Origin: an uncultured Candidatus Saccharibacteria bacterium
GTDB taxonomy: Bacteria > Patescibacteriota > Minisyncoccia > 2-02-FULL-40-12 > GWA2-44-9
Length of the DNA stretch: 64,000 nt
NCBI GenBank assembly: GCA_964513645.1
Contig: CAZENF010000001.1
Coordinates: 71,303-135,302 of the forward strand
Reading direction: 5' to 3'
Below the pieces are notes generated by a model, which was not told where the DNA came from, searched no databases, and saw only the letters and a list, made by a program, of their open reading frames with translations. Position numbers and translations under genes: made by a program. Shown here one piece after another: positions 1 through 64,000 of the stretch. Position 1 is the first letter of the stretch, and each line of letters begins with the position of its first letter.

Positions 1-99
1 TCTTCGACCAAATTGTTTTTTAAAGTTTTCAAACAAAGCCGAAGAAGTGGAGGATTTTTAAAATTTATGATTATTATTGAAAGCATTATTGTAGTTATC

Positions 100-1164
100 T
101 TATTTAACTATATCCTGAAAGAATTTTTTTATTTCCTGAAGATTGCCGGATTTGGGTGTCAAAATGTACATATCATTGAACCGGCCTTCGGCCAGAAGAT
201 TTTCCGTTGAAAGAACGTATTTTTTTATGCTGTTCGCGTTCTTGAACTGATTAGACAAATTGATCAGGTTACCAATATCCCAGACATTCAAGTCAGTGTT
301 GATATTGGTTCTGACGGTATTAAGCACGCCTAAGGTCCTGATCGGGTCCGAAAGAATATTTAAGGCAGAGATCTTATCTTTTACCGCCATAACTATCTGC
401 TGTTGGCGGGCGGCCCGGTCAAAGTCATTCGAAGAATATCTCGAGCGGGCATAATAAAGAGCCTGGTCTGAATTTAAATGATTCAATCCGGCTGGTAAAG
501 AGAAAGTATAGCCCCACTGCTGGGTTTCGGAGAAAGGTTTATCCAAGGTCACATCGACCCCGCCCAACTGGTTGATTATCGATTTGAACGCCGAAAAATC
601 TACGACCACAGCACTGTCGATGTAAACTCCGGTTATCCTTGAAAAAAGTTTTTTAACAAACGTCAGACCATCATTTCTTGCCAGGCCGACCTGATAAGCG
701 GTATTGATCTTGTCTTTTTTGGTGCCGTAAATTTTTAAGTAAAGGTCACGAGGAATTGAGACCATCGAAGTTTTACCCGTATCCTGGTTATAACTGATAA
801 GGATTATTGTATCTGTCAGCAAGGGTCCGGTATCGACCGGGTCCGGCTGATCAAGACCGCGCATACCCAGCACCAAGAGATCCCATCTTCCGTCATCCGC
901 CTTAGGCATCGCATAATCAGGATCTTTTTCTATCGGAGGTTCTTTAGGCTCGGGCTGTCCTGAAAAATTAAAAATATTTGCCAGACCGTTCCAGATACTG
1001 TCCTGTTTTTGACCGGTATTGGCAACTGTTATGGAATGACTGCCTAACTCTGATCTGGGAACCAGATATATTATCGCCACTGCCGTCAAAACAAAAAACA
1101 GGACGCCTATATAGCGCTTTTTATCCGGTGAAGGTGTCTGGTTGAAAATCGGCTGTTGTTCCAT
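100..1164 (-). CDS. LytR-CpsA-Psr (LCP) family cell-envelope polymer transferase
   Basis: 354 aa with an N-terminal TM anchor and a central LCP-like core (ILISYNQDTGKTSMVSIPRDLYL...). It sits first in a glycosyltransferase cluster. Confidence 0.7.
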   Translation of the reverse strand: MEQQPIFNQTPSPDKKRYIGVLFFVLTAVAIIYLVPRSELGSHSITVANTGQKQDSIWNGLANIFNFSGQPEPKEPPIEKDPDYAMPKADDGRWDLLVLGMRGLDQPDPVDTGPLLTDTIILISYNQDTGKTSMVSIPRDLYLKIYGTKKDKINTAYQVGLARNDGLTFVKKLFSRITGVYIDSAVVVDFSAFKSIINQLGGVDVTLDKPFSETQQWGYTFSLPAGLNHLNSDQALYYARSRYSSNDFDRAARQQQIVMAVKDKISALNILSDPIRTLGVLNTVRTNINTDLNVWDIGNLINLSNQFKNANSIKKYVLSTENLLAEGRFNDMYILTPKSGNLQEIKKFFQDIVK

Positions 1165-2234
1165 TAATCAAAAAACCTGCTTATCTCCTCCGAAGACGCG
1201 ACCGCCTTTCCCATAATTATACTACGTTCTTTGAACATCTTGGGTGCGCCTTTTATAAACTCGGGGATCTCGAGTAAAACTTTGGGTTCAAAAATAAGCA
1301 GATAACCGAGCATTGAAATTTCCCTTTTGAGGAGATAAGGCAAATCTTTCAGAATATTGATTATATAATCATTTTTAATGATTGTAAAGCGGATATTTTT
1401 CCATTCGAGCTGTCTTTTTCTCAAAGGTATCGCGCGTCGAATAGCCAAGAAGTCGCTTAAATTTTTCTTCAATTTCTTAGTTGTCTGCCGATCATGCCAG
1501 GCAATTACCGAAGGTGCAAAAACCTGTTTCCAGCCGTAAAGCGTCATCCGCCAGGCAAAATCAAGATCATCTCCGTACCAGAAATATTCATTATCTATGA
1601 ACCGGCCATTAACCCTGCAATCATCAATCGCCTCTTTTCTTAAAAACGGAGCAGCGCCTTCAACTCCGAATATTTCTTTCAAATTATCATACTGACCCTT
1701 ATCCTCCTCACCGTGACCGATATTGATCACCCGGCGTGAATGGAATACCTTGAAACCACACGTATCCAAGACATTTGTTAATTGGGTTTTGTCATTTGAT
1801 ATTTCAAACCTATATATTTTAGCCTCGAGAGCACCTATCTTGGCATCTTTCTCCATTATCTCAACCGAGTTTTTAATAAAATCTTTATCCAAAATGACGT
1901 CTACGGCCATAGTTAGGACGTATTTTCCGGACGAATGTTTCAAGAGCTCCTCCTGTCCCGGCCACATACCCAGATTTTGCCTGCCTTCGATAAAATTAAA
2001 AGCGGCAAAATTGGAATCTCCAATCTCCCCGGCCTCGCCAAAGGCTTGCCGAGGGCGGGCCAATTTCCAATTTCCAATTAAAGACTTTGTCTTGTCCGTT
2101 GAACCGTTGTCCAGAATATTTAACTCGATAAATTCATGCGGATATGTCTGGGCCAAAATCCCAGCCAAACAATGGCGAATGTATTTTTCACCGTTAAGGA
2201 CAACGAGGTTAATTGATACTTTACCGTCGGACAT
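1164..2234 (-). CDS. family 2 glycosyltransferase
   Basis: N-terminal GT-A motif (VSINLVVLNGEKYIRHCLAGILAQTYP ... DNGSTD), 356 aa. It contains a TTCCAAT heptamer repeat. Confidence 0.8.
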   Translation of the reverse strand: MSDGKVSINLVVLNGEKYIRHCLAGILAQTYPHEFIELNILDNGSTDKTKSLIGNWKLARPRQAFGEAGEIGDSNFAAFNFIEGRQNLGMWPGQEELLKHSSGKYVLTMAVDVILDKDFIKNSVEIMEKDAKIGALEAKIYRFEISNDKTQLTNVLDTCGFKVFHSRRVINIGHGEEDKGQYDNLKEIFGVEGAAPFLRKEAIDDCRVNGRFIDNEYFWYGDDLDFAWRMTLYGWKQVFAPSVIAWHDRQTTKKLKKNLSDFLAIRRAIPLRKRQLEWKNIRFTIIKNDYIINILKDLPYLLKREISMLGYLLIFEPKVLLEIPEFIKGAPKMFKERSIIMGKAVASSEEISRFFD

Positions 2235-3786
2235 TATTTTTATCTTTATTCACAAAAATCAAAGAGATAACCGTTACAAAAAGTAAAAATGAACGCTCGT
2301 CAAAAAGCGCCACATCCGTCAGACAATAAAGCAAAACCCAGGGAACAAAAATTAATATCCCGGCAAAATATACAGATAGAAAAGAGTCTTTTTCTGTTGT
2401 GAAATTTATATATGCTTTTTTCAATAATAACCACAAAAACCATAAAGAAACGATAAGCGCCAGGATTCCCATCTCGGCCGCAATGTGCAGATAAATATTA
2501 TGCGCAGATGAGCCGGCTTTGGATAGTTCCAGATTCTGATTCAGAACAACAGGAAAATTTCCGATTCCAACTCCGAGAACAGGATGTTTGATAATAGATT
2601 TTAGACTCGCTTTCCATATCAGTACCCTTTGGGCATTCGAGGTCTCACCGAAATCAACAATTGATTTGATGCGGTTGCCCAACAGTCCCCAGTCTCCTTT
2701 TGAAAGCAAGAATTGAGGAGAAATAAATATCGGATAAGCAACCGCAAAAAGCATGAAGAAAATTATCAGATATAAGGAAACATATTTAAAAATATTTTTA
2801 TGTCGGATATCGGTTTTACATTCATTCAAAAGATAAATTATCCCGCCGATAAAAAGCAGAACTCCCGCGCCAGCGGCCCAAATTCCTCTGGTTCCGGTCA
2901 GAATTGCGATCAGAAATATCGCCGGTATCCAGAGAACGAACATCTTTGCCCGGATCTTTATCATTTTTTTCAGATTATCGGCCGATTCAGCGACCTTATA
3001 CAATGACATCGCAAAAACCGAGACCAATCCCAACAATATGAATTGCGGGAAAGAATGTGAATCCGGGAATAGAGAAAAAACTCTCAACGATAACTGTGGA
3101 CCGTAATACGCCAGCCAGGTATTTCCGACATGAACTGCAATATAACACCATTCCGAACCAAATTGTCTGCACTGTATCCCCTCACCCCACAAACGCATGA
3201 ACTGATAAACATCAATAAAATAAGTTGAAATAACCTGGATAAAACCGACTATGGTTACGACAATAACCGGAATGGAAATGCTCCGGATAAGTCTTTTGGT
3301 AAATTCGATATTTTTAGCCGACAGATCGTGAACAACAAATCCTATCAGAGAAAGATTCACAAAATAAATTATTCTTTTTAGCGCAGTTCCTTTATCACCG
3401 GCAACTATAACAGACATTATGGCGAGCAAAAGCAATGCCATCAGGACAACCGAGGGTTTTTTGTAATTAATACCTTTGAACCATTTTAAAATACTTGAAA
3501 CCCGGTAATTAAGGCCTCCGGCAAAAAACCATTTTAAAAATATAACGACTGATAAAATTCTCCAGATATTAAAATTATCAAAATTAGCGGTTAGAGGCAG
3601 GGCCAGAAAGAGTGGGATGGACATCACAAAAAATACCGTTCCATCTTCAAGCGAAGCCGATAAGGCATACATCGCCAAAGCAGCTCCCAAATACAAAGCT
3701 GCCATCCGCGGCAAAACACCGGTTATTATCAAAGCAAATAAAACCAACTCCGCACAAAAAAATAAATTAAAAAATTTAAATTTCAT
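2221..3786 (-). CDS. O-antigen ligase / Wzy-like polytopic membrane protein
   Basis: 521 aa, more than 10 predicted TM helices, in a glycan cluster. The start overlaps the upstream GT2 stop. Confidence 0.5.
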   Translation of the reverse strand: MKFKFFNLFFCAELVLFALIITGVLPRMAALYLGAALAMYALSASLEDGTVFFVMSIPLFLALPLTANFDNFNIWRILSVVIFLKWFFAGGLNYRVSSILKWFKGINYKKPSVVLMALLLLAIMSVIVAGDKGTALKRIIYFVNLSLIGFVVHDLSAKNIEFTKRLIRSISIPVIVVTIVGFIQVISTYFIDVYQFMRLWGEGIQCRQFGSEWCYIAVHVGNTWLAYYGPQLSLRVFSLFPDSHSFPQFILLGLVSVFAMSLYKVAESADNLKKMIKIRAKMFVLWIPAIFLIAILTGTRGIWAAGAGVLLFIGGIIYLLNECKTDIRHKNIFKYVSLYLIIFFMLFAVAYPIFISPQFLLSKGDWGLLGNRIKSIVDFGETSNAQRVLIWKASLKSIIKHPVLGVGIGNFPVVLNQNLELSKAGSSAHNIYLHIAAEMGILALIVSLWFLWLLLKKAYINFTTEKDSFLSVYFAGILIFVPWVLLYCLTDVALFDERSFLLFVTVISLIFVNKDKNNVRR

Positions 3787-4303
3787 TATCGATATGTATC
3801 AGGGCCGTCCGGATAGCTTCTTTAGTATATTCCTTCCGGTTCAGGCGTCCTTTGGTCATTATTCCCACCAGACCTTCGGCTGAACCGACTTTTTTATTTT
3901 TGGTCAGTCCGGCTTTAAAAGCGGCGTCATTCATATCCAACCCCTCATCAAGCATATATTGAGTCACTTTTTTAGGCGCTTCCCAGGCCGAGGAAAGGCC
4001 CAAATGAAATTCTTTTCCGTCAAAAATAGCACAAACACAAACATCCATGAATCCGGTCTTGGTCCGAGGAACCTGCATTAGGCCCGACTCTATTCCAAAA
4101 CTATATGAACAGTCTTTAAAGGCATTTTTGGCTCTGCCCATTGCCCCGCTAATAGTTTCATCAAGAGACTTTGGCTGTTCCGCCACTCCGGAAGAAGCGT
4201 CCATACCAGTAACTTCGGCATCCCTAAGATGCTGATAATCTTTCAGTATTTCTTTTAGGGCATCGATTTTTATTAAATTTGTCGAACCTACGTTAATTTT
4301 CAT
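3776..4303 (-). CDS. inosine/xanthosine triphosphatase-like protein (YjjX/DUF84 family)
   Basis: Motifs VGSTNLIKIDAL, SGVAEQP and ETISGAMGRAKNA align with the non-canonical purine NTP phosphatase YjjX. Confidence 0.55.
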   Translation of the reverse strand: MKINVGSTNLIKIDALKEILKDYQHLRDAEVTGMDASSGVAEQPKSLDETISGAMGRAKNAFKDCSYSFGIESGLMQVPRTKTGFMDVCVCAIFDGKEFHLGLSSAWEAPKKVTQYMLDEGLDMNDAAFKAGLTKNKKVGSAEGLVGIMTKGRLNRKEYTKEAIRTALIHIDNEI

Positions 4304-5403
4304 TTGAGTTCTTTAAAAAATTTCCCGGCAAAATTATGCCAGCTGTATTTTCGGGCAAATTCGGGTCCGGATGTTTTTATTTTTTCAATCTTATCTTTGT
4401 CGGTCAAAGTTATTCGGATTGCGTCGGCAATATTTTTCACTTCCGCATCTTTGCTGAAAAAAGCGTATTCGCCGAATATCTCCCGGCTCAAGTCGTTATC
4501 AATTACCAGCGGGGGGGCGCCGAAGGATAAAGCTTCAACCGGAGGTAAGCCGAACGCTTCATTGTCAGATACATACACCAGGGCCTTAGCGCCGGCATAA
4601 AGTTTATCAATTTCCTGTCTTTTTTCAATATAGTCATAATGAATAATACGTTCACTGCCTAACTTTTGGTTCATTTCTTTTATTAACTTTTCAATCACTA
4701 ACGGACTGTATTTATCCCGGCCAACCATTATTAATTTGAGTCCAGGAAATTCAGAAGCGATCTTTTCGAAGGCAAGTATCGTTTCTCTGGCATGCCTCCG
4801 GGGAAACATTTGACCGACATATAAAATATAATTTCCAATTTCCAATCTCCAATTTCCAATTTTTGAAACAGATTCTCCAACCCCCAGATAAGAAACAAAA
4901 ATTCTTGATGGATCAATCCCATATAATTTTACCAGCTCCTTTTTTGAAAATTCCGAAATGGCAAGGATCTTAGTAGATTTAATTGCCGCCCAGTTGGTAA
5001 ATAAGCGGTATGCCAACCGATAACGGAATGGAAGATTTCCGCTTTTATATTCATAAAAAACATCGTTGGTTAGCATTACCACCGATTTTCTCAAATATAG
5101 AGGCGGGAGCATATAAGCCGGGAAGAACATCCAGTCCAAACCGTCTGCCATCGCACGTAATGGCATCAGAATGTGATAAAAAATATTAAAAGAAGGGAAA
5201 CCAAGCACCCGCTTAACAAAAATAGAGTCTTTCAGAACCTCGTCGTCGGGTATATTTTTTTTGAAATACAAATAAAATTTATATTTTCCACGCCATTCGG
5301 GGTTTGCGGCATACTCTTTGAGTAAATTTAAAGTTACCGCGCCGACTCCCCAGCGTGACTTTGGGTCTTCTAAATTTTCACATTCAATTCCTATCTTATA
5401 CAT
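4300..5403 (-). CDS. family 1 (GT4-type) glycosyltransferase
   Basis: C-terminal GT-B signature EAFGLPPVEALSFGAPPLV. It contains a TTCCAAT heptamer repeat encoding IGNWRLEIGN. Confidence 0.8.
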   Translation of the reverse strand: MYKIGIECENLEDPKSRWGVGAVTLNLLKEYAANPEWRGKYKFYLYFKKNIPDDEVLKDSIFVKRVLGFPSFNIFYHILMPLRAMADGLDWMFFPAYMLPPLYLRKSVVMLTNDVFYEYKSGNLPFRYRLAYRLFTNWAAIKSTKILAISEFSKKELVKLYGIDPSRIFVSYLGVGESVSKIGNWRLEIGNYILYVGQMFPRRHARETILAFEKIASEFPGLKLIMVGRDKYSPLVIEKLIKEMNQKLGSERIIHYDYIEKRQEIDKLYAGAKALVYVSDNEAFGLPPVEALSFGAPPLVIDNDLSREIFGEYAFFSKDAEVKNIADAIRITLTDKDKIEKIKTSGPEFARKYSWHNFAGKFFKELK

Positions 5404-6250
5404 TTATTTTGCCCATTCTATTTTTATAAAAATCAACGACTCCGGACAATATCGCGAATGATTCTTCTCTTTTATAATTTAAGATTATTTTTACAAACTG
5501 TTTTTTTATTATCCAAAAACTCCACGGCCAGAGAAATAGTTTGATATGCCATGGCCCATTCTTCCGGTTGAAATACAAAGCATTCCGGAAATGATAACGA
5601 AGAAGCAGAGGACTTCCTAATTTTTTCGTCGTTCCAGAAACCTCATGATAAGCTTTAGGTTTTTCCAAAAAATCAACCGATATTCCTTTGTTTTTTGCTC
5701 TCAAGCAAAAATCAGCATCTTCAAAATATAAAAAATATTTTTCATCCAAAAAACCTATTTTCTCAAAAACATCCTTATGGATAAGCATCCCGCCTCCAAT
5801 AGCATAGCCGTCGACCGGACCCGGATTATAAATATGCCCGAGAGTTGGTTTTAGCCACTCTATTTTACCGGCATAGGCAGTATGTGGCCCTTCATCCAAA
5901 GGTATGCCAAGAATGCCTGTTTTTGAGCCCAAAACTGACCTTAGAGAAGAGATGAAATCCTTTTCTACCCAAGCATCATTATTCAACAATAAAACCCATT
6001 CCGAGCCATTTTTTAAGGCTTCGCGAATCCCGGTATTGTTGCCGCCAGAAAATCCAAAATTTTCTTTATTCTCTACCAAAACTGCTCCAGAACCGATATT
6101 TTTCTTTAAATTATCGAGGTCATTTTTCTCGGAGGAATTATCTACAACAATAACTGAAAAATCATTATCTGTCTGTGCTTTCAATGTTCTTAAAAGATTC
6201 AGAGTACTTTCAGAACCGTTATAATTGATGGTTATGATCGTTAATCGCAT
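5396..6250 (-). CDS. family 2 glycosyltransferase
   Basis: MRLTIITINYNGSESTLNLLRTLKAQTDNDFSVIVVDNSS, a GT2 N-terminal fold. Confidence 0.8.
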   Translation of the reverse strand: MRLTIITINYNGSESTLNLLRTLKAQTDNDFSVIVVDNSSEKNDLDNLKKNIGSGAVLVENKENFGFSGGNNTGIREALKNGSEWVLLLNNDAWVEKDFISSLRSVLGSKTGILGIPLDEGPHTAYAGKIEWLKPTLGHIYNPGPVDGYAIGGGMLIHKDVFEKIGFLDEKYFLYFEDADFCLRAKNKGISVDFLEKPKAYHEVSGTTKKLGSPLLLRYHFRNALYFNRKNGPWHIKLFLWPWSFWIIKKQFVKIILNYKREESFAILSGVVDFYKNRMGKINV

Positions 6251-6281
6251 TATTAAATTTTATTAAAAAAACCGGGCAGAT

Positions 6282-6527
6282 TCAATTGGCCCGGTTAGCT
6301 TTATTTTTTGCCAATTCAGGATATTTTTTAATGTATGCGTCGACCAGTCTTTTTATTGATTCCTTGTCATTATCCTCGACAACTAACATCAATTTTTCTG
6401 ATTGAGGCGGCTCTTCTAACTCAAGCCCGGAATCAGGACAATCCCAAATTTCATTAAAAAATTCCTTACCATTACGTGTTCTAAGGAACAAGCGGCACCG
6501 ATGAACGGTCATATGGACCCAAAACAA
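6282..6527 (-). CDS. hypothetical small protein
   Basis: 81-aa ORF followed by a minus-strand rho-independent terminator hairpin (aaccgggc...gcccggtt plus a U-run at about 6258-6292). Confidence 0.3.
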   Translation of the reverse strand: MFWVHMTVHRCRLFLRTRNGKEFFNEIWDCPDSGLELEEPPQSEKLMLVVEDNDKESIKRLVDAYIKKYPELAKNKANRAN

Positions 6528-6549
6528 AAGTTTTATAAATTATAGTAAC

Positions 6550-7632
6550 TTATAAAGAGTTTGTAAATCTTAAAATTTTATCTTTAAATTCTTTTTTCGA
6601 GAACTTAAGAGTGCTGTTTTTGATAAAAATTGGGTCGTATTTTTCATAATTTTCATTGAGGCGACGAATGCCGTCGGCCAGGGCTTCCGGAATAGCGTCA
6701 TCAAAAAATTCACCGGTCGCGCCTTCAATGACCGTCTCGCAAGCCCCGCCTTTTCGCAAAGCTAAGATCGGCTTGCCATATGACATCGCCTCTACGGACG
6801 TAATACCGAAATCTTCTTCCTGGGGCATTATAAAAGCCCGACAGTTCTGATAATAATACTTGAGTTTCTCATCATCAATAAATCCCAATAATTTAACATT
6901 CCTCGCTATCATTTTTTTAAGCCTGCCTTTCTCGGGCCCTTCACCAATAATGAACAAAGGTAGGTTTAATTTATTAAAAGCTTCGACCACTACATCTATG
7001 TTTTTGTGGGGGTAGAGGCGGGAAACAACGAGATAGTATCCCAAATCATCCAGAGATGATCTGAAATCTCCGGTAAAATTTACCGGAGGATAGATCACTC
7101 GGGAATCTTTTTGATAATATTTTTTAATGCGTTCCTGAACATGTTCCGAAATAGCGACGAATTCTGTTACCCGTTCAGATGCCTGCCGGTCCCAGATACG
7201 CAAAAAATGCTGTGCCAGAGAATAAAGGGCCGGCCTGGATGAGTACCTGAAAGAATCCGCGTGAAGGTCCCAAAGCTGGCGGGTCGGACTGTAGCAGTAG
7301 CAGATATGTTTTGTTTTGGGTTTCAGGACCAAACCTTTGGAAAATATCGCCGAGGAAGAAATGACCAGATCAAAATCTGACATATCAAAAGACTCCACTG
7401 CCGCCGGCATGAGAGGTAAAAGGTATTTATAGTTACGGGTAATCCCGGGTATTTTCTGTAAAAAACTTGTTCTTATAACCGCAGCCGGAAAATATTCTTC
7501 GGTAAATTTTTTATTCTGAAATAAAGTATATATCGGCGCCTCGGGAAATATTTTATGCAATTCCAAAAGCACACGTTCCGCTCCGCTTAAATTATTCATC
7601 CAGTCGTGGACTAAGGCAATTTTCATAAACAA
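6550..7632 (-). CDS. GT4-family glycosyltransferase
   Basis: MKIALVHDWMNNLSGAERVLLEL N-terminus and EDFGITSVEAMSYGKPIL C-terminal motif. Confidence 0.8.
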   Translation of the reverse strand: MFMKIALVHDWMNNLSGAERVLLELHKIFPEAPIYTLFQNKKFTEEYFPAAVIRTSFLQKIPGITRNYKYLLPLMPAAVESFDMSDFDLVISSSAIFSKGLVLKPKTKHICYCYSPTRQLWDLHADSFRYSSRPALYSLAQHFLRIWDRQASERVTEFVAISEHVQERIKKYYQKDSRVIYPPVNFTGDFRSSLDDLGYYLVVSRLYPHKNIDVVVEAFNKLNLPLFIIGEGPEKGRLKKMIARNVKLLGFIDDEKLKYYYQNCRAFIMPQEEDFGITSVEAMSYGKPILALRKGGACETVIEGATGEFFDDAIPEALADGIRRLNENYEKYDPIFIKNSTLKFSKKEFKDKILRFTNSL

Positions 7633-7680
7633 AGTATAAATAAAATATTATTTTTATCAAAATACTGAACTTTACTTCAC

Positions 7681-7709
7681 TTGACTTTATTTATTAATGT
7701 GGTTATTAT
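7681..7709 (+). promoter_or_regulatory. sigma70-like promoter (TTGACT, 17-nt spacer, TATTAT)
   Basis: Read directly at 7681-7709, about 30 nt upstream of the RBS AGAGGTGA and the ATG at 7739. Confidence 0.5.
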
Positions 7710-7738
7710 TAGGAAATCGTTCCTTACTAAGAGGTGAA

Positions 7739-8164
7739 ATGTCGACTTTTCGTGGAAAACCTTTGTGTGAATTAACAGCTGAAGATTTGTGTGATGTTCC
7801 TATTTCGCTCCTTGTTGGGATGTTGAAATTCCATTACTACCACAACGGTGCAAGGAATTTGGTTGATCAAAGAAAACTCGTAGTTGCCGAGGCAAGAAAG
7901 CGCAAGTTCGAACATTGGATATTAAATAATTTTGACCCGCCAAGATGTGATTGCGGTGGTCCAGGTCTTTACATAGTCGGTAAAGTAACATATTGCCGAA
8001 AGTGTAAACCCAAGGCAATTGAACATTTAAAAAAGGCGGTCACCAACCTAAGGGAACTAAGGTCAAAACATATTGATGAAGAGCTTAACGATATCGACAA
8101 AAAACTTCGCCGGAAAAAATCATTAAAAAATAGCGCGAGAAGAATAAATGGTAAAAAATGCTAG
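7739..8164 (+). CDS. hypothetical zinc-ribbon protein
   Basis: Start chosen at MSTFRGKPL behind RBS AGAGGTGA. Cys4 cluster CDCGG...CRKC. Followed by a terminator hairpin (ggcactgat/atcagtgc plus T5) at 8170-8195. Confidence 0.4.
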   Translation: MSTFRGKPLCELTAEDLCDVPISLLVGMLKFHYYHNGARNLVDQRKLVVAEARKRKFEHWILNNFDPPRCDCGGPGLYIVGKVTYCRKCKPKAIEHLKKAVTNLRELRSKHIDEELNDIDKKLRRKKSLKNSARRINGKKC

Positions 8165-8233
8165 TGACTGGCACTGATTAATATCAGTGCTTTTTAATAT
8201 ACGGACTGTCTTTCAATAAATTCAAGACAAAAC

Positions 8234-9235
8234 CTATCTCTTCGCTACCACGTTCTTTTTGTAAACCTCAAGATTCTCAAGAACCGTTCCGGTACCCCGG
8301 GCAACACAAAAAAGCGGGTCATCCGCAATATAGGCCGGGACACCGGTCACACGGGTAATAAGAGTAGCGATATTTTTGAGCATCGCGCCGCCGCCCGAAA
8401 TTGTTATTCCCCTGTCCATTATATCGGCACAGAGTTCGGGCGGAGTTACTTCGAGAACGCTTTTTACTATCTGGACTATTTCACGAAGCTGTTCCGACAA
8501 CGCTTCGGTAATCTCATTTGAACCTATCTCAATGGTCCGAGGATAACCGGTCGCAAGGTCGCGGCCTTTGATGCTTATTTTTTCTTCTTCCGGCTGTTTG
8601 ATGGCGCTGCCGATGGATATTTTCATCTGTTCGGCTGTTCTTTCACCGATCGCGAGACCGTGATTTTTTTTAATATAATCGACGATGGCCTGATCGAGTT
8701 TGTTGCCGCCTATCCTTACCGAATTCCAACTGACAATACCGCCAAGAGAGATCACCGCCAGTTCCGTCGTTCCTCCTCCAATGTTCAATATCATGTTGCC
8801 GGTAGGACTGTTGATGGGAATTTTCGCTCCGATCGCGGCTAAAACCGGCTCCTTAACCAGATAGACTGCTCTCGCTCCGGCATTTAAGGTTGCTTCGGTA
8901 ACCGCTCTTTTTTCAGTTGAAGTTATGCCGGCCGGAACGGATATCAGAACCTCCGGTTTAACAAAACTCATCAGGCCGATACCTTTTTTAATGAAATATT
9001 TAAGCATCGCTCCGGTAACACGATAATCTGCAATCGCGCCGTCAACCAAAGGCCTTGAGACAATGATACTGTCCGGGGTCCGGCCTATCATTTCTTTGGC
9101 TAAGTTTCCGACCGCAAGAAGTTTATTATCCAGAACCGAAATCGCCACCACCGAAGGCTCATTTATGACTATTCCTTTTTTAGGAATAAATACGACTGTG
9201 TTAGTCGTACCTAAGTCTATACCGATCTTTGCCAT
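8234..9235 (-). CDS. mreB: rod-shape determining protein MreB
   Basis: MAKIGIDLGTTNTVV... actin-fold ATPase, 333 aa, strong MreB identity throughout. Confidence 0.9.
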   Translation of the reverse strand: MAKIGIDLGTTNTVVFIPKKGIVINEPSVVAISVLDNKLLAVGNLAKEMIGRTPDSIIVSRPLVDGAIADYRVTGAMLKYFIKKGIGLMSFVKPEVLISVPAGITSTEKRAVTEATLNAGARAVYLVKEPVLAAIGAKIPINSPTGNMILNIGGGTTELAVISLGGIVSWNSVRIGGNKLDQAIVDYIKKNHGLAIGERTAEQMKISIGSAIKQPEEEKISIKGRDLATGYPRTIEIGSNEITEALSEQLREIVQIVKSVLEVTPPELCADIMDRGITISGGGAMLKNIATLITRVTGVPAYIADDPLFCVARGTGTVLENLEVYKKNVVAKR

Positions 9236-9401
9236 TATATATTGCCGGCCGCTCTCGCCTTAAGATTTGGCGAGCAAGCTCTTGGCCAACTTCTTCGTTA
9301 AAATCTCCGCTTGCTCGTCATCATACTTATAGTATGTTTCCTCGCAATGCTCGATTTTGCCTTGAATTTAGCCAAGCCGGCTGCGTTCTAAATTTTTCAG
9401 A

Positions 9402-10712
9402 TTATATTCTTGCAATATCTGCTCCTATTTTTTGCAAACGTTCTTCGATTTTTTCATAACCGCGATCGATCTGATAAACATTTTCTATTACTGAACGCCC
9501 TTTCGCGCATAAAGCGGCGATGATATACGCCATACCTGCCCGGATATCGGGACTTTCTATTTCGCGGCCTCTTAATTCTGCCGGACCCTTTATCTCTATC
9601 CTGTGCGGGTCCAGACTCAAAACATTTCCACCCATTCTTTTTAATTCTTCGGTCCAATTTAATCTGCCTTCATAGACAGTCTCGTGAACGAGAGCCTGCC
9701 CTTCTGCCTGTGTTAATAGCACACATAAAGGTGCTTGTAAATCTGTGGGAAATCCCGGATATTCCCTGGTTCTGATACTGACCGAACTTAATTTTGAAGA
9801 CGAAACAGAGATGGAATTTTTACTTATTTTGAATTTATTACCGGTTTTTTGGAGCAAACTTAGAAGAGAGTCGAGGTGTTCCGGTTCACAATTTTTAACG
9901 GTTATTGGACTTCCCAATAAAGCCCCCAGAATGACAAAACTTCCCGCTTCGATCCTATCAGGTATTGTAGTGTGATTGCCGCCTTTTAAAGTTTTAACTC
10001 CTTGAATAGTCATATTGTGTGTTCCGGCGCCTGATATTTTTGCGCCGCAACGGTTCAAAAACCCGGCCAGACTTTCAACTTCCGGTTCAGAGGCACAATT
10101 TTTAAGTATTGTTGTACCTTCCGCCAAAGAAGCTGCCATCATCATCGCCTCCGTACCTGTAACACTGATACTGCCAAAAACAAATTTAGCACCTTTTAAT
10201 TTTTTGGCACTGACAGAATAATTATTGTTTTTATACCCGACTTTTGCTCCCAAAGCCCGGTATCCGTCTAAAAAAACATCTATTGGCCGCTCACCGATAA
10301 CACAACCCCCGGGATGAGGAAAGTCAACCTTGCCGGTTCTGGCCAAGAGCGGTGCCGTCAAAAGTATCGAAGCCCTTAATTTTTTTGCTATTTCGGGCTG
10401 AATGGACGTATTTATTATTTTATCAGCCCTTATCTTATATTTTGAATCTTCGGGATGTTCTATATTCACCCCCAAATTAGCAATGAGTTCGGACATTCTT
10501 CTGATATCCTCTATTTCAGGGACATTACCTACGCTGACGGTTTTTGAAGTCAATAAAGAAGCGGCGAGAATAACCAACGAATCGTTCTTCGCTCCCTTAA
10601 CTTCAATAGTGCCTTTTAATTTTTTTCCTCCATTGATGATAAATTTAGGCATAACGTTATTAATATTATGGTTTTTAAAACATAAAGACAAGTTAGTTGA
10701 TAAATCCTCCAA
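9402..10712 (-). CDS. murA: UDP-N-acetylglucosamine 1-carboxyvinyltransferase
   Basis: 436 aa. MPKFIINGGKKLKGTIEVKGAKNDSLVILAASLL is a typical MurA N-terminus. Confidence 0.9.
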   Translation of the reverse strand: MEDLSTNLSLCFKNHNINNVMPKFIINGGKKLKGTIEVKGAKNDSLVILAASLLTSKTVSVGNVPEIEDIRRMSELIANLGVNIEHPEDSKYKIRADKIINTSIQPEIAKKLRASILLTAPLLARTGKVDFPHPGGCVIGERPIDVFLDGYRALGAKVGYKNNNYSVSAKKLKGAKFVFGSISVTGTEAMMMAASLAEGTTILKNCASEPEVESLAGFLNRCGAKISGAGTHNMTIQGVKTLKGGNHTTIPDRIEAGSFVILGALLGSPITVKNCEPEHLDSLLSLLQKTGNKFKISKNSISVSSSKLSSVSIRTREYPGFPTDLQAPLCVLLTQAEGQALVHETVYEGRLNWTEELKRMGGNVLSLDPHRIEIKGPAELRGREIESPDIRAGMAYIIAALCAKGRSVIENVYQIDRGYEKIEERLQKIGADIARI

Positions 10713-10730
10713 ACGTGTTATAAATTAACA

Positions 10731-11588
10731 ATGACAAAGGCGACAAAAAGAACGTTTTTTTATTCTGCGGTGGCGGTTTTTTTGTTATTGAGCTATATCA
10801 TCGTCCTCTACGCCCTTGGCTATAAGTATAGTTTTTCTGAAGGTAAATTCTTAAGAACGGGTGCGATATCCATGAAGGCAAATACTGGGGCAAATATTTA
10901 CCTCGACAATAAACTGGACGGCTCAACTTCATTTTTTAATAATAGTTATAGCATCAACGGGCTTCTGCCCAAAAATTACAAGCTAAAAGTAGAAAAAGAA
11001 AATTATTTCACCTGGTCAAAAACCGTGACGGTTGAGGAGGGTCTGGTGACGGATTTTCCAAGTATCTTTCTGATACCGACCAGCGGCGATGAAAAAGATA
11101 AACTCATCCAAAATATTCAGCAGTTGTTAGCGGAGCTTTCACCGACACCTTCACCAAAACCCAAAGCGATTCCGCCGGCGATTAAACCCAAGCTAAGTCC
11201 TTCGCCTTCTCCAGAAAAAACAGAGATGTTCTATCTTGATCCGAAAACAAAAAACCTTTACCAAAATACTTCGGATAATCCTAAACTTATCGCCTCTGCC
11301 GTCAAAGATTTTCAATTGTCCGAAAGTAAAAAGAAGATCTTCTGGCGGACTTCGAACAGTATCTGGGTTAAATGGCTCGATGATACAAATTACCAACCTC
11401 TCCACAAAAACGGCGATAAGAGCTTAATAGTTAATTTTTCCGCACCGATAGAGAGTGCGTCCTGGTTCAAGGATGAGGACCATATCGTGGCGGAATTTGA
11501 AAGGCAGGACCTGAAAGGTAGGCCTTATGCTTCATATAAGATAATGGAAATAGATACGAGGGGCGGGTTAAATATAGTGGAGATATAA
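10731..11588 (+). CDS. hypothetical membrane-anchored protein with Pro/Ser-rich linker
   Basis: N-terminal TM helix, a PEGA-like beta segment and a PSPKPKAIPPAIKPKLSPSPSP linker. It is divergent from murA. Confidence 0.35.
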   Translation: MTKATKRTFFYSAVAVFLLLSYIIVLYALGYKYSFSEGKFLRTGAISMKANTGANIYLDNKLDGSTSFFNNSYSINGLLPKNYKLKVEKENYFTWSKTVTVEEGLVTDFPSIFLIPTSGDEKDKLIQNIQQLLAELSPTPSPKPKAIPPAIKPKLSPSPSPEKTEMFYLDPKTKNLYQNTSDNPKLIASAVKDFQLSESKKKIFWRTSNSIWVKWLDDTNYQPLHKNGDKSLIVNFSAPIESASWFKDEDHIVAEFERQDLKGRPYASYKIMEIDTRGGLNIVEI

Positions 11589-11629
11589 TTTTCTTGGCAA
11601 AAAAATATTCCCCTTCCGGGGAATATTTT

Positions 11630-12235
11630 TTATCTCTTTGACCAGGCCGGTCCTTTTCTTGCTTTTTTGAGACCGTACTTGCGACGCTCCTTAACTCTCG
11701 AATCACGGGTAAGAAACCGGGCTTTTTTGAGTTTCTTTCTGAAATTTTGGTCGAATAGGACCAATGTTCTCGAAAGGCCGTGTTTTATGGCATCGGCCTG
11801 ACCGGATAATCCGCCGCCGTTAACTCTGACGGTGGCCTTAAAACGGTTTACAGAACGTAATTTTTTTAAAGGTGATTCTACGATCGATTGTAAAATTTTG
11901 TCGGAGAAATATTCGCGGTAATCTTTGTCGTTAACTCTGATCAGAGCATGTTCTCCATCGACGGCATCGGTCGATTTTTTTGTAAAAAGGCGGACAATGG
12001 CCACTGATTCCTTGCGGCGCCCGACTGATTGAAAATATTTTTCCTTCTTCTGGTTTTTTTCATCTTCTCCTTCTTTTTTAACATCCTCTTCTCCCGCTTT
12101 TGTTAGGACTTCCGGCTCTTCGTTCTCTTCAGGCAAAGTAAGGCCGGCCTGTTTCAAGGTTTCTTCGGCGGCTTTAGGTTTTTCTTTTACTTTTTTAACC
12201 GCTTTTTTGGATTTGGCTGTCGGCTTGGAAGGCAT
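11630..12235 (-). CDS. rpsI: 30S ribosomal protein S9 with Lys/Glu-rich N-terminal extension
   Basis: C-terminus ...RDSRVKERRKYGLKKARKGPAWSKR matches the S9 consensus. It carries an extra N-terminal domain of about 65 aa. Confidence 0.85.
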   Translation of the reverse strand: MPSKPTAKSKKAVKKVKEKPKAAEETLKQAGLTLPEENEEPEVLTKAGEEDVKKEGEDEKNQKKEKYFQSVGRRKESVAIVRLFTKKSTDAVDGEHALIRVNDKDYREYFSDKILQSIVESPLKKLRSVNRFKATVRVNGGGLSGQADAIKHGLSRTLVLFDQNFRKKLKKARFLTRDSRVKERRKYGLKKARKGPAWSKR

Positions 12236-12237
12236 GA

Positions 12238-12576
12238 TTAATTAAATTTCAAATTTTTTATTATTTTATCACGGGTCCGGTTGATAGGAAGCATACGGTA
12301 AACCATCCTACGAAGAACTTCTTGCGGCTTTTTATCCCAAAGCTCTTCGAGACCCCTGGCTTTAATTCCGCCGTGATAGCCTGAATAGTGGTAATATTTT
12401 TTCTGGCTTAGTTTATTACCGGTAAATTTAGCATTTTTCAAATTTTTAACAAGGACCTCATGTTCAGGTAATTTGTTGGGGGTATAAGAAGCTATCCCTT
12501 TACCGCGTAAAAGATGGGCAGTTTTGCTGGCTAATCGTCCCAATGATTGATTTGTAGCATCGAGGGTGTATTTCAT
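12238..12576 (-). CDS. rplM: 50S ribosomal protein L13
   Basis: LGRLASKTAHLLRGK...YYHYSGYHGGIK aligns with E. coli L13. Confidence 0.85.
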   Translation of the reverse strand: MKYTLDATNQSLGRLASKTAHLLRGKGIASYTPNKLPEHEVLVKNLKNAKFTGNKLSQKKYYHYSGYHGGIKARGLEELWDKKPQEVLRRMVYRMLPINRTRDKIIKNLKFN

Positions 12577-12578
12577 AA

Positions 12579-12926
12579 TTATTCAGTAAATTCTATCTGG
12601 GCCATTTCCGCGCCATCGCTTGTCCGACGACCAAGGCGAAAAACCTTAGTATAACCGCCGTTCCGGTCTTTAAATTTAGGACCGATATGGTTCATAAGTT
12701 TTTGAGCGGCTGTTTCTCCGATATCCTGCTTTATCTCTCTTTTGGCCGCGAGGCTGCTTTTCTTGGATTTGGTGACCAGTTTATCAGCAAAACCGGAAAG
12801 TGATTTGGCTTTGGCCAAAGTGGTCCTTATTTTGCCATGTTCAATTAGAGCCGTAGCTAAAGCTTTATAAAGCGCTTTGCGCTGATTTCTTGCTCTGGCA
12901 AATTTTCTTTTATTACCGCGGCGCAT
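12579..12926 (-). CDS. rplQ: 50S ribosomal protein L17
   Basis: HGKIRTTLAKAK ... GGYTKVFRLGRR..DGAEMAQIEF matches L17. Confidence 0.85.
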   Translation of the reverse strand: MRRGNKRKFARARNQRKALYKALATALIEHGKIRTTLAKAKSLSGFADKLVTKSKKSSLAAKREIKQDIGETAAQKLMNHIGPKFKDRNGGYTKVFRLGRRTSDGAEMAQIEFTE

Positions 12927-12931
12927 ATTGT

Positions 12932-13687
12932 TTATTTAGATTTCTTTTTCGTTTTTATTTCTTTGGCTTCTTTTTTCTTTGCTACAGGTTTTTCTTTCGA
13001 TTCTGGAACTTCGACGTCTGAAACCGTCTTGAAATGGTCTACTAATATTCCTGCGGCGCTTTTAAGCGCTTGTTCAGGTTCAATCGAGCCGTCTGTCTCT
13101 ACTTCCATGACTATTTTGTTATAATCGATCCTTTCGCCGACACGCATGCTTTCTATCGAAAAATTCACCATTTTAACCGGAGAGTACACCGCATCAATGG
13201 CGATAACTCCAATAGGAAGTTTATCTTTCCTTCTTTGTTCAACCGGAACGTAGCCGACGCCTTTTTCAATCTCAAGTTCCATGTTCATCGAAGCTTTCTT
13301 GTCGGTCAAAGTAGCGATGTGCTGGTCTTCGTTAATAAGCTCTATATCGGAGGTGAGCTTGATGTCCTTACCGGTAAGTTTTTTCTCGCCGCTGGCTTCT
13401 AAAATAACTTTAACCGGACCTTCTCCATGAAGTTTAAATCTTAATTTCTTAACGTTTAAGATGACCTCTATCACGTCTTCGAGAACTCCGGGAATAGTTG
13501 AAAATTCATGTTCGACTCCTTTTATCTTGATTGAAACGACGGCGGAGCCGGACAAAGACGATAAGAGAACCCGTCTTAATGGGTTTGCAATAGTAGCTCC
13601 GTATCCGGGCATCAACGGCGATATTTCAAAAACAACTTTACTGCCTTCTTTCGATACGACCTTAATTTTTTCTGGTAATTGTAACAT
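12932..13687 (-). CDS. rpoA: DNA-directed RNA polymerase alpha subunit (N-terminal domain only, Lys-rich tail)
   Basis: The alpha-NTD is conserved (VLEDVIEVILNVKKL). Only 251 aa, against about 330 in typical bacteria, ending in KKKEAKEIKTKKKSK. No alpha-CTD. Confidence 0.85.
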   Translation of the reverse strand: MLQLPEKIKVVSKEGSKVVFEISPLMPGYGATIANPLRRVLLSSLSGSAVVSIKIKGVEHEFSTIPGVLEDVIEVILNVKKLRFKLHGEGPVKVILEASGEKKLTGKDIKLTSDIELINEDQHIATLTDKKASMNMELEIEKGVGYVPVEQRRKDKLPIGVIAIDAVYSPVKMVNFSIESMRVGERIDYNKIVMEVETDGSIEPEQALKSAAGILVDHFKTVSDVEVPESKEKPVAKKKEAKEIKTKKKSK

Positions 13688-13756
13688 TGATATTGGTTAT
13701 TAGTTCTCTGCCGTTAGTACCCTCCGAGTTCTAATGGCCGGGACCTAAAAAACTTT

Positions 13757-14392
13757 TTACCTTGAATAAAATTCAATTATTGATTGCAAATCCTCCGTTC
13801 TGACACCGCTTTCTTCAAGAACCGGATGATTTTTTACTTTTGCAGTCATTTTTTCCTTATTTATCTCGATCCAACTCGGCGCTTCGTAACCTTTAAACCA
13901 TTGCGGCATAAGATTTGAAAAATAAGGCGAAGTCCTGCTGGCTTCCCTAATTCCTATCTCATCCCCGAGAGAAACCTGATATGACGGAATACTTGCCCTC
14001 TTGCCGTTAACAGTTATGTGGCCGTGGTTGACCAATTGGCGGGCTTGATCTCTGGATTGGGCGAAACCGCTCCGATAGACGATATTATCGAGTCTGTATT
14101 CGAGTTTATTAAGTATTGCGGTATATGGTTCTTTTCGTGAAGCGACAGCGCTTTTAATGTAATTTTTGAATTGTTTTTCGAGTAAACGGTAAATATTTTT
14201 AACCTTCTGCTTGGATTTCAATTGAAGAGCGAATTCCGAAGGTTTTCTTCCTCTGCTTTGTCCATGCATTCCTGGCGGATAAGGTCTTTTGACCATAGCC
14301 GATTTTTGCGAATGCGAACGCTCACCTTTCAGAAAAAGCTTTTCTCCTATCCTTCTTTCGATTTTTTCTCTTGGGCCTGTGTAACGAGCCAT
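13757..14392 (-). CDS. rpsD: 30S ribosomal protein S4
   Basis: MARYTGPREKIERRIGEKLFLKGERS is the canonical S4 N-terminus. Confidence 0.9.
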   Translation of the reverse strand: MARYTGPREKIERRIGEKLFLKGERSHSQKSAMVKRPYPPGMHGQSRGRKPSEFALQLKSKQKVKNIYRLLEKQFKNYIKSAVASRKEPYTAILNKLEYRLDNIVYRSGFAQSRDQARQLVNHGHITVNGKRASIPSYQVSLGDEIGIREASRTSPYFSNLMPQWFKGYEAPSWIEINKEKMTAKVKNHPVLEESGVRTEDLQSIIEFYSR

Positions 14393-14413
14393 GGAAATAT
14401 ATTAATTAAAATT

Positions 14414-14854
14414 TTATACTCTCCTTGGTTTCTTCCGCCTCACTCCGTTATGAGCGATCGGCGTGGAATCCATGATTGAAGTTATGTTGAGTCCGCTTCC
14501 GGCCAGTCCTCTGACTGCCGCTTCCCTGCCTGGACCGATACCTTTAACAACGACTCTGATGTTGGCTAAATTGAATTTTTTTGATTTCTCAACGCAATCC
14601 TTAGCAACCAAATTAGCCGCATATGGGGTTGATTTCTTGGTCCCTTTGAAACCTAACTTACCGGAAGATGACCAGGCAATAACCTCACCCTTCGGATCAG
14701 TAATACAAACCAGGGTGTTGTTGTATGAAACATTCACATAAGCCACTCCGTTCAAAACCTGTTTTTTTGAGGTTTTTTTCGCAGACGAAGAGATTGCTTC
14801 TTCGGAAGCAGTAGCTTGGTCGCCTTGAGTTGTAATTATACGCTTTTTACCCAT
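14414..14854 (-). CDS. rpsK: 30S ribosomal protein S11
   Basis: ...GIGPGREAAVRGLAGSGLNITSIMDSTPIAHNGVRRKKPRRV matches S11. Confidence 0.9.
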   Translation of the reverse strand: MGKKRIITTQGDQATASEEAISSSAKKTSKKQVLNGVAYVNVSYNNTLVCITDPKGEVIAWSSSGKLGFKGTKKSTPYAANLVAKDCVEKSKKFNLANIRVVVKGIGPGREAAVRGLAGSGLNITSIMDSTPIAHNGVRRKKPRRV

Positions 14855-14966
14855 TTTGCATCGAGGGACCCATTAGGTCGCCCGCGAGGGGTCCCATTGT
14901 GGTTTTGCTCCTTATGCTTTCGAGAAACACAATGGGGACACGCGTAGGCGACCAAGAGGGTCGATG
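14855..14966 (-). promoter_or_regulatory. GC-rich structured intergenic element between rpsM and rpsK
   Basis: Nested inverted repeats: ggaccc...gggtcc, then ccccattgtg...cacaatgggg. GC-rich in an AT-rich operon. It contains AAGGAG-N10-ATG, opening a 16-codon uORF whose TAA overlaps rpsK codons 2-3. Confidence 0.35.
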
Positions 14967-15353
14967 TTATGTTTTTTCGGCTGAAGGTTTTCTACCCGAA
15001 CCCATGGTCTTTCTGACATTGCCACGAATGGTTCTGGAATTAGTCTTGCTACGACCATGAACAGGGAGACGTCTCGCGTGTCTTAAACCACGCCACGCCC
15101 CGACTTCCTTGAGGCGTTTTATGTTCTGGCTTACCTCACGTCTCAAATCACCTTCAACTTTATAATTTCTTTCGAGAATCTTCTGAATCTTGTTCAGTTC
15201 CTCGTTGGTCAAGTCTTTGGTCATCTTGTCCGGATTTATATTGGCCGAACGAAGGATTACACGACTGACAGATAAACCCACCCCATAGATATAAGGCAGG
15301 GAGTAAGCTATCTTTTTATTGTCCGGAATTGTTATACCAAGGATTCTGGCCAT
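14967..15353 (-). CDS. rpsM: 30S ribosomal protein S13
   Basis: MARILGITIPDNKKIAYSLPYIYGVG is the S13 N-terminus. Confidence 0.9.
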   Translation of the reverse strand: MARILGITIPDNKKIAYSLPYIYGVGLSVSRVILRSANINPDKMTKDLTNEELNKIQKILERNYKVEGDLRREVSQNIKRLKEVGAWRGLRHARRLPVHGRSKTNSRTIRGNVRKTMGSGRKPSAEKT

Positions 15354-15358
15354 AATGT

Positions 15359-15472
15359 TTAACCTTGTCTTTGTTTATGCTTGGGATTCTTGCAGATACA
15401 ATACAGACGGCCTTTCCGTCTGACTAATTTGCAATTATTGCACATTTTTTTTACAGAAGCCCGTACTTTCAT
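15359..15472 (-). CDS. rpmJ: 50S ribosomal protein L36
   Basis: Not in the ORF track because it is under 60 aa. Translated by eye on the minus strand: [37 protein letters not shown] (37 aa, C4 zinc ribbon), in the conserved position between infA and rpsM. Confidence 0.8.
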
Positions 15473-15596
15473 CCCGTACAAAGTAGCCCTTACAGGGCTT
15501 GAAGGTCAAATGTTTGACTTTCAAATCCATGCGAGAACTCACCACATCCCGTCCAAGTATTTGCTACTTTGTTCGGGATTCACACATATTTAAAAC

Positions 15597-15848
15597 CTAT
15601 AACCTTCGAATTATCCTTCCTCTTTTACCGTCAGGACTAAGTTCCAAGGACACCTTATCTCCCAGCATTACCTTTATATAATTAAGACGCATTTTGCCCG
15701 AAAGATAGCACAGGACACCCCGCCCATCTTCAAGCTGGACCTTAAAATTGGTATCCGGCAGTGCTTCAATAACGATTCCGTTTACTTTTTCTTTGGTCTG
15801 GTTCTGGTTCACTCTAAATTTTTGCAAAAATAAACCTACATCCTTCAA
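15597..15848 (-). CDS. infA: translation initiation factor IF-1
   Basis: [57 protein letters not shown] matches the IF-1 S1-like fold. The true start may lie downstream of the annotated one, giving about 72 aa. Confidence 0.85.
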
Positions 15849-15971
15849 GAAAGCGCGAGTGGCTGTTAAAGCCCTATAACCGCTTAAAAATTGCGGCCGC
15901 TTTCTTTAAAAATACTTATAAACCTTAGTTTATTTTCAACTTATGCATATTACCAAAATTGAGATTAAAAG

Positions 15972-17942
15972 TCAATTCCCGTAATCTACGGTCAATTTTA
16001 TCCGGCTGCGGTCGGTCGGAACCTTAAAAACCCAGAAAGGCGATAGAATAACCCTGGCCGAAGTTACTCCGTCAACTCCTTTTATATATTCCTTGATGCC
16101 ATCTGAATTTTTACCCATCAGATCCGAAATTATTTTTTCCTGATCTACTGTCTGATAAACATTACCTTTAACCGCAACCGTAAAAGTCATTACCTTCTGA
16201 TCTTTATCAAAATTAACATTATCAAATTTTATATCCAGTTTATCTGGAAATACTGTCACTTGGTTTGCATTTTGAATTATCCTTGTTATGAGATCGTCAA
16301 AATCAGATTGTTTGAATCCGACAGTGTTAAGCGTAGCCGTGCCAGAAACAGTAAAGGTATCAGCCGCTTGATCTACCTGTGCGCTTGAAACAATATCGCC
16401 CATTTCCGGTGCGACATTGTCCAGGATCTTTAACTGGGCCGCCTGGCCTTTAAGGTCATTCTTAATATCTTCTGCCAGTTTTTTCTGAACAGCATCTTTG
16501 GCTTTTGCATAATCATCCTGGGTAACTACCTTGGCTTTTCCGATTATACCGCCGACCATCGCTTTATCTGCCTGGCCGTAAATTTTACCGTACCGGTCCA
16601 TGTCCCCTTTTTCTTTAAAAGCCGGCATCGTAAATTTCCCGGGACTTATATTATACGTATCACCCGCCTTATCGGCTATAACTTCAACGTCGATAGTTCC
16701 CGGTATTATCTTTCCGTTGACGACCTTTGTTCCGGGAACGGTAACGTTCTTTAATGTCCTGAATATCAGGCCATTGGAATTTTCGAAACGTGTCGTGGCA
16801 ATAAGTATCTGGTATGTGGTTCCGTACTCATTGTAGATTGTGATTGTGCCGCGCGCTTTTTGTGCTACATCTTTCTCGCCGGTCGAAGGAAAAGTCTGGT
16901 CTTCTTTTTTACTTAGAGAAAAAAGTTGGCCGGGTATTCTTTTCAAAGCCGGGTCGACGGAAGAATAAGAATCCGAAACGCTTATTTTTATTCCGGAAAA
17001 ATCAACCGGAGAAACTTTGGGTTTAATTATCAATTCTGCCTTGCCCATTGAAACATAAAGCACGAAGCCAAAAATTATAACCACCCCTAATCCGTAAAGA
17101 TAGAGCGTTTTTTTGGATAAATTAGAAACCCATTTACCGACCGGAAATCCTGGCAACTTGTAACCTTCGGTCGGACCGGCATATATCTTTTGAGGAACTT
17201 CGCGCCCCAGAGGTTCTTGAGGAGTCGGCATAGCACGCACGGGAGGAGACTCACGTCTTGATTGCCAAACATTTTGTATCTCATTCATTGCCGACCTTTC
17301 AAGCATTTTGCTTTTTACCGACTGCGAGCGCCTGAACTCGCGTCTAACTTCAACATCAAACGGTTGTTCTGCAGTCTCATCAACCTTAACACTCACTGGG
17401 TCTTCTTTTTCAGGCTGGATAATATCGTCCATTGATTTTGAAACCTTAGCCGCCGCAAGCACTGCGCTTTCTTCGGGATCAAGTTCCGGCGTTTCAGACG
17501 AACCATAATCAACTTCATCATAAGAAGGGCTTTTAAAACCTTCAGAATCATCTTCGTTCCGCATCTCATCTCTGGCAGTATTTGTTTCTTGATATTGGTC
17601 GTCCTTATCTTCTTCCTCGACATCTTCCTCGACATCTTCCTCGACATCTTCCTCGACATCTTCATCGGCTTCTTCTTCATCATCACTCTCACTGGTTAGA
17701 ATTCCAAAATTATAACTCGAAGCCATGGCATTTATCTCCGGATTTTCGCTTAAGATAAGGACGGCCTTATCTAATTCTTCGGAAACATCGGCTAAAAGAG
17801 AGAAATTATCTTCTTTGGCAAAAGCTTTCGGTCTTTTGGGCAAAACAAAAATGACCTCATCGGCCTGAGCTTTCTTGAAAATCTCGAGTATATCACTGAA
17901 CTTATCGTCCCGGAGGACGTTGATTATCTTTGTCCCCGCCAT
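15972..17942 (-). CDS. hypothetical single-pass membrane protein with acidic EEDV repeat region
   Basis: 656 aa. A conserved-looking N-terminal domain of about 85 aa, an acidic low-complexity region (EEDVEEDVEEDVEEDVEE), one TM helix (LYLYGLGVVIIFGFVLYVSM) and a C-terminal extracytoplasmic domain of about 340 aa. No family recognised. It sits where secY-adk-map normally precede infA. Confidence 0.5.
   Translation of the reverse strand: MAGTKIINVLRDDKFSDILEIFKKAQADEVIFVLPKRPKAFAKEDNFSLLADVSEELDKAVLILSENPEINAMASSYNFGILTSESDDEEEADEDVEEDVEEDVEEDVEEEDKDDQYQETNTARDEMRNEDDSEGFKSPSYDEVDYGSSETPELDPEESAVLAAAKVSKSMDDIIQPEKEDPVSVKVDETAEQPFDVEVRREFRRSQSVKSKMLERSAMNEIQNVWQSRRESPPVRAMPTPQEPLGREVPQKIYAGPTEGYKLPGFPVGKWVSNLSKKTLYLYGLGVVIIFGFVLYVSMGKAELIIKPKVSPVDFSGIKISVSDSYSSVDPALKRIPGQLFSLSKKEDQTFPSTGEKDVAQKARGTITIYNEYGTTYQILIATTRFENSNGLIFRTLKNVTVPGTKVVNGKIIPGTIDVEVIADKAGDTYNISPGKFTMPAFKEKGDMDRYGKIYGQADKAMVGGIIGKAKVVTQDDYAKAKDAVQKKLAEDIKNDLKGQAAQLKILDNVAPEMGDIVSSAQVDQAADTFTVSGTATLNTVGFKQSDFDDLITRIIQNANQVTVFPDKLDIKFDNVNFDKDQKVMTFTVAVKGNVYQTVDQEKIISDLMGKNSDGIKEYIKGVDGVTSARVILSPFWVFKVPTDRSRIKLTVDYGN
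17609..17668. repeat. 12-nt tandem repeat (catcttcctcga) x about 4.5 inside the CDS
   Basis: Seen directly. It encodes the (EEDV)n tract, and the antisense ORF MSRKMSRK is an artefact of this repeat. Confidence 0.8.
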
Positions 17943-17954
17943 TACCTTTCAATC

Positions 17955-18899
17955 TTACCACGATTTAGCTAAAAGCAAATCAACAGCTTCTTTTTTACCC
18001 TTAGTATCCATCAATTTAGCCCTGAACTCCTTGGCTCCGGGATAATTATTGATATATATCTTAAAAAATCTCTTCATAACATCAAAGTTCTTTCCTTCGG
18101 GCCAAAGTTTATCAAAATTATTGATATGCTTTAGCAATATCTTTACCCTCTCTTCCGGTTCGGCAACATCTCGGCCCGAGAAAAACCACGGATTTTGGAA
18201 TATTCCCCTGCCAACCATAATTCCGTCGAGACCGTATTGTTCGGCTTTTTGCTTTAGATCTTCCATGTTAACGACATCTCCGTTCCCGATAAATATTTTT
18301 CCTGAATTTCTAACGGTATCTAAAATTTTACCCAATTCATCCCAATGAGCCGGAACTTTGGACATTTCCTTGCGAGTCCGAGCATGAATTGATAAAGCTG
18401 TTATATCCGTATCGATAAGATGTTTCGGCCAATCAGGTTCAATCCTGTTGTAGCCAAGACGAGTTTTAACAGATACCGGAAGCGGACCCGCTCCACGAAT
18501 AGTTTCTTTGATAACCTTCTTTGCCAACTCCGGATCTTTTATCATCATCGCTCCGGCACCTTGTTTTTCCACCGACTTATCCGGACAACCCATGTTTATG
18601 TCTATTCCGTCAAAACCAAGTTCTTGGGCTAATTGGGCGCAGCGATACATGTTTTCAGGCACGGCTGAAAAGAACTGGACTACAATCGGCCTTTCGTTCT
18701 TTTCAAAATATAGTTCACCCCTGAATTTTTCTTTTCCAACCGCACATATCCCGTCGGCTGAAATAAATTCCGTGAAAAAAACATCCGGTCTCCCGGTTTC
18801 GATAATTATCTGCCTGAAGGCCCAATCGGTCACATTTGCCATCGGCGCCAGGACCGTAAAGGGCTTTTTTAACTTCTGCCAGAAATTATTCGTGGTCAT
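17955..18899 (-). CDS. dus: tRNA-dihydrouridine synthase (DusB-like)
   Basis: TIM-barrel flavoprotein motifs (LAPMANVTDWAFRQI, DGIDINMGCP). 314 aa. Confidence 0.85.
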   Translation of the reverse strand: MTTNNFWQKLKKPFTVLAPMANVTDWAFRQIIIETGRPDVFFTEFISADGICAVGKEKFRGELYFEKNERPIVVQFFSAVPENMYRCAQLAQELGFDGIDINMGCPDKSVEKQGAGAMMIKDPELAKKVIKETIRGAGPLPVSVKTRLGYNRIEPDWPKHLIDTDITALSIHARTRKEMSKVPAHWDELGKILDTVRNSGKIFIGNGDVVNMEDLKQKAEQYGLDGIMVGRGIFQNPWFFSGRDVAEPEERVKILLKHINNFDKLWPEGKNFDVMKRFFKIYINNYPGAKEFRAKLMDTKGKKEAVDLLLAKSW

Positions 18900-18900
18900 A

Positions 18901-19127
18901 GCAGAATTATATCCCTATCTCCGACCGGATGTCCAAAATCTCTGCGCATTTTGGCACCCTATCCCCTCGGCATTTCGAAGATCCGTTGTTAAGTCCGTGC
19001 TTATTTGTTACCGAAAATTATTCGTCAAAGCTCTAATTTTCGAACAAATGGGCACGACCGCCTTACGGCGCCTTATTGATGAGCCGAAATGCCTGCGGGA
19101 AATTCGGACTTAGAGATATAATTCTGC
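18901..19127. other. candidate structured RNA or MITE-like element bounded by 13-bp inverted repeats, strand unresolved
   Basis: gcagaattatatc at 18901-18913 pairs with gatataattctgc at 19115-19127. The 200-nt interior is GC-rich with several internal helices. It has weak, topologically inconsistent resemblance to RNase P CR-I and CR-V. Confidence 0.3.
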
Positions 19128-19182
19128 TATTTTGTTTAGCTATTTTAGTAAAAACATAGAATTTAACAGGAAAAAGCTAATC

Positions 19183-19211
19183 TTGTAATTACCCATAAAG
19201 CATGGTATAAT
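19183..19211 (+). promoter_or_regulatory. sigma70-like promoter (TTGTAA, 17-nt spacer, TATAAT)
   Basis: Read directly. The RBS AAGGATGGGG and the ATG at 19234 follow. Confidence 0.5.
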
Positions 19212-19233
19212 GATAGCAAAGGATGGGGCTGAA

Positions 19234-19452
19234 ATGGAAAAAATCTACAATTACCCCGTATTCGGAACACAGGGCGGAGGACTGGTTCGAGAAGTCAGCC
19301 AGAATCTGTATCGCTACGTCTTCATCGAGAAGCCCGATTGTCCAGGACTGGACGTCGGCGACTTCATGCCTGAGCAGTGGGACATAATTCCCGCCAATCA
19401 GTCAGCTCGCGACCAGCTATTCGATGAGCAATTTGGCCCAAACGCCAACTAA
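19234..19452 (+). CDS. hypothetical 72-aa protein with GC-rich codon usage
   Basis: Own promoter and RBS. MEKIYNYPVFGTQGGGLVREVSQNLYRYVFIEKPDCPGLDVGDF... Followed by a near-palindromic hairpin (agacagagac-ctcgag-gtctcgtgtct) and a U-rich tract at 19466-19510. Its GC content is well above the genome background. Confidence 0.4.
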   Translation: MEKIYNYPVFGTQGGGLVREVSQNLYRYVFIEKPDCPGLDVGDFMPEQWDIIPANQSARDQLFDEQFGPNAN

Positions 19453-19700
19453 CCTCGTGTAAGACAGAGACCTCGAGTCTCGTGTCTGGCACGGGGTTTT
19501 CTGTTTGATAAACAACCAATAATTAAGCGAGGGGGACTGGCCATCTGAGACACTGGAGACCCCGAAATTGGACGATGGTATAATGTAGGCCGATAGGCCA
19601 CCATCGGACAATTTCCGGGCGATTGTAGCTGAGGTCGGATAACTCACGGAGGAGTTATCCGACCGGAGGCGTGTCGGAAGATGGCTGGTCTCTTGAGCAA

Positions 19701-20540
19701 TTATAAATTCAATAAAAAATTCTCAAGCGCCAGCCGATGATTGTATTGAGGCTGGGAGATGAGGCCTTGAAGCGAAAGCAGGTCTTTAATTATTTTTTCA
19801 TTCTTGGGCGATGCGGCAATATGAGCGGAAACCCAGCCGAGCCAATATTCAACCGTCGGGCGGTAGTTCTCGGATTCATTTAATTTTTTAGCGTAATCCA
19901 TTCTCTCATATACACCCGAATTCAATAATTTACGCAGGTCGTCAATTGCTTTTCTCGCATTATCTATCCCTTTCTCATTTATTAATTTTTCCATTAGGCC
20001 TATCCGGCCGCCGGCAAGTTTAAGTAAAAAATCTTTATCTTCTTGATTCACTTTTTTTCTGTCCAAATATAATCCCGCCTCTTTATCATTTGTGCAATTA
20101 AAAATAACTTTTTCGCACCTTGAAACTATTGTCGGCAATATCAGGCCCGGCAATGAACTGACAAGGATGATAACAGAGAAACCGGGCGGCTCTTCGAGAA
20201 GTTTCAAAAGCGCATTCGACGCCTCGCCTGTCATATTATGAACATCATCAATAAGAGCCATTTTGTAAGGCCCTTGAGGTTTGAGTTTGAAGAAGGATTT
20301 TAATTTTCTTATCTCGGTGATGGATATTTTGTGTTCTTCCTCTGAATCCGGACCAAGCTTGATAAAATCAGGTTCACTCGACAATTCACGGCCATTAAGT
20401 GAGCGCAAGAACTCGAGAGCAAAAGTCCTTTTGCCCGTCATTTCCGGACCGGTAAATAAATAGGCATGGGCAAGGTTGCCATTGGTCATGACATTATGAA
20501 AATATTTCTTCTGACGATTGTGACCGGTTATGTTTCCCAT
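19701..20540 (-). CDS. holB: DNA polymerase III delta' subunit
   Basis: AAA+ clamp-loader motifs LAHAYLFTGPEMTGKRTFALEF and SRCEKVIF. 279 aa. Confidence 0.8.
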   Translation of the reverse strand: MGNITGHNRQKKYFHNVMTNGNLAHAYLFTGPEMTGKRTFALEFLRSLNGRELSSEPDFIKLGPDSEEEHKISITEIRKLKSFFKLKPQGPYKMALIDDVHNMTGEASNALLKLLEEPPGFSVIILVSSLPGLILPTIVSRCEKVIFNCTNDKEAGLYLDRKKVNQEDKDFLLKLAGGRIGLMEKLINEKGIDNARKAIDDLRKLLNSGVYERMDYAKKLNESENYRPTVEYWLGWVSAHIAASPKNEKIIKDLLSLQGLISQPQYNHRLALENFLLNL

Positions 20541-20546
20541 TATTGA

Positions 20547-21686
20547 TTAAATTTTTTGAAGACCTAAGAGCACAGCTGCTATTTTTTGTGCCGCATCCGG
20601 AGTGGCAAAGAAGCGTATCTTCTCACTAATCCTCATGTAATTTTCCGGATTAAGAATATGGTTCAGCTCGCGCATCATACTTTCACGATTAAAACCTTTT
20701 TCTTCTATCATTGCGGCTCCGTACAAACTGAACTCAAAAGCATTAAGATACTGATGATTTGCCGAAGACTGTGCAATGGGTATGATTATTGCCGGCTTGC
20801 CAAGTTGGGCTATTTCAAAAAGAGCTCCGGCACCTCCACGGGAAATAACAATATCCGATAACGAGTAGGCCATCGCAAGCTGATGTTCATTTAGAAAAGG
20901 ATCAAATCTGTAATATTTTCCGACCGGTTCCGAATATAGAGTCGTGCTTTCTTTCAATATTGTATTAAGAGTTGTTTTGACCGCCTGATACTGGTTTTCA
21001 CCACATTGATGAATAACGTTAAATTTTTCAACCATCACGATAACACTCGAAAGAACGACATCATTTATAAGTTTAGCCCCCTGGCTTCCACCGAGCACTA
21101 ATATTGTCGGTCTTGGTTCAGAAAGTTCAAAAAACCTCCTCGCTTCGTCCTTATTGCCCTGGATAAGGGATTTTCTGACCGGATTACCAGCAAAAACAAC
21201 CGTTTTGCCTTCAAAATATTTTTCCGCGGTTTTAAACGAAACAAAAACCATTTTAGCCATCCGGCCAAGAATCGAATTAGCCAGACCCGGAACCGAGTCA
21301 GATTCATGAACATAGACCGGAATGAAATAAAGTCTGGCAACTAAGACCGGCCCGAATGAATCATATCCGCCTTTCGAAAAAACTGCGTCCGGCATGAACA
21401 AAAAAATATAAAAAAGAGACTGGATAACGCTTAGGGGGATTTTAATGATATCGATCACTGTGAGGATGCTGAAATAGCGCCTTAATTTTCCAGCGCTTAT
21501 TTGCCTGAAAGGTATGCCGTCGTCTTGGGCCGCCCGGCGGATAAAACTTCCATCGCCGAGCATCATTAATTTAAGACTGATATTGTTTTGGGTCGCCTGT
21601 TGTTTTAATTCTCTGGCCACGGCAATAAGCGGATATGCATGTCCGCCCGAACCCCCGCCCACAAGTAATATGCGTTTTTCTTCCAT
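20547..21686 (-). CDS. murG: undecaprenyldiphospho-muramoylpentapeptide beta-N-acetylglucosaminyltransferase
   Basis: LLVGGGSGGHAYPLIAVARELK ... LGGSQGAKLIN are GT28 MurG signatures. Confidence 0.9.
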   Translation of the reverse strand: MEEKRILLVGGGSGGHAYPLIAVARELKQQATQNNISLKLMMLGDGSFIRRAAQDDGIPFRQISAGKLRRYFSILTVIDIIKIPLSVIQSLFYIFLFMPDAVFSKGGYDSFGPVLVARLYFIPVYVHESDSVPGLANSILGRMAKMVFVSFKTAEKYFEGKTVVFAGNPVRKSLIQGNKDEARRFFELSEPRPTILVLGGSQGAKLINDVVLSSVIVMVEKFNVIHQCGENQYQAVKTTLNTILKESTTLYSEPVGKYYRFDPFLNEHQLAMAYSLSDIVISRGGAGALFEIAQLGKPAIIIPIAQSSANHQYLNAFEFSLYGAAMIEEKGFNRESMMRELNHILNPENYMRISEKIRFFATPDAAQKIAAVLLGLQKI

Positions 21687-21691
21687 TGCTT

Positions 21692-22234
21692 TTAAGGTTT
21701 CAGGACATCTTTGTCCTTTCCGTTAACCGTTACCTTAACATCATCAATGCCGGGAAATTGTTTCAGTGTTTCGGATATTTGAGAACGAAGAGCTTCAATC
21801 TTGCATGAACCGGCAACACCGGTATTAAATTTATCATTAAAATCAACCGTGGCAACCTTGTTCTCGATAGTAATATGTTCTAATTTGGAATCCTTATTAA
21901 GAAGGGTAAAATAGCCGTTATCTTTTTCATATCCAACCGGACCTTTTAAAAGTTCAGAAATGGCCAGATAAGAATACTCGGCCAAAGCCGTTCTTTTATT
22001 TTCCGAGAGACGGCTGACTGCCCTTTCAACCGGATAGGTCCTGCCGCAATTCGTCATCAAAGGATCCTGGATACTGTTGGGGAAAAATATTCGAACTGTG
22101 GAATATTCAAGTACAATAGGCGGTTTGGGGGCAATGATTTCCTGATTAGCGTTTTTGAGAAAATAAACTCCCAGAGTTGTGAAAACAAGTATGCCGAGGG
22201 CGAAAGAGATCAGTGCGATTTGGTATCTTTTCAC
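21692..22234 (-). CDS. membrane-anchored GerMN-domain protein
   Basis: N-terminal TM helix. C-terminal ...TVDFNDKFNTGVAGSCKIEALRSQISETLKQFPGIDDVKVTVNG resembles the GerMN fold. Confidence 0.4.
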   Translation of the reverse strand: MKRYQIALISFALGILVFTTLGVYFLKNANQEIIAPKPPIVLEYSTVRIFFPNSIQDPLMTNCGRTYPVERAVSRLSENKRTALAEYSYLAISELLKGPVGYEKDNGYFTLLNKDSKLEHITIENKVATVDFNDKFNTGVAGSCKIEALRSQISETLKQFPGIDDVKVTVNGKDKDVLKP

Positions 22235-22241
22235 CTATTAA

Positions 22242-22505
22242 TTATAGCACCACTCCTTCTTGAGCTAAAATTCTCTTTTTCTTGTCAGAACCGCTGTTGA
22301 AGCCGCCGGCCGTACCGTCCGAACGGATGACACGGTGACAATAAACCTTGGAATTTCGGTTTTTATTCAGAATATTTCCCACTGCCCGATAAGCTTTCGG
22401 CCTTCCGGCAAGTTTGGCAACTTGTTTGTAGGTTAAAGTTTTACCTCTCGGTATTTTGGACGCTATTTCATAAACTTTTTGGGCAAATCCAGAAGGTATT
22501 GACAT
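22242..22505 (-). CDS. ogt: methylated-DNA--protein-cysteine methyltransferase (DNA-binding/catalytic domain only)
   Basis: Active-site VYCHRVIRSDG, cf. PCHRV, plus an HTH. The start is placed at the internal MSIPSGF, because the longer ORF overlaps the upstream gene. Confidence 0.7.
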   Translation of the reverse strand: MSIPSGFAQKVYEIASKIPRGKTLTYKQVAKLAGRPKAYRAVGNILNKNRNSKVYCHRVIRSDGTAGGFNSGSDKKKRILAQEGVVL

Positions 22506-22530
22506 AATTAGAGTTTTACGGGACTTTTTT

Positions 22531-22863
22531 TTACTTAATTCCTGTTCCAGGTTTAACTTCCGATTCGAGTGCAAGCAAAACCGGGCCTGTTTCATTCGAA
22601 GCCGCAAGAAGCATGCCCTGGGATTCAAAACCCATAAGTTTTCTCGGTTCGAGATTGGCAACAACAACTATCTGTTTGCCGACGAGAATCTCCGGTTCGT
22701 AGGCCTTTCCTATACCTGCAACTAATTGACGCTTGCCCAATTCCCCCACATCTATCTGTAGTTTGACCAACTTATCCGAACCTTCAACCCTGACCGCTTC
22801 TAATATTTTTGCGGTTCTAAGTTCAATTTTTGAAAAATCTTCGTATTTTATGGTCTCGCTCAT
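22531..22863 (-). CDS. tRNA-binding domain protein (CsaA/Trbp111/MetRS-C-terminal-like)
   Basis: FSKIELRTAKILEAVRVEGSDKLVKLQIDVGE...QIVVVANLEPRKLMGFESQGMLLAA is an OB-fold tRNA-binding (Myf) domain. Confidence 0.7.
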   Translation of the reverse strand: MSETIKYEDFSKIELRTAKILEAVRVEGSDKLVKLQIDVGELGKRQLVAGIGKAYEPEILVGKQIVVVANLEPRKLMGFESQGMLLAASNETGPVLLALESEVKPGTGIK

Positions 22864-23435
22864 TTTATATATTTCTTAAACTCCGACCAAGATTTAAGTT
22901 TTGTATAATTATCGGCCTTGTCAAAAGCATTGAAAGGATCAAAAAGATACCTGTTGGGAACATCCGACAAAACATTAATGACTTTGAGCTCATCGTCAAT
23001 GTAATGAGTAAGGCCTAATTTTATGGCCTGGTTATTTTTATCTCTGGGCTCATTCACAAAGAAAGAGTTATTTCCATGGAAGTGTTTAGGCCACAATTTA
23101 TGCTTCTTCAGTATATTTATCGCCACTTCGGGTATTTTTCTTCTGGATATCAGAAAATATGGTATCTTCTTTTCATCAAGCGCGCTCAAGGTGGCCTTAA
23201 TACCTTTCATCAACGGGACGGAAAGGGCGATCTCTGAATTGTCATAAAGAAGTTTTTGAATCTCCTCCCAGACGATATGAGGCATCATTGTTTTAAGTAT
23301 CTCGGAAGGAGTATGCCCCAATTTAAGGTCAAATCCGAACCTTTTAGCAAGTTTTAATTTGACGTCGTAGTTATCCAAAATAACCCCGTCCATATCAAAA
23401 CCGATTATTTTTTTGTCCGGCTTGCTCTTAGTCAT
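22860..23435 (-). CDS. HAD-superfamily hydrolase, 5'(3')-deoxyribonucleotidase-like
   Basis: HAD motif I, IGFDMDGVILDN. It has the size and layout of NT5C-type nucleotidases and is divergent from a kinase gene. Confidence 0.5.
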   Translation of the reverse strand: MTKSKPDKKIIGFDMDGVILDNYDVKLKLAKRFGFDLKLGHTPSEILKTMMPHIVWEEIQKLLYDNSEIALSVPLMKGIKATLSALDEKKIPYFLISRRKIPEVAINILKKHKLWPKHFHGNNSFFVNEPRDKNNQAIKLGLTHYIDDELKVINVLSDVPNRYLFDPFNAFDKADNYTKLKSWSEFKKYIK

Positions 23436-23490
23436 AGTATTCTATATATTAGAGCAGATATTGAACTTTTACAAATCGGTGAGAGACCGG

Positions 23491-24219
23491 ATGTCTAAAA
23501 ATAAAGACACCGAGCAAATTCTCGAACAAAAAGCCAAGAACATTCTTGAATACCTTAAGAGCAACCTCCGTTACGACAATGGTTTCTTGCCTAGACCTTT
23601 CATGATCGAATTCACCGGCCCTCCTTCAGCCGGCAAAACTACGACCATTAAAGAACTTTATGATTTTTTGAGGCCTTTGGGCTTCCGAGTCTGGCGACCC
23701 CAAGAAGGTGCCGAAAATATCCAGGACATTCCAAGAACAACCCCAATGTACAACATCGCCACTGCGATCTATTCTCTTGAAAAAATAATCCACGAGAGTT
23801 TCAGACATACTTACGATATAATCTTGTTCGACAGAGCTTTATTTGATGCTTATTGTTGGATGGAATACTGGCTCGAAAAAGAAAAATTGTCTTTAAATGA
23901 AAAAGGTCTGTTGCAGTCCTATTTTACTTTTGATTTTTTTACTAAAAACCTGGACCTTGTTTATTTTATGATCTGCGATTCACAAGTCGCGATCGAAAGA
24001 GAGATGCGAGTTGCTTTGAGCCGCAGACCGAGAGAAACAACCACTCCGGCGAGCATTGAAAGCAAGGTCAAACTTTGGCAAAAAGTTTACAAACTCCTCC
24101 ACCCTGTCCATCCCAATGTTAGATTGGTTAACACAACTGAAATGAATGAACAGGAAATGATCGAATTTGTTGCAAACGATGTTCTGACAGTTCTTGAAGC
24201 CAAGTCAAAACGCCTCTAA
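23491..24219 (+). CDS. P-loop NTPase, deoxynucleoside-kinase-like
   Basis: Walker A, FTGPPSAGKTT, and a DR-type motif, FDRALFDAY. The start is placed at the ATG at 23491 to avoid overlap with the divergent gene. Confidence 0.45.
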   Translation: MSKNKDTEQILEQKAKNILEYLKSNLRYDNGFLPRPFMIEFTGPPSAGKTTTIKELYDFLRPLGFRVWRPQEGAENIQDIPRTTPMYNIATAIYSLEKIIHESFRHTYDIILFDRALFDAYCWMEYWLEKEKLSLNEKGLLQSYFTFDFFTKNLDLVYFMICDSQVAIEREMRVALSRRPRETTTPASIESKVKLWQKVYKLLHPVHPNVRLVNTTEMNEQEMIEFVANDVLTVLEAKSKRL

Positions 24220-24230
24220 GGGCGTTTTTT
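24207..24230. terminator. bidirectional rho-independent terminator
   Basis: aaaacgcc-tctaag-ggcgtttttt, shared by convergent genes. Confidence 0.6.
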
Positions 24231-24909
24231 ATTGAGATTCGGATTGGAAAGCGTTGCTCAAACATTGTACCAACTGATCGGTCGGGGTCCAACCGCATTG
24301 CCCATCAGGTTGGCGTTCGCATTTTGCCGTTTTATAACAGGCGTATTCCGGCTTCACTTCACAGGTAGTGGTAACATCCTGATCCGAACATATCTGACCG
24401 GAGCAACCGGTAATTTTACACCCGCCGGAAGTCGTCGAACCGGAAAGCCAGTTGTTCAGATCAAAAGTCACTGGAACCTTCAGTTCAGCGTCATTTTGAG
24501 CTAACCCTGAAGGATTATCCCTTTTAAGGACCAAGAATCCGCCGGTTGTGGAGGGTTTCTTAAATTCAAGCAATGCCTGGAAAGAAACAAAATTGTCGGT
24601 CATCCAGTCGCCTTGAGCTTTGGCAGGTACTGAACCCAATAAATTCATGTTTGAATCATATATTTGGACCGGGAACGAGGCCTCGAAATACCAATTACCT
24701 CTCGCTTGGCCGCTGACATTGACCGGACTCTTGATAAGTTCGGCCGGGCCTGGTTTTTCAAGTTTTATCATATCCGAAACATCTTTACCTGTCGGACTCG
24801 GAGTAGGAGAAAATTGGGTTATATTCGTTGAATTATTCGATGAACGAAGCACAAATAAAGCAGCGACAACCAGAAATACGACCAAGGTAATTATTATTTT
24901 ATTTTTCAT
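24229..24909 (-). CDS. hypothetical secreted Cys-rich protein
   Basis: Signal anchor. C-terminal segment GGCKITGCSGQICSDQDVTTTCEVKPEYACYKTAKCERQPDGQCGW has 10 Cys. Confidence 0.4.
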   Translation of the reverse strand: MKNKIIITLVVFLVVAALFVLRSSNNSTNITQFSPTPSPTGKDVSDMIKLEKPGPAELIKSPVNVSGQARGNWYFEASFPVQIYDSNMNLLGSVPAKAQGDWMTDNFVSFQALLEFKKPSTTGGFLVLKRDNPSGLAQNDAELKVPVTFDLNNWLSGSTTSGGCKITGCSGQICSDQDVTTTCEVKPEYACYKTAKCERQPDGQCGWTPTDQLVQCLSNAFQSESQ

Positions 24910-24912
24910 AGA

Positions 24913-25380
24913 TTATTGAGAATTAAAACCAACCTGAAACCTTATAAAAATTATATTTCCGTTATTATCCTGGAAAGGTGTATCAATTGCCGGGGTAAAT
25001 ATTCCATCCCCACTGTCTTCATGAACCATTGCGTATAAGTACTCGCCACTTATTATCGGGTGGATAAGACCGATAAGAAATTTATCGGATTTTCCTGGTA
25101 AAAGCAGTCTGCTGTTACCGATTATCTTGCTAATATTACCACGGCTATCCTCTTCATAAATTACAACAAAACCCGCTTTTGTTAAAGATGCGGAATTCAC
25201 AACAACGGACGACCCTGGTCTTTGGACAGAAACATAAACATAGTTAGCTGGCAATTCTACAGGCTGGGAATTAATGGCGGTCTGTCCCGGAAGAAGCAAT
25301 GTTTTGCCGGCAAAAAAATTCTGATATATCAAGAGTCCACCGAGAATTATAAAAAGTGTGATGAGCAGAACTATCTTCAT
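24913..25380 (-). CDS. hypothetical secreted protein
   Basis: Signal peptide or anchor. 155 aa. Translationally coupled to its neighbours. Confidence 0.35.
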   Translation of the reverse strand: MKIVLLITLFIILGGLLIYQNFFAGKTLLLPGQTAINSQPVELPANYVYVSVQRPGSSVVVNSASLTKAGFVVIYEEDSRGNISKIIGNSRLLLPGKSDKFLIGLIHPIISGEYLYAMVHEDSGDGIFTPAIDTPFQDNNGNIIFIRFQVGFNSQ

Positions 25381-26042
25381 TTTTTGAGAAGCTTATATAT
25401 TTCTTCGGATGTTTTTTGATCGATAAGCTGGACATCTGTGTTCTCTATCAAAGAAACTATATCCGGCCTTGACGATATCCTGACCCCTCTGACTGTTTTG
25501 GGTACGGAGTTAAGATCGGCTTTTAAACTTGAAAAGGCAATGACTGGGGTTACAATAAAATCACGACTAAGATTTTTCTTAAGAAATTGAGCCAAACTGT
25601 ATGATTTCTCGAGCGAACCTGTTATCAGGCCCTTCAAAACCTTCTCATTCTGAACCAATTCTTCTCCGTTAAAACTTATCATCCCACCGCTGTCTTTAAT
25701 GTTCACCAGCCAGACCCCGGAAGAACCGATCGCAATGTAATCAGCTTTGACATTGTTGGACAAAGAAACCTTCGAAGCTAGCTGGAAACCTTCGGATAAT
25801 TTATGAATATCGATCGAAAAATTAAGATTGTCGGTCATAAGCTGAATAGCGTGGCCGGTGCTCAAGATTATTTCTATCAGAACATCAAGAATTATAAAGA
25901 ATATTCCCAACCAGATAAAACGGGTTAGGGTTGTATAGCCCGTCAGGTCATAAAAAGGCCAAAGCCAGTTGGCCAATGCCGCCCCGACCACAGCCGCCAT
26001 CCCAATAAAGTACCAGAATAATTTTTTGAAATAACCGGCCAT
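25377..26042 (-). CDS. membrane-anchored NERD-domain protein
   Basis: Two N-terminal TM helices. ADYIAIGSSGVWLVNIKDSGGMISFNGEELVQNEK matches the NERD (nuclease-related domain) core, cf. DhlvigpnGvfvIEtKnysG. Confidence 0.5.
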   Translation of the reverse strand: MAGYFKKLFWYFIGMAAVVGAALANWLWPFYDLTGYTTLTRFIWLGIFFIILDVLIEIILSTGHAIQLMTDNLNFSIDIHKLSEGFQLASKVSLSNNVKADYIAIGSSGVWLVNIKDSGGMISFNGEELVQNEKVLKGLITGSLEKSYSLAQFLKKNLSRDFIVTPVIAFSSLKADLNSVPKTVRGVRISSRPDIVSLIENTDVQLIDQKTSEEIYKLLKK

Positions 26043-26359
26043 TACAATTTTTTCTTTACTTCCATTTCATAATCACTGAAACCGGCAGAAACCTCCGAAA
26101 CATCAAACTTTCTTTTGATCAGGTCTTTCGATCTTTTGGAGAGCAAAAATTCAAAGGTCATTTTAACCAGCTCTTCAGGTTCCACCCTGCGGCCGGTCAA
26201 AAGGGTCCAATATTCCCGGTTAACGTTTACTAGATATTCAGTCAAACCGTCCCCATGACCAAGTTCAACCAAAAAGGTCCAGCCGTTCGCACTCTGGCCT
26301 TCTTCGGTAACCTTCATTTCATCGTAATCTTCAGCAAATTCGGACATCTTTTGAAACAC
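26042..26359 (-). CDS. hypothetical small acidic protein
   Basis: 105 aa. Its start overlaps the NERD gene stop. Confidence 0.35.
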   Translation of the reverse strand: MFQKMSEFAEDYDEMKVTEEGQSANGWTFLVELGHGDGLTEYLVNVNREYWTLLTGRRVEPEELVKMTFEFLLSKRSKDLIKRKFDVSEVSAGFSDYEMEVKKKL

Positions 26360-26388
26360 CCGGTATTAAGCCGGGATGCTTACTCACA

Positions 26389-27483
26389 TTATATCAATTT
26401 CCCCCTCCAATGAGAATCTATGTATGAGGCCGCTTCGCTTAATCTTAAGGATGTCGTACCGTTGCCGGTGCGGATAAAAAACTCTTCATTGACATCGTTT
26501 TGGAGGTAAGCAGGCTTTGAGGAAGGAAGGATCCTGACCAGACAACAATCCTTATTCCCGGCCCGGGTAAATTTAAGCTGGACAAACTGACGGTATTCAG
26601 GCCCGATCATAGAGTGAAAAACATTCGTAAAGTGATTCTCGAATCCGTCCGGGTTCTGTTTGGGCAATGAGCCATAATCATCTTCTAGACCGACAACGTT
26701 TCCTGAATCATTAACTCCTAATATCAGCTGCCCTCCGTTCGAGTTCATAAAAGCAACGATCGTTTTCATGACCGATCTCTCAAGATTCTTATTGACCTTG
26801 TTTTGCTTAAGATCCCATCTGAAGGAACTCTTGAATTCAAGCCGTTCGTGTTCACCACTGGAGATGATATCCTCGACTGTCATGTTATCTTTTTTATTGA
26901 GCGGATTCTCGGATGTATCCCTTAATTTACCCAGAAGTTCGACATAGTAACGAGGTTCGGGAATATTCTTTATCTGAAAATCTTTGATATTGCCACCGTG
27001 AAGGCTGACCGTTCCGTACTTGGTAAGTTTGGCCAAAGGGCCCTGGCTGTAGCTGATTGAACTGACATCTTTCATAGCCAAAACCGTTCTTTTCCTGAAA
27101 ATAATTCCCCGGGCATGAACTATTTTATCGGGCTTAATATCGTAATATTCCTTATACCAGCGGAAGAAAATATAAAACACCATCGAGGTTTCAAAAATAA
27201 ATATCCCCGCTGCTTCGGCAATATGAAAAGAAAGCAGTCTGGCAATCGGTAAACCACGGTATATTTTGACATAGTCCCCCATTACCGCAACAATGAAAAA
27301 AGCGGCAACAGCCGCCACCTGAAGCACAATAAAATTCTTGACTATAACTACCGGGCTTTTCTTTATCAAAATCGATGAATTGAAGCCGGTCTCATTCATA
27401 GATGTATTATGTATTTTTTTTAACGGAAGACAAGGGCAATAATCAACGCTAACCTTGACCGGAACAAAATTTAATATTATCAT
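26389..27483 (-). CDS. membrane protein with bacterial PH (bPH_2/YdbS-like) domain fused to AlbA_2/Schlafen-like putative nucleic-acid-binding domain
   Basis: TM helices, then a bPH_2-like segment (YDIKPDKIVHARGIIFRKRTVLAMKDVSSISYSQGPLAKLTKYGTVSL). The C-terminus, EHERLEFKSS...SVMKTIVAFMNSNGGQLILGVNDSGNVVGLEDDY, fits the AlbA_2 signature. Confidence 0.5.
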   Translation of the reverse strand: MIILNFVPVKVSVDYCPCLPLKKIHNTSMNETGFNSSILIKKSPVVIVKNFIVLQVAAVAAFFIVAVMGDYVKIYRGLPIARLLSFHIAEAAGIFIFETSMVFYIFFRWYKEYYDIKPDKIVHARGIIFRKRTVLAMKDVSSISYSQGPLAKLTKYGTVSLHGGNIKDFQIKNIPEPRYYVELLGKLRDTSENPLNKKDNMTVEDIISSGEHERLEFKSSFRWDLKQNKVNKNLERSVMKTIVAFMNSNGGQLILGVNDSGNVVGLEDDYGSLPKQNPDGFENHFTNVFHSMIGPEYRQFVQLKFTRAGNKDCCLVRILPSSKPAYLQNDVNEEFFIRTGNGTTSLRLSEAASYIDSHWRGKLI

Positions 27484-27514
27484 ATAGACGGCGTTCCTTA
27501 ACTAAGGAGACGAC

Positions 27515-27877
27515 ATGGCTTCAGTCATCATTGAAGGCGGCAATGATCCGATAATTGCCAAAACCTGGAAAGATACGGTAAGAGTCAGACTGCTTCATGA
27601 TATTTATTCTTACTGCGGTCATGTTGGCGACCTAACAAACATAGACGTTCAGCCCAAAAGATTTATTTCAAAAGATTCGGGTGATGAAGTAACCGTGGGA
27701 GATGTCAGGGCAATTCTGATAGAAATGTACGAGGAGGGCCTTATCACGGGAATCCGTTTCAAATGTAACTGTTGTGCGCACCAAAAATTCCCGCCTAAGG
27801 AAGTTTTAGACCACGTTCTTGAATTCAAATTGACCCAAAAAGGCTTTGACCGTACGCCGGAACATATTTTCCCATAG
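27515..27877 (+). CDS. hypothetical protein
   Basis: 120 aa with a CNCCAH motif. Followed by the terminator agcgcc-agaa-ggcgcttttt at 27876-27895. Confidence 0.35.
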   Translation: MASVIIEGGNDPIIAKTWKDTVRVRLLHDIYSYCGHVGDLTNIDVQPKRFISKDSGDEVTVGDVRAILIEMYEEGLITGIRFKCNCCAHQKFPPKEVLDHVLEFKLTQKGFDRTPEHIFP

Positions 27878-27893
27878 CGCCAGAAGGCGCTTT

Positions 27894-29093
27894 TTATTTG
27901 TGATATTCTATTTTGTATATCAATCCGGTCTTGTCATCAGAGACATAAAGGGCGTTTTTGTAAAATTTAAGGTCGACCGGACGGCCAAGAGCGCCCGCTC
28001 CGGTAAGCCAGCCGGCTACAAAATCTTCGGTTCCGGTATAATTACCGCTGCCACCTAATTTAATCCTTGCAAGTTTATAACCGGTCGGAACCGAGCGATT
28101 CCACGAACCATGATAGGCAACGATCAGGTTACCAAGATATTCTTTAGGCCAGCCGGAATCTTCCGGAACAAAAGCGAGTCCCAAGGGTGCGGAATGGGCC
28201 TGAAGGTCAATATGCGAAGGCTCTTTATCCAGACAAGGGTCACGAATATATTGATTTTTATCAAAATTGCTGTCATGGATATTTTGGCCGTAACAGATCG
28301 GCCAGCCGTAGTTTTTGCCTTCTTTGATTATATTTATTTCATCTGGTGGTAAATTGTCGCCCAAGTAATCTCGGCCCATTTCAGTCGCCCACATTTGTCC
28401 GGTTTTCGGTTGCCAGGTAAAAAACACAGAGTTCCTCAATCCTGAAGCGTAAAGTTTAAAATCACTCCCATCCCGGTTCATTGAATATATCGAAGCCCGC
28501 CTCGGATCTTTTTCATTACAAACATTGCAGGATGAACCGGTTGAAACATACAGTTTTTTATCCGGCCCAAATCCGATGGTTCTCGTAAAATGATCACTGC
28601 CATAAGGTAAATCAACTAATTTAACCGGCTTGCCTTCCGAATAAACAGAAATATTGGAAACCTTATCTTCTTCCGCAAAATAAAGAAGGGTCTTGTTGTC
28701 CGGGCTAAAAGCAAGTCCGTGCGGTTTTCTTAAATTCTTAAGTACTTCTTCCTGATGGTCGACTTTTCCGTTTTTTATCTCGATCAGCGATATTTTTCCT
28801 TGAGATGTTTGGCTGACCCAAAGATTCCCAAAAGTATCGAACTCCATCACTCTCGCCCCGGGTAAATTTTTGGCAAAAACCGAAATCGAAAAACCTTCAG
28901 GAAGTTTCAGAGGTAAGGATGTACGGTTTTCGGCCGGCGACGGAGAACTTAATTCTTCAGCAATATCCCCAGGTGGAGGCAGTATTACCGGCCCGACGCC
29001 TCTTAAATTTTTGTAATAAAAAACTCCGACTCCGAATAACAATACGCTAATCAATACGGATATCAGGCCAATGGCCAAAATTTTTATCGACAT
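27894..29093 (-). CDS. PQQ-dependent sugar (glucose/sorbosone) dehydrogenase-like beta-propeller protein
   Basis: N-terminal anchor. Motifs HGLAFSPD and YVSTGSSCNVCNE typical of the soluble aldose sugar dehydrogenase (YliI) family. Confidence 0.65.
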   Translation of the reverse strand: MSIKILAIGLISVLISVLLFGVGVFYYKNLRGVGPVILPPPGDIAEELSSPSPAENRTSLPLKLPEGFSISVFAKNLPGARVMEFDTFGNLWVSQTSQGKISLIEIKNGKVDHQEEVLKNLRKPHGLAFSPDNKTLLYFAEEDKVSNISVYSEGKPVKLVDLPYGSDHFTRTIGFGPDKKLYVSTGSSCNVCNEKDPRRASIYSMNRDGSDFKLYASGLRNSVFFTWQPKTGQMWATEMGRDYLGDNLPPDEINIIKEGKNYGWPICYGQNIHDSNFDKNQYIRDPCLDKEPSHIDLQAHSAPLGLAFVPEDSGWPKEYLGNLIVAYHGSWNRSVPTGYKLARIKLGGSGNYTGTEDFVAGWLTGAGALGRPVDLKFYKNALYVSDDKTGLIYKIEYHK

Positions 29094-29094
29094 A

Positions 29095-31560
29095 TCAGGA
29101 AAAAGAATATTTTTTATAAAACGCTCTTTTTATAAGCTCAACGCTAATTAAATATGCAACAACGATAGCAACTATCGCGAGAAGCGGTCCGGCTTTTAAG
29201 AAATGGAATTTAAAAATACTCCCGACAGGAGTCACACATAACAGCCAACCAATCACAACCGCGGACAAGGTGCTGATAAGAAGGACCTTGCTCGGCTTGC
29301 TTTGAATGAAAGGTATTTTTTTACTTCGAATTATATGAACCACGAGGGTTTGAGTGGCTAAAGACTCGAGGAACCAGCCGGTTTGGAAATTAGCATCCAT
29401 CAGATGAAAAACTGACAGCAGGATTATAAAAGTAATCAAATCAAAGAAAGAACTGGCTGGACCAAAAATTATCATGAATTTTTTAATGAAGCCGATGTCC
29501 CATTTCTTGGGTTTTTTAATATCTTCATCATCAACATAGTCGTAAGGAATAACAAACTGAGAGCTATCGTATAGTAAATTGTTTAGAAGTATCTGCACTG
29601 GAAGCATCGGCAGAAAAGGAATGAACAAAGAAGCTCCGGCCATTGAGAACATGTTGCCGAAGTTGGAACTTAGCGTCATCATCAGATATTTAAGCGTATT
29701 CGCAAAAGTCTTGCGGCCCTCGATTACACCATTGACCAGCTCGTGCAAACTCTTGTGTATCAGGATCAGATCGGCTGATTCCTTGGCCACGTCAACAGCA
29801 TTATTAACCGATATCCCGACATCCGCTGCCTTGAGGGAAGGAGCATCATTGATACCATCGCCCAAATAACCTACAACGTGTTTATCTTTCTTTAAGAGTT
29901 CAATTATTCTTACCTTTTGATCTGGCGAAACTCTTGAAAAGATCGTGGTATTTTCGGCTTTTATCCTAAGCTCATCATCGCTAAATTTATCTATTTCTTG
30001 GCCGGTAAGTATTCCTTTGATCTTGAGGCCGATCTCATTTGCGATCTTGGAACTTACCAGATGGTTATCGCCAGTAACGATCTTAATTTCTATTCCATAT
30101 TCCTCGAGTTTCCTTAATGTTTCGGCAACTGTTTTTTTAGGCGGATCAAGGAAAGAAATGAAACCTACAAAAGACATCCTCTCTTCTTCGTCTTTTTTAT
30201 ATATTTCTTTGTGGTCAGTAAGTTTTTTAACCGCCACGCCCAGAACCCTGAATCCATCCCGGCTTAGCCTTTCATATTCTTCATGGACTTCTTTCTTGGA
30301 AGACGCGTCGGCTTTTTTATCGCTTTTCCAAAAATCGGTACAAATATTCAATATTTCTTCAGGCGCACCCTTAGATATCAAGAACCGATGCCCATTGCCT
30401 TCGGCAACAATAGAATTCCTTTTTCTATTGTAATCAAAAGGTATTTCGTCGATCTTAGTATAATCGCGACGGTCTATTTCTTTAAATTTAATGACGGCGT
30501 CATTCAATGGGTTGGCAAAACCGCTCTGATATAAGCTGTTTATGTAGGCATAGAAAAAAACATCTTCTGATTCTTTACCAAAGCCATCGGAATATTTGAC
30601 AAGAACAATCTTATCTTCGGTCAATGTACCGGTTTTATCAGTACAAAGAATATCCATTCCTCCGAAACTTTGTATCGCCGAAAGTTTTTTAACTATCACG
30701 CCTTCTTTTGACATTATCATCGAGCCGCGTGAAAGGTTCAGGGCAATTATCATCGGCAGCAATTCAGGGGTCAATCCGACGGCCAAAGCGGCGGCGAAAA
30801 GAAAAGATTCAAGAATGCTGTGCCGGCCCAAGGTATTTACCAAAAAAACAAAAATAACCAAAGCAAAGGTAATTTTCATTATCAAATAGCTGAAATCCTT
30901 GATACCCCGATCAAAATCTGTGGGCTCTTCTTTTTTGACTATCATATCCGCTATTTTACCGAATTTAGTGTTCCGTCCGGTCGAGCTAATTATCATCAGA
31001 GCATTTCCAGTAACCACACTCGAACCCATATAAGAATCCGAACCGGGCTCCTTCTCAATTGGAAAAGATTCACCGGTCAAGACTGATTCATTAACAAAAA
31101 AATCTTTGGCTTGGATTATTTTACCGTCAGCAGGTAAAAGATCCCCTGGAGAGAGCGAGACTACATCTCCTGGAACTATCGTAGCTAAAGGCAATTCGTG
31201 AAGCCGATTATCCCTTACTACGGTTGCCGTTATCTTTACCCGTTCCTTGAGAGCCTCAGCCGCCTTTTGCGATTTATAAGTATTTATAAAATCCAAGGTC
31301 ACACTCATGATAACTATCGAGATAATTAACAAAGGATCCAGCCTGGCTCCGAAAGAACCCGAAATAAGCGCGGCAAAAATTAAAATAAAAATAAGCGGGT
31401 TCTTGAAAAGAAGCAGAAAATTAACAACGATAGAAAGCTGTTTCTTGTAAACTATCTCGTTCGGGCCGTATTTGCGTAAAAGCTTCTTTGCTTCGGTATG
31501 AGATAAACTCTTGTAGCCGTCCGGTATCGTTATAGCCTGGTTGTGATTAAGCTTAGCCAT
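29095..31560 (-). CDS. P-type cation-transporting ATPase, MgtA-like (type IIIB)
   Basis: DKTGTLT phosphorylation site, TGDNHLVSSKIANEIGL, GDGINDAPSLKAADVGISV. The N-terminus resembles MgtA. 821 aa. Confidence 0.8.
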   Translation of the reverse strand: MAKLNHNQAITIPDGYKSLSHTEAKKLLRKYGPNEIVYKKQLSIVVNFLLLFKNPLIFILIFAALISGSFGARLDPLLIISIVIMSVTLDFINTYKSQKAAEALKERVKITATVVRDNRLHELPLATIVPGDVVSLSPGDLLPADGKIIQAKDFFVNESVLTGESFPIEKEPGSDSYMGSSVVTGNALMIISSTGRNTKFGKIADMIVKKEEPTDFDRGIKDFSYLIMKITFALVIFVFLVNTLGRHSILESFLFAAALAVGLTPELLPMIIALNLSRGSMIMSKEGVIVKKLSAIQSFGGMDILCTDKTGTLTEDKIVLVKYSDGFGKESEDVFFYAYINSLYQSGFANPLNDAVIKFKEIDRRDYTKIDEIPFDYNRKRNSIVAEGNGHRFLISKGAPEEILNICTDFWKSDKKADASSKKEVHEEYERLSRDGFRVLGVAVKKLTDHKEIYKKDEEERMSFVGFISFLDPPKKTVAETLRKLEEYGIEIKIVTGDNHLVSSKIANEIGLKIKGILTGQEIDKFSDDELRIKAENTTIFSRVSPDQKVRIIELLKKDKHVVGYLGDGINDAPSLKAADVGISVNNAVDVAKESADLILIHKSLHELVNGVIEGRKTFANTLKYLMMTLSSNFGNMFSMAGASLFIPFLPMLPVQILLNNLLYDSSQFVIPYDYVDDEDIKKPKKWDIGFIKKFMIIFGPASSFFDLITFIILLSVFHLMDANFQTGWFLESLATQTLVVHIIRSKKIPFIQSKPSKVLLISTLSAVVIGWLLCVTPVGSIFKFHFLKAGPLLAIVAIVVAYLISVELIKRAFYKKYSFS

Positions 31561-31584
31561 AGTTTTCGTTTAAATTATATAACA

Positions 31585-32135
31585 AAAAACGAAAAAGACC
31601 GAACTATTCGAGTTCGGTCCGGACTTCCTTCCTTGTTCTTTCTTTTTCCTTATGCCGACGATATTTGCCGCCTTTAAGGGTTTTGTGAGGTCCGCCGGTT
31701 TGCATAAGAACCGGGAGCCTGACTTTCAGGTAGAGAGGTTTGTCTTTTTTAACCATATCTCCTGGATTATAACAAATCCCACCAAAATTTTCACGAATTG
31801 AAAACTTTGGTGGGAGGCCAAGGAAGAATTCACTTGGCTTGGGTAGTTTTTCCTGGAACATTCCTACCTCTGGCCTGTTTCGGCTTGTCGCCGTCCCGCA
31901 GCTGGGGGTTGCGGAATTTTTCGTCGGACACAGCAGGCTCCGACTAGATGAAACGGCGCTATCCCTTTTTGGGAGCAGGTTTACCGCCGCAGGGTGTAGA
32001 GATCATACGCTTTTGGAAAGCGCACTGTTGGCGGTCAATTTCCGCCTTCTCACGCCCTGACCAAGTGTACCCCTTTTTTCGGAGCAACATGGTTGCTTCA
32101 TCGGCCAAGTCCTTATTAGACTTTGCCATAAACAC
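31585..32135 (-). promoter_or_regulatory. long structured 5' leader, a candidate riboswitch or attenuator, ending in a terminator hairpin 30 nt upstream of the P-type ATPase start
   Basis: Minus-strand promoter-like TTTACT-17-TAATAT at 32141-32169. A GC-rich multi-helix region at 31870-32110. A 15-bp hairpin at 31771-31811. A terminator, gaccgaact-attcg-agttcggtc plus a U-run, at 31598-31620. Weak M-box-like strings (GUCAGGCUCC, GGCAUAAGG). It contains an 85-codon ORF (31604-31861) with RBS GAGGT that may be a leader peptide. Confidence 0.4.
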
Positions 32136-32206
32136 ATCATCATATTAACACATTTTTAACATAAAGTAAAGAACCGGTAAAAACCCGGTACTTTTATATT
32201 AGTACA

Positions 32207-32545
32207 TTAGAGACCGTTAACGTCGCTTTCCGAGAACTTAAATTCATTATTAACATCGCCTAAATTAACGCTGTTAATGGCATTATTGGTAACAGCATCC
32301 TGATGCGCATCCTGATCATTTTGTGTTTGTGGTGCTTGAACTACTGGTTCAGGTGCTTGTTGACCGATATACCACCAGGCACCGAAACCGGCAAAGGCGA
32401 TAAGAACCAATACTATCCAAAACCACAGATTTCTTTTTTTCATCGGTGTTGAAGGCATTAACGGGGCCGGCCCGTTTGGCTGGCTGCCCGAAGGGACACC
32501 CGCTTCTGGGTTTTGAGTTTGTGGAGTTATGTTTATATTGTCCAT
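32207..32545 (-). CDS. hypothetical small membrane protein
   Basis: 112 aa with one TM helix (LWFWIVLVLIAFAGFGAWWYI) and Pro/Gln-rich flanks. Confidence 0.35.
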   Translation of the reverse strand: MDNINITPQTQNPEAGVPSGSQPNGPAPLMPSTPMKKRNLWFWIVLVLIAFAGFGAWWYIGQQAPEPVVQAPQTQNDQDAHQDAVTNNAINSVNLGDVNNEFKFSESDVNGL

Positions 32546-32570
32546 ATTTTTTATTTTAAATAATTAATAA

Positions 32571-33299
32571 TTAAGGGGTTACGGCCGGCACCGGAGATTC
32601 AGACGGTTCCGGAGTCGGACCTGGCAGATCAGCATTATTTCCATGAACTCTTGCAAAAGCAACTGCCACAGCATGAACGGAATCTCTTGCAGCTTTAACC
32701 TTTTCACGGACAGTTTTAAGGTCGTTCTTTAACAACTCCATTGTTGTTTTGACACTGCTTCGAAGATTGGCGGCGGTTGTAACGTTTATGTTATATGTTT
32801 TGGCCGCCTGGGCGGTAACCGCATCTCTGGCGTCCATTATTGCCTGGTGGGCGGAACTAATAGCCGTCCTGATAGAAGAGACGTCAATGCCTTTTTCTTG
32901 GGCAGAATCCACTCTCGTCGTAATTCCATTCAAAACATCATCCATCTGGTCCAGGGCGGAAACGAAAAGATCGGTCATTTTTTGATTTATAGAATCGAAT
33001 CTCTGGTCCAGATCTTCAACAGTTTTTTGTTTTCTTTGGTCTTTAATTTTTAGAAGAGCGGTCTTTAGTGCGGCTCTTTTGGCGTCTATTTTTGTTTTAA
33101 GAGTATCTCTTTCAGACTGTATCTGTTTTTCAAAATTCATCCGCATCTGCTGAATATCATCTTTGGTCATTTCACGTAATTCCTTTATCGGCCTGATGGA
33201 AGGCAAAGGACTCGGGGTTGCTGATGTTTGTCCAAGCACTGGCAAAGCAAGGCTTAACCCGAGCAAAGAAATTGCCGAATATTTGAGATAGTTATTCAT
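32571..33299 (-). CDS. hypothetical secreted coiled-coil protein
   Basis: Signal peptide, then a long helical or coiled-coil region. 242 aa. Confidence 0.35.
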   Translation of the reverse strand: MNNYLKYSAISLLGLSLALPVLGQTSATPSPLPSIRPIKELREMTKDDIQQMRMNFEKQIQSERDTLKTKIDAKRAALKTALLKIKDQRKQKTVEDLDQRFDSINQKMTDLFVSALDQMDDVLNGITTRVDSAQEKGIDVSSIRTAISSAHQAIMDARDAVTAQAAKTYNINVTTAANLRSSVKTTMELLKNDLKTVREKVKAARDSVHAVAVAFARVHGNNADLPGPTPEPSESPVPAVTP

Positions 33300-33315
33300 A
33301 ATCCTTAATTATAAC

Positions 33316-34035
33316 TTACCACGGATTGCGGGAATATATAAAATTGTTGATAACTGAATAAGTTCCGACAACCGCCGCCGTTTCGGCGCGTAAAACGAGT
33401 TTCCCAAGATTTATTACTTTAAAGCCGCCATTTTTTGCCAACTCTATTTCGGAACCTGTCCAGCCGCCTTCAGGACCTATCCAGATGCCAAAATTGCTCT
33501 GTTCTCGGATTTTTGGATTATCATAATTTTCTCCTGACGGGTCAAAGAAAAAATTTATTTTTGATGCCAAAAGAACCGCTTTTCCAAAATCCATGGGCTC
33601 GTGAATTAATGGTACAATCCCCCGTCCTGATTGTTCTGCCGCCTCTCTGGCTATTTTTTGTAGACGATCGTGTCGGAGATTAAGTTTGACGGTCCGATCT
33701 GTAATTACAGGCGCAATTTCAGAGATACCAAGTTCGGTCGTTTTCTGGACGACCCATTCAACGTTTTCATTTTTCAAAACCGCACAATATAAAACAAACT
33801 TCCCTTTCGGTTCTTTATCATTCTTATAGACCTTCAGAATGTTGAAGCCGATGAATTCTTTATTTAATTCTGTGATTTCCGCCTCTGCTTCGTTCAAATT
33901 TCCGTCAGACAATATAACAATTTCACCGGTGCTTAAACGTAAAACTTTAACGATCTGTCCGATAAGTTCAGGTTCGGATACTTTAATCCCGCCGGGTCTA
34001 AGTTTAAAATTCCCTATAAAATGGTGTAATTTCAT
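33316..34035 (-). CDS. rsmE: 16S rRNA (uracil1498-N3)-methyltransferase RsmE-family
   Basis: N-terminal PUA-like domain and a SPOUT C-terminal domain (GIWIGPEGGWTGSEIELA). Confidence 0.7.
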   Translation of the reverse strand: MKLHHFIGNFKLRPGGIKVSEPELIGQIVKVLRLSTGEIVILSDGNLNEAEAEITELNKEFIGFNILKVYKNDKEPKGKFVLYCAVLKNENVEWVVQKTTELGISEIAPVITDRTVKLNLRHDRLQKIAREAAEQSGRGIVPLIHEPMDFGKAVLLASKINFFFDPSGENYDNPKIREQSNFGIWIGPEGGWTGSEIELAKNGGFKVINLGKLVLRAETAAVVGTYSVINNFIYSRNPW

Positions 34036-34183
34036 ATGATAAACAATATAACTCTTATGTGGATTAATTCCAATTGCTAAGATAGCGAGAAGTAGTATAT
34101 TTACATTATAATCAAATACGAAATACGAAATAAGAAATCATAAAAATTAGGGCTTCTATGTTCGGATTTCGAATTTCTTAAAA

Positions 34184-34540
34184 ATGCCAAAAAAAATGAA
34201 GACCGGATCGGCAATTGGTCTTGGTGCAGGAATTGCCGCCGCCGCGGTCGGTGCGGCGTTGGGAGCTTACCTTCTCACCGGAGACAGAGCGGCCAAAACT
34301 AAAAAAGTTTTGAAAAGCTGGGTCTTGAAAGCAAAAGGCGAGGTGCTTGAACAGCTCGAGAACCTTGAAGAAATAACCGAAGAGGGTTATGACAAGATCG
34401 TCGATGAAGTTGCCAGAAAATATTCCAAAATGGCCGGAGTATCAAAAGCAGAAGTTGAAGAAATGGCAGACGGACTCAAGAAAAATTGGAGAGCTGTCAG
34501 TAAGACCGTAACAAAAAAAGTTAAGAAGTTGGCAAAATAA
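34184..34540 (+). CDS. hypothetical YtxH-like small membrane-associated protein
   Basis: Gly/Ala-rich N-terminal helix and a Lys/Glu-rich helical C-terminus. Followed by the strong terminator aaaccccgc-atct-gcggggttttt at 34547-34570. Confidence 0.4.
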   Translation: MPKKMKTGSAIGLGAGIAAAAVGAALGAYLLTGDRAAKTKKVLKSWVLKAKGEVLEQLENLEEITEEGYDKIVDEVARKYSKMAGVSKAEVEEMADGLKKNWRAVSKTVTKKVKKLAK

Positions 34541-34648
34541 AAAAGAAACCCCGCATCTGCGGGGTTTTTAATTATCTTCAATCTGTCATCAGTCATATTT
34601 TCAGACATCTCATCCTACCGATTATATCTCGAAATTCAAAATTAGAAA

Positions 34649-37163
<2,515 letters not shown>

Positions 37164-37164
37164 A

Positions 37165-38688
37165 CTACACCCTTTTTAATTCAGCCAAGGAATTCTTTAA
37201 CTTCTTCTCCGTCTCGTCATCCAATAAATTAGTTTCTTTAATTCTTTTCAAAACGTCACCGTGAAGTTTCTCAATATTATCAAGTATTTTTGTTGAAACC
37301 TTGCTCACATTCTCAACTTTTACGTCATCAAGATATCCGTTCGTCGCCATATATATCTCGACGACCTGCTTTTCAAATGGTATCGGCTCGTTGTCGACTT
37401 GTTTTAAAATTTCGGTCAGACGCTGGCCGCGAGCAATCTGTTTTTTCGTATTTTCATCAAGATCTGAAGCAAATTGAACGAAGGCCTGAAGTTCCCGGAA
37501 TTGAGCCAGATCAAGACGCAATTTACCGGCAACCTTTTTCATCGCTTTGGTTTGGGCGGAAGAACCGACACGGGAAACAGATAATCCCGCATTTACTGCC
37601 GGACGCAGGCCTTTATAGAAAAGGTCGGATTCAAGATATATCTGACCGTCGGTGATAGAAATAACATTCGTCGGAATATAGGCCGAAACATCCCCCAACT
37701 GCGTCTCAATTATCGGCAAAGCGGTTAAGGAACCGCCTCCATTGTCTTTGTTCATCTTAGCTGCTCTTTCAAGTAATCGAGCATGGAGATAAAAAATATC
37801 GCCCGGATAAGCTTCACGCCCCGGCGGACGGCGCAAAAGCAATGACAATTGACGGTAAGAATCAGCATGTTTAGACAGGTCATCATACACCACAAGAGCA
37901 TCCTCGCCTTTATCCATAAAATATTCCCCTATCGCACAACCGGCGAACGGAGCCAGATACTGAAGAGAGGCGGGAGAAGAGGCCGGAGCAGAAACAATTA
38001 TTGAATATTTTAAAGCGCCTTTATCTTCAAGGGTTTTGATGAGTTTGGCTATTTTTGAATTTTTTTGGCCAATAGCAACGTACACGCAAACAACTTGGCG
38101 TCTTCCTGAATCGCGGCCCTGATTTATTATCGCATCCAAAACTATTGCCGTTTTTCCGGTTTGACGATCACCGATGATTAGTTCTCTCTGGCCTCGCCCG
38201 ATAGGTATCATAGAATCGATAGATTTGATGCCCGTATGTAAAGGTGTCGTCACTGGTTCCCTGGCAACAACCGAAGGAGCTTTGCGTTCAAGCGGATAAT
38301 CTTTAGCTTTTTTAGGATCTGAAAAAATCACTCCCTTGCCATCGAGCGGGTTGCCCAAAGGATCCACGACTCGTCCTAAGAGTTCCGGCCCAGCCTTAAT
38401 AGATACCACGTTTCCGGTTTGTTTTACTCGGTCGCCGACGTTGACTTTTTGGGCGTCGCCAAGAATAACAACGCCGATAAAACTTTCTTCGAGATTGAAC
38501 GCAATCCCCGCCACATCGCCTTTTGTGGTTTCTATATTTAAAAGTTCCTGGCTAAGGGCTCTCGAAAGACCCGAGATCTTCGCAATTCCATCCCCAACCT
38601 CGGTCACTATACCGACATGTTCAAATTCGGCCTTATTTTTGTAGCCGGAAATTTCTTTCTTAAGTTTTTCTATTATCTCATAAGACAT
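37165..38688 (-). CDS. atpA: F1 ATP synthase alpha subunit
   Basis: [19 protein letters not shown]-loop. The start is placed at the ATG for MSYEIIEKL at 38688. The track ORF extends to a TTG at 38739, inside the repeat element. Confidence 0.95.
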
Positions 38689-38701
38689 GTTTGATTTAAG
38701 C

Positions 38702-38836
38702 AAATGGCTATATTCTTTCGCTACCGTTCGCTCGCCCAACGAGCTCGCTCACTGCCTTTCGTCGGTCGCTCTCTCGCTTCGCTCGAACCATGCCCGCTTC
38801 CCTCCTCGAAGCGCGCGAGAAGAACATAGCTATTTG
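38702..38836 (-). promoter_or_regulatory. GC-rich structured leader element, copy A of a two-copy family, immediately 5' of atpA
   Basis: Conserved core shared with 48281-48431: ttcgctaccgttcg ... cactgccttcgtcggtcgctc ... gaaccatgcccgcttccctcctcRaagcgcgcgagaag. It is flanked by copy-specific terminal inverted repeats of 13-15 nt that covary between the two copies. Confidence 0.5.
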
Positions 38837-38847
38837 CTTAACTAATT

Positions 38848-39225
38848 TTATTTAAATAATTTTTTAAGCTTATTGTTCAAAGAATTGTCCAACTCCTGAT
38901 CGCCATTGATCGTCACCCTGACTCCGGCGACCAAGGAAGGGTTTAGTTTAAATTCAACACGGTCTTTTTTTGAAAAATTTTTCTTAATATTATCTATCTG
39001 GGAAACGCTCGCTTCTCTCGCTAATTCAACGATTACCCAATTTCCGCCGTTCAAACTAACGGCCTTTCTTTGAATTTTATTTAATATCTCGTCTTTGTGG
39101 GAAATATCGCCGTTTTTTTTCAGTAATTTTATAAAATTAGGAACAATGGACGCTCTCTCGACAGCCGGAATTTCATCTAACACATCCAGAAAAGCATCAA
39201 CGTAATTGTTTATTAAATATTTCAT
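38848..39225 (-). CDS. atpH: F1 ATP synthase delta (OSCP) subunit, short form
   Basis: Position between atpF and atpA. 125 aa, helical with an OSCP-like C-terminus. Confidence 0.6.
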   Translation of the reverse strand: MKYLINNYVDAFLDVLDEIPAVERASIVPNFIKLLKKNGDISHKDEILNKIQRKAVSLNGGNWVIVELAREASVSQIDNIKKNFSKKDRVEFKLNPSLVAGVRVTINGDQELDNSLNNKLKKLFK

Positions 39226-39363
39226 TTTATTTGACTAATTCTATCCTATCTGTTAATATAATTTTGCAACGTTTGGAAGTCGACTTCTGGCCGTTGAAGT
39301 GGGTATTGAGTGGTTGGACCTTTTTTGTCCTTCCCAGTCCAAAAGGACCAATACCCGCCTTTT

Positions 39364-39861
39364 TTATACTTTCAATACCTTGACCGCCTGCTCAATTAAT
39401 TTATCATCTATCTGCTCCGGCTTCATTTCAACTGTCCTGATAATTGCATCACGTACTAATTTTTTAGCTTCTTCCGAAACACGGGCCATTTCTTCTTTTT
39501 CTTTTCTCTCTGCTATCAGCATCGCTTCCCGCAAAGCATCTTGGGCCTTTTTGTCAGCTTGATTGATTATTTCCTGTGCACGTACGGAAGCATTTTTTTC
39601 AGCGTAAGAAATTATCGAAACGGCCTGCGAGTCGGCATCCTGAATTTTTTCCCCGGCTCTTTTTTCGGCATCTAATATAACTTCTTTAGCCATTTCGCCG
39701 CCTTTAATGCCAAGCTCTATCTTCTTACGACGTTCCTCAACCATTTTCATTAAAGGTTTGTAAACGAATTGGGTAAGGACGATGAGTAATATGACAAAAT
39801 TCACCCCTTGAGCAATGAGGAGTTTTGAGTCAATTCCCAATTGGCTTGTCAGTTGTTCCAC
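39364..39861 (-). CDS. atpF: Fo ATP synthase subunit b
   Basis: Single N-terminal TM helix followed by a long charged helix. Confidence 0.8.
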   Translation of the reverse strand: MEQLTSQLGIDSKLLIAQGVNFVILLIVLTQFVYKPLMKMVEERRKKIELGIKGGEMAKEVILDAEKRAGEKIQDADSQAVSIISYAEKNASVRAQEIINQADKKAQDALREAMLIAERKEKEEMARVSEEAKKLVRDAIIRTVEMKPEQIDDKLIEQAVKVLKV

Positions 39862-39867
39862 TTCGTT

Positions 39868-40197
<330 letters not shown>

Positions 40198-40959
40198 TTA
40201 ATGTTCTTCGACCTCGTGCCGAACTGACATTCCTAAGAATACCAGCGTCAGCATCGAAAAAATAAATGCCTGTATAAAACCGACGAAAACTTCCAGGAAC
40301 AAGAACGGCAACGGCAGAAAATACGGCCCGAGAAAACCAATTATGATCAGTAGCACTTCGCCCGCAAACACATTACCGAACAACCTGAAGGAGAATGATA
40401 TAATTTTAACAAATTCAGAGATTAGCTCAAGCAAGCCGACAAAGGTATAAACAGGATTTTTAAAATTAAAGAATTTCCCGACGTGCTGCTTGAACCCGAT
40501 TGCCATTCCTCCAAGGAAATTGACCGAAAAAACCGAAATTATCGCCAAAGCGAGGGTAAAATTAAGATCGCTCGATGGTGCCCGGAAAAGTGGCATCAGA
40601 ACGGTCCTCGTACCTTCACTGCCAGTTATCGTATGGCGAATGCCAAAAGAACCACTACCCGGAAGAAGTCCGAACCAGTTAGACACCAGAACAAACAAAA
40701 ATATTGTTGCGACGAGAGGAAAATATTTTTCGGACTCCCGGCGAGAACCCAGAACATTGTCCATCAGCTTGAATATTTCCTCCATCAAAAGTTCAAAAAT
40801 ACTCTGAATCTTGCCCGGTACGGATTTGATATTTTCTTTGAGCCAGAAGGCCAGCAGAACAAAAAAACCTACCAATATCAATGACAATAGGTAGGAATTA
40901 GTGAAATTAAAACCACCCAAGTGGAATAATGTCTCCGCTTTGATGGAAATTTCCTGCAT
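40198..40959 (-). CDS. atpB: Fo ATP synthase subunit a
   Basis: Polytopic. Conserved Arg-containing helix (FSFSFRLFGNVFAGEVLL). Confidence 0.85.
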   Translation of the reverse strand: MQEISIKAETLFHLGGFNFTNSYLLSLILVGFFVLLAFWLKENIKSVPGKIQSIFELLMEEIFKLMDNVLGSRRESEKYFPLVATIFLFVLVSNWFGLLPGSGSFGIRHTITGSEGTRTVLMPLFRAPSSDLNFTLALAIISVFSVNFLGGMAIGFKQHVGKFFNFKNPVYTFVGLLELISEFVKIISFSFRLFGNVFAGEVLLIIIGFLGPYFLPLPFLFLEVFVGFIQAFIFSMLTLVFLGMSVRHEVEEH

Positions 40960-41019
40960 CTATTCTATTTTACCAAGCCACTGCCACAAATCAAATAGTT
41001 TAAATCCCCTTCCGGAGGT

Positions 41020-42732
41020 TTACTTGAGCAACTTGAGCATTTCCGGCCATGGTCGAGTGTTTATAATGTCGTTTTTCTTGGCCCAGCCGCGGCGAGCTTG
41101 GGCAATACCATATTCAAGATACTGGGAATGCTTAACCGAATGAGAGTCAGAATCTATTGAAAATTTAACCCCCATGTCGATGCCTTTACGGATATATTCG
41201 TCTTTTAGGTCGAGTCGGTCAGGAAAAGCGTCTATCTCCATAACAGTTTTGGTTCGTTTGGCAGCTTTTAAAAGTTCCTCAACGCTGACCTTATAAGCTT
41301 CGCGTTTGTTAATTATCCTACCGGTAGGATGGAAAATAATATCCACATTTGGATTTTCCATCGCTTTGATTATCCTCGCTGTTTGTTCTTTTTCGGATAA
41401 ATTGAACATAGAATGAACGGCCACTCCGACGACGTCTAATTTGGAGAGGGTTTCATCATTTATATCAAGCGAACCGTCCTTCATGATATTAACCTCGGCT
41501 CCTTTTAATATTTTAAAGCCTGGAACTTGTTTCTGAACCTTATCAATTTCTTCCATCTGTTTTAAAAGTTTCTTTTCATCGCTTCCTCCGGTCATAGCCA
41601 AGGATTTTGTATGGTCAGTAATGCAGATATACTCGAGACCGGATTTTTTTGCCGCCTCGGCCATTTCTTTTATGGAATTCTCGCCATCGGTCCAATCGGT
41701 TTGAACCTGGAGGTCGCCCTTAAGGTCGCCATATTCGACCAGTTTGGGAAGTTTTCCTGTCTTAGCCGCTTCAAGCTCTCCATGATTTGTCCTTATTTCA
41801 GGCGGCATTACTTCAAAACCGAGTTTTTTATATATTTCTTCTTCCGTTCTGCCAGCGATAAATTTTTTACCTTTCAATAATCCATATTCGTTGAGCTTAT
41901 AGCCTTGTCTAACGGCCATTTCCCGCAGTTGGACGTTGTGATATTTATCGCCAGTAAAATATTGCCAGGCCGCTCCAAATGATTCAGGAGCGACGACAAG
42001 GAGATCAGCATCGATACCCATATTCAACCGGACTGAAGATTTTGTCGGTCCGCGGCCATGAACGGCCTCAACTTCCGGCATTGAAACAAAAAAATCCATA
42101 ACCTTTTCAGGTTTAGATGAGATAACCAGTATATCCAGGTCTCCGACTGTTTCCTGCATTCTTCTGATTGAGCCGGAAAATTCGGCTGTTTTTACGCCAT
42201 CAATTTTTTTAATTCTTTCGAGAATATTACGGAAAGCCGGCATGGCAAACCCAAGAACAAGCCGGCCACTTGAAGTTTTAACAAAATCTATGCCTTTTAG
42301 TATCTTTTGTTCGGATTTATCGCCAAGGCCTTTGATATTTCTTATCTTCCCGGCCTTGGCCGCCTCTTCGAGCTGTTTGAGGTTTTTGATACCTAATTTT
42401 TTATATAAAAGCTGGATAGTTTTAGGGCCAATGCCTTCAACAGAACGTAAACCTTCAATATCAACCGGGAGTTCTTTTTTTAATTTCTCGTAATCCTTTA
42501 TGTGATGAGTTTTGATATATTCTTCTATTCTTTCAGCAATTCCCTGACCGATGCCAGGGATATCTTCAAGGGCTTTCAGACTTCCTTCTTTATAAATATC
42601 CCGCAGATCTTCCTGCAAAGATTCTATGGCATAAGCAACTTTTTCGAATGCCTGGGGCTTGAAAGCTACGCCTTTAATTTCAAGGAAGACCGCCATCTCG
42701 CGGAAAATTTTGGATAGTTCATGATTGATCAT
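41020..42732 (-). CDS. polX: family X DNA polymerase with C-terminal PHP phosphoesterase domain
   Basis: HhH motifs, pol-beta NTase motif (GSIRRMQETVGDLDILV) and a PHP domain (ICITDHTKS...). 570 aa. Confidence 0.85.
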   Translation of the reverse strand: MINHELSKIFREMAVFLEIKGVAFKPQAFEKVAYAIESLQEDLRDIYKEGSLKALEDIPGIGQGIAERIEEYIKTHHIKDYEKLKKELPVDIEGLRSVEGIGPKTIQLLYKKLGIKNLKQLEEAAKAGKIRNIKGLGDKSEQKILKGIDFVKTSSGRLVLGFAMPAFRNILERIKKIDGVKTAEFSGSIRRMQETVGDLDILVISSKPEKVMDFFVSMPEVEAVHGRGPTKSSVRLNMGIDADLLVVAPESFGAAWQYFTGDKYHNVQLREMAVRQGYKLNEYGLLKGKKFIAGRTEEEIYKKLGFEVMPPEIRTNHGELEAAKTGKLPKLVEYGDLKGDLQVQTDWTDGENSIKEMAEAAKKSGLEYICITDHTKSLAMTGGSDEKKLLKQMEEIDKVQKQVPGFKILKGAEVNIMKDGSLDINDETLSKLDVVGVAVHSMFNLSEKEQTARIIKAMENPNVDIIFHPTGRIINKREAYKVSVEELLKAAKRTKTVMEIDAFPDRLDLKDEYIRKGIDMGVKFSIDSDSHSVKHSQYLEYGIAQARRGWAKKNDIINTRPWPEMLKLLK

Positions 42733-42734
42733 TC

Positions 42735-43373
42735 CTATATTACTTTGCCCGGTTCTGGCTTAACCTGACCCTGCTTGACCTTTGCCCTTAGGTCGTTGAA
42801 GATCTTGAGCTGTTCGATCCCACCGAAGATTGCAAAAATACCGCCGAGCATGAAAACAGTTTTAAATCCAAATTTTTCCGCAATAATACCTCCTACCGCA
42901 GCCGCACCCGCTGTCGCAATACCGATTCCGACCGACTCAAAAGACCATTCCAAATTCTCTTGTTCCTTATCCAAGTGACGCGAAAAAATAGCATTCCAAG
43001 GCGGAACTATCAGAGCCAAAGCCACTCCGGCCACAACCTCGATCATATAAATATGAATGACTTTACTGGCAAAAAGATACATAAAAGGAACCGAGGCAAA
43101 CAAAAAGTTACCTGAAATGAGAGAAATAAAATCATCATACTCACCATGATTCTTATCCAGATATCTTGCTATCGGGACCTCGAAAATTATTTTTACTATC
43201 TGACCGATGGCCGCACCGAAACCAACAACTCTTATATCCGCGCCCTGTATCTGCTGGGTAATGAATATCGCGAAGATCGGGCCGAACAAACTTAAACCCG
43301 CGTTCAGGTAAAAATCCGAGACTATCATTGTTTTGATCACGTGATTGACCTTCATTACTATCCATATTACCAA
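42735..43373 (-). CDS. MFS transporter C-terminal six-helix half, a possible truncated remnant
   Basis: Six TM helices with a DRxGRR-like loop (ARYLDKNHG). There is no N-terminal half upstream, because the protease terminator abuts. Confidence 0.4.
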   Translation of the reverse strand: MVIWIVMKVNHVIKTMIVSDFYLNAGLSLFGPIFAIFITQQIQGADIRVVGFGAAIGQIVKIIFEVPIARYLDKNHGEYDDFISLISGNFLFASVPFMYLFASKVIHIYMIEVVAGVALALIVPPWNAIFSRHLDKEQENLEWSFESVGIGIATAGAAAVGGIIAEKFGFKTVFMLGGIFAIFGGIEQLKIFNDLRAKVKQGQVKPEPGKVI

Positions 43374-43383
43374 AACAAAAAAA

Positions 43384-43415
43384 CACTGCCAAGCAGTGTT
43401 TGTAATTTATAAATG
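43384..43415 (-). terminator. rho-independent terminator after the S8 protease gene
   Basis: aaacactgc-caa-gcagtgttt followed by ttttttgtttt in minus sense. Confidence 0.55.
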
Positions 43416-43425
43416 ATAAAAGTCT

Positions 43426-44763
43426 TTAGAGGTGCGGAAAACCGAATCCGGACGCATCGTCATCGCCGACCGGGGCAAGGTCATGGCTATAATTGGTCTG
43501 AAGCAAGAGTCGAGTCGCAGTATCCGGCGAAGGATCGTTCCTTTGCCAAAGTTTAGCGGCCAAACCTGCAACATGCGGCGTAGCCATCGAAGTACCCGAT
43601 AAAACCATATAACTTCCGTCCTTCCAGGTTGATTCGATCCCCAGACCGGGAGCGGCATATTCAATGTCTTTTTCTTCCACTACGTAAGGTTTGTCGGTAG
43701 AATTTATCCCACGTGAACTCCAGTCAGGTATCTTAAGGTCGGGATCAAATGCCCCCACGCTGATAACATTCGGATCTGCCGCAGGATAATCAATACTGCC
43801 CTGATAAGGCCCGTCGTTACCGGCAGCGGCGACAATCAGGACATGTTTTCCGACAGCATATGAAACAGCGTCAGTTATCATAGAATTTGGGGTATCGCTT
43901 CCTAAACTCATATTAATTACGTTGGCACCGTTGTCAGCCGCGGTTTTAATGGCCGTGGCAATATCATCAGCCCAGCATGAACCGTTGGCACCGCAAACTT
44001 TATAGGCAAAAAGGTTAACTTCGGGTGCTACTCCGTAGATGCCAAGGCCATCAGCTCCGCCGTCAGCGGCAATAATTCCGGAAACGTGGGTACCATGGCC
44101 GTTCTTATCATCACATTGATTATTTACGACCGGTTTCGGTGAAGTAAAGTCTTTACACTGGGTAATCCGACTTTTAAGATCCGGATGAGTGCCTGTGATG
44201 CCGGTGTCCAAAACTGCGACATTAACTCCGGCTCCTCCGGATGTTTTTGTAAGGGCCGGATCATTGTTATAAATATCTTTTATTCCCCAAGGAATTTGGC
44301 TGCTCGGGGTGGGACGAGGCAAAGGCGTGACCGATGGAGAGACTGAAGGCAAGGGAGAGCCGGACGGCAGTGGGGTAATAGACGGAGAAGGTGCTGGTGA
44401 AGGTTTGTTCTTTCCATTGTTGGAAATATCTATTCCGGTCGAGGCAACCGACAAAGGGTCAACATTATCAAGAATATTGAGTTTCAAAACCGGTACAACT
44501 TCAATACCGAAAACGTGGGCAACTTTTATCTGCCAAGGGAAAAGGTCGGTTGTAAAACTGTCCTTGAAATCATTATGTACACCAAAAGATCTCTTCCAGA
44601 AAACTGAGTTAGTTTTGATCAAATAGCGGGAATCATCAGTGGCACCATAAGCAAACGAAGCCGCCCCTAAGATAAAGGAAAATACAAGAAAATTAGCTAA
44701 TTTCCTAGTCTTTATGTTCATTGTTATAACTTCAAATATAGCAAATCCGGCAACTTTTATCAA
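43426..44763 (-). CDS. secreted subtilisin-like serine protease (peptidase S8)
   Basis: Catalytic triad motifs DTGITGTHPDL, HGTHVSGIIAA and GTSMATPHVAGLAAKL. Signal peptide and a Pro/Ser-rich linker. Confidence 0.85.
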   Translation of the reverse strand: MIKVAGFAIFEVITMNIKTRKLANFLVFSFILGAASFAYGATDDSRYLIKTNSVFWKRSFGVHNDFKDSFTTDLFPWQIKVAHVFGIEVVPVLKLNILDNVDPLSVASTGIDISNNGKNKPSPAPSPSITPLPSGSPLPSVSPSVTPLPRPTPSSQIPWGIKDIYNNDPALTKTSGGAGVNVAVLDTGITGTHPDLKSRITQCKDFTSPKPVVNNQCDDKNGHGTHVSGIIAADGGADGLGIYGVAPEVNLFAYKVCGANGSCWADDIATAIKTAADNGANVINMSLGSDTPNSMITDAVSYAVGKHVLIVAAAGNDGPYQGSIDYPAADPNVISVGAFDPDLKIPDWSSRGINSTDKPYVVEEKDIEYAAPGLGIESTWKDGSYMVLSGTSMATPHVAGLAAKLWQRNDPSPDTATRLLLQTNYSHDLAPVGDDDASGFGFPHL

Positions 44764-44792
44764 TAGTTATCAACAATGAATTTGGTCAATCT

Positions 44793-45506
44793 TTAAGAAG
44801 GTCCCGCCTTTGGAGTACCGCCATCCTTTCCGTTTCCGTTTGACATCAACTTATCGAAGCCGCTCTTTATCTTATCACCCAACTGTTTCATCTGTTCGGC
44901 CGGAAGAATGGCTCTGACAAAGGCCGAACCCAGTAGCCATTTAAGGATATAGACCACTGCTATCGCGCCACCCAGAAAAAGAAGGATGTAGGTTACGTCC
45001 TTAAGATATACAACGAAGAACCGGTAACTTTGGCCGAAGAAATATCCGACAGAGAGAGTTATGGCAACCCACCCGACCGTACCGATGAAATTATACCAGC
45101 TGAATTTTTTAAAATCGTATTTTAAGGAACCGGCGAAAAGTAAGGTCGCAATCGTAAGAGAAAATGTGAATTTGGTTATAATTATCGCCCTGCCGCTGTA
45201 ACGCTCAAAGTAGCTTTCTACGGCATTGATGACTTTTTCGCTGCGTGGCTTTGAGCGGAGCCACTTGTCTATCGGTTTTGCTCCTACAAAATAACCGACA
45301 AAATACCAAATATAGCTGTTTATGGTTTCGCCCGCAAGAAATATGAAAAATATGGGCAGAAAAGCAACCGCACCGGTCGAAATAAGGAAACCGCCCAATA
45401 TCATGGTGTTCATTCCTTCAACAGATGAACCGATGAACAAAAAAAGATATTTATACTGGATAATTACCGGAAAATGAATTTTTATAAACTCGAGGAAATG
45501 CTCCAT
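44793..45506 (-). CDS. DedA/VTT-domain family membrane protein
   Basis: Polytopic, with a re-entrant DedA-like core (GRAIIITKFTFSLTIATLLFAG). Confidence 0.6.
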   Translation of the reverse strand: MEHFLEFIKIHFPVIIQYKYLFLFIGSSVEGMNTMILGGFLISTGAVAFLPIFFIFLAGETINSYIWYFVGYFVGAKPIDKWLRSKPRSEKVINAVESYFERYSGRAIIITKFTFSLTIATLLFAGSLKYDFKKFSWYNFIGTVGWVAITLSVGYFFGQSYRFFVVYLKDVTYILLFLGGAIAVVYILKWLLGSAFVRAILPAEQMKQLGDKIKSGFDKLMSNGNGKDGGTPKAGPS

Positions 45507-45517
45507 TCTTTTAAGGA

Positions 45518-46129
45518 TTATTTATATTTTTTCAAAATTTTAAAATCTTCTTTAAGCGCATCTTTCATATTACTGTTATAGACGGCCACCGCCGGATGAT
45601 ATAAAGGTATTATCGATATTTTCCCGTAATTCGTTTCAGCTTCAAGTTCCTTTCCGTGCAAACGGCTGATAGATTCAAGTTTCGGACCCAAACCAAATTT
45701 GTTCATGATATAAACCATCGAGAAACGACCTAAGGTTGCGATGACCTGGGGTTGAATAATGTTTATCTGGCGATCGAGATAAGATGAGTAAGATTCGATC
45801 TCATCCGGCAAAGGGTCCCGGTTCATCGGTGGACGATCTTTGACGATATTGGTTATATAAACTTTTTTCCTCTCAATATCGATGCTTTCCAGAAGTTCGT
45901 CAAGAATTTTCCCGGCAGCCCCGCAGAATGGCCTGCCGGTCTCGGCTTCATTGCGGCCAGGTGCTTCGCCGATAAACATTAACTTTGCATAATGATCTCC
46001 CTCGCCTATAACGGGAAAAACATGATTCTTTATCCGCTCATGGTATAAAGGAAGTTCTTTGTCCGCAAGAACCTCTTCCTTTATTTTCCTTAGCAATTCC
46101 GTCCGGTCATTTTTTAATTCAGTATCCAT
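45518..46129 (-). CDS. uracil-DNA glycosylase, family 4
   Basis: GEAPGRNEAETGRPFCGAAGKILDELL is the family 4 UDG signature. Confidence 0.8.
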   Translation of the reverse strand: MDTELKNDRTELLRKIKEEVLADKELPLYHERIKNHVFPVIGEGDHYAKLMFIGEAPGRNEAETGRPFCGAAGKILDELLESIDIERKKVYITNIVKDRPPMNRDPLPDEIESYSSYLDRQINIIQPQVIATLGRFSMVYIMNKFGLGPKLESISRLHGKELEAETNYGKISIIPLYHPAVAVYNSNMKDALKEDFKILKKYK

Positions 46130-46194
46130 TTAAAGTTAGACAACATTTGATAGTTTAACCAATAAAAAATTAAAATAAAAGACCCCTTCTGGGG

Positions 46195-46608
46195 TCAGTG
46201 TGTCGGAAATGACACAAAAGTTTTAGTCTTGGGCATATTTTCGTAACTTTCCTGGCAACCCTTGCAGCGCATCGCGAAAGGTATTGCTTCAAGACGATTT
46301 TCAGCTATCTCCTCGCCGCAGTCAAAACAAAAACCGTAAGTGCCTTTATCCAAACTTTCGATCGAAACATTTACTCTCTTGAGCCATTCCCGGTCGCGCT
46401 CCAGGTTTGAAACACTCAAGTCCTGCTCGCTGTTAGCTTTGGCAACGTCGGCCAGATCGTTCGCTCCCGGTTCCCTCGTACCGGCCGAAAGAATATGTTT
46501 ACGGCTCGAATATATCCGGGTTTCTATCTTATTTCTCCAATCCAATAGAATATTTCTTAACCGGCTTACCCGATCTACTGAATTGGTTAAATCGGTAGAA
46601 CTTGCCAT
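46195..46608 (-). CDS. DksA/TraR-family C4 zinc-finger regulator
   Basis: C-terminal CFDCGEEIAENRLEAIPFAMRCKGC has C-x2-C-x17-C-x2-C. Terminator hairpin gacccc-ttct-ggggtc plus a U-run downstream. Confidence 0.65.
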   Translation of the reverse strand: MASSTDLTNSVDRVSRLRNILLDWRNKIETRIYSSRKHILSAGTREPGANDLADVAKANSEQDLSVSNLERDREWLKRVNVSIESLDKGTYGFCFDCGEEIAENRLEAIPFAMRCKGCQESYENMPKTKTFVSFPTH

Positions 46609-46682
46609 CCGACCGCCTTTCCGCCGTTGTTGTTAACGACAATCAATATTATAGACTTCATTAAAAATAAGTCAATTATAAA

Positions 46683-46706
46683 GGGGCAACCGATGTTGCC
46701 CCTTTT
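46683..46706. terminator. bidirectional terminator hairpin
   Basis: ggggcaac-cgat-gttgcccc flanked by T-runs. Confidence 0.5.
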
Positions 46707-46716
46707 CTCGGGATTT

Positions 46717-46869
46717 TTAGCCCCGGAAGTAGTTACCGAGCTTGCCCTTGTGCTTGTGGCGGGTGTTGTGGCGCCGCGCCGCCTGCCGTGCCGCATGGCC
46801 ATGGCCCTGCTTCGCACTGCCATGGCGGTGAAGCTCCCGCTTCAATCTGTTCTCTCTCTTCCTGGCCAT
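46717..46869 (-). CDS. hypothetical highly basic 50-aa protein, GC-rich
   Basis: MARKRENRLKRELHRHGSAKQGHGHAARQAARRHNTRHKHKGKLGNYFRG, with RBS GGAGG 7 nt upstream. GC3 is far above genome background. Confidence 0.4.
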   Translation of the reverse strand: MARKRENRLKRELHRHGSAKQGHGHAARQAARRHNTRHKHKGKLGNYFRG

Positions 46870-46906
46870 TGGGCTGCCTCCTAAACAAAGTATTAACAAT
46901 TTCTTT

Positions 46907-48286
46907 CTAAATTATATCACTATTTTTAATATGTGTCAATAATCCGGCCGAGAACCAGAACACTATCCTCCCCTGCTGAAGGGTCATTAAAAAATGGTCG
47001 AAAAAGCCAATGAACAAAACAGAGATGAAAAAAAACAGAACCGAAAGCTGGTAAGATTTACTAAGCTTTGTCTTCAGGATAAAATCTTTTAACAAAAAAT
47101 ATAAAAATAAAATGAATGCCGTCAGACCTAAAAGACCGGTTTCTGAATAGATGAGCAGGTATATGTTATGGACCGGCTGATAAGCATAATTAGGAAGCAT
47201 CGGCTGTTTTTCCATCAGCCAGTTCACGAAATTACCAGCACCTACGCCAAGAAAATTAATTCCCCCTCCAGTCATTAAAGCCACTTTGTTGTAAAAACCC
47301 CTTAGTTCTACGGCCTGATCATCCGGGTTTATAGTTGAACGGGTTATTATAGCTTTGAAATAAATTGAACCGAAAAGGAGAATAACCACAAAACCCGCAA
47401 TAAGAATGGCTTTTATACGTTGCCGGCTTTCATCGGTCCCAAATATTATTCGGTAATGTTTTCTTGATAAAATTATTATGCCACGAATACAAAAAGTGAT
47501 GAACCAGATAAAAATAACGACCCTCGAAAAGGTCGCAAAAAACCCAAAAAGGATAACGCCGTAGGACAAAATAAAAAATTTATCCCAGTTGTCTGATAAG
47601 GGGCTGTGCTCTACATGAATCTTCGAATATAAATAAACAAAATAAAACGCAAAAATGGATAAGAACAGAGAACCAGCCAGAACGTTCGGATGCGGAGTTG
47701 TGCCATAAGCACGTATGAATTTATCCCCGTTTTGAAGATAGAATGAAGCCACCCCGGCAAGTTCTTTGTTCAGAACGCTTTCACCCAGATATTTAAGCCC
47801 CAGGCTTGATTGTTTGAACAACTGGGTCATTGCGATCAAGGCTTGGAAAACTCCTCCGGATAATATTGCCAAGAATGTTTTATATAAATCGAATTTGGCT
47901 AAAGCGTATCTCGAGATATAAAAATAAAAAACAACAAATTCAACTAATTTAAACCATTGATACCAACTAACCGTAATGTTGGTCGAATTTTTTATAGAAA
48001 TAAGAGAGATGGTCAAAAAAATAACAAGCCAGGGGTCAGACGTTTTAAGCTTTGATTTTAAAAATTCAAACTTGTTCGGAGGTTGGAATTTAGGATTTGT
48101 GTTTTTTTGATAAGAGTTTAAAAACCAAAAAATAAATAAAACGGCCAGTAATATATCCGTCAGATAAACACTGACCGATAGCCATTCATTAAAACGCCAA
48201 TCCGAATACCATAAGATCTTCCTGGTCTCAAAAGGAATACAAAACAAAAAAACATAAAAAAGACATTTTTCGAGTTTCAGAAACAT
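46907..48286 (-). CDS. O-antigen ligase / Wzy-like polytopic membrane protein
   Basis: 459 aa, more than 10 TM helices and a large periplasmic loop. Confidence 0.5.
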   Translation of the reverse strand: MFLKLEKCLFYVFLFCIPFETRKILWYSDWRFNEWLSVSVYLTDILLAVLFIFWFLNSYQKNTNPKFQPPNKFEFLKSKLKTSDPWLVIFLTISLISIKNSTNITVSWYQWFKLVEFVVFYFYISRYALAKFDLYKTFLAILSGGVFQALIAMTQLFKQSSLGLKYLGESVLNKELAGVASFYLQNGDKFIRAYGTTPHPNVLAGSLFLSIFAFYFVYLYSKIHVEHSPLSDNWDKFFILSYGVILFGFFATFSRVVIFIWFITFCIRGIIILSRKHYRIIFGTDESRQRIKAILIAGFVVILLFGSIYFKAIITRSTINPDDQAVELRGFYNKVALMTGGGINFLGVGAGNFVNWLMEKQPMLPNYAYQPVHNIYLLIYSETGLLGLTAFILFLYFLLKDFILKTKLSKSYQLSVLFFFISVLFIGFFDHFLMTLQQGRIVFWFSAGLLTHIKNSDII

Positions 48287-48431
48287 GGCTTTAACCTTTC
48301 GCTACCGTTCGTATTCCCAGCGAGAATCCTCACTGCCTTCGTCGGTCGCTCCCTTGTCCTTCGGACAAGAACCATGCCCGCTTCCCTCCTCAAAGCGCGC
48401 GAGAAGGTTAAAGCCATGTTTCTTAATTATC
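48281..48431 (-). promoter_or_regulatory. GC-rich structured leader element, copy B, overlapping the start codon of the Wzy-like gene
   Basis: Same conserved core as 38702-38836. It has perfect 15-nt terminal inverted repeats, aaacatggctttaacc and ggttaaagccatgtt, that include the ATG at 48284-48286. It also has an internal C(UUCG)G tetraloop hairpin. Confidence 0.5.
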
Positions 48432-48470
48432 TTCGCTAAATTATATCTTAATTATTAAGGTTTTGTTGTA

Positions 48471-48499
48471 TTGACAAATTAATAATTTAATAGTATAAT
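48471..48499 (+). promoter_or_regulatory. consensus sigma70 promoter (TTGACA, 17-nt spacer, TATAAT)
   Basis: Perfect hexamers read directly. It drives a GC-rich 5' UTR of about 170 nt. Confidence 0.6.
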
Positions 48500-48506
48500 A
48501 CGGGGT

Positions 48507-48677
48507 AGTACGTTGGAATCCTGCTCATAGGACAGCCGGTACGGGAAAGCGGTAGTTTGTTTAAGACAAAATAAAAAAGTTGAAAAACAATCTCCCGTAG
48601 ACCGAATCCAGGTTGAACACAGCCCTCGCCGCAATCTCGCGGCCGGCAATCTTCTGCTAAGGCAGAGGAGGTGTCCC
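48507..48677 (+). promoter_or_regulatory. structured GC-rich 5' UTR, a candidate cis-regulatory RNA
   Basis: Long-range pairing of tacggga at 48528-48534 with tcccgta at 48596-48602. Repeated gaatcc motifs. RBS GGAGG before the ATG at 48678. Confidence 0.3.
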
Positions 48678-49097
48678 ATGAGCTTGACCCTGTTCCGCGC
48701 TGATGTGATCGAGGTTCTTGTGAAAATGGAACTGGCACCCTACCAGTTCCACCTCACGGGTTCCCGGTTCTTCGGCCGCGCTACCCCTGGTTCGGATTGG
48801 GACTTCTTCGTGGAATTCAATCCGGACCTGGAGGGCTGGCTGATCTGTAACGGATTCTACCAAGAATCTTCTACAGACTACGCTTCAGCAGACATCTCTG
48901 AGGTTTGGAAGCATGTATCGTTCCCGATACATGTCCAAGTCATCAGCGATGCCCGCTTGAAAGCGGACGTCCAGAATCACCTGCAGAACTATTCGCACAC
49001 GCTCTATGGTGTGCCGAAAGAGTACCGCAAGGCGATCTGGAACCTTGCCTTTGACCTGTTTCAAACAGGCCAAAGACAAGCCGCCGAGCTTTTCTAA
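48678..49097 (+). CDS. small nucleotidyltransferase-fold protein (Pol-beta superfamily motif GS...SDxD)
   Basis: GSRFFGRATPGSDWDFFVEF matches hG[GS]x9-13Dh[DE]h. 139 aa. GC-rich codon usage. Followed by a long terminator hairpin (agctccgcac...gtgcggagct plus T-run) at 49098-49150. Confidence 0.45.
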   Translation: MSLTLFRADVIEVLVKMELAPYQFHLTGSRFFGRATPGSDWDFFVEFNPDLEGWLICNGFYQESSTDYASADISEVWKHVSFPIHVQVISDARLKADVQNHLQNYSHTLYGVPKEYRKAIWNLAFDLFQTGQRQAAELF

Positions 49098-49190
49098 AGC
49101 TCCGCACAGAGAAGTTTCACACTTCGTCTGGTGCGGAGCTTCTTTGTTTTAATCAACACTGAAAATATGTATACCAGATTCACGCAGAAT

Positions 49191-50336
49191 TTATCTGACC
49201 CAGAACGTATATCCTACCCCGCCGAGAAATATTAACGCAAGAATATAAAGGAGCCAGACCGGAACCGACAAACTATATTCCGGCAGACGGTCTCCATGAG
49301 ATTTGGCTTTTATAAAAAGCAAAATTATAATGAATGCTTCGAGGCCTATCGCCACGCCTCCGGCTAAACCGATAACATCAATAAAACTCCTCAATCCGCC
49401 TAAGAACAAAAGAAATGGGGGCAAAATAACCAGAGCCCAGGATAATTTTTTATTAAAACCGTAATCAAGTTTAAATATCTGGAAAAGGCCGGTACCGAGC
49501 ATGAGATAAGAGGTACTGACCGCCAAAACACCGAACAATGAACTCAAAAAAATTATTTTTCCGCCGATAAAATCTACCAGCCCGGTGATTGCATCCGGCG
49601 ATGTCCCCTGTCCCGATACTCCAAAAACAGTAAAAGCAAACAGGAAATATAGAAGCCCGACCAATAAAACCCCGGTAAAAATAGATCTCTTAAACCGTCT
49701 TTCATCGCCACCTAAAAGCTGTCTCTGGATAGGGATGGCCGGCAAACCTCCGAAAGCAAAAAGAAAAACACCGTAAGGAAAGAACCACATGCTTGGGTTT
49801 GTGCCGATAAAATTAGAAAAATTTATTTTAGAAAAACCAAATCCGAAAATAAGAAAAATTACGGCGATAAAAAGTATGGATATCCCCAGTTCAACCCAGG
49901 CAACAGTCCGCAATCCGAAAAATACCAGCAAAGAAGCGGCGACAAAGAACCAAATGCTCAAGCTTTGAGCTGAAGCATAGGTAAAAGGAGCTAGGACGGT
50001 CGTCAAAAATTCGCCCGAAATTATTATATAAGCTAAGAGAGCGGCATAAGTATTGAGTAGGATAGAGAAAAATATCACCCGTTTCCAGGTATTTCCCAGG
50101 TAAAGTTCAGTATAACCCACTAGTTGGTGGGACTGATGGGTTCGCAAAATTATCTCACCGTAAATGAGATTCAGAAGAAGAGTTACCGCTCCGATCGCTA
50201 CCAAAAATAAAAGACCGATACCAAAACCGGACTTTGCAAAAGCAAAAGGTATGCCGAATATCCCGACACCAACCATGGTCCCGATCAGGATAGCCGTGGC
50301 ATGGAGAAATTTCTTGTCTTTAAGAAATGAAGCCAC
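49191..50336 (-). CDS. HAAAP-family amino acid permease (TnaB/Mtr/TyrP-like)
   Basis: N-terminus LHATAILIGTMVGVGIFGIPFAFAKSGF aligns with the TyrP/Mtr TM1. 11 TM helices. A GTG start is proposed. The track ORF runs to 50549 but overlaps mgtC. Confidence 0.6.
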   Translation of the reverse strand: MASFLKDKKFLHATAILIGTMVGVGIFGIPFAFAKSGFGIGLLFLVAIGAVTLLLNLIYGEIILRTHQSHQLVGYTELYLGNTWKRVIFFSILLNTYAALLAYIIISGEFLTTVLAPFTYASAQSLSIWFFVAASLLVFFGLRTVAWVELGISILFIAVIFLIFGFGFSKINFSNFIGTNPSMWFFPYGVFLFAFGGLPAIPIQRQLLGGDERRFKRSIFTGVLLVGLLYFLFAFTVFGVSGQGTSPDAITGLVDFIGGKIIFLSSLFGVLAVSTSYLMLGTGLFQIFKLDYGFNKKLSWALVILPPFLLFLGGLRSFIDVIGLAGGVAIGLEAFIIILLFIKAKSHGDRLPEYSLSVPVWLLYILALIFLGGVGYTFWVR

Positions 50337-50349
50337 GTTTAATAGATTA

Positions 50350-50886
50350 TCACTTTTCGGAGTTGGAGTCGAAGTGATGAACACCGTCTTTAAGTTCACC
50401 AAAGATGCCCTCTCCTTTGTAGCGCATTTCGCGGGTAAGATATTTTTCAACCAGCCAAAGGCCGGCCAAAATAACATAAACAATGACGGTCGTTGCGATC
50501 GCTTCCTGATATAATCCCAAACCTGCCGCAATCCCGATTGCCGCCACAACCCAAAGACTCGCCGCCGTAGTTGTGCCTTCGATCTTGTTATCCCGACGGA
50601 TTATCGTTCCGGCACCGATAAAACCGATACCGACCACGATATTTGCGATCAGGTGGTAGTCAAATCCGGAAGTACCGTTAACCGAAGGAAGAATATCGAA
50701 CAGTCTCAATGAAATGACAGAAAGCAGTGCCGCCCCAACCGCAACCAGACTGTGAGTTCTCAAACCGGCGACCTTACCGGACCTTTCTCTTTCAAAACCG
50801 ACCATTCCGCCCAAAATAGCCGCAGCTATAAGACGGTAAGTGGTCTCCCAATCAACCGCGGAGAATAAATTACCAAGTAGTGCCAT
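50350..50886 (-). CDS. mgtC: MgtC/SapB-family membrane protein
   Basis: RLIAAAILGGMVGFERERSGKVAGLRTHSLVAVGAALL is the MgtC signature. Confidence 0.8.
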   Translation of the reverse strand: MALLGNLFSAVDWETTYRLIAAAILGGMVGFERERSGKVAGLRTHSLVAVGAALLSVISLRLFDILPSVNGTSGFDYHLIANIVVGIGFIGAGTIIRRDNKIEGTTTAASLWVVAAIGIAAGLGLYQEAIATTVIVYVILAGLWLVEKYLTREMRYKGEGIFGELKDGVHHFDSNSEK

Positions 50887-51006
50887 TAAATTAATCTTAG
50901 AACAGAAAAAACCTTAAAACAAATGATTTATGCACATTGGCCGTGATTTGATTTGAATAAAAAAAACTATATAATTAACTGGCTCATTGATAATTCAGGA
51001 GGCAAA

Positions 51007-51333
51007 GTGAATATCGTGAAAGTGAGGCGTTATCTTTGTATCATCTGTAAAAATACTCCCGTATTTGAAAGGATAACCGAGCATACATGCGAAGGTGAAA
51101 TACCAGACCAGAGTAATTGCGACCTTAGCACTTATAGCGATCATCGGATAGTCGGCGGAAAGCTCCTGTCTAATCGCCCGATCGTACCTTGGGAAATTGT
51201 TTTGCCCAATTTTGGCCACTCTGAAGCAGCAACCTCGCCCGGAGGAATTTGCCATTTCTGCCTTGCCACGGATGAGATCGTCGCTAAACTGGTCAAAGAC
51301 GGACATATCCGCTTTGTGACATTAGAGAACTAA
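51007..51333 (+). CDS. hypothetical Cys-rich protein (CxxC...CxxC)
   Basis: GGAGG RBS, then a GTG at 51007. CIIC and CHFC pairs. Strong terminator aagccc-ttac-gggcttttttg at 51331-51351. Confidence 0.4.
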   Translation: MNIVKVRRYLCIICKNTPVFERITEHTCEGEIPDQSNCDLSTYSDHRIVGGKLLSNRPIVPWEIVLPNFGHSEAATSPGGICHFCLATDEIVAKLVKDGHIRFVTLEN

Positions 51334-51379
51334 GCCCTTACGGGCTTTTTTGTTATGAGTTTGCAGAAAATATCACGCC

Positions 51380-53713
51380 CTATTTTAAAGCCACCTTGAG
51401 AACTTCTTCCATCGTCTTGGCAAAATAAAACTTAACATCTTTTTGGATCTCTTTGGGGATGTCGTCCATGTCTTTTTTGTTATCAAGCGGTAAAATAGCA
51501 ATTGTCAGGCCGGAACGGTGGGCGGCAAGAATTTTTTCCTTAACTCCCCCTATTTCAAGAACCTTACCACGGAGTGTTACCTCCCCGGTCATGCACACTT
51601 CTTTTTTGACGGGCTTTTTAAGAAAGAGAGAGACTAAGGCCGTGGTCATGGCGATTCCGGCCGAAGGACCATCCTTAGGAATGGCTCCGGAGGGAACGTG
51701 GACATGGATATCGTCCTTTGTGAAATCTTCTTTTACGCCGTAACCAGAAGCATATGCTCTGGCGAAACTCAAAGCTGCCTGGGCCGATTCTTTCATTACT
51801 TTGCCCAGTTGGCCGGTCAATATCAGTTTGCCCTTACCCGGCATTTTTGCAGCTTCAATTGAAAAAACTTCACCTCCAACCGGAGTCCAACCCAAACCGG
51901 TAACAACTCCAACCTCATCTTTTTTCTCGGCCAGTTGGTGAGAAAATTTCGACGGACCGAGATATTTGTGAATTATTTCTTTGGTTATCGAAACCTGTTT
52001 ATGCGATCTTGATTCTACGATTTTTCTCGTAACTTTTCTGATTATCGACGCCAGTTGGCGCTCAAGGTCTCTGACCCCGGCTTCACGGGTGTGTTTCTGG
52101 ATAATGTCTGACAGAGCGGAGTCCACAAAAATAAGATCTTTTTTGCCAAGACCATGGTCCTTGAAAAGTTTGGGTATTAGGAAATTTTTAGCAATATTGA
52201 ATTTTTCTACCTCGGTATAACCCGGGAAATAGATTATTTCTAAACGGTCACGCAAGGCGGGCGGAATGGTTTCAAGGGTGTTTGCGGTCGTAATAAACAT
52301 TACTTCCGAAAGGTCAAAAGGTACCTCAAGGTAGTGGTCGGAAAAAGAATTGTTCTGCTGGGGATCGAGCGCTTCCAGCAAAGCCGCCGAAGGGTCCCCA
52401 CGGAAATCCATGCCAAGTTTATCTATTTCATCCAGCATAAAGACAGGATTTTTGACACCTGCAGTATGAATACCTTGGATTATCCGGCCGGGTAAAGCTC
52501 CGACATATGTCCGACGGTGGCCCCGTATCTCGGCTTCATCGCGCAGACCGCCGAGTGATACCCGGACAAATTTGCGCGCCAGAGATTTTGCAATCGACTG
52601 GCCGATGGAAGTTTTTCCGGTTCCGGGCGGACCGACAAAACATAGTATCGGGCCCTTTAACTTGCCGACCTGTTTCTGAACGGCCAAATATTCGAGAATC
52701 CGTTCTTTAACCTTAGGCAAACCGTAGTGGTCCTGGTTCAGAATTTTTTCGGCTTCTTTCAGGTCTATCTTTTCTTTTGTTTTCTTTGACCATGGAATAT
52801 CAACCAGCCAATCGAGGTAAGTCCTTAGGTAGGAGGCCTCAGGATTGAAAGGCGGCATTTTGCCGAGGCGATTAAGTTCTTTGTATGCTTTTTCTTTGAC
52901 ATCTTTGGGCATGCCGGCGGCTTCGATCTTGGTCCGCAAAGCATTCATGTCATCTTTCTCGTCATCTACCCCCAACTCTTTCTCGATGCTTTTTAGTTGT
53001 TCTCGGAGGAAAAGTTCCTTCTGCATCTTGCCTATTTGTTTCTTGGTTTCTTTGGCGACGGTTTTCTCCGCTTCAAGTATCTCTATTTCCCGGGTCAAAA
53101 ATAAACTTAATTTTTTCAAAGCTTCGTAAGGGTCCTCGGTCTCGAGAATGCTTTGCTGGTCCTGAAGTTCGAGACTCAAGTTAACCGTGATCAAGCTTAT
53201 AACCTGTTCGACATCCCTCAACTGGGACATCATATAGATCACCTCTGGCGAAACGGCGGGAAAAGATTTCATTTCTGATATGTTCCGGAACTGGTCGATA
53301 ACCAGACGGGTAAGAGCTTTGCTCTCCAAATTCTCGAAATGGACTTCCGGCGGAACTGATGGCCGGACCCGGACATTAAAATAAGGATCTTCGCTTGTAA
53401 ATTCCGAGATTTTGCCGCGAACCAAACCTTCAACATCTATTTTTGATGAGCCGTCGGGAAGTTTAAAAACAGATACGACACGGCCGATAGTTCCCGCTTT
53501 AAATAGGTCTTCCACCCTGACATTATCTTCGATATTTTTTTGAGTAACAAAAAAAACGAGCCGGTCACGGTTCATTGCGCTGTCGAGAGCCCCGATGGAT
53601 TTGGGCCGCTGGACAATCAGAGGAATTACCACCTTTGGGAATAAGACCGTATTTTTTAAAGCGATAAGAGGTAACTCTTCCGGTATTAGAATATTATTGA
53701 GTTTGAAAGACAT
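51380..53713 (-). CDS. lon: ATP-dependent Lon protease
   Basis: AAA+ Walker A (GPPGTGKTSIGQSIAKSL) and protease-domain Ser motif (PKDGPSAGIAMTTALVS). 777 aa. Confidence 0.9.
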   Translation of the reverse strand: MSFKLNNILIPEELPLIALKNTVLFPKVVIPLIVQRPKSIGALDSAMNRDRLVFFVTQKNIEDNVRVEDLFKAGTIGRVVSVFKLPDGSSKIDVEGLVRGKISEFTSEDPYFNVRVRPSVPPEVHFENLESKALTRLVIDQFRNISEMKSFPAVSPEVIYMMSQLRDVEQVISLITVNLSLELQDQQSILETEDPYEALKKLSLFLTREIEILEAEKTVAKETKKQIGKMQKELFLREQLKSIEKELGVDDEKDDMNALRTKIEAAGMPKDVKEKAYKELNRLGKMPPFNPEASYLRTYLDWLVDIPWSKKTKEKIDLKEAEKILNQDHYGLPKVKERILEYLAVQKQVGKLKGPILCFVGPPGTGKTSIGQSIAKSLARKFVRVSLGGLRDEAEIRGHRRTYVGALPGRIIQGIHTAGVKNPVFMLDEIDKLGMDFRGDPSAALLEALDPQQNNSFSDHYLEVPFDLSEVMFITTANTLETIPPALRDRLEIIYFPGYTEVEKFNIAKNFLIPKLFKDHGLGKKDLIFVDSALSDIIQKHTREAGVRDLERQLASIIRKVTRKIVESRSHKQVSITKEIIHKYLGPSKFSHQLAEKKDEVGVVTGLGWTPVGGEVFSIEAAKMPGKGKLILTGQLGKVMKESAQAALSFARAYASGYGVKEDFTKDDIHVHVPSGAIPKDGPSAGIAMTTALVSLFLKKPVKKEVCMTGEVTLRGKVLEIGGVKEKILAAHRSGLTIAILPLDNKKDMDDIPKEIQKDVKFYFAKTMEEVLKVALK

Positions 53714-53718
53714 TATGT

Positions 53719-54303
53719 TTAATCGCCGACGTGATCCTCAACCTTAACATCTTTCCTATCTTTGTCAATAATAGCGGTCAGCTGTTTTACCAGATCTTTA
53801 GGGTCATCTGAAAAAATAAGGTTACCTTTGCCGTGATGATGGGGATCTTTTATCTTAGCCAACAAGCTATATATCTGGTCAGCCGTACCGCAGGTTCCGG
53901 TTAAAACTCCGATCGGCTTATCATCTTCAAGGGCAATAGTAAACTCATTCAATGTACCAAATCCGCCGCACACAACCACAACCGCATCCGCCGCCTTAGT
54001 CAGGATGAGGTTACGGCCGGAATAATCAAAGCCAGAATAAATTATAAAATCGAAATAATCCGTCGGCAGACGATAACTCTTAACATGGGCAGCATAGGTT
54101 GCTGCCGGCGAGATACCTATCGACATTCCGCCTTCTTCTTTAGCGCCTTTGGCTGACAAATGTGGGATGCCGGTTGTTGCGCCGGTGATCAAAATCCCAT
54201 CTTGTCGGACAATCTCACGTCCAAGCTCTTCGGCCTTTTTTTCAGCATCGGCACAGCAATAAGTCGTATTCGCCGCACCAGAAACAACAAATTTGTATTT
54301 CAT
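53719..54303 (-). CDS. LOG-family / TIGR00725 Rossmann-fold protein
   Basis: GGFGTLNEFTIALE and ITGATTGIP motifs typical of the LOG/DprA-like Rossmann family. Confidence 0.6.
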   Translation of the reverse strand: MKYKFVVSGAANTTYCCADAEKKAEELGREIVRQDGILITGATTGIPHLSAKGAKEEGGMSIGISPAATYAAHVKSYRLPTDYFDFIIYSGFDYSGRNLILTKAADAVVVVCGGFGTLNEFTIALEDDKPIGVLTGTCGTADQIYSLLAKIKDPHHHGKGNLIFSDDPKDLVKQLTAIIDKDRKDVKVEDHVGD

Positions 54304-54365
54304 AGTAATTCTATTTTACAAAAAAAAATTTAAGCAAGCAAGGAGTAAATAAAAAGCGGGCGATA

Positions 54366-54842
54366 TTATCGCGCCGCAAGTATGGATCTAATCTGCTTAA
54401 GTTCACCCGTTTTTCGAAAATCAAGCGGATCCAACGCTGCCATCATACCGGGATCATGTTTGGCTAGGACCGGATTTTGGTGATATCTCAAAGCCCATAT
54501 GCCTTTCTGATTTTCTTTGAACTTAGGCGCTTTATACCAGTCATGATCGACGCTGGCCGGAAAATATACGTTCAAAATGGCTTTTTCATACACATTAACC
54601 GACAAGCCGCTAAGAACTTTATCAACTTCCACCCTGGCAACATACCAGTCCGGATTGTGTTCGGATACAGCGGAATGAAAGATGTTTGGTTTGAAAACTT
54701 CAATAACTTTGCCGACTACAACTGCATCAGCTTCAAGAAGACGTTTTTCGGATCTCGAATGTTCGGTTTGAGCAAAAATATTTAAAGATAGGACACTCAT
54801 CAAGCTAAGTGTAACCGCCAATCTCATTAGCTGTCCTTTCAA
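54366..54842 (-). CDS. hypothetical secreted protein
   Basis: Signal peptide (MRLAVTLSLMSVLSLNIFAQ). 158 aa. A terminator hairpin lies downstream at about 54330-54362. Confidence 0.35.
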   Translation of the reverse strand: MKGQLMRLAVTLSLMSVLSLNIFAQTEHSRSEKRLLEADAVVVGKVIEVFKPNIFHSAVSEHNPDWYVARVEVDKVLSGLSVNVYEKAILNVYFPASVDHDWYKAPKFKENQKGIWALRYHQNPVLAKHDPGMMAALDPLDFRKTGELKQIRSILAAR

Positions 54843-54902
54843 GGTTCAAAGTACCCGAATCCTAAACTAATATTGTAATCCAGTCAAACAGTCTGGCAGC
54901 CG

Positions 54903-56270
54903 CTATAACTCAAACCCTTCCCCCATTTCCGGCACTATTGCTTCAACCCCTATCTTGCTTTGTATCTTTTGGCGCAGTACAGAACTTGAGTGATATTCGC
55001 CGTGAGTAATGAAAACTTTTTTAAGCGTACCGTCTTGTTTTGCCTTATCTATCCAACCGAGCATCATTGCCTGATCGGCGTGAGCTGAATAACCCTCAAT
55101 CACCCTGACCTGGCAATTCACCGGCACTGAATGACCGAGTATCTTAACTTCTTTCTTACCATCGAGTATCTGTCTGCCGGGCGAACCTTCCACTTGATAA
55201 CCGACAAATAAAATCGTCGATTTCGGGTCGGGGAGATATTCCCTTTCATGGAACAAAATCCTTCCCCCTAATGACATGCCGGAACCGGCGATTATAACCT
55301 TGGGACCCTTAACACCGTTTATCATCTTGGATTCCTGGGATGAAAAAGTAAGCTGAAGGCCTGGAAAATTAAATATATCATCCCCGGACCGAATATCATG
55401 AAGGATCTGATTATTAAAATACTGTTCGTAATTTTTATAGACCTTGGTAAGTTTTATCGCTAACGGCGAATCCAGAAATATCGGAATCCTTGGAAAATGT
55501 TCATGTTCTATGAACTCGTTCAACTGATAAAGAAGTTCCTGGGTCCGCTCTATGGCGAAGCTCGGAATCACAACCGTCCCTCCCCGTCGCACGGTTTCGC
55601 TGACAATTTCCTTTAATTTTTCTTTCTTATCGGTATTGTCGTCATGAAGTCGGTCACCGTAAGTTGATTCGGCAACAAGGTAATTGGCCTGATTCGGCAT
55701 ATCAAAGTGTTTTAAAAGTGGGGTCGGATAATTGCCGAGGTCTCCCGAAAAATATATTGTCTTGGTTTGTCCTTCATCCGACCAATTAATTTCTATCACC
55801 GCCGAGCCCAAGATATGCCCGGCTTCATGGAAGGTTGCCCTTACCCCATTGCCAAGCTCTATTTCCTGTCCATACTCAATTCCTCGGCCAAGTAAAAAAA
55901 CCTGATGAAGGTCGCCGGAAGTAAATAAAGGTTCGTGGCCGTCTCTATGTGCTTCCTCTTTTATAAGGTCAAGATTGTCTTCCAAAGCAATAACAGAAAG
56001 GTCGATGGTCGGTTTAGTGGCTAACAATTTACCCCGGAAACCATGTTTATATAATTTGGGTAACCGGCCGGAATGATCGGCATGGCTATGAGTCAAAAGA
56101 ACATAATCTATCTCTTTGGGGTCATAGGCGAAATCGCTGTAATTAAGGGTTTCGGCAAATTTCGAACCCTGAAACAGGCCACAATCAACCAAGATCTTTA
56201 ATCCGTTCTTTTCGAGAATAAAATTTGAACCGGTCACCTGTTGGACACCGCCATGGAAAGATATTTTCAT
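54903..56270 (-). CDS. MBL-fold beta-CASP family hydrolase, probably a ribonuclease
   Basis: HSHADHSG motif II and a beta-CASP insertion. 455 aa, the size of the RNase J/CPSF73-like minimal form. Confidence 0.65.
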   Translation of the reverse strand: MKISFHGGVQQVTGSNFILEKNGLKILVDCGLFQGSKFAETLNYSDFAYDPKEIDYVLLTHSHADHSGRLPKLYKHGFRGKLLATKPTIDLSVIALEDNLDLIKEEAHRDGHEPLFTSGDLHQVFLLGRGIEYGQEIELGNGVRATFHEAGHILGSAVIEINWSDEGQTKTIYFSGDLGNYPTPLLKHFDMPNQANYLVAESTYGDRLHDDNTDKKEKLKEIVSETVRRGGTVVIPSFAIERTQELLYQLNEFIEHEHFPRIPIFLDSPLAIKLTKVYKNYEQYFNNQILHDIRSGDDIFNFPGLQLTFSSQESKMINGVKGPKVIIAGSGMSLGGRILFHEREYLPDPKSTILFVGYQVEGSPGRQILDGKKEVKILGHSVPVNCQVRVIEGYSAHADQAMMLGWIDKAKQDGTLKKVFITHGEYHSSSVLRQKIQSKIGVEAIVPEMGEGFEL

Positions 56271-56275
56271 ATTAT

Positions 56276-57106
56276 TTAAACTAATTGGCTGAGCAAATAT
56301 CCAATTATCGTCAGGGTTGCGATCGGAGGAAGCGCCGCCATCGGCTTTCTTTCCTTCTGGTTAATGAATATCAGGTGAGTAACAAAAAGACCCAGTAAAA
56401 CAAAGACCGATACGAACATGGCTCGGCTGATGGAGGTCATAGCGACGGAACTTACCATTATCAATGGCAGACCGATATCGCCCGAGCCGAGGATCATAAA
56501 TTTTTCGCCGACCATCTGTTGAGCTTCGCCGCTATGATAGAAAAAATCCTTGAACTCAAAAGGAATTATAAATCCGAATATCGCTCCGCTTTCAACCATA
56601 CCTTTGGCCAGATAGACCATATGTTTGGTCCAGTAAACAGAGATAATATCGTAAAAAGAAAGTATCACCAGCAGAAAAATAACCATTTGGGGTGAGAGGG
56701 TCACCCCGACCACACTGCCGATACCTGCGATACCTAAAGCCACGGCCAGGTCGTGTATCATCACATTTTTACCGTAAATAAAAATAAATACCGTGGCCAA
56801 AGCAAATACAAGGTCAAACGGAGACGGGAAAACAGAGGCAAAAATGGCCTGTGAACCGGAAAAGACCACGAGCAGCAAAAAAAACCTCAAAGACACCGCG
56901 CCCAATCTTTTAAATTTTAAAAGGATAAGAGATAATAGGGCGAACATCGCCAAAAAAACTATTATACTGCTCCAGGAGAAAATTTGCTTAGGTTCGGTAA
57001 CGCTCTGCGGCATGAAGCGGTAATGGTATGCCGAAAAAATACCCATTAACAGGGTCAGGCCAAAAAGAACAGATTCTTTCCAAAATAATTTAAAACGGAT
57101 TAACAA
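56276..57106 (-). CDS. presenilin/signal-peptide-peptidase-like intramembrane aspartyl protease homologue
   Basis: Polytopic. YD motif (SFYDIISV) and GxGD motif (LGSGDIGLPL) in consecutive TM helices. Confidence 0.4.
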   Translation of the reverse strand: MLIRFKLFWKESVLFGLTLLMGIFSAYHYRFMPQSVTEPKQIFSWSSIIVFLAMFALLSLILLKFKRLGAVSLRFFLLLVVFSGSQAIFASVFPSPFDLVFALATVFIFIYGKNVMIHDLAVALGIAGIGSVVGVTLSPQMVIFLLVILSFYDIISVYWTKHMVYLAKGMVESGAIFGFIIPFEFKDFFYHSGEAQQMVGEKFMILGSGDIGLPLIMVSSVAMTSISRAMFVSVFVLLGLFVTHLIFINQKERKPMAALPPIATLTIIGYLLSQLV

Positions 57107-57111
57107 TTTAA

Positions 57112-57570
57112 TTATCTTACGATGATCGTGCCTGCCTCGTCGGAATTGGAACTGTTATGATAACCGAAGGTTCCTTTTTCGGAAAAAGTATATGAAAAAT
57201 AACTGCCCTGTGGAATGTTGCCAACGCTGTCGAACATCGGAACCTGGCTACCGGTCTGAGAATCAGAAACGATCCTGATACCGAAGAAACCGTCATTTTT
57301 GAACCTGACCGTATCGCCGTCATGGATCCTTAAGTTCGTAGGACTAAAAACGCCACCTTTATAGGAAATAGTATAGACTCTCGGCTCTCTAACATCTGTC
57401 GGTAACGGGGTCTGGATATTCGAGGTCAAATCCTGTGGTTTGCTCAAGACTTTCACCGAAAGCCCTCCGAGGGACATCAGGACTATTATCAGCAGCCAAA
57501 AGACCGCCGGATTATGATGACGATTAGGGTGATTGTTGTCAGTCCTTAGCTCCATATTATATAGAGCCAT
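57112..57570 (-). CDS. hypothetical membrane-anchored protein, possible cupredoxin-like fold
   Basis: TM anchor. A GDTVRFKND segment resembles a cupredoxin strand, but no Cu ligands are evident. Confidence 0.3.
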   Translation of the reverse strand: MALYNMELRTDNNHPNRHHNPAVFWLLIIVLMSLGGLSVKVLSKPQDLTSNIQTPLPTDVREPRVYTISYKGGVFSPTNLRIHDGDTVRFKNDGFFGIRIVSDSQTGSQVPMFDSVGNIPQGSYFSYTFSEKGTFGYHNSSNSDEAGTIIVR

Positions 57571-57611
57571 TTTATCAAAAATTTTATAAAAAGAAAAATC
57601 CTCTTAATAAG

Positions 57612-58334
57612 TTAAGAGGAATAGAAATCATTGGCATTTAAAATAGCCGCCATCTTTGACTTAATACCTTGAACGCTACCGCCTTCGCCAAAAAGTGTTT
57701 TAAAAGCCCAGAGCTGATAGCCGGTGGCTGTATTACCCTCAAAAAAATCCTGAAGATTACCATTATCGAACAGTTCTTCCTGATCAAGCAGTTTTGATCC
57801 GAAGACCATAAAAAGCATCATCATTTTAAGAAGGTTCTCTGCGGTTACCAGATCTTCTCCGCCGAAAGTCCTTGACCACAGACTCTCAAGCTGGGCAGTC
57901 CTGACCATTTTTCCAATTTTAGCAAACTTGCTTTTTTGAAAATCATTTTTCTGTTTTTCCTTGCCTCCTTCAAGATCGCAACCCTCTATCCACCATTGAT
58001 GGATATGTTCTTTGTCAGTCTCAAATATCGATGAATGGATCCGATCAAGAATGTTCCAGACTTCGTCTATTCTAAGGTTCCAGAACAAAATGTGATAGGT
58101 ACGGTGGGACCTTTTGATGTAAGGAAAAACGAGGCGGTTATTATTTTCTTTTTCTTCTTTGCTAAACGACTTGGGTAAACGGCTGGTAGGTATTGGGTGA
58201 TGGAGATCGGTACCTGGAAAACGACGACCATACTTTTTACGAAGAATTAACGAATCAAAGCGATCCGTCAAACTTGCCTCTTTTAACGAACGAGCTAACG
58301 GAGGGAAGATAACAAATTGACGAAAAATGGTCAA
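57612..58334 (-). CDS. hypothetical protein with possible HNH-like nuclease motif
   Basis: DLHHPIPTSRL...NNNRLVFPYIKRSHRTYHILF resembles an HH...N...H HNH core. This is weak. A terminator hairpin lies at 57577-57606. Confidence 0.3.
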   Translation of the reverse strand: MTIFRQFVIFPPLARSLKEASLTDRFDSLILRKKYGRRFPGTDLHHPIPTSRLPKSFSKEEKENNNRLVFPYIKRSHRTYHILFWNLRIDEVWNILDRIHSSIFETDKEHIHQWWIEGCDLEGGKEKQKNDFQKSKFAKIGKMVRTAQLESLWSRTFGGEDLVTAENLLKMMMLFMVFGSKLLDQEELFDNGNLQDFFEGNTATGYQLWAFKTLFGEGGSVQGIKSKMAAILNANDFYSS

Positions 58335-58345
58335 TCAAAAATTTT

Positions 58346-59620
58346 TCAATTGGGCAAGAGTTCGCGGACGATTTTTTTGTCCGACCAACGGACTTTTTTG
58401 TTCCCAGCTATGGCCATTGTGGTTTCCGAACCCTTACCGGTAATTATTACGGTGTCGCCTTCAGCCGCTTTACCCAAGGCATTCCTGATTGCCGCTTTCC
58501 GGTTGAGAATCCTGACGACATTAACATTATTATTCGCAAAACCCAAGGCAACTTGGTCCAGAATTTCATCAGGATCCTCATCATAAGGGTCTTCATCAGT
58601 CAGAACAATATCGTCGCAGTATTGAGAAGCAATGCGGCCGAACTCCGGCCTTTTCCACTTATCACGCCCGCCACCGGCCGCCCCCAGAACACATATCAAT
58701 CTTTTGTCCGCCAGTTTTAAGGTCTGATAAACCGCCCTCAAAGAATCGGGAGTATGGGCATAATCAATGACAACATTGAATGGTTCACGTTGGATAAATT
58801 CCATCCGGCCGGGAATAAATTCCATCTGTTCAAGTATTGATTTAGCTGACGGCAGGTCAAATCCGTACATCGCACCGACCGCCAAAGCCGCCAAAAAATT
58901 CATAATATTGAACTGCCCGGCCAAATGAGTGTTAAAATTGGTCCCGTAAATCTCAAAAGACGCTCCTTGCCCAGATAGTTTAATTTTACCGGCAACAATG
59001 TCACCTTTGGTAAGCCCGTAATATATTTTATGATTGGCCGGAAAATCACCGAACAATTCAGCGTATTTATCTTCCGCATTCACCACATGGATATTTTTGG
59101 TCACCTGGAAAAGCTCCTGCTTGGCTCTGTAATAATTCTCAAAAGAACCGTGGCTCTCGATATGTTCCCGGTGAAGATTGGTAAAAACCGCACAGTCGAA
59201 ATCTATGCCTAAGTGCCTTTTTTGTTTGATACCTTCAGAGGTAACTTCCAGAACAAAATATTCGCAGCCCTCCTTGACCGCCTCGGCCATTAATTTTTGG
59301 AGACGGAACCGGCCCGGCATTGTCATTTTTAAATTGTTCGGCCATTCTTTATCTTTTATTTTAAAGCCAAGCGAACCGCAGGCCGCAACCGGCCGGCCAT
59401 GTCCCTCGAGAAGTTTTGTTATCAGATAAACTACCGTTGATTTGCCCTTAGTACCAGTAACTCCGATGACCTTTAATTTTCTGGACGGAAAACCATAAAA
59501 TACCGCGCCTGAATAAGCTAACGCAGTGTGATAATAAGGTTGAAAAAAATTAAAAACTGACTTCGGTATCAGCTTCTTGACTTTAAATAGGAGTTTGTCT
59601 AAAATGCTTTCCTGTATCAT
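58346..59620 (-). CDS. murE: Mur ligase, MurE-like (UDP-MurNAc-L-Ala-D-Glu:diamino acid ligase)
   Basis: GVTGTKGKST P-loop and the MurE-typical VIDYAHTPDSL. It lacks the usual N-terminal domain. Confidence 0.7.
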   Translation of the reverse strand: MIQESILDKLLFKVKKLIPKSVFNFFQPYYHTALAYSGAVFYGFPSRKLKVIGVTGTKGKSTVVYLITKLLEGHGRPVAACGSLGFKIKDKEWPNNLKMTMPGRFRLQKLMAEAVKEGCEYFVLEVTSEGIKQKRHLGIDFDCAVFTNLHREHIESHGSFENYYRAKQELFQVTKNIHVVNAEDKYAELFGDFPANHKIYYGLTKGDIVAGKIKLSGQGASFEIYGTNFNTHLAGQFNIMNFLAALAVGAMYGFDLPSAKSILEQMEFIPGRMEFIQREPFNVVIDYAHTPDSLRAVYQTLKLADKRLICVLGAAGGGRDKWKRPEFGRIASQYCDDIVLTDEDPYDEDPDEILDQVALGFANNNVNVVRILNRKAAIRNALGKAAEGDTVIITGKGSETTMAIAGNKKVRWSDKKIVRELLPN

Positions 59621-59663
59621 GTTTTTCAGGAATATAGCATAAATTTAGACTTTTTCACAGATA

Positions 59664-59692
59664 TTGACAGATATATCTATTTATGATAAAAT
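59664..59692 (+). promoter_or_regulatory. sigma70-like promoter (TTGACA, 17-nt spacer, TAAAAT)
   Basis: Read directly. Transcription would start at about 59700 into a GC-rich non-coding region. Confidence 0.5.
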
Positions 59693-59699
59693 ACTAAGA

Positions 59700-60330
59700 C
59701 GGTAAAGTTCTTTATATGCAATAAGCGTTGTGGGTTCAGAAAGGGCCTACTAAGAAGCAATTAGCTCTTTACATACAGGCCCTTTCCGAGCCCCTAGCAC
59801 GCAAGTAAATTAAGGCGGCGGCGAAGCAGTAGATGCACGCGGCTGCCACCTCCGCTGGGGGCTCGCTCAGTGATGCGGCCAAGGGCCCTTCACCTCTATG
59901 TCGTATGGGATACGTGTTTATCCCCCAAGCTCGTCCGCCGCCCTAAATAGGCGGACAAAGGTAATTTCCCCCGGCAAATGTTCGGGGCCAAAAAGGAGCT
60001 TTTGCATGAGAGGTATAAGCCCCTTGATGGCAGGGAGCCATCGCGGATAGCTGGGATCCGAACACCCCAGACAAGGGAGGGCTCAAGCCCTCCCACCTTC
60101 ATCCATAGTCTCAAAAATTTTGAGGATATAGACGAGGGTTGAGAGATGTGTGCGCATAGACGTAAAGTCGGCGACCGAAAGTACGCCCGAGAACGCTTTG
60201 CCCCTTCTCTCCCCTCACCTTTCCTGATCCCGGCAAGTGACCGGGGTAGGATAATCAAATACATCGGTAAGGCACACAAGGAGCAACGATGCGCTCCTTC
60301 GGTGGAACGCCGGGTTGAACACCCGGCTTT
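59700..60330 (+). ncRNA. candidate large structured non-coding RNA of about 630 nt, GC-rich and flanked by promoter and terminator
   Basis: No credible ORF. Many perfect helices: aaagggcct/aggcccttt (9 bp), gtccgcc/ggcggac, gggagggc/gccctccc (8 bp), cccgg/ccggg. Also ggcggcgg at 59814 pairing with ccgccgcc at 59936. It ends in an intrinsic terminator ccgggt-tgaaca-acccgg plus T5 at 60311-60333. No downstream plus-strand gene. Confidence 0.45.
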
Positions 60331-60333
60331 TTA

Positions 60334-61248
60334 TTACAAAAATTTTCTTGCGACCAAGTAAGATAAATACCACACCCACGATATCGGCATATCAAATGAA
60401 CCGGGATATTCTTTTAAATCCCCTCCCCAGCCGAACTTGAACCGAGTTACGCCCGGCCATCGCTTAGCATCAACTCCCCAAAAATCATAATGTCTAATTC
60501 CATGCTTCCTCAGCCATTTAATTATTTCCCAATGCAGAGCATAGGGCGCCATCATTGCCCGATATTCATAATCTGAAGCACCGTGAAGATAATATCCGGT
60601 ATCTTGGTATATCAGTACTATCGCGCCGGCGACCGGCTTGCCGTCATGTTCGGCCAAAATAATATCGGTTTTTATTTCTCCCTTTTCTTTCAAAAAATTC
60701 AATAACTTTTCATAATAATTTTTTGAATGAGAGGAGAATTTATCACGCTCGGTGGTTTTCTGAAGTAATTTCCAAAATTCATCCACATTTCCACCTGATC
60801 TTGTTTTTATCCCGTGTTTTTCGGCAACTTTAATATTGTAACGTGTCTTTGAATGCATCTTGACCAATAATTCATCTTCCGAACGGTCGAGACCGAGAAC
60901 AACGGTCAGGTAGGGCTGGATCTGTTTTGACGAACGCTTAAAACCCCGCCGATAGATGAGCTCCGTCACCATATCAGACAAAGGTTCTATTTTTGCAAAT
61001 ATCGCACCTTCCTCGTAACTCAAATCTTTTAAATATTTCAAAAATATCCCAAGTTCATTCTTAACTCCGCCCTTAATATGTTCGAAATCTATTTCCGGGC
61101 CATGCGGAATATAAAGCATGCTTTTACCGAGCGGCAGTCCGAGCTTTATGATATTGGCCACAATCTTACCGTCGTCAAAGCGCCAGGTCTTGTGCCCGGC
61201 TTCTTTTTGAAAATCGAGCCATTCTTTTGTCTGTAAAAACGACTTCAT
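60334..61248 (-). CDS. FemAB-family peptidoglycan interpeptide-bridge aminoacyltransferase
   Basis: 304 aa. FemX-like GNAT-fold motifs (WRFDDGKIVANIIKLGLPLGKSMLYIPHGP). Confidence 0.7.
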   Translation of the reverse strand: MKSFLQTKEWLDFQKEAGHKTWRFDDGKIVANIIKLGLPLGKSMLYIPHGPEIDFEHIKGGVKNELGIFLKYLKDLSYEEGAIFAKIEPLSDMVTELIYRRGFKRSSKQIQPYLTVVLGLDRSEDELLVKMHSKTRYNIKVAEKHGIKTRSGGNVDEFWKLLQKTTERDKFSSHSKNYYEKLLNFLKEKGEIKTDIILAEHDGKPVAGAIVLIYQDTGYYLHGASDYEYRAMMAPYALHWEIIKWLRKHGIRHYDFWGVDAKRWPGVTRFKFGWGGDLKEYPGSFDMPISWVWYLSYLVARKFL

Positions 61249-61613
61249 TTTTTATCACTACCGACTACCCGGCTTATCGCAACAAAACCATATCCCCAAA
61301 GTATCGGCAGCCAAATCGGCATTATTCCAAGCAAGCTATAGCGGTTAAAAACTTCGACATTGGACAAGATAAAAATAAATTCAAAAAACATCATCAGAAC
61401 CATTCCGCCGAAAAATATTCCCCATTCTCCAGGATATTTTTTAAATTTAAAAATAGAAAAAATTATAAGGATATATACCGTCGCAAGCCAGTAATCATTC
61501 TGTATCACCGGCACCAATGCCACCATAAAAATTATGGGGATGGCATTCAAAATTATTTTATATAATTTGGACATCCGATAAATATGGCTGTGTGTAATTT
61601 TATTTATATTCAC
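61245..61613 (-). CDS. hypothetical small membrane protein
   Basis: Three to four TM helices. 122 aa. Confidence 0.3.
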   Translation of the reverse strand: MNINKITHSHIYRMSKLYKIILNAIPIIFMVALVPVIQNDYWLATVYILIIFSIFKFKKYPGEWGIFFGGMVLMMFFEFIFILSNVEVFNRYSLLGIMPIWLPILWGYGFVAISRVVGSDKK

Positions 61614-62073
61614 CGATAATCACTTTGGGTTTAATCCCTGATGCTCTGCATATCATGAGCCGAGTATTTCCGCTTACCAGATGCAAAATTCCGTCTTTTT
61701 TAATAATAGTTGGAATTTCTATCCCATGGCCGTTCTCAAATACCCTCAAAAGTTTTTTAAAATCACGTTTATTTTCAGAAGCTAATTCGCTGTTTGATTC
61801 ATCTATCGCCTGTCTGGCATCTTCGAAATGTCCAGGTCTCACGTTGTGATATGAATCCGTATTCTCGAGTGATGCCCAAAGTTCTTCTGTTAATTCAGTG
61901 GTCTCGGATTTATTTATAATATCGATGACGTGATCCACATTTTCTTTTGAAGGTTCTAAACCAAGAAAACCGATAACCACTCTTTCTATTTCACCTCTTT
62001 CAGATTCCATATCTGGCCGAACCCAGTTAACTTCAGCTATTTGTTCAATTATATCAGTCTCTATTTTTTCCAT
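61600..62073 (-). CDS. hypothetical protein
   Basis: 157 aa, acidic N-terminal half. No family recognised. Confidence 0.3.
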   Translation of the reverse strand: MEKIETDIIEQIAEVNWVRPDMESERGEIERVVIGFLGLEPSKENVDHVIDIINKSETTELTEELWASLENTDSYHNVRPGHFEDARQAIDESNSELASENKRDFKKLLRVFENGHGIEIPTIIKKDGILHLVSGNTRLMICRASGIKPKVIIGEYK

Positions 62074-62329
62074 AAAAATAAAATGTGAGATAGTTGGTTA
62101 TATTTATTTTAAAACCAGCGAAGCTCTTTTATTTCGTAGACCGTCTTTTTTCGAGCGGCTAAATGCTTAAATTAATTAAAAATTAAGTTATTCAACAAAT
62201 TTGAGGGGAGGTCTTCCGACGAGGCTCAAATTTGTTAGCTTAATTGAGATTAATTTAAACATTTAGCCATGAAGATAAAAAGTAGGTCGAAAAATGAAAG
62301 GGCAAAGCAATTAAAATAAATATCCCAAA

Positions 62330-62923
62330 CTATCTCTTCCCCAATATCTTTAACGCCTCCCTTACCCTTTCCTCCAAAGTTTTACCTTTTGATTCTTTCA
62401 AAGCCTCCTTGGCCTGATATTGAGTATAGCCAAGAGCCAGAAGTGCTTCGACGGCCTGACCCTCCTGACCCAAATCAACGCCTTTCATGTCGCCGATATC
62501 AAGAAAATCTATCTTATTCTTAAGCTCAAGCACCAAACGCTGGACGGTTTTGGGACCAAGTCCGGAAACTTTTTTTAAGTAATCTGCGTCTTCGTTCACG
62601 ACTGCAGCTTTTAAATGTTTGGGTTCAACGACTGACAGAATATTCATCGCACCTTTTGGACCAATGCCGGAGACCGAGGTCAACAAATGGAATAGGTCCA
62701 AATCCTCTGATTTATCGAATCCGTACATATCAAAAGTCCCTTCACGCATATTGAGTTGCGAATGAGTAAACAGCTTAACTTTGCCATTGACATCCTCCCT
62801 GGTTTTTGATAGAATATTCACTAACTTGGGAGAGACTATTACCCTGTACCCTATACCACCGGCACTCAAAACGACCTGTTTTTCACCCAAATGTTCAATT
62901 TTACCTTCGAGAAAACTGATCAT
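62330..62923 (-). CDS. ruvA: Holliday junction branch-migration protein RuvA
   Basis: N-terminal OB fold (MISFLEGKIEHLGEKQVVLSAGGIGYRV) and HhH pairs (GIGPKGA, GLGPKTVQRL). Confidence 0.85.
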   Translation of the reverse strand: MISFLEGKIEHLGEKQVVLSAGGIGYRVIVSPKLVNILSKTREDVNGKVKLFTHSQLNMREGTFDMYGFDKSEDLDLFHLLTSVSGIGPKGAMNILSVVEPKHLKAAVVNEDADYLKKVSGLGPKTVQRLVLELKNKIDFLDIGDMKGVDLGQEGQAVEALLALGYTQYQAKEALKESKGKTLEERVREALKILGKR

Positions 62924-63011
62924 ATATATAAGACTAACAAATGTTTAAACTAAGTTCAAAATTCCCCGCCTACGCTAAAGCTTCGGCAGGCAGCAGGCAT
63001 CCTAAATAAAA

Positions 63012-64000
63012 ATGTTCAAATTAACTTCAAAATACAAAGCTACCGGCGACCAGCCGGATGCAATCGCCAAACTGACCAAAGGATTAAAGGCCGGTAAAAA
63101 AGACCAGGTGCTTTTAGGTGTGACCGGCTCGGGCAAAACTTTCACCATGGCCCAGGTCATAGCCAATCACGGCAAACCAACCCTAATTATTTCTCATAAC
63201 AAAACTCTGGCCGCTCAGCTTTATAAAGAATTCAAAGAATTTTTCCCGAAGAATGCCGTTCATTATTTCGTCTCATATTACGACTACTACCAACCCGAGG
63301 CATATATCCCGCATACCGACACTTATATTGAAAAGGATTCAAAGATAAATGAAGAACTTGACCGCTTGCGTCATGCTACAACTCAGGCTCTCATGAGCCG
63401 TGATGATGTAATTATAATCGCCTCAGTCTCCTGTATCTATAACCTCGGCTCGCCGGAAGAATACAAGAATATGGGTCTTAATATTTTTGAAGGCCAAAAG
63501 ATAAAAGCCGATGAGTTCATCCGCGGACTTATCCGTTTACAATATGCTCAAGATATCGAATTAAAACGGGGCTGTTTCCGCAAAACCCGGAACGAAGTAG
63601 AACTAATGGGCCCGGATGGACAGAATATTTTCAAGGTTACTTTCGGTTCAAATAAATTACTTGGCGGCCAGGATAAGATAATAAAAATAATGCACGCCGG
63701 CATCACGGATCCGGAAGTGCTTGAAACGAACGAACCGGTTTTTGATAAAATAATTGAAACCACTATCCTGCCGGCTAAATACTGGCTAACCTCGGACAAC
63801 AAACTCGGCGTTGCTATCGAGAACATTAAAGGCGAGCTCCAGCAACATATGAAAGTTCTAAAGAAACAAAAGAAAGCCCAGGAAGCAGGCCGTTTATATG
63901 AAAAAACAATGCATGATATAGATATGATGAAACGGACTGGCTACTGTCACGGGATTGAGAACTATTCACGCCATATTGATTTTAGAAAACCTGGCGAACC
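63012..64000 (+). CDS. uvrB: excinuclease ABC subunit B (5' partial, it continues beyond the window)
   Basis: MFKLTSKYKATGDQPDAIAKLTKG...LLGVTGSGKTFTMAQVIA...YYDYYQPEAY, a near-canonical UvrB N-terminus. Confidence 0.9.
   Translation, partial: MFKLTSKYKATGDQPDAIAKLTKGLKAGKKDQVLLGVTGSGKTFTMAQVIANHGKPTLIISHNKTLAAQLYKEFKEFFPKNAVHYFVSYYDYYQPEAYIPHTDTYIEKDSKINEELDRLRHATTQALMSRDDVIIIASVSCIYNLGSPEEYKNMGLNIFEGQKIKADEFIRGLIRLQYAQDIELKRGCFRKTRNEVELMGPDGQNIFKVTFGSNKLLGGQDKIIKIMHAGITDPEVLETNEPVFDKIIETTILPAKYWLTSDNKLGVAIENIKGELQQHMKVLKKQKKAQEAGRLYEKTMHDIDMMKRTGYCHGIENYSRHIDFRKPGE

Follow-up and report, generated by a model that had tools for sequence, protein, structure and literature searches.

The analyzed window (W), a 64-kb stretch of DNA from a Patescibacteria (CPR) genome, contains a gap of ~800 bases between the genes dus and holB, in which three separate units were distinguished: a structured element designated E1, a gene encoding a small protein, and a second structured element, E2. 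Coordinates of these units, their parts and the flanking genes are summarized in Table 1. The assignment of the flanking genes as dus and holB, both on the minus strand, was supported by Pfam. The ATG codon of dus (18899-18897) shares 2 nt with the left arm of E1, and 6 nt separate the holB stop codon from E2. An earlier note on this DNA had described the block as an element closed by inverted repeats, a promoter-ORF-terminator unit and further stems; this arrangement was recovered, at a level above chance. The note had also called the block GC-rich, which holds for the ORF and E2 (GC content of 0.50-0.54 vs ~0.41 in the flanks), but not for E1 (~0.47) or the AT-rich spacer that separates E1 from the small-ORF promoter. 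This spacer shows little conservation across W and the loci L291 and L002 (L-numbers denote loci fetched from other CPR contigs). No tRNA or tmRNA gene was identified in the window with ARAGORN.

Table 1. Features of the dus-holB gap and its flanks (positions within the 64-kb window).
Feature	Position	Strand	Basis or remark
dus (tRNA-dihydrouridine synthase), left flank	17955..18899	-	Pfam PF01207, E = 8e-61
E1, 233-nt closed, branched structured element	18898..19130	+ (strand of the small ORF)	folding; four-locus family
E1 closing helix P1, left arm	18898..18913	.	pairs with 19115-19130, 16 perfect bp
Promoter-like site for dus inside E1, TGGACA-18-TATAAT	18906..18935	-	consensus scan, 11/12 matches
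E1 P2 hairpin, CCAAAAT / ATTTTGG, loop CTCTGCGC	18933..18954	+	paired in all four members
E1 conserved core, 5′ half: TCCC (P3a) - TC (loop) - GGCATTTCG (P3b)	18962..18977	+	
E1 variable interior	18978..19084	+	long hairpin and small CGCC/GGCG hairpin
E1 conserved core, 3′ half: CGAAATGCC (P3b) - TGC (loop) - GGGA (P3a)	19085..19100	+	
E1 closing helix P1, right arm	19115..19130	.	T-rich run TTTTGTTTAG directly after
AT-rich spacer, E1 to small-ORF promoter	19131..19182	.	GC ~0.36
Small-ORF promoter TTGTAA-17-TATAAT, extended TG	19183..19211	+	consensus scan
Small ORF, 72 aa, conserved CPR protein family	19234..19452	+	homologues, codon-position test
Small-ORF intrinsic terminator, two-tier hairpin then TTTTCTGTTTG	19456..19509	+	scan
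E2, 165-nt three-way junction	19531..19695	+	folding; orphan
holB (DNA polymerase III delta'), right flank	19701..20540	-	Pfam PF13177, E = 5e-33

The start codon of the small ORF was placed at 19234 on the basis of the family alignment, which gives a product of 72 aa. Homologues numbered 138 at E <= 0.01, and the best 120 of these 138 share 57-77% identity. In the protein alignment (A1) a TQGGGL motif and P, W and N residues are invariant and CPG/VGD nearly so, and the codon-position differences, calculated over 5744 codons, amount to 0.28/0.22/0.59, i.e. they show a third-position excess. The AF2 model of the protein (pLDDT 84) yielded no fold match. Searches of Pfam, PHROG, NCBIfam and PDB gave no match, and neither did a tblastn search of phage records. 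In some proteins of the family, the N-terminus is extended by a CxxC..CxxC stretch with the potential to form a zinc ribbon, which might serve to bind nucleic acids. No conserved gene neighbours of the small ORF were found across 98 loci. On the 2285-bp contig encoding one close homologue (P0002; JGI sample 3300045391), the ORF is followed by an 800-nt gene-free stretch.

The promoter of the small ORF is kept in L291 (TTGTAATT..ATAAAG.ATG.TATAAT), a recognizably similar upstream promoter was seen by eye in L292, and the corresponding site in L002, TTGACA-18-TATAAT, matches the consensus at 12/12 positions. Downstream of the ORF, the stem at 19475-19499 and its T-run present the G+C-rich hairpin and U-tract of an intrinsic terminator. 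A closely conserved terminator is present in L291, whose homology with W stops at ~19528, exactly where E2 begins. The promoter-ORF-terminator unit previously proposed at 19183-19510 is borne out by the scans, the homologues and the conserved signals. Judged from its sequence, the small ORF is a genuine, strongly conserved CPR protein gene that is predicted to form an independently transcribed unit.

E1 is closed by an inverted repeat, previously given as 13 perfect nt. The repeat is real but longer, comprising 16 perfectly paired nt (helix P1), and it can be extended to 27 nt at 89%. Exact inverted repeats of at least 15 nt with a spacing of 50-320 nt were found twice in the window and not at all in 10 composition-preserving shuffles. 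The predicted fold of E1 reaches -90.5 kcal/mol on the plus strand and -99.6 kcal/mol on the minus strand (z = -9.2 and -8.5, respectively), and none of 200 shuffles folded equally well; the minus-strand fold is 9 kcal/mol more stable, and the element folds about equally well on either strand. In W the P1 helix is AT-rich and encloses ~200 nt, and its arm spans dus positions -14 to +2. The long hairpin of the variable interior (18996-19009 / 19043-19056) includes two G·U pairs on the plus strand.

Three relatives of E1 were found, in L002 (2716-2930), L291 (1-~175, cut at its 5′ end) and L293 (754-620); L003 is the same as L002, and L294 the same as L293. The four members range in size from 135 to 233 nt and all share a long closing helix, a P2 hairpin, a P3 helix with a UC/UGC internal loop, and a variable interior, the length and architecture of which differ in L002, L291 and L293. 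Three stems – P1, P2 and P3b – covary. The P1 sequences are unrelated between W, L002 and L293, and in L002 and L293 they are still paired over 19-21 bp. The P2 stems are wholly different yet paired in all members, and their loops are related (TCCAGCG, TCCAGCG and TCCTGCG; consensus UCC(A/U)GCG). P3b shows compensatory changes in each of the four, while the UC/UGC internal loop, located between G-C pairs, is invariant. The 5′ half of the core, CCCTCGGC, is kept in W, L002 and L291, with TCCTCGGG in L293 (alignment A3), and the 3′ half, GCCTGCGGG, is conserved across the family.

Each E1 member lies ~100-500 nt from a homologue of the small ORF, a link that partly reflects sampling, since the lineage-matched DNA came mostly from around this gene. 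The element is located upstream of the ORF in three of the four loci; in L293 it is inverted and situated downstream of the small-ORF operon, between convergent genes. In L002, E1 begins 6 nt past the stop codon of the upstream gene, and its minus strand faces the 3′ end of a convergent gene. In W and L002, a T-rich tract follows the closing helix. Apart from the small ORF, the neighbouring genes vary (dus, a TrwB-like gene and GH26). Approximately 90 of the 98 small-ORF loci, including the close relatives L001, L089, L289 and L292, have no E1 nearby. Around dus, no E1 was found in 80 other CPR genomes (491 kb), so the element occurs at one of 81 dus loci. A descriptor search of 292 loci revealed no further convincing member; L293 and L294 were fetched after this search, and E1 was recognized there by eye. 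On sequence grounds, E1 is a small, previously undescribed family of predicted structured elements with a conserved core, adjoining the same gene family.

No Rfam 15 family matched E1 when the window, the block, L002, L291, L289 and L008 were searched. The Rfam comparison, which the earlier note had proposed, returned nothing at the gathering threshold and only chance-level weak matches at E<5-10, all elsewhere in the window, and this was also the result for known aptamer and leader classes. In blastn comparisons of E1, E2 and the whole block with the fetched loci, phage records and plasmids, nothing matched beyond the ORF. The 3′ motif of E1 gave 115 chance-level matches in viral contigs, none with a paired 5′ motif. 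Several known classes were considered and rejected. A hammerhead core (UGAUGAG...GAAA) is present in W only and is not conserved, and a K-turn would have tandem G·A pairs, which were not found. A riboswitch or 5′ leader of the small ORF does not agree with the location of E1, which precedes the promoter of this gene in W, L002 and L291 and, in L293, comes after the operon. In a canonical intrinsic terminator, the T-rich run would not be preceded by an AT-rich 16-bp helix enclosing 200 nt. A Frpo-like single-strand promoter was likewise dismissed: the stem has no -35 box, and the context is that of chromosomal housekeeping genes.

E1 had also been treated as a potential RNA gene. This is not established: no sigma-70-like site reaching 8/12 was detected by scanning the plus strand upstream of E1, and the minus strand has only weak promoter-like sites, which in W and L291 fall in the AT-rich spacer. 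For dus, the best promoter-like site is located inside E1, with 6 nt between the end of its -10 box and the ATG; an mRNA initiated there would be leaderless or near-leaderless. The statement that the flanking genes can be expressed without the block is therefore doubtful, the more so as the 3′ end of a holB transcript, if there is one, must fall within the block.

E2 is predicted to fold into a 16-bp closing helix, a long hairpin and a perfect hairpin. The stems previously placed at 19534-19693 are real, but the perfect hairpin has 13 bp (19633-19645 / 19652-19664) and not 12. The fold is strand-biased: -97.8 kcal/mol on the plus strand vs -75.8 kcal/mol on the minus strand (z = -9.6 and -7.3, respectively), which makes the plus strand 22 kcal/mol more stable. 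Owing to five G·U pairs, the closing helix makes a weak inverted repeat when read as DNA (12 nt at 83%). A covariance model (R1) run on 176 sources (175 fetched loci and the window) recovered only E2 itself and, since no homologue was found, thermodynamic stability is the one line of evidence for this structure. The plus strand of E2 has no U-tract, and no sigma-70 promoter site reaching 7/12 was detected by scanning between the terminator and E2. At the position of E2, both L291 and L289 contain other structured elements. The L289 element, a three-way junction downstream of the ORF, is similar to E2 in outline; it was rejected as a counterpart, with neither a sequence match nor an R1 match. 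A DnaA box or origin was considered for TTATCCGAC in the E2 hairpin, but the GC skew has no turning point.

The nearest relative, L008 (Dus 78% identical), has a holB-dus gap of 830 bp that contains a different element closed by inverted repeats and a 130-aa ORF. Comparison with relatives, proposed as a check on mobility, thus showed that E1, the small ORF and E2 are all missing from this gap, but it provided no clean empty site, because other content replaces the block. In both W and L008 an element closed by inverted repeats, unrelated in sequence to its counterpart, begins no more than a few bases from the stop codon of holB. Structured elements are also found elsewhere in the window, in which no Rfam family was matched and approximately half of the larger intergenic gaps hold very stable folds. 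A closed structured element, R38, is located between atpH and atpA in the atp operon, and it forms a two-copy family with R48 in the window (80% identity). Members of the R62 family occur in three different contexts. Other tight gene junctions of the window are filled by closed structured elements as well. Next to the small ORF, the element family that occupies a given position varies from genome to genome. In 491 kb of other CPR loci, 8 long-range inverted repeats were counted.

Several explanations of E1 and E2 have to be weighed. Bacterial RNase P RNA has a conserved P4 helix, combines a catalytic with a specificity domain and is ~330-400 nt long. E1 contains the strings AAGUCCG and CGGACUUA, which are similar to the P4 strands, and the earlier note had considered a P4-like helix while doubting RNase P itself. 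The strings exist, but the minimum-energy fold pairs CGGA with UCCGA (18920-18924), and they are absent from the relatives in L002, L291 and L293. RNase P covariance models gave no match at the gathering threshold in the window, at E<10 in the region 18700-19900 or at E<5 in the whole window, and none in L002 and L291. As the size of 135-233 nt and the architecture do not fit either, and members occur in varied contexts and in either orientation, the doubt was justified, and a reduced RNase P RNA, or another housekeeping ncRNA missed by Rfam in CPR, is effectively refuted. The minus strand of E1 might instead be the 5′ leader of dus, in which the closing helix would mask the AUG and the region bound by ribosomes, in the manner of a riboswitch or translational regulator. 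The P1 arm overlapping the dus start in W, the greater stability of the minus-strand fold and the weak minus-strand promoters to the right of E1 point in this direction. We nevertheless regard such a leader as very unlikely, given that E1 was found at none of the 80 other dus loci, that its minus strand faces the 3′ end of a convergent gene in L002 and follows the small-ORF operon in L293, and that the better promoter inside E1 would bypass the leader. Nor is it at all likely, although slightly more conceivable, that E1 is a folded single-stranded-DNA recombination site resembling attC, and that E1 with the gene unit constitutes a mobile cassette between holB and dus. The compact, self-contained E1-promoter-ORF-terminator unit occurs in a variety of genomic contexts, the outer helix keeps its structure but not its sequence, the terminal part is variable, the fold is strand-symmetric, and the site can face either way with respect to the ORF. 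However, RYYYAAC/GTTRRRY boxes are absent from the outer ends in W, L002 and L293, an unsystematic look revealed no integrase beside the E1-bearing loci, there is no cassette array, E1 is upstream and not downstream of the ORF in three of the four loci, and the varied contexts could merely reflect the large evolutionary distances between the genomes.

A functional RNA tied to the small protein, as its binding partner, autoregulatory target, or a divergent or adjacent small ncRNA, would make the UC/UGC loop and the P2 loop a candidate recognition site. The proximity of all four E1 members to a small-ORF homologue, with other neighbours differing, agrees with this proposal, as do the absence of E1 from the 491 kb around dus in other CPR genomes, the conserved loops embedded in covarying helices, the CxxC..CxxC extension of some of the proteins, and the weak minus-strand promoter-like sites in the spacer of W and L291. 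It remains unlikely in our view: E1 has no convincing promoter on either strand, its orientation relative to the gene is flipped in L293, most of the small-ORF loci, close relatives included, lack it, the protein has no recognizable RNA-binding fold, and the sampling around the small-ORF gene introduces ascertainment bias. The broader proposition that E1 represents a new class of structured element (RNA or folded ssDNA) with loops read by a dedicated factor, possibly the 72-aa protein, is also unlikely. If it were true, E1 and the protein would constitute a new CPR-specific ribonucleoprotein, autoregulatory circuit or mobile cassette system, and E2, R62 and R38/R48 would add to a still unexplored set of structured intergenic modules in Patescibacteria. 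Possible, if doubtful, is the view that E1 and E2, like R38/R48 and R62, are selfish or neutral non-autonomous structured repeats (MITE-, REP- or Correia-like) that settle in the few gaps between genes that a compact genome offers; proximity to the small ORF would then reflect a permissive AT-rich site close to a terminator or promoter. The filling of otherwise tight junctions (e.g. by R38 inside the atp operon), the two copies of R48/R38, the three contexts of R62, the occurrence of E1 in both orientations, the lack of the whole block in L008, the exchange of element families at the same positions next to the small ORF, and the near-perfect Watson-Crick, roughly strand-symmetric pairing are all in keeping with such repeats. 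On the other hand, no direct repeat indicative of target-site duplication flanks E1 (...TCGTGGTC / E1 / TTTGTTTAG) or E2 (...AAGCGAG / E2 / GAGCAATT), each element has one copy in the 64 kb, no transposase partner was identified, and the G·U-containing closing helix of E2 makes a poor inverted repeat at the DNA level. Moreover, E1 has arms that differ completely from member to member around a conserved interior core, the opposite of what a MITE would show, and the MITE possibility raised earlier gains no support here. Conservation of the core and compensatory changes in the helices argue for long-term selection on the fold, not recent transposition.

Our tentatively preferred explanation treats E1 and E2 as structural boundary modules that act in cis and flank a gene cassette inserted in head-on orientation. 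The small-protein gene, with its strong promoter and efficient-looking terminator, would be inserted head-on between the housekeeping genes holB and dus. Transcription of either strand through E1 or E2 would produce closed multi-helix folds, and these could stop or pause RNA polymerase and/or block exonucleases, thereby delimiting three transcription units. E2, together with the terminator, would keep transcription of the small ORF from entering holB in the antisense direction, and E1 would separate the cassette from dus and supply the -35/-10 sequences that dus may now use. Folding of E1 on both strands and its unfixed orientation fit a boundary element working both ways. Because the E1 family travels with the gene family in either orientation, we suggest that its core may also be a factor-binding site. 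The boundary reading is supported by the stability of the folds, the existence of the E1 family, the conservation of the small ORF together with its promoter and terminator, the T-rich tracts, the promoter-like site for dus inside E1, the elements at the 3′ flank of holB, the break in W-L291 homology at E2, and the filled junctions elsewhere. Against it stand the E1 closing helix, which, being AT-rich and enclosing ~200 nt, is unlike an efficient intrinsic terminator, the location of E1 in W between divergent genes, where no plus-strand transcript obviously needs to be stopped, the ~90 of 98 small-ORF loci without E1, the orphan status of E2, and the sampling bias toward DNA near the small-ORF gene. 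The invariant internal loop and the conserved hairpin loop exceed the needs of a passive barrier.

CPR genomes are small and tightly packed, and to our knowledge almost nothing is known about their non-coding elements. E1 is a family of four members with covariation and an invariant loop, tied to a conserved small protein with a near-consensus promoter, and E2 is an orphan with a strand-specific fold; together they hint at structured modules that flank transcription units or shift from one unit to another. A functional link between the protein and E1, if there is one, would offer a tractable way into RNA or DNA biology specific to CPR bacteria. Without such a link, the locus still calls for caution, as GC-rich structured "islands" in such genomes may often be neither known ncRNAs nor MITEs.

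Among the known systems, REP/BIME, ERIC and the Correia elements of Neisseria are closed by inverted repeats, 100-250 nt long, and located between packed genes, even inside operons. They can be co-transcribed, act as mRNA stabilizers or terminators, and can carry outward-facing promoters. The promoter-like site for dus inside E1 and the placement of R38 between atpH and atpA recall these elements. E1 and E2 differ from them in being single-copy in 64 kb and in having neither target-site duplications nor a transposase, and E1 differs further in its conserved core, unconserved arms and link to one gene family. Intrinsic terminators, including bidirectional ones, and insulators of the kind used in synthetic biology are resembled by the stable E1 helix followed by a T-rich tract (W and L002), by the location of the L293 member between convergent genes, and by the way in which the elements border a strongly promoted unit. 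Unlike in terminators, the closing helix encloses a branched structure of 100-200 nt and is AT-rich in W, a separate canonical terminator is already present after the ORF, and termination does not explain the conserved loop. As in integron attC sites, the E1 fold is kept without the sequence of the outer helix, the terminal structure varies, and a compact gene unit occurs in varied contexts. E1 differs from attC in lacking R'/R'' boxes and in having its conserved part in the interior. Neither an integrase nor an array was observed, and the cassette has its own promoter. The likeness to bacterial RNase P RNA is limited to two short strings resembling P4 and a long terminal helix, whereas no covariance model matched and the strings are unconserved in the relatives. 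E1 differs from the orphan RNA motifs of the Rfam type in its absence from Rfam 15, its four members, its unfixed orientation and its location upstream of the gene's promoter, outside the 5′ UTR, but shares with them a conserved core, covarying helices, an insertion domain of variable length and an association with one gene family.

Three units separated by AT-rich spacers make up the block between dus and holB (positions 18900–19700): a folded element (E1), a small gene with its own promoter and terminator, and a second folded element (E2). Nearly all long ORFs of the window (1–64000) lie on the minus strand. Relatives of the Dus protein belong to the Patescibacteria/CPR, with the best matches in Parcubacteria-type MAGs. 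Neither tRNA nor tmRNA genes nor Rfam families (at the gathering threshold) were identified in the 64-kb window, and at E<5 the whole window gave only weak Rfam matches at chance level, none of them at the structured elements. None of E1, E2 and the small gene is a known ncRNA. Next to dus, positions 15972–17942 encode a 656-aa protein that lacks a significant Pfam domain and whose long N-terminal region is acidic and repetitive (DEEEADEDVEEDVEEDVEEDVEEE). The block also contains two exact direct repeats, TCCGACCGGA (18920–18929 in E1 and 19658–19667 in E2) and ATGGTATAATG (19202–19212 in the −10 region of the small-gene promoter and 19575–19585 in the apical part of the long E2 hairpin), both near chance for 800 bp.

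Coordinates of the block, of members of the E1 family and of further structured elements (in the window unless a comparison locus is named)
Feature	Position	Strand	Remarks
dus	17955-18899	-	Pfam
E1	18898-19130		folded element
Small-gene promoter	19183-19211	+	
Small gene	19234-19452	+	72 aa
Small-gene terminator	19456-19509	+	
E2	19531-19695	+	folded element
holB	19701-20540	-	Pfam
E1 member	L002 2716-2930		identical in L003
E1 member	L291 1-~175		5' end cut by contig end
E1 member	L293 754-620		identical in L294
Rod-like element	62087-62336		250 nt, 26-nt closing inverted repeat; between ruvA and 157-aa gene
Inverted repeat	15471-15487 / 15563-15579		within 15434-15593
Hairpin	31777-31815		17 bp; within 31681-31840
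Rod-like closed element	L289 ~1525-1745		then T-run and TTGACA-17-TATAAT promoter; upstream of small-gene operon
Three-way junction	L289 ~2800-2925		125 nt, 22-bp closing helix; downstream of terminator

Comparative sequence evidence argues firmly that the block holds a real, conserved and independently expressed small gene. The family alignment places its start at 19234, while an upstream ATG (19210) falls within the −10 box. Altogether 138 homologs were found at E ≤ 0.01, all from CPR-type sequences and none with a Pfam domain; the best 120 of the 138 share 57–77% identity with the query. Invariant positions comprise the motif TQGGGL and one P, one W and one N residue; CPG, VGD and several others are nearly invariant. 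Across 5744 aligned codons, the homologs differ from the window gene by 0.28, 0.22 and 0.59 at the first, second and third codon position, which, together with 2009 synonymous codon changes, constitutes a clear coding signature. The GC-richness of this region is due to protein composition and conservation. The promoter is near consensus (10/12 with TG in the window, 12/12 with TG in locus L002) and, like the terminator, closely resembles its counterpart in L291, where the protein shares 73% identity with that of the window. The promoter-ORF-terminator unit proposed in the earlier note is thus fully supported by homologs, coding signature and conserved signals.

AlphaFold predicted, with confidence (pLDDT 84), a small beta-rich domain followed by a C-terminal helix; this model had no significant match among PDB and BFVD structures, nor did the sequence match PHROGs, NCBIfam or PDB sequences. 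In a subset of homologs (P0024, P0016, P0014, P0018 and P0034; loci L002, L291 and L292), ~25 additional N-terminal residues include two CxxC-like pairs and might form a zinc ribbon. No conserved neighbour gene was found in 98 loci. In several loci the small gene is the last of a short operon, the upstream genes of which (65, 196, 212 or 253 aa) are unrelated and lack Pfam domains. Homologs are also encoded by six IMG/VR contigs of up to 310 kb (L168–L173), classed as viral, which may be CPR phages or misclassified CPR fragments.

The inverted repeat bounding E1 is real, but the 13 nt originally reported understate its length: the perfect repeat spans 16 nt, and at 89% it extends to 27 nt. Its left arm overlaps dus by two bases, the first ones of the start codon. 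The window contains two exact long-range inverted repeats of at least 15 nt, and shuffles of it none; in other CPR loci, long perfect inverted repeats are rare and clearly non-random (8 in 491 kb versus 0–1 in shuffles). E1 adopts a closed, branched fold of −90.5 kcal/mol on the plus and −99.6 kcal/mol on the minus strand (z ~ −9 on both). The doubt already expressed about RNase P proved justified: no covariance-model match was obtained even at E<10, and the P4-like strings are unused in the minimum-energy fold and absent from all E1 relatives. This identity is, with near certainty, essentially excluded.

Among ~100 loci that carry a homolog of the small gene, three further members of the E1 family were found. 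The closing helix P1 (16, 21 and 19 bp in the three complete members) is unrelated in sequence among them. The stems of hairpin P2 differ wholly among the four members, yet are paired in every one and carry related loops (CUCUGCGC, UCCAGCG, UCCAGCG and UCCUGCG). A pyrimidine-rich joiner is also common to all four, as is a core helix, P3, composed of a C/G-rich P3a and of P3b, between which the asymmetric internal loop, UC opposite UGC, is invariant. P3b shows compensatory changes (GGCAUUUCG/CGAAAUGCC, GGCCUUUCA/UGAAAGGCC, GGCAUUUUCA/UGAAAAUGCC and GGGCUUGA/UCAAGCCC), and the interior enclosed by it varies between a single hairpin in L293 and several in L002. These four members offer good evidence, qualitative in kind and distinct from a statistical covariation test, that the fold is probably under selection. 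A descriptor search of 292 loci, including 80 dus loci of other CPR genomes (491 kb), yielded no other convincing E1. We conclude firmly that the small gene is linked to a new and small family of conserved structure, of which E1 is a member.

In the window, L002 and L291, E1 has the same orientation as the small-gene operon and shortly precedes its strong promoter, the conserved 3′ motif GCCTGCGGG lying 84, 41 and ~84 nt, respectively, upstream of the −35 box. The closing helix is followed by a T-rich run in the window (UUUUGUUU) and by CUGUUUUUG in L002, where a TrwB-like gene ends 6 nt ahead of E1. The L293 element has the inverse orientation and follows the operon terminator, between convergent genes, the other of which encodes a GH26 glycosidase. 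Since its neighbours differ among loci, the small gene is the only common one, and orientation is not fixed. Four loci with close relatives of the small gene (L001, L089, L289 and L292) lack E1, though the operon of L292 is preceded by a promoter of recognisable similarity.

In the consensus helices, the non-Watson-Crick pairs of L002 (two), L291 (one) and the window (two) are G·U when read on the small-gene strand; P1 of L293 contains a single A·C, equivalent to G·U on the other strand. Minimum free energies of the strands are equal in L002 and L291, and the opposite strand is favoured in the window and L293. No sigma-70-like promoter scoring at least 8/12 was found upstream of E1 on the plus strand in the window or L002, and only weak candidates were found on the minus strand. 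E1 may be functional on either strand, as RNA or as folded DNA. The best minus-strand promoter-like site of the whole block lies inside E1 (TGGACA-18-TATAAT, 11/12); its −10 box ends 6 nt ahead of the dus ATG, so that dus would be (nearly) leaderless. E1 as a dus leader is essentially excluded.

E2 is a 165-nt three-way junction (−97.8 kcal/mol, z = −9.6). Besides the closing helix of 16 bp it has a 5-bp helix and two hairpins, one long and interrupted, the other perfect over 13 bp. In contrast to E1, the fold depends strongly on the strand (only −75.8 kcal/mol on the minus strand), and five G·U pairs occur within the closing helix. The inverted repeat is weak at the DNA level (12 nt at 83% only), which favours a plus-strand RNA over a transposon-type inverted repeat. 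E2 starts exactly where homology between the window and L291 stops (~19528), and 6 nt separate its other end from the holB stop codon. The covariance model of E2 gave no relative in 176 sources (175 loci and the window). We conclude firmly that E2 is an orphan among these and, as predicted from thermodynamics, a plus-strand-specific fold. No promoter-like site was found between the small-gene terminator and E2, and any transcription of E2 would be by read-through.

Judged by Dus, L008 is the nearest relative (78% identity); the order holB ... dus is preserved there, but the content of its 830-bp gap is unrelated to that of the window. A few bases past the holB stop codon it has a 200-nt AT-rich element (678–880) with a 24-bp closing helix, which occupies the position of E2 and is unrelated in sequence; both fold more stably when read antisense to holB. 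The gap also contains an ORF for a 130-aa membrane protein on the opposite strand. The comparison indicates a variable spot with a recurring layout, i.e. an opposite-strand small gene plus a closed element adjoining holB. Other genomes likewise have stable closed elements at the borders of the small gene, and these belong to unrelated families: L289 has a layout like that of E1/E2 with dissimilar sequences, and the element downstream of the small gene in L291 is homologous to window element 62087–62336.

Segments with z ≤ −4.4 were found in 8 of the 15 window intergenic gaps longer than ~140 nt. Two of these segments, 48276–48426 and 38696–38841, are 80%-identical copies of a ~150-nt repeat without an Rfam match, each closed by a 22–23-nt inverted repeat with TTAAG...CTTAA ends; their interior is conserved, with partial covariation of the arms. 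On the minus strand, that of the genes, each copy is ~9 kcal/mol more stable. One copy fills the atpH (OSCP)–atpA gap inside the ATP synthase operon, and the other extends over the annotated start of a Wzy_C-type gene. The 62087–62336 element has clear homologs in two other CPR contigs, L291 (927–1109) and L009 (4194–4416; nhmmer, E = 1e-54 and 2e-18), and represents a second undescribed conserved element family. The L291 copy immediately follows the small-gene terminator, with the plus strand favoured by 31 kcal/mol; that of L009, a Yanofskybacteria MAG, lies downstream of dus. Further intergenic segments (9236–9395, 15434–15593, 31681–31840 and 1180–1339) show z of −4.7 to −6.8 or long-range inverted repeats.

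The mechanism we favour, still tentatively, is that E1 and E2 would be cis-acting structural boundary modules delimiting a strongly promoted cassette, which would have been inserted head-on between the housekeeping genes holB and dus. It is preferred because E1 is strand-symmetric and orientation-independent, has T-rich tracts trailing its closing helix, sits after a stop codon (L002) or between convergent genes (L293) and in the window carries an outward putative dus promoter, and because unrelated closed elements recur at the same borders. The invariant internal loop and conserved hairpin loop of E1 count against it: they resemble a specific recognition site, and for this reason two rivals are retained. 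That E1 is a partner or regulatory RNA of the small protein seems improbable, and that it is a recombination site very improbable. A selfish structured repeat, unlikely but a serious contender, would agree with the presence of other repeat families in the window; against it speak missing target-site duplications, a single copy in the window and the compensatory evolution. None of the units of the block fits a MITE.

E1 is absent from Rfam 15, and no description of it was found in the full-text literature. Though the family comprises four members only, its covariation and gene linkage are real, and E1 is best filed under a broad known kind, the conserved structured intergenic elements without known function.

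Follow-up and report, generated by a model that had tools for sequence, protein, structure and literature searches.

The five closely packed minus-strand genes described here appear to be two unrelated, adjoining units: a stand-alone Schlafen-type gene, A, and a lineage-restricted, probably envelope-associated cassette, B-E. We put this reading at roughly 60%, a figure that includes the view of A as a class-conserved gene with vertical-looking inheritance and no fixed partner. The window, the whole 64,000-nucleotide stretch of DNA that was analysed, probably comes from a Yanofskybacteria/Taylorbacteria-like member of the class Paceibacteria (CPR) with a densely packed, almost single-strand genome. 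A first-pass annotation had placed five minus-strand open reading frames at 24229-27483, and all five are present; its domain assignments were also largely correct. Independent gene calls and homologues moved the start of A to M29 (ATG 27399), giving 336 residues, and that of B to M5 (ATG 26347), giving 101 residues. The features are as follows.

26389-27399, minus strand: gene A, 336 aa, with a TM hairpin, bPH_2 and an AlbA_2/Schlafen domain (mechanical ORF 26389-27483)
27166-27333, minus strand: A residues 23-78, two hydrophobic helices (hydropathy and positive-inside count)
26953-27156, minus strand: A residues 82-149, bacterial PH domain, bPH_2 (Pfam, 38.3 bits against a cutoff of 22)
26449-26853, minus strand: A residues 183-317, AlbA_2/Schlafen nuclease-type domain (Pfam, 69.3 bits against 25.3)
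26348-26388, minus strand: A-B intergenic region, 41 nt, with a hairpin (CCCGG-N7-CCGGG) and a -10-like TATAAT overlapping the A stop codon
26042-26347, minus strand: gene B, 101 aa, acidic cytoplasmic protein (pI 4.75) with an invariant GWTFLVELGHG
25377-26042, minus strand: gene C, 221 aa, with a 2-TM anchor, a long helix and a NERD-like domain of putative PD-(D/E)xK fold with a degenerate motif
24913-25380, minus strand: gene D, 155 aa, with an N-terminal hydrophobic anchor/signal and DUF7282 (PF23951; Pfam, 54 against 27 bits)
24229-24909, minus strand: gene E, 226 aa, with an N-terminal anchor/signal, a Gmad2 Ig-like domain (PF10648) and a C-terminal eight-cysteine domain
24207-24228, no strand assigned: hairpin followed by a T-run (AAAACGCC-cttaga-GGCGTTTT) between E and a convergent AAA_28 gene, read from the sequence

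The junctions set A apart from the other four genes. B and C overlap at TAATG, C and D overlap at ATGA, and D and E are separated by a 3-nt gap, so that the earlier description of every junction as an overlap or a gap of no more than 30 nt stands for these three but fails for the 41 nt between A and B. The hairpin in that gap is stable, with a minimum free energy of -15.9 kcal/mol (z -3.0), and is accompanied by a promoter-like TTCTCA-17-TATAAT. Because of this layout, we consider B-C-D-E to be coupled and the coupling of A with B to be doubtful. The hairpin and T-run at 24207-24228 probably terminates transcription in both directions and marks the end of the B-E unit. The minus strand holds 67 of the 77 mechanical genes of the window, the median same-strand gap is 11.5 nt, 35 of 56 junctions measure 30 nt or less, and runs of tight junctions reach up to 12; five packed, co-directional genes are therefore the norm of this genome and provide no evidence of an operon. 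The GC content of B-E (0.41-0.43) equals that of the window and that of A is also unremarkable, leaving the cluster free of compositional anomaly; horizontal-transfer-island status for B-E was rejected on this basis.

The bPH_2 and AlbA_2 assignments made for A both score above the gathering threshold. Its TM segments (residues 23-41 and 60-78) precede bPH_2, an invariant tryptophan (W81) lies just past TM2, and the 25 residues behind TM2 include seven Lys or Arg, a charge pattern that predicts A to be N-in/C-in, with bPH and AlbA_2 on the cytoplasmic side. The bPH_2 region also matches the PHROG 'membrane-flanked domain', and several homologues are named by JGI as 'membrane protein YdbS with pleckstrin-like domain'; one homologue (P0001) is 100% identical over 336 aa. 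With YdbS/YdbT-type bPH_2 proteins (PF03703), A shares two TM helices directly before a cytoplasmic bPH. These proteins have no nuclease domain, whereas A adds a C-terminal Schlafen domain. YdbS/YdbT-type proteins have been linked to bacteriocin handling or resistance. Pfam found only bPH_2 and AlbA_2 in A and no HTH, GHKL, Csx15/CARF, Argonaute or NACHT module. A literature search on bPH with Schlafen, or on Schlafens in CPR, turned up no published account of such a protein.

The Schlafen domain of A retains a full set of candidate active-site residues. The motif E183-x4-E188-x-K190 (E183-HERL-E188-F-K190) is followed by an AF(L/M)NSxGG box and by D231 of GV(D/N)D; the SAFAN-like Schlafen box, the GG with its hydrophobic core and the third acidic residue are all found in VAFMNSNGGQLILGVND. 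Residues E183, E188, K190, R194, D196, N219, G222, G223 and H256 are kept in 86 of 86 A sequences, and D231 in 85. An E(x)4(D/E)xK motif, a SAFAN box and an acidic triad have been described for SLFN-pAgo and SLFN11 (bioRxiv 10.64898/2026.05.29.728809), and the catalytic pair of CbCash is E17/D22 (PMC13462974); the motif of A matches both. This correspondence is a motif reading set against the published motif: HMMER aligned A to SLFN12/14 with the E-x4-E motif in a different register, and the third acid is likened to SLFN D248/D252 by spacing and motif rather than by structural superposition. A PDB profile search with A matched Schlafens (SLFN14/12/11/8/5) and one AlbA_2 structure only.

The tRNase activity of prokaryotic Schlafens has been demonstrated only recently, and both characterised cases are mobile defence systems with a fused sensor, namely a cA4-binding Csx15 in Cash (PMC13462974) and an Argonaute with a GHKL ATPase in SLFN-pAgo (bioRxiv 10.64898/2026.05.29.728809). 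With Cash, SLFN-pAgo/RzAgo and SLFN11/12/13/14, A has in common a single-lobe AlbA_2 domain, the E-x4-(E/D)-x-K motif, the SAFAN-like box, the third acidic residue and the fusion of its effector domain to a further module by which oligomerisation might be governed. It differs from Cash, SLFN-pAgo and Schlatpase in its partner module: a membrane-anchored TM hairpin and bPH take the place of Csx15/CARF, GHKL ATPase, Argonaute or NACHT.

A is quite possibly an enzyme that acts on nucleic acids at the membrane. The YdbS/YdbT-like TM hairpin and bPH would hold the single-lobe Schlafen domain at the cytoplasmic face of the membrane. By analogy with Cash and SLFN-pAgo, A would be an RNase dependent on divalent cations, with tRNA as its most likely substrate, and active only once two or more domains come together, with the TM-bPH module controlling assembly. 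A change in membrane or envelope state could then lead A to cleave translation RNAs and thereby arrest growth; alternatively, A might serve routine RNA turnover near the membrane. RNase activity, tRNA substrate and bPH gating are extrapolated here from distant relatives that share about 30-40% identity with A over the AlbA_2 domain only. A more specific version is tentative, and we would give it distinctly less credence than the division into two units. In it, Paceibacteria would have in A a vertically inherited, near-core 'housekeeping Schlafen': a tRNase tethered to the membrane, with a TM-bPH module that detects the state of the envelope or contact with a host and restrains translation in response.

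It is also conceivable that A is no nuclease but a membrane-tethered nucleic-acid-binding protein that, for example, attaches DNA or RNA to the membrane or acts by sequestering a regulator. Source annotations do call it DNA- or RNA-binding ('putative DNA binding domain-containing protein'), an HTH accompanies AlbA_2 in many prokaryotic proteins that are considered regulators, and catalysis is absent in several mammalian Schlafens (PMC13462974). However, the acidic triad and the lysine show little or no variation in 86 sequences of 35-66% identity, as would be expected of an active site and less so of a binding surface, and A carries neither HTH nor GHKL domain. We consider a purely binding role unlikely.

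A is widespread and keeps no constant company. Searches found 507 homologues, and the 120 listed all carry PF03703 and PF04326 and span 318-386 aa. At least 213 species-representative Paceibacteria genomes carry A, at full length and 35-66% identity, in lineages named as Yanofsky-, Niyogi-, Lipton-, Harrison-, Zambryski-, Wolfe-, Jorgensen- and Nealsonbacteria, 'class-wide' being read from record titles and a pattern-limited scan in which many metagenome-assembled genomes carry the label 'Saccharibacteria'. Identity of A declines in parallel with that of the co-located tRNA_bind gene. When 1,412 neighbouring ORFs were clustered, no neighbour family was common to different lineages and only clade-specific housekeeping neighbours emerged; elsewhere, A adjoins genes resembling Ddl, UvrC, PrfB, FtsEX, BipA, PGI and cyclophilin. 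Searches of viral contigs and plasmids found no full-length relative of A, and their AlbA_2-only matches lie within Schlatpase, DUF262 or methylase fusion proteins. While Cash and SLFN-pAgo are patchy and found in defence islands, A is class-conserved in housekeeping neighbourhoods: neither a defence-island or mobile context nor a patchy distribution was found across the neighbours, the 213 genomes and the viral contigs.

Gene C presents a different case, in which relatives support the family assignment and the motif is lost. C scores 19.3 bits on NERD (PF08378) in Pfam, against a cutoff of 22.1, so that the NERD call falls below threshold in the window protein; it is supported at family level, where 22 of 29 members match NERD (E<=0.01, best 3.4e-7) and the family profile retrieves canonical NERD proteins at E-values down to 1e-24, which themselves score 32-122 bits on NERD. 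That profile has 689 matches, mostly of 220-250 aa, and membrane tethering of a NERD domain, which had been singled out as unusual, is thus the standard architecture of a large family. C shares its length, its N-terminal two-helix anchor and, in all likelihood, its fold with canonical 2-TM NERD proteins (PF08378; Grynberg & Godzik 2004). Where these relatives read rGxxGE...NIDFVVVGPTG...IEVKSH, however, C reads NLNFSIDI...KADYIAIGSSG...VNIKDS. Only the aspartate is kept (D101; Asp or Glu in the family), whereas the C clade has lost the glutamate of GE and that of ExK to other residues, and the lysine position varies among Lys, Arg, Gln and Ile. The clade has instead gained an invariant D53/E57 pair in TM2 and a specific C-terminal IENTDxQLID motif. 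Foldseek gave weak matches, nearly all to PD-(D/E)xK nucleases; a broad NERD profile found no solved relative among PDB sequences, and C matched neither a system nor a family in the PADLOC, PHROGs and NCBIfam scans. The topology check proposed earlier was run and predicts its domain, like both domains of A, to lie on the cytoplasmic side.

A possible parallel is SmdA of Staphylococcus aureus, a membrane-anchored, motif-poor NERD protein with a role in cell morphology, envelope and division (PMC9040797). Both proteins are membrane-anchored and have a long helix followed by a motif-poor NERD-like domain and a conserved C-terminus, but SmdA has one TM helix, 302 aa and a monocistronic gene, unlike the 2-TM, 221-aa C. 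The likeness is one of functional analogy, with homology only in the sense of a shared Pfam family.

The remaining cassette proteins are small or exported. The protein between A and C, originally taken as 105 aa long, is acidic as stated and shorter by its revised start. B belongs to no known family in Pfam, PADLOC, PHROGs or NCBIfam scans; its AF2 model (pLDDT 78) gave nothing significant in Foldseek against PDB and BFVD (best E 0.15 and 0.05), and a PDB sequence-profile search returned only a non-significant eIF2-alpha stretch (E 0.24). D, found in some relatives only, gave no system-level or family match in PADLOC, PHROGs or NCBIfam scans. In E, Gmad2 scores 41.3 bits against the Pfam cutoff of 25.7, and eight cysteines were counted. 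E shares Gmad2 and the eight-cysteine region behind an N-terminal anchor with Gmad2/Germane (GerM-like) and eight-cysteine-cluster extracytoplasmic proteins, but its eight-cysteine region, resembling TIGR04289/TIGR04292, lies far under their equivalog cutoff (32 against 200 bits). We suggest that B-C-(D)-E, which carries a promoter-like site and a terminator of its own, is a lineage-restricted accessory cassette in which B is translationally coupled to C, and D and E are one or two exported proteins. Its role would be structural or regulatory at the cell envelope, as for SmdA, with no nuclease involved; this proposal draws on domain types and that one analogy.

Among 79 species genome loci with A, tblastn and HMM searches found B in 6 and C in 5. 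In all of these loci, A is at least 58% identical and the backbone synteny (AAA_28, HAD, tRNA_bind, Ogt, Germane, MurG) is kept. The B-E slot is clearly variable between relatives: within the closest clade it holds BCDE, BCE, B with a Cys-rich gene only, or none, and two loci (L012, L013) keep the backbone on both flanks without B-E. HMMs run on all ORFs of 86 A loci revealed no divergent B or C/NERD homologue in distant genomes. A conserved housekeeping envelope operon of five genes was rejected as well, the set being neither conserved nor always contiguous.

These distributions bear directly on the suggestion that all five genes together constitute a single module at the membrane for nucleic-acid sensing or for defence against phage (abortive infection), with NERD and Schlafen effectors and the secreted proteins as surface sensors. 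Schlafen domains do serve defence in Cash and SLFN-pAgo, A has a weak domain-level match to the PADLOC pAgo N-terminal model (E 1.1e-3, over 45 residues of the AlbA_2 region only), and the co-directional, tightly packed set recurs complete in L001/L008, L010, L089 and L092. Yet this neighbourhood is not conserved beyond close, generally syntenic genomes; about 73 of the 79 species loci have A without B-E, the cassette varies and in places has opposite-strand genes between it and A, the motif residues of NERD are missing from C, tight packing is usual in this genome, and the composition shows no anomaly. PADLOC-DB v2 gave no system match, nor any match for B, C, D, E or flanking genes, and the surroundings are housekeeping genes (MurG, Ogt, tRNA_bind, HAD, Dus, pol III delta', RsmE, ATP synthase, P-type ATPase). 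The neighbourhood analysis largely refutes a five-gene module, which we now regard as very unlikely. A DNA-uptake or competence-related surface system built from B-C-D-E, with or without A, is more improbable still: the nominally 'nuclease-related' domain of C and the exported D and E are all that speak for it, but that domain is degenerate and predicted to be cytoplasmic, the cassette is limited to one small clade, and the cluster contains no ComEC, ComEA, pilin or secretin domains nor anything else related to DNA uptake.

A narrower link between the two units is improbable too, though less so than a five-gene module: in the closest clade, A and B might be a nuclease-inhibitor (toxin-immunity-like) pair in which acidic B binds and silences the Schlafen domain. 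B is small, acidic and of no other family; A lies upstream on the same strand wherever B is found, and three loci (L003, L011, L097) have lost C and keep A with only B and a 140-aa Cys-rich protein. Because B is downstream of A in all 11 metagenome loci with enough upstream sequence, some functional link within this clade is conceivable. However, tblastn and HMM searches found no B within 8 kb in the majority of genomes that carry A, and A thus does not need B; the translational coupling of B is to C, not A; A and B lie as little as 6 nt and as much as 2.9 kb apart, and several genomes have opposite-strand genes between them; and co-occurrence is confined to one syntenic clade, where descent can explain it.

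Two cautions follow from the division into a stand-alone A and a cassette B-E. In compact single-strand genomes, tight co-directional packing is no sign of a functional module at the operon level, and proteins labelled 'nuclease-related' (NERD) may be without the motif residues of their family. A itself combines a Schlafen domain with an intact, (near-)invariant motif, a membrane hairpin and a bPH, under strong purifying selection throughout a class of genome-reduced CPR bacteria and in housekeeping contexts. If active, it would point to Schlafen RNases being used outside defence, or at least outside mobile systems, with the membrane as their input, and it gives CPR biology a testable candidate for the control of growth or translation. 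Should the 'housekeeping Schlafen' reading prove correct, A would offer the first case of a Schlafen coupled to the membrane instead of to a sensor of nucleotides or nucleic acids, and would provide ultra-small episymbiotic bacteria with a built-in growth switch.

The window carries five consecutive minus-strand ORFs at 24229-27483, named A to E from the first gene onward: a protein with a TM hairpin, bPH_2 and AlbA_2/Schlafen domains (A), a small acidic protein (B), a two-TM NERD-like protein (C), a DUF7282 protein (D) and a protein with Gmad2 and eight-cysteine domains (E). The starts of A and B were corrected on the basis of homologues and of gene calls on an identical contig in the Logan collection.

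Features of the cluster and its flanks
27399 (-): corrected ATG start of A (M29), 336 aa
26389 (-): end of A, followed by a 41-nt spacer before B
A-B spacer: hairpin CCCGG-N7-CCGGG, MFE -15.9 kcal/mol, z = -3.0
A-B junction: promoter-like site TTCTCA-17-TATAAT, overlapping the stop codon of A
26347 (-): corrected ATG start of B (M5), 101 aa
B/C junction (-): overlap TAATG
C/D junction (-): overlap ATGA
D/E junction (-): gap of 3 nt
3' of E: hairpin-T terminator, facing the convergent AAA_28 gene
Below the cluster: Dus, DNA pol III delta', MurG, Germane protein, Ogt, tRNA_bind, HAD hydrolase, AAA_28
Above the cluster: 120-aa orphan, GSDH-like propeller, P-type ATPase, RsmE, ATP synthase beta
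27515-27877 (+): 120-aa ORF divergent from A, with a CNCCAH cysteine motif
27876-27891: terminator-like hairpin 3' of the 120-aa ORF
15972-17942 (-): 656-aa ORF between housekeeping genes, no Pfam match at E<=1e-3
22242-22667 (-): mechanical Ogt ORF, 141 aa, TTG start, overlapping tRNA_bind (22531-22863) by about 137 nt
23413-24219: AAA_28, 242 aa from gene callers and 268 aa mechanically

The first-pass annotation had described five genes whose junctions never exceed 30 nt. The ORFs are present, with two starts moved, and the 41-nt A-B gap exceeds that limit. The junction spacings and the features of the A-B spacer identify B-C-D-E as tightly coupled and A-B as a weak joint. Tight packing is not very informative in this genome: same-strand gaps have a median of 11.5 nt, 35 of the 56 junctions measure at most 30 nt, and tight runs reach up to 12. 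The minus strand holds 67 of the 77 mechanically called genes. Cumulative GC skew declines monotonically over 1-64000, with a coding density of about 92%; the entire window is probably part of a single replichore with a strong gene-strand bias. The 120-aa ORF is called as a gene on the identical Logan contig and has no Pfam, NCBIfam or PHROG match and no tblastn match in the 98 related loci. Gene callers give an 87-aa Ogt, which makes the start of the long Ogt ORF an artefact.

Protein A is, judging by its sequence, a member of an uncharacterised family of membrane-tethered Schlafen-type nucleases. Its bPH_2 (38.3 bits) and SLFN_AlbA_2 (69.3 bits) domains each exceed the Pfam threshold, as the first-pass annotation had proposed. 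Hydropathy marks residues 23-41 and 60-78 as TM segments, and the seven K/R in the 25 residues that follow predict a cytoplasmic location for both domains. The AlbA_2 domain is the most conserved part of the protein (mean column conservation 0.63 vs 0.41 for bPH). Across an alignment of 86 sequences, E183, E188, K190, R194, D196, E207, N219, G222, G223, D241, D251 and H256 never vary, and 85 of the sequences retain D231. The resulting motif set comprises E183-x4-E188-x-K190, an AF(L/M)NSxGG box and D231 of GV(D/N)D. These elements match the E(x)4(D/E)xK motif, SAFAN box and acidic metal-binding triad of SLFN-pAgo and human SLFN11 (bioRxiv 10.64898/2026.05.29.728809), and the E183/E188 region corresponds to the catalytic pair E17/D22 of CbCash (PMC13462974); the correspondence is a reading of motif and spacing rather than a superposition, since HMMER alignments of A to PDB Schlafens shift the register of the N-terminal motif. 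A PDB profile search with A returned the Schlafens SLFN14, SLFN12, SLFN11, SLFN8 and SLFN5, one bacterial AlbA_2 structure and nothing else. We conclude that the active site of A, as read from these residues, is intact.

The family is widespread. A protein search found 507 relatives, with named sources in Candidatus Taylorbacteria, Yanofskybacteria and Paceibacterota; the 120 relatives listed are 318-386 aa long, 51-66% identical, and all contain both domains. Scanning one genome per species identified a relative in 213 genomes; many MAGs bear a 'Saccharibacteria' label in their records. The 80 loci kept come from Yanofsky-, Niyogi-, Lipton-, Harrison-, Zambryski-, Wolfe-, Jorgensen- and Nealsonbacteria and encode A at 35-66% identity over nearly its full length. 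Neither six look-ups with called genes, nor a tblastn search of 86 loci with fourteen window proteins, nor clustering of 1,412 neighbour ORFs found a gene family that accompanies A across lineages. Its neighbours, identified by eye, change with the clade: Ddl-UvrC upstream in one, cyclophilin downstream in another, and elsewhere either BipA/FtsB-like genes upstream with PrfB-FtsE-FtsX downstream, or PGI downstream. A is thus conserved independently of any gene partner. By tblastn with the window proteins, its identity to the window's A falls from 58-66% in the near clade to 37-45% in far clades, in parallel with co-located tRNA_bind (65-79% and 58-63%), which is the pattern expected under vertical descent. 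Full-length relatives were absent from the viral and plasmid collections searched, where the AlbA_2 domain alone matches A within unrelated fusion proteins.

The CsaA/EMAP-like tRNA_bind gene follows A at a distance of 2-7 kb, not only in the clade of the window but also in a distant one (loci L030, L034, L036, L039, L045, L047, L048, L052 and L054), where A is only 37-45% identical to that of the window. This proximity may be a relic of older synteny, or may reflect some loose connection of the tRNA-binding protein with a putative tRNase.

The remaining genes form a clade-restricted, variable cassette. Among 79 species genome loci with an A ORF, 65 of which have at least 2 kb of downstream sequence, tblastn and HMM searches agree on B in six and C in five. 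The B family has six members in a word-based search; the C family has only 54, every one at least 48% identical. Wherever B or C occurs, A is at least 58% identical and the extended backbone AAA_28-HAD-tRNA_bind-Ogt-Germane-MurG is kept, as in the window, so general synteny explains their co-occurrence with A. Loci L012 and L013 retain the backbone to either side, with GSDH upstream and AAA_28 downstream, and carry a 280-aa secreted protein in place of B-E, joined in L012 by an M32 peptidase; in L003, L011 and L097, a 140-aa Cys-rich protein is all that follows A-B. D is found in a minority of loci. More generally, the slot between A and AAA_28/HAD/tRNA_bind is variable in the Yanofskybacteria-like clade (window 24229-26359; L001-L013, L051, L087-L098), holding BCDE, BCE, B with the Cys-rich protein, or the secreted protein with or without the peptidase; several genomes have additional genes between A and B, some on the opposite strand.

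A clade-specific relationship in which B inhibits A is a minor possibility. A B-seeded metagenome scan gave 12 loci, and A lies upstream in 11 of the 11 with enough sequence. The A-B distance ranges from 6 nt to 2.9 kb, and several gaps are occupied by a membrane protein of 161 aa, by a secreted protein of 224-236 aa encoded on the opposite strand, or by a PBP-like gene of 757 aa, likewise on the opposite strand; C, where present, always closely adjoins B. B is soluble and acidic (pI 4.75), with no Pfam match; its AF2 model (pLDDT 78) shows a three-stranded meander and then four helices, and neither this model, searched against PDB and BFVD, nor the sequence profile gave a significant match. 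In L007 (4823-5266), L090 (5446-5889) and the B-family protein P0178, the frame extends upstream via a conserved peptide, ..CPEWAEAESISGAAKAGKSCYN.., which could represent either a genuine extension of the N-terminus or a conserved leader, and is missing from the window's B.

Protein C is best read as a NERD-family protein with a degenerate site. The window protein scores 19.3 bits for NERD, below the cutoff of 22.1, and 22 of 29 family members match at E<=0.01; at the family level the first-pass NERD call has support. That annotation had also considered a membrane-tethered NERD unusual. Searching 1.84 billion representatives with the C-family profile gave 689 matches (209 at E<=1e-10), mostly of 220-250 aa and aligned over their full length, and all ten sampled scored 32-122 bits for NERD, which reveals the two-TM anchor with NERD as a common architecture. 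C has a two-helix anchor like its canonical relatives; in C, TM1 falls slightly below the hydropathy threshold used and TM2 is strong, and the globular domain should also be cytoplasmic. In a joint alignment, the canonical rGxxGE, NIDFVVVGPTG and IEVKSH are replaced in C's clade by NLNFSIDI, KADYIAIGSSG and VNIKDS. Members of C's own family vary at both ExK positions, with N, D, S, T or M in place of the glutamate and K, R, Q or I at the lysine. The clade fixes GSSGVW, a C-terminal IENTDxQLID, and D53 and E57 inside TM2. Acidic intramembrane charges usually point to ion or partner binding; D53 and E57 of C (25377-26042) are missing from canonical two-TM relatives. Weak Foldseek matches of the AF2 model (pLDDT 89), none at E<=1e-3, are nearly all PD-(D/E)xK nucleases (VC1899/Can2, R2 endonuclease domain, Bax1, McrC, MunI, Hjc, RecU). 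Staphylococcus aureus SmdA, the only characterised bacterial NERD protein found in our literature search, is anchored in the membrane and lacks several of the residues conserved in NERD proteins; its role is in cell morphology and division (PMC9040797).

D (DUF7282, 54 bits) and E (Gmad2, 41.3 bits, and a C-terminal eight-cysteine domain from NCBIfam) each carry one hydrophobic segment at the N-terminus; both are presumably exported, or anchored on the outer side. B-C-(D)-E is read as an accessory cassette of cytoplasmic B, membrane C and exported D and E, most simply envelope-related rather than a nuclease system. The proposal that all five genes form one membrane nucleic-acid-sensing, anti-phage or DNA-uptake module is unsupported, A being class-wide without a partner and B-E clade-restricted and variable. 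Nor do defence searches favour it: the single PADLOC match is a 45-residue pAgo N-terminal (AlbA_2-like) segment of A (E 1.1e-3), PHROGs gave domain-level matches for A only, GC content is flat across the region, and the surroundings are housekeeping; the genes examined include no integrase and no RM, TA or Cas protein.

The observation is partly confirmed and its interpretation partly supported, in that the domain assignments stand and the single module does not; the interest of the cluster lies in gene A alone. bPH domains reportedly form oligomeric rings (Xu et al. 2010, J Mol Biol). Single-lobe prokaryotic Schlafen domains must pair to build an active horseshoe (bioRxiv 10.64898/2026.05.29.728809), and both characterised cases, Cash and SLFN-pAgo, are switched by changes in assembly (PMC13462974; bioRxiv 10.64898/2026.05.29.728809). 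On these grounds A would be an RNase, probably a tRNase, controlled by oligomerisation through its TM-bPH module; the trigger could be damage to the envelope, an attack by bacteriocin or phage, or contact with a host. What is new is a predicted Schlafen nuclease that carries a TM-bPH module and occurs class-wide in Paceibacteria.

Follow-up and report, generated by a model that had tools for sequence, protein, structure and literature searches.

Two copies of a short, GC-rich, structured element lie in the 64-kb stretch of DNA that we analysed in full (‘the window’), one between atpH and atpA and the other in front of a gene of the Wzy_C / O-antigen-ligase family, and two more occur in a second genome. 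They are best read as members of a previously undescribed family from Parcubacteria-type CPR bacteria, whose elements are interspersed, non-coding and closed by a hairpin. Our preferred explanation, which we put at a probability of about one half, is that they are MITE/REP-like elements that have been selected as an RNA fold, and that this fold masks the start of the downstream gene or exposes it to processing. CPR bacteria have tiny genomes, and Shine–Dalgarno (SD) sites are mostly absent in the window; to our knowledge, almost nothing is known about non-coding RNAs and gene control in these organisms. A structured element at translation starts would be a concrete, testable handle on translation control in CPR bacteria, and it would show how small repeats persist within essential operons such as atp.

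The initial annotation had claimed a repeat of two copies, and direct reading and alignment of both sites confirm it. Copy A (wA) and copy B (wB) are ~145 nucleotides (nt) long each, have a GC-rich core of ~105 nt in common, and are 83–85% identical over ~150 alignment columns. One 23-mer occurs twice in the 64 kb, where no occurrence is expected, and the four core blocks quoted at the outset (CTTCTCGCGCGCTTYGAGGAGGGAAGCGGGCATGGTTC, GAGCGACCGACG, AAGGCAGTGAG and CGAACGGTAGCGAAAG) are all found in both copies. Covariance-model scores in the window are 151–158 bits for copy A and 169–171 bits for copy B; repeat searches and covariance-model searches gave no further copy within the window. Copy A reads identically in two independent Logan assemblies of this organism, which is present in the runs SRR12313479 and SRR12313480. 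The GC content of the element is 53–56%, rising to 62–66% in core windows, and that of the 64-kb window is 42%. Both copies lie on the minus strand directly 5′ of a gene start, as was first described, and the names then given to the neighbouring genes (atpH, atpA and a Wzy-like gene) are borne out by domain matches (Table 1). The closest named homologues of the Wzy_C gene are from Candidatus Taylorbacteria and Yanofskybacteria, and so the assignment to the CPR is reasonable. The two sites stand as annotated, with altered bounds: copy A extends to 38696–38841, and copy B ends at 48423 rather than 48431. The terminal repeats are indeed complementary within each copy, with arms of 18–20 nt instead of 13–15. 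Copy A, at 146 nt, occupies the 159-nt gap between atpH and atpA except for spacers of 6 nt on its 5′ side and 7 nt on its 3′ side, the atpA ATG beginning 7 nt past the extended helix.

Table 1. Positions, in the window, of the two elements, their parts and the adjoining genes
Feature	Position	Strand	Remarks
atpA, downstream of copy A	37165..38688	-	PF00006, PF00306, PF02874
Copy A (wA), whole element	38696..38841	-	between atpH stop (38850-38848) and atpA ATG (38688-38686)
Copy A, P1 3′ arm GAATATAGCCATTTGCTTAA	38696..38715	-	ends 7 nt ahead of atpA ATG
Copy A, mini-ORF	38708..38791	-	27 codons + UAG; stops 19 nt before atpA ATG
Copy A, conserved junction GCAUGGUU	38786..38793	-	in all four members and the L028 leader
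Copy A, P2 hairpin CGCUUC-GAGGAGG-GAAGCG	38795..38813	-	SD-like heptaloop; loop not kept in L016 copies
Copy A, P1 5′ arm TTAAGCAAATAGCTATGTTC	38822..38841	-	pairs with 38696-38715
atpH (OSCP), upstream of copy A	38848..39225	-	PF00213
Wzy_C / O-antigen-ligase family gene, downstream of copy B	46907..48286	-	PF04932
Copy B, mini-ORF	48277..48375	-	32 codons + UGA; 10-nt overlap with Wzy ATG (AUGUUUCUGA)
Copy B (wB), whole element	48279..48423	-	5′ leader of Wzy_C gene
Copy B, P1 3′ arm GGTTAAAGCCATGTTTCT	48279..48296	-	includes native ATG TTT CT of Wzy_C gene
Copy B, P2 hairpin CGCUUU-GAGGAGG-GAAGCG	48379..48397	-	U·G closing pair
Copy B, P1 5′ arm AGAAACATGGCTTTAACC	48406..48423	-	18/18 Watson-Crick pairs
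Possible -10 box, TATAAT	48440..48445	-	16 nt upstream of copy B; read by eye

The elements are built to a common plan. Each is closed by a long helix, P1, of 18–27 bp according to the copy, which contains GGCU/AGCC and, with one C bulged out, CUUCUC/GAAAG. Next in order are the hairpin P2, the GCAUGGUU junction, P3 (a hairpin that varies), the sequence AGRGAGCGA and a 7-bp hairpin, CAGUGAG-N4-CUCGYUG. The closing helix of copy A is 20 bp long (18 Watson–Crick pairs, one G·U and one A·C), and its outer 8–10 bp differ from those of copy B. The outer 8 nt of the copy B 5′ arm are the reverse complement of the opening codons of the Wzy_C gene; the ATG of that gene (48286–48284) lies inside the 3′ arm, as annotated earlier. 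Homologues of the Wzy_C protein open with MFLKLEKY, MLNKLEKY or alike, and because this N-terminus is conserved, the ATG TTT CTG (MFL) in the copy B arm is the native start. Part of the copy B terminal repeat is native coding sequence, therefore, and the arms are not simply transposon ends.

A model search of related CPR genomes had been proposed together with the repeat, and homologues were found, both of them on one contig, L016 (ENA ERZ27284378), which was located by fetching the loci of Wzy_C homologues. The first, L016_1 (L016 positions 1972–2188; 98 bits), occupies a 412-nt gap upstream of the orthologous Wzy_C gene, the product of which is 61% identical to that of the window. It has CCTTCTCGCGCGC, GCGGGCATGGTT and AGAGCGA in common with the window copies, and a 42-nt block within it (GCAGTGAGGATTCTCGCTGGGAATCCGAACGGTAGCGAAAGG) differs from copy B at a single position. 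A covariance model built from these three sequences (wA, wB and L016_1; ‘R2’) brought out a more diverged copy, L016_2 (positions 6230–6381), within the 470 intergenic nt that precede a peptidase_S8 gene. Local-alignment z-scores against shuffled sequences are 49 for wA–wB, 25 for wB–L016_1, 11 for wA–L016_1, 5.7 for L016_1–L016_2 and 4.1 for wA–L016_2. We count these four as sure members of the family, with lengths of 145–217 nt. All four have the GGCU/AGCC of P1, the CUUCUC/GAAAG segment with its bulged C, the base of P2, GCAUGGUU, AGRGAGCGA and GCUGG...GUAGCGA. The variable parts are the outer P1, the distal P2 (a 7-nt GAGGAGG loop in the window versus an insert of ~65 nt in L016_1) and P3 (in the window 5–9 bp and a GAA loop, in L016_1 a 20-bp AT hairpin). 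The exact block GCAGTGAGGATTCTCGCTGGGAATNCGAACGGTAGCGAAAGG and the pair CTTCTC...GCATGGTT could serve as sequence handles for the family.

The Wzy leader of a Yanofskybacteria contig, L028, is possibly a distant relative. Its helices come in the order seen in the family, GCAUGGUUC recurs at the equivalent place, and it scores 15.8 bits with R2 (E ~3e-4 in 500 nt), its sequence alone not being significant. Two further candidates, the L034 leader and an insert between atpG and atpD in L010, were rejected; their covariance-model matches are to the outer hairpin only, their local-alignment z-scores do not exceed 2.3, and they have the architecture alone in common with the family, AT-rich arms around a GC-rich core. 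Beyond the members named, the element model matches nothing else in the window (64 kb) and ~300 kb of related loci, and the same sequences did not show a transposase or parent IS whose ends match. At the gathering score, Rfam 15 gives no match in the window, L016, L028 or L034; in E-value mode it gives three sub-threshold chance matches near copy A (E 3.4–8.2, 13–20 bits) and none at E ≤ 1 near copy B. The 20-mer GAGGAGGGAAGCGGGCATGG has four matches, all chance, in 185,579 genomes, and the transition-tolerant RYRYYYYGAGGAGGRRRRYRGGCATGG has one, also chance, in the JGI metagenomes; both patterns demand the GAGGAGG loop, which is absent in L016. Exact-pattern scans of viral contigs gave chance matches only, blastn against phage and plasmid collections gave nothing relevant, and our literature search found nothing on such elements in the CPR or on RNA motifs tied to O-antigen ligase. 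A second palindromic family is common to both genomes, at unrelated loci; its window copy is at 62087–62336 (73% identity), and its copy in L016 adjoins L016_2. Other long palindromes sit in intergenic gaps of the window genome and of its relatives.

The pattern of sequence change bears on the level at which the element is selected. Compensatory covariation was claimed in the initial annotation, and it is there: the outer helices of copies A and B differ at 7 pairs, with changes on both sides and pairing kept. In the register common to these copies, 97% of the proposed pairs form, versus 35–45% when the partners are slid, and 8 are double changes. Over all four members, the inner 16 bp of P1 are paired in 96.9% of cells and have double changes at 7 of the 16 pairs, a level of covariation reached by none of 500 shuffles. 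For the inner helices, support comes only from G-C pairs that have become G·U and from a small number of double changes, in few sequences. When non-Watson–Crick pairs are counted on the sense strand over all helices, G·U outnumbers A·C by 13 to 1, or by ~10:1 in independent events once pairs inherited by descent are set aside; on the opposite strand, the sense G·U pairs would be mismatches of the A·C type. Folding is more favourable for the minus strand than for the plus strand by ~9 kcal/mol in copy A and copy B alike (z = −7.1 for copy B). The element points the same way as the downstream gene in all four copies. Tandem G·A/A·G mismatches, an RNA-stable motif, replace Watson–Crick pairs at three places; the 3′ half can form two mutually exclusive hairpins, X and Y; and conservation is very uneven, with 42 nt that have one change lying beside wholly replaced helices. 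Taken together, the covariation, the G·U bias, the strand-specific folding and the co-orientation argue for selection on the fold of the sense-strand RNA and not on a DNA palindrome. The RNA-level structure first proposed for the minus (gene-sense) strand is thus supported, with covariation in four copies from two genomes.

At several loci, relatives have the same genes without the element. The atpH TAA abuts the atpA ATG in L008 and L010, whose AtpH proteins are 54% and 43% identical to that of the window. Gene order at the Wzy locus is conserved (MgtC, amino-acid permease, Wzy_C, small protein), and the distance from permease to Wzy is 5 nt in L014 and 11 nt in L035; in the window this interval is ~900 nt, and contains copy B and a plus-strand NTP_transf_2 gene that has a perfect sigma-70 promoter. 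No element is found before Wzy in L014, L015, L035 or L036, and the Wzy leader is absent in 4 of the 8 Wzy orthologues sampled. The gap between the VTT and S8 genes is 470 nt in L016 versus 39 nt in L028, and in L015 the two overlap by 4 nt. Summed over loci, empty sites occur in L008, L010, L014, L015, L028 and L035. A consensus scan gave no full promoter on the copy B strand; the −10 box of Table 1, if used, would put copy B at the extreme 5′ end of the Wzy mRNA.

In several respects the family looks like a MITE. Its members are small (145–217 nt, where MITEs stay under 500 bp) and their sole ORF is not conserved. They are dispersed, to atpH/atpA and Wzy in the window and to Wzy and S8 in L016, with empty sites in relatives. 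The picture at the ends is mixed. Prokaryotic MITEs have terminal inverted repeats of about 4–30 bp that are common to their copies; here each window copy has inverted ends of 18–20 bp, with an inner GGCU...CUUCUC / GAAAG...AGCC in all four members and an outer 8–10 bp that differ between copies A and B. The flanks are TTAA on both sides of copy A, where the sequence is itself palindromic and extends the helix, TTAA and TGAA for copy B, and TTAA on one side only for the L016 copies. MITEs are typically AT-rich, although this is a typical and not a strict feature (PMC10969869), and the element is GC-rich. The original suggestion of a mobile, MITE-like insert fits the empty sites, then, but leaves an ambiguous TSD, outer ends that differ, a GC-rich sequence and no parent IS. 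Mobility also fits the different loci across genomes, the two copies per genome and the second palindromic family beside L016_2. Against it, the outer arms differ within one genome, unlike transposon ends, and part of one copy B arm is native coding sequence; a homologue at one gene in two species (and possibly in L028) fits a vertically inherited leader as well as it fits mobility. A MITE with TTAA duplication was rejected for copy B: its excision together with one TTAA would leave Wzy without a canonical start (..ATA ATT AAA CTC..), yet MFLK is the native N-terminus. An integron attC site is an imperfect palindrome whose outermost parts are the R′′/R′ boxes (RYYYAAC / GTTRRRY); TTTAAC/GTTAAA in copy B sits at the inner arm end with the wrong flanking bases, copy A has none, and this identity too was rejected. 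Hammerhead and other self-cleaving ribozymes were rejected on the grounds of no Rfam signal.

The accessibilities of the start codons, which are thermodynamic predictions, differ from copy to copy. With copy B in place, the predicted probability of being unpaired is 0.00 for the Wzy AUG and averages 0.04 from position −4 to +9; once the 5′ arm and core of copy B are taken away, the values are 0.41–0.86 across the three AUG bases, with a mean of 0.42 over the same positions. The AUG values are 0.00–0.04 at L016_1 and 0.01 at L016_2, where masking would come about through further outer helices. The start of atpA has a predicted accessibility of 0.65 with the element and 0.60 with the element deleted. 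To judge from these predictions, the sequestering of start sites suggested in the initial annotation is valid for the leader copies (copy B and both L016 copies, with the start paired in 3 of the 4 members), and not for copy A, which leaves the atpA start open. Only 1 of the 57 long ORFs has an SD sequence.

Putting these observations together, we propose that the elements insert, rarely and at the level of DNA, into intergenic spots directly upstream of genes. Once there, they would be transcribed in the sense of the gene, as part of its mRNA, and would fold as autonomous multi-helix domains, with the fold under selection. Translation in this organism would start on unstructured, AU-rich leaders, mostly without SD sequences, and the closing helix of 18–20 bp, or further outer helices, would therefore hold the start codon in duplex in copy B and both L016 copies. 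Expression of the masked genes would then hinge on whether the helix is opened or cut. The most plausible agents would be a double-strand-specific RNase of the RNase III type, as for the Correia elements discussed below, or else a factor with affinity for the conserved core. For the copy within atp, the helix would loop the insert out and leave the atpA start as accessible as before, and for this reason the insertion would be tolerated. A perfect helix of 18 bp is hard to open, and so the supposed ‘gating’ may be constitutive silencing. In a bolder version, for which we see some but rather little likelihood, the family would be a new cis-acting RNA class of the CPR/Parcubacteria, a conserved sensor or processing domain of riboswitch, ribozyme or protein-binding type that gates SD-less translation by locking the start codon into a long helix, and that copies itself to new genes.

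Three other explanations have to be weighed against this one. The initial annotation had pointed to a GGAGG and an AUG that opens a short ORF, and from this comes the idea of a translation-coupling cassette, in which ribosomes would load at the element's own SD (the GAGGAGG loop) and AUG, unzip the 3′ arm as they translate the ORF, and pass to the downstream start. In both window copies the GGAGG does lie 9 nt before the AUG, with ORFs of 27 and 32 codons; it is in a predicted loop, with the AUG in the junction, and the frame is the only one that is open as far as the 3′ arm in both. The ORF of copy A comes to an end 19 nt short of the atpA ATG, that of copy B has a 10-nt overlap at the Wzy ATG, and the window genome has SD-led genes. 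The indels that had been said to shift the frame between copies (−4 and +1) do so only between themselves, after which the frame is restored. But the GAGGAGG loop is absent in L016, the ~65-nt insert taking its place in L016_1, and an ORF that opens at the conserved AUG runs for 3 codons in L016_1, 28 in L016_2 and 5 in L028. The peptides of the two window copies are wholly different between the indels, single-base differences in the conserved blocks keep pairs and not residues (C to U in P2, U to C in X), a six-frame peptide query of 5.8 billion proteins found no match, and a frame would be open in about 1 in 3 such GC-rich sequences in any case. Conservation of a small peptide, which would favour a peptide gene, is thus not seen, neither the length nor the sequence of the ORF being kept in L016 or L028. 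Since loop, ORF and peptide are unconserved, SD use is rare and there is no protein match, we consider such a uORF mechanism very improbable. We also think it improbable that the elements are selfish MITE/REP-like palindromes at the DNA level, without RNA function, in which template switching keeps and extends the complementarity of the arms. The copy B helix, perfect over 18 bp that include native coding sequence, does look templated rather than evolved; there are other long palindromes in intergenic gaps of the window genome and relatives, and the sites of relatives are empty. Against such palindromes stand the 13:1 excess of sense-strand G·U over A·C, the orientation of 4/4 copies with their genes, the block of 42 nt with one change beside fully replaced helices, and the tandem G·A/A·G in place of Watson–Crick pairs at three places.

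The remaining alternative is a leader RNA dedicated to cis-regulation, of riboswitch-like or protein-binding type, which we regard as possible, if on the unlikely side. It would have been inherited vertically in front of Wzy_C and recruited to peptidase_S8 and atpA. Just as tentatively, binding of a ligand or protein to the conserved core would stabilise or destabilise P1, thereby governing whether the start codon can be reached. Uneven conservation, strand-specific pairing, co-orientation and the same gene in two or three lineages are typical of functional RNAs. The element lies in the 5′ leader of orthologous Wzy_C genes in the window and L016, with near-identical core blocks despite 61% protein identity, and possibly in L028, where the corresponding leader shows this helix layout together with GCAUGGUUC, although its homology is not significant by sequence alone. 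It has a secondary structure supported by covariation, strongly for P1; its invariant junctions with covarying or length-variable helices are the classic pattern of such RNAs; X and Y are possible alternatives in the 3′ half; and the start codon is predicted to be sequestered in 3 of 4 copies. Yet four other Wzy_C orthologues, of the eight sampled, have no leader at all, and the downstream genes (Wzy_C two or three times, peptidase_S8 and atpA) encode an O-antigen ligase-type protein, a protease and the ATP synthase alpha subunit, without an obvious common ligand. A P1 of 18–27 bp far exceeds the switchable P1 stems of riboswitches, the atp copy leaves its start site untouched, and the element co-occurs with another interspersed palindromic family. 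A mobile element and a leader RNA are not mutually exclusive. Should the element turn out to be a dedicated sensor, it would represent a new class of RNA; as a selfish repeat, it would be a clear example of a mobile element under RNA-level ‘stealth’ selection.

Among known systems, the nearest in form are the Correia elements of Neisseria and the ERIC sequences of enterobacteria. These are likewise 100–200 nt long, non-coding and intergenic, including inside operons, and have inverted ends that form a long RNA helix, which in our elements is a modelled one. MITE transcripts are described as forming stable stem-loops, and RNase III as cutting the mRNAs of Correia elements at the inverted repeats, with possible changes in the expression of neighbouring genes (PMC10969869, PMC2649163). 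Our elements differ in number, two copies per genome having been seen versus tens to hundreds; in their outer arms, which differ between copies; in having no clear TA/TSD and no known parent IS; in their core, which is GC-rich, branched and conserved across species; and in the overlap of the helix with native start codons. The Rickettsia palindromic elements (RPEs) and the pneumococcal BOX, RUP and SPRITE repeats are described as being transcribed as stable stem-loops (PMC3049150, PMC2229807). As portrayed there, they are similar to our elements in being small structured repeats of reduced or AT-rich genomes, with conserved ends and variable internal modules; RPEs often insert in-frame within genes, whereas ours all lie just upstream and in gene sense. 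No sequence similarity is found (no Rfam match).

Translational riboswitches and other leader RNAs are alike in a different way. They too have a multi-helix domain in the 5′ leader and a closing helix that takes in the start codon (here, a predicted one), and the riboswitches also accompany an orthologous gene in at least two species and combine invariant junctions with covarying helices. They are unlike our elements in that the closing helix here is 18–27 bp long and near-perfect, one copy is intercistronic and without masking, the gene set is incoherent, and neither a ligand nor an alternative ‘ON’ structure has been identified. In the adhE leader of Escherichia coli and in phage early mRNAs, the unmasking of start sites depends on RNase III. 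The leader copies of the present family may be analogous to these: in both, a duplex over the initiation region, which in our case is a predicted one, would have to be cut before translation.

An imperfect palindrome lies between ruvA and a gene for a 157 aa protein, with 13 nt separating its end from the ATG of that gene. It is ∼73% identical, across ∼170 columns, to positions 5975-6175 of L016, a related contig that harbors two copies of the hairpin-closed element, and there the matching segment adjoins the second of these, L016_2, found before a peptidase_S8 gene. The two segments constitute a second interspersed palindromic family, common to both genomes. One arm of the window palindrome, TTAAGCATTTAGCC, is similar to the outer arm, TTAAGCAAATAGCT, of wA, the copy of the element between atpH and atpA. 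Short repeats also occur in and near the element itself: GCGAG is present four to five times in the core of wA, exactly where wA diverges from wB, the copy in the leader of the Wzy gene, and GCGAGAG is present three times in the 3′ flank (L016 2190-2240) of L016_1, the copy that precedes Wzy in the related contig. In three helices, tandem G·A/A·G mismatches take the place of Watson–Crick pairs.

Coordinates of the features discussed (window positions unless L010/L011 is named)
Feature	Position	Strand	Details
Inverted repeat, GC-rich, imperfect	14867-14962		38-nt arms, 74% complementary
Inverted arms around 179 nt	18898-19130	read in minus sense	27-nt arms, 89% complementary
Structured spacer, atpF–atpH	39226-39363	-	138 nt; stem GGGTATTG...CAATACCC and two inner hairpins
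60-codon ORF	46717-46899	-	74% GC; GGAGG SD; terminator-like hairpin 3′ of ORF
Promoter, leader and NTP_transf_2 gene	48471-49097	+	
GC-rich stretch, structured in appearance	59770-59946	+	71% GC; 17-nt inverted repeat at 59732-59793
Palindrome, imperfect	62087-62336	-	∼250 nt; 26-nt outer arms, 20-nt inner arms
atpG–atpD spacer of a relative	L010/L011 12862-12992		perfect 14-bp AT-rich arms, ∼100-nt GC-rich core

Read in the minus sense, the 27-nt inverted arms would provide a further case of a long helix at a start codon, the 3′ arm overlapping the ATG with which dus (17955-18899) begins; Rfam returned no match for this repeat. Two minus-strand genes lie 112 nt apart, and the GC-rich imperfect repeat occupies the gap between them. 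The 71% GC stretch may be an unannotated RNA gene, a candidate for which Rfam gave no match even at E ≤ 1.

Gene leaders in the window are AU-rich, and a Shine–Dalgarno (SD)-like motif lies no more than 18 nt from the first ATG in only one of the 57 long ORFs of the whole window. The two clearly SD-led genes, at 48678 (plus) and 46899 (minus), stand on either side of the Wzy gene. The 60-codon ORF, directly 3′ of Wzy, where relatives likewise have small ORFs, is predicted to encode a peptide rich in Arg, His and Lys, and has no match in Pfam. The NTP_transf_2 block comprises, in order, a perfect TTGACA-17-TATAAT promoter, a GC-rich leader of ∼170 nt for which Rfam has no match, a GAGGAGG Shine–Dalgarno and the gene. 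It looks like an inserted cassette because the interval between permease and Wzy lacks it in two relatives, L014 and L035.

Since atpF and atpH overlap by 4 nt in relatives, as against the long spacer of the window, this spacer is a second insert in the window's atp operon, unrelated to wA. One relative has a spacer of its own: atpG and atpD, which overlap by 4 nt in the window, are 172 nt apart in L010/L011, and the structure between them ends 11 nt 5′ of the ATG. The architecture of this insert is that of the wA/wB element, a likeness of architecture only; homology between the two is not supported.
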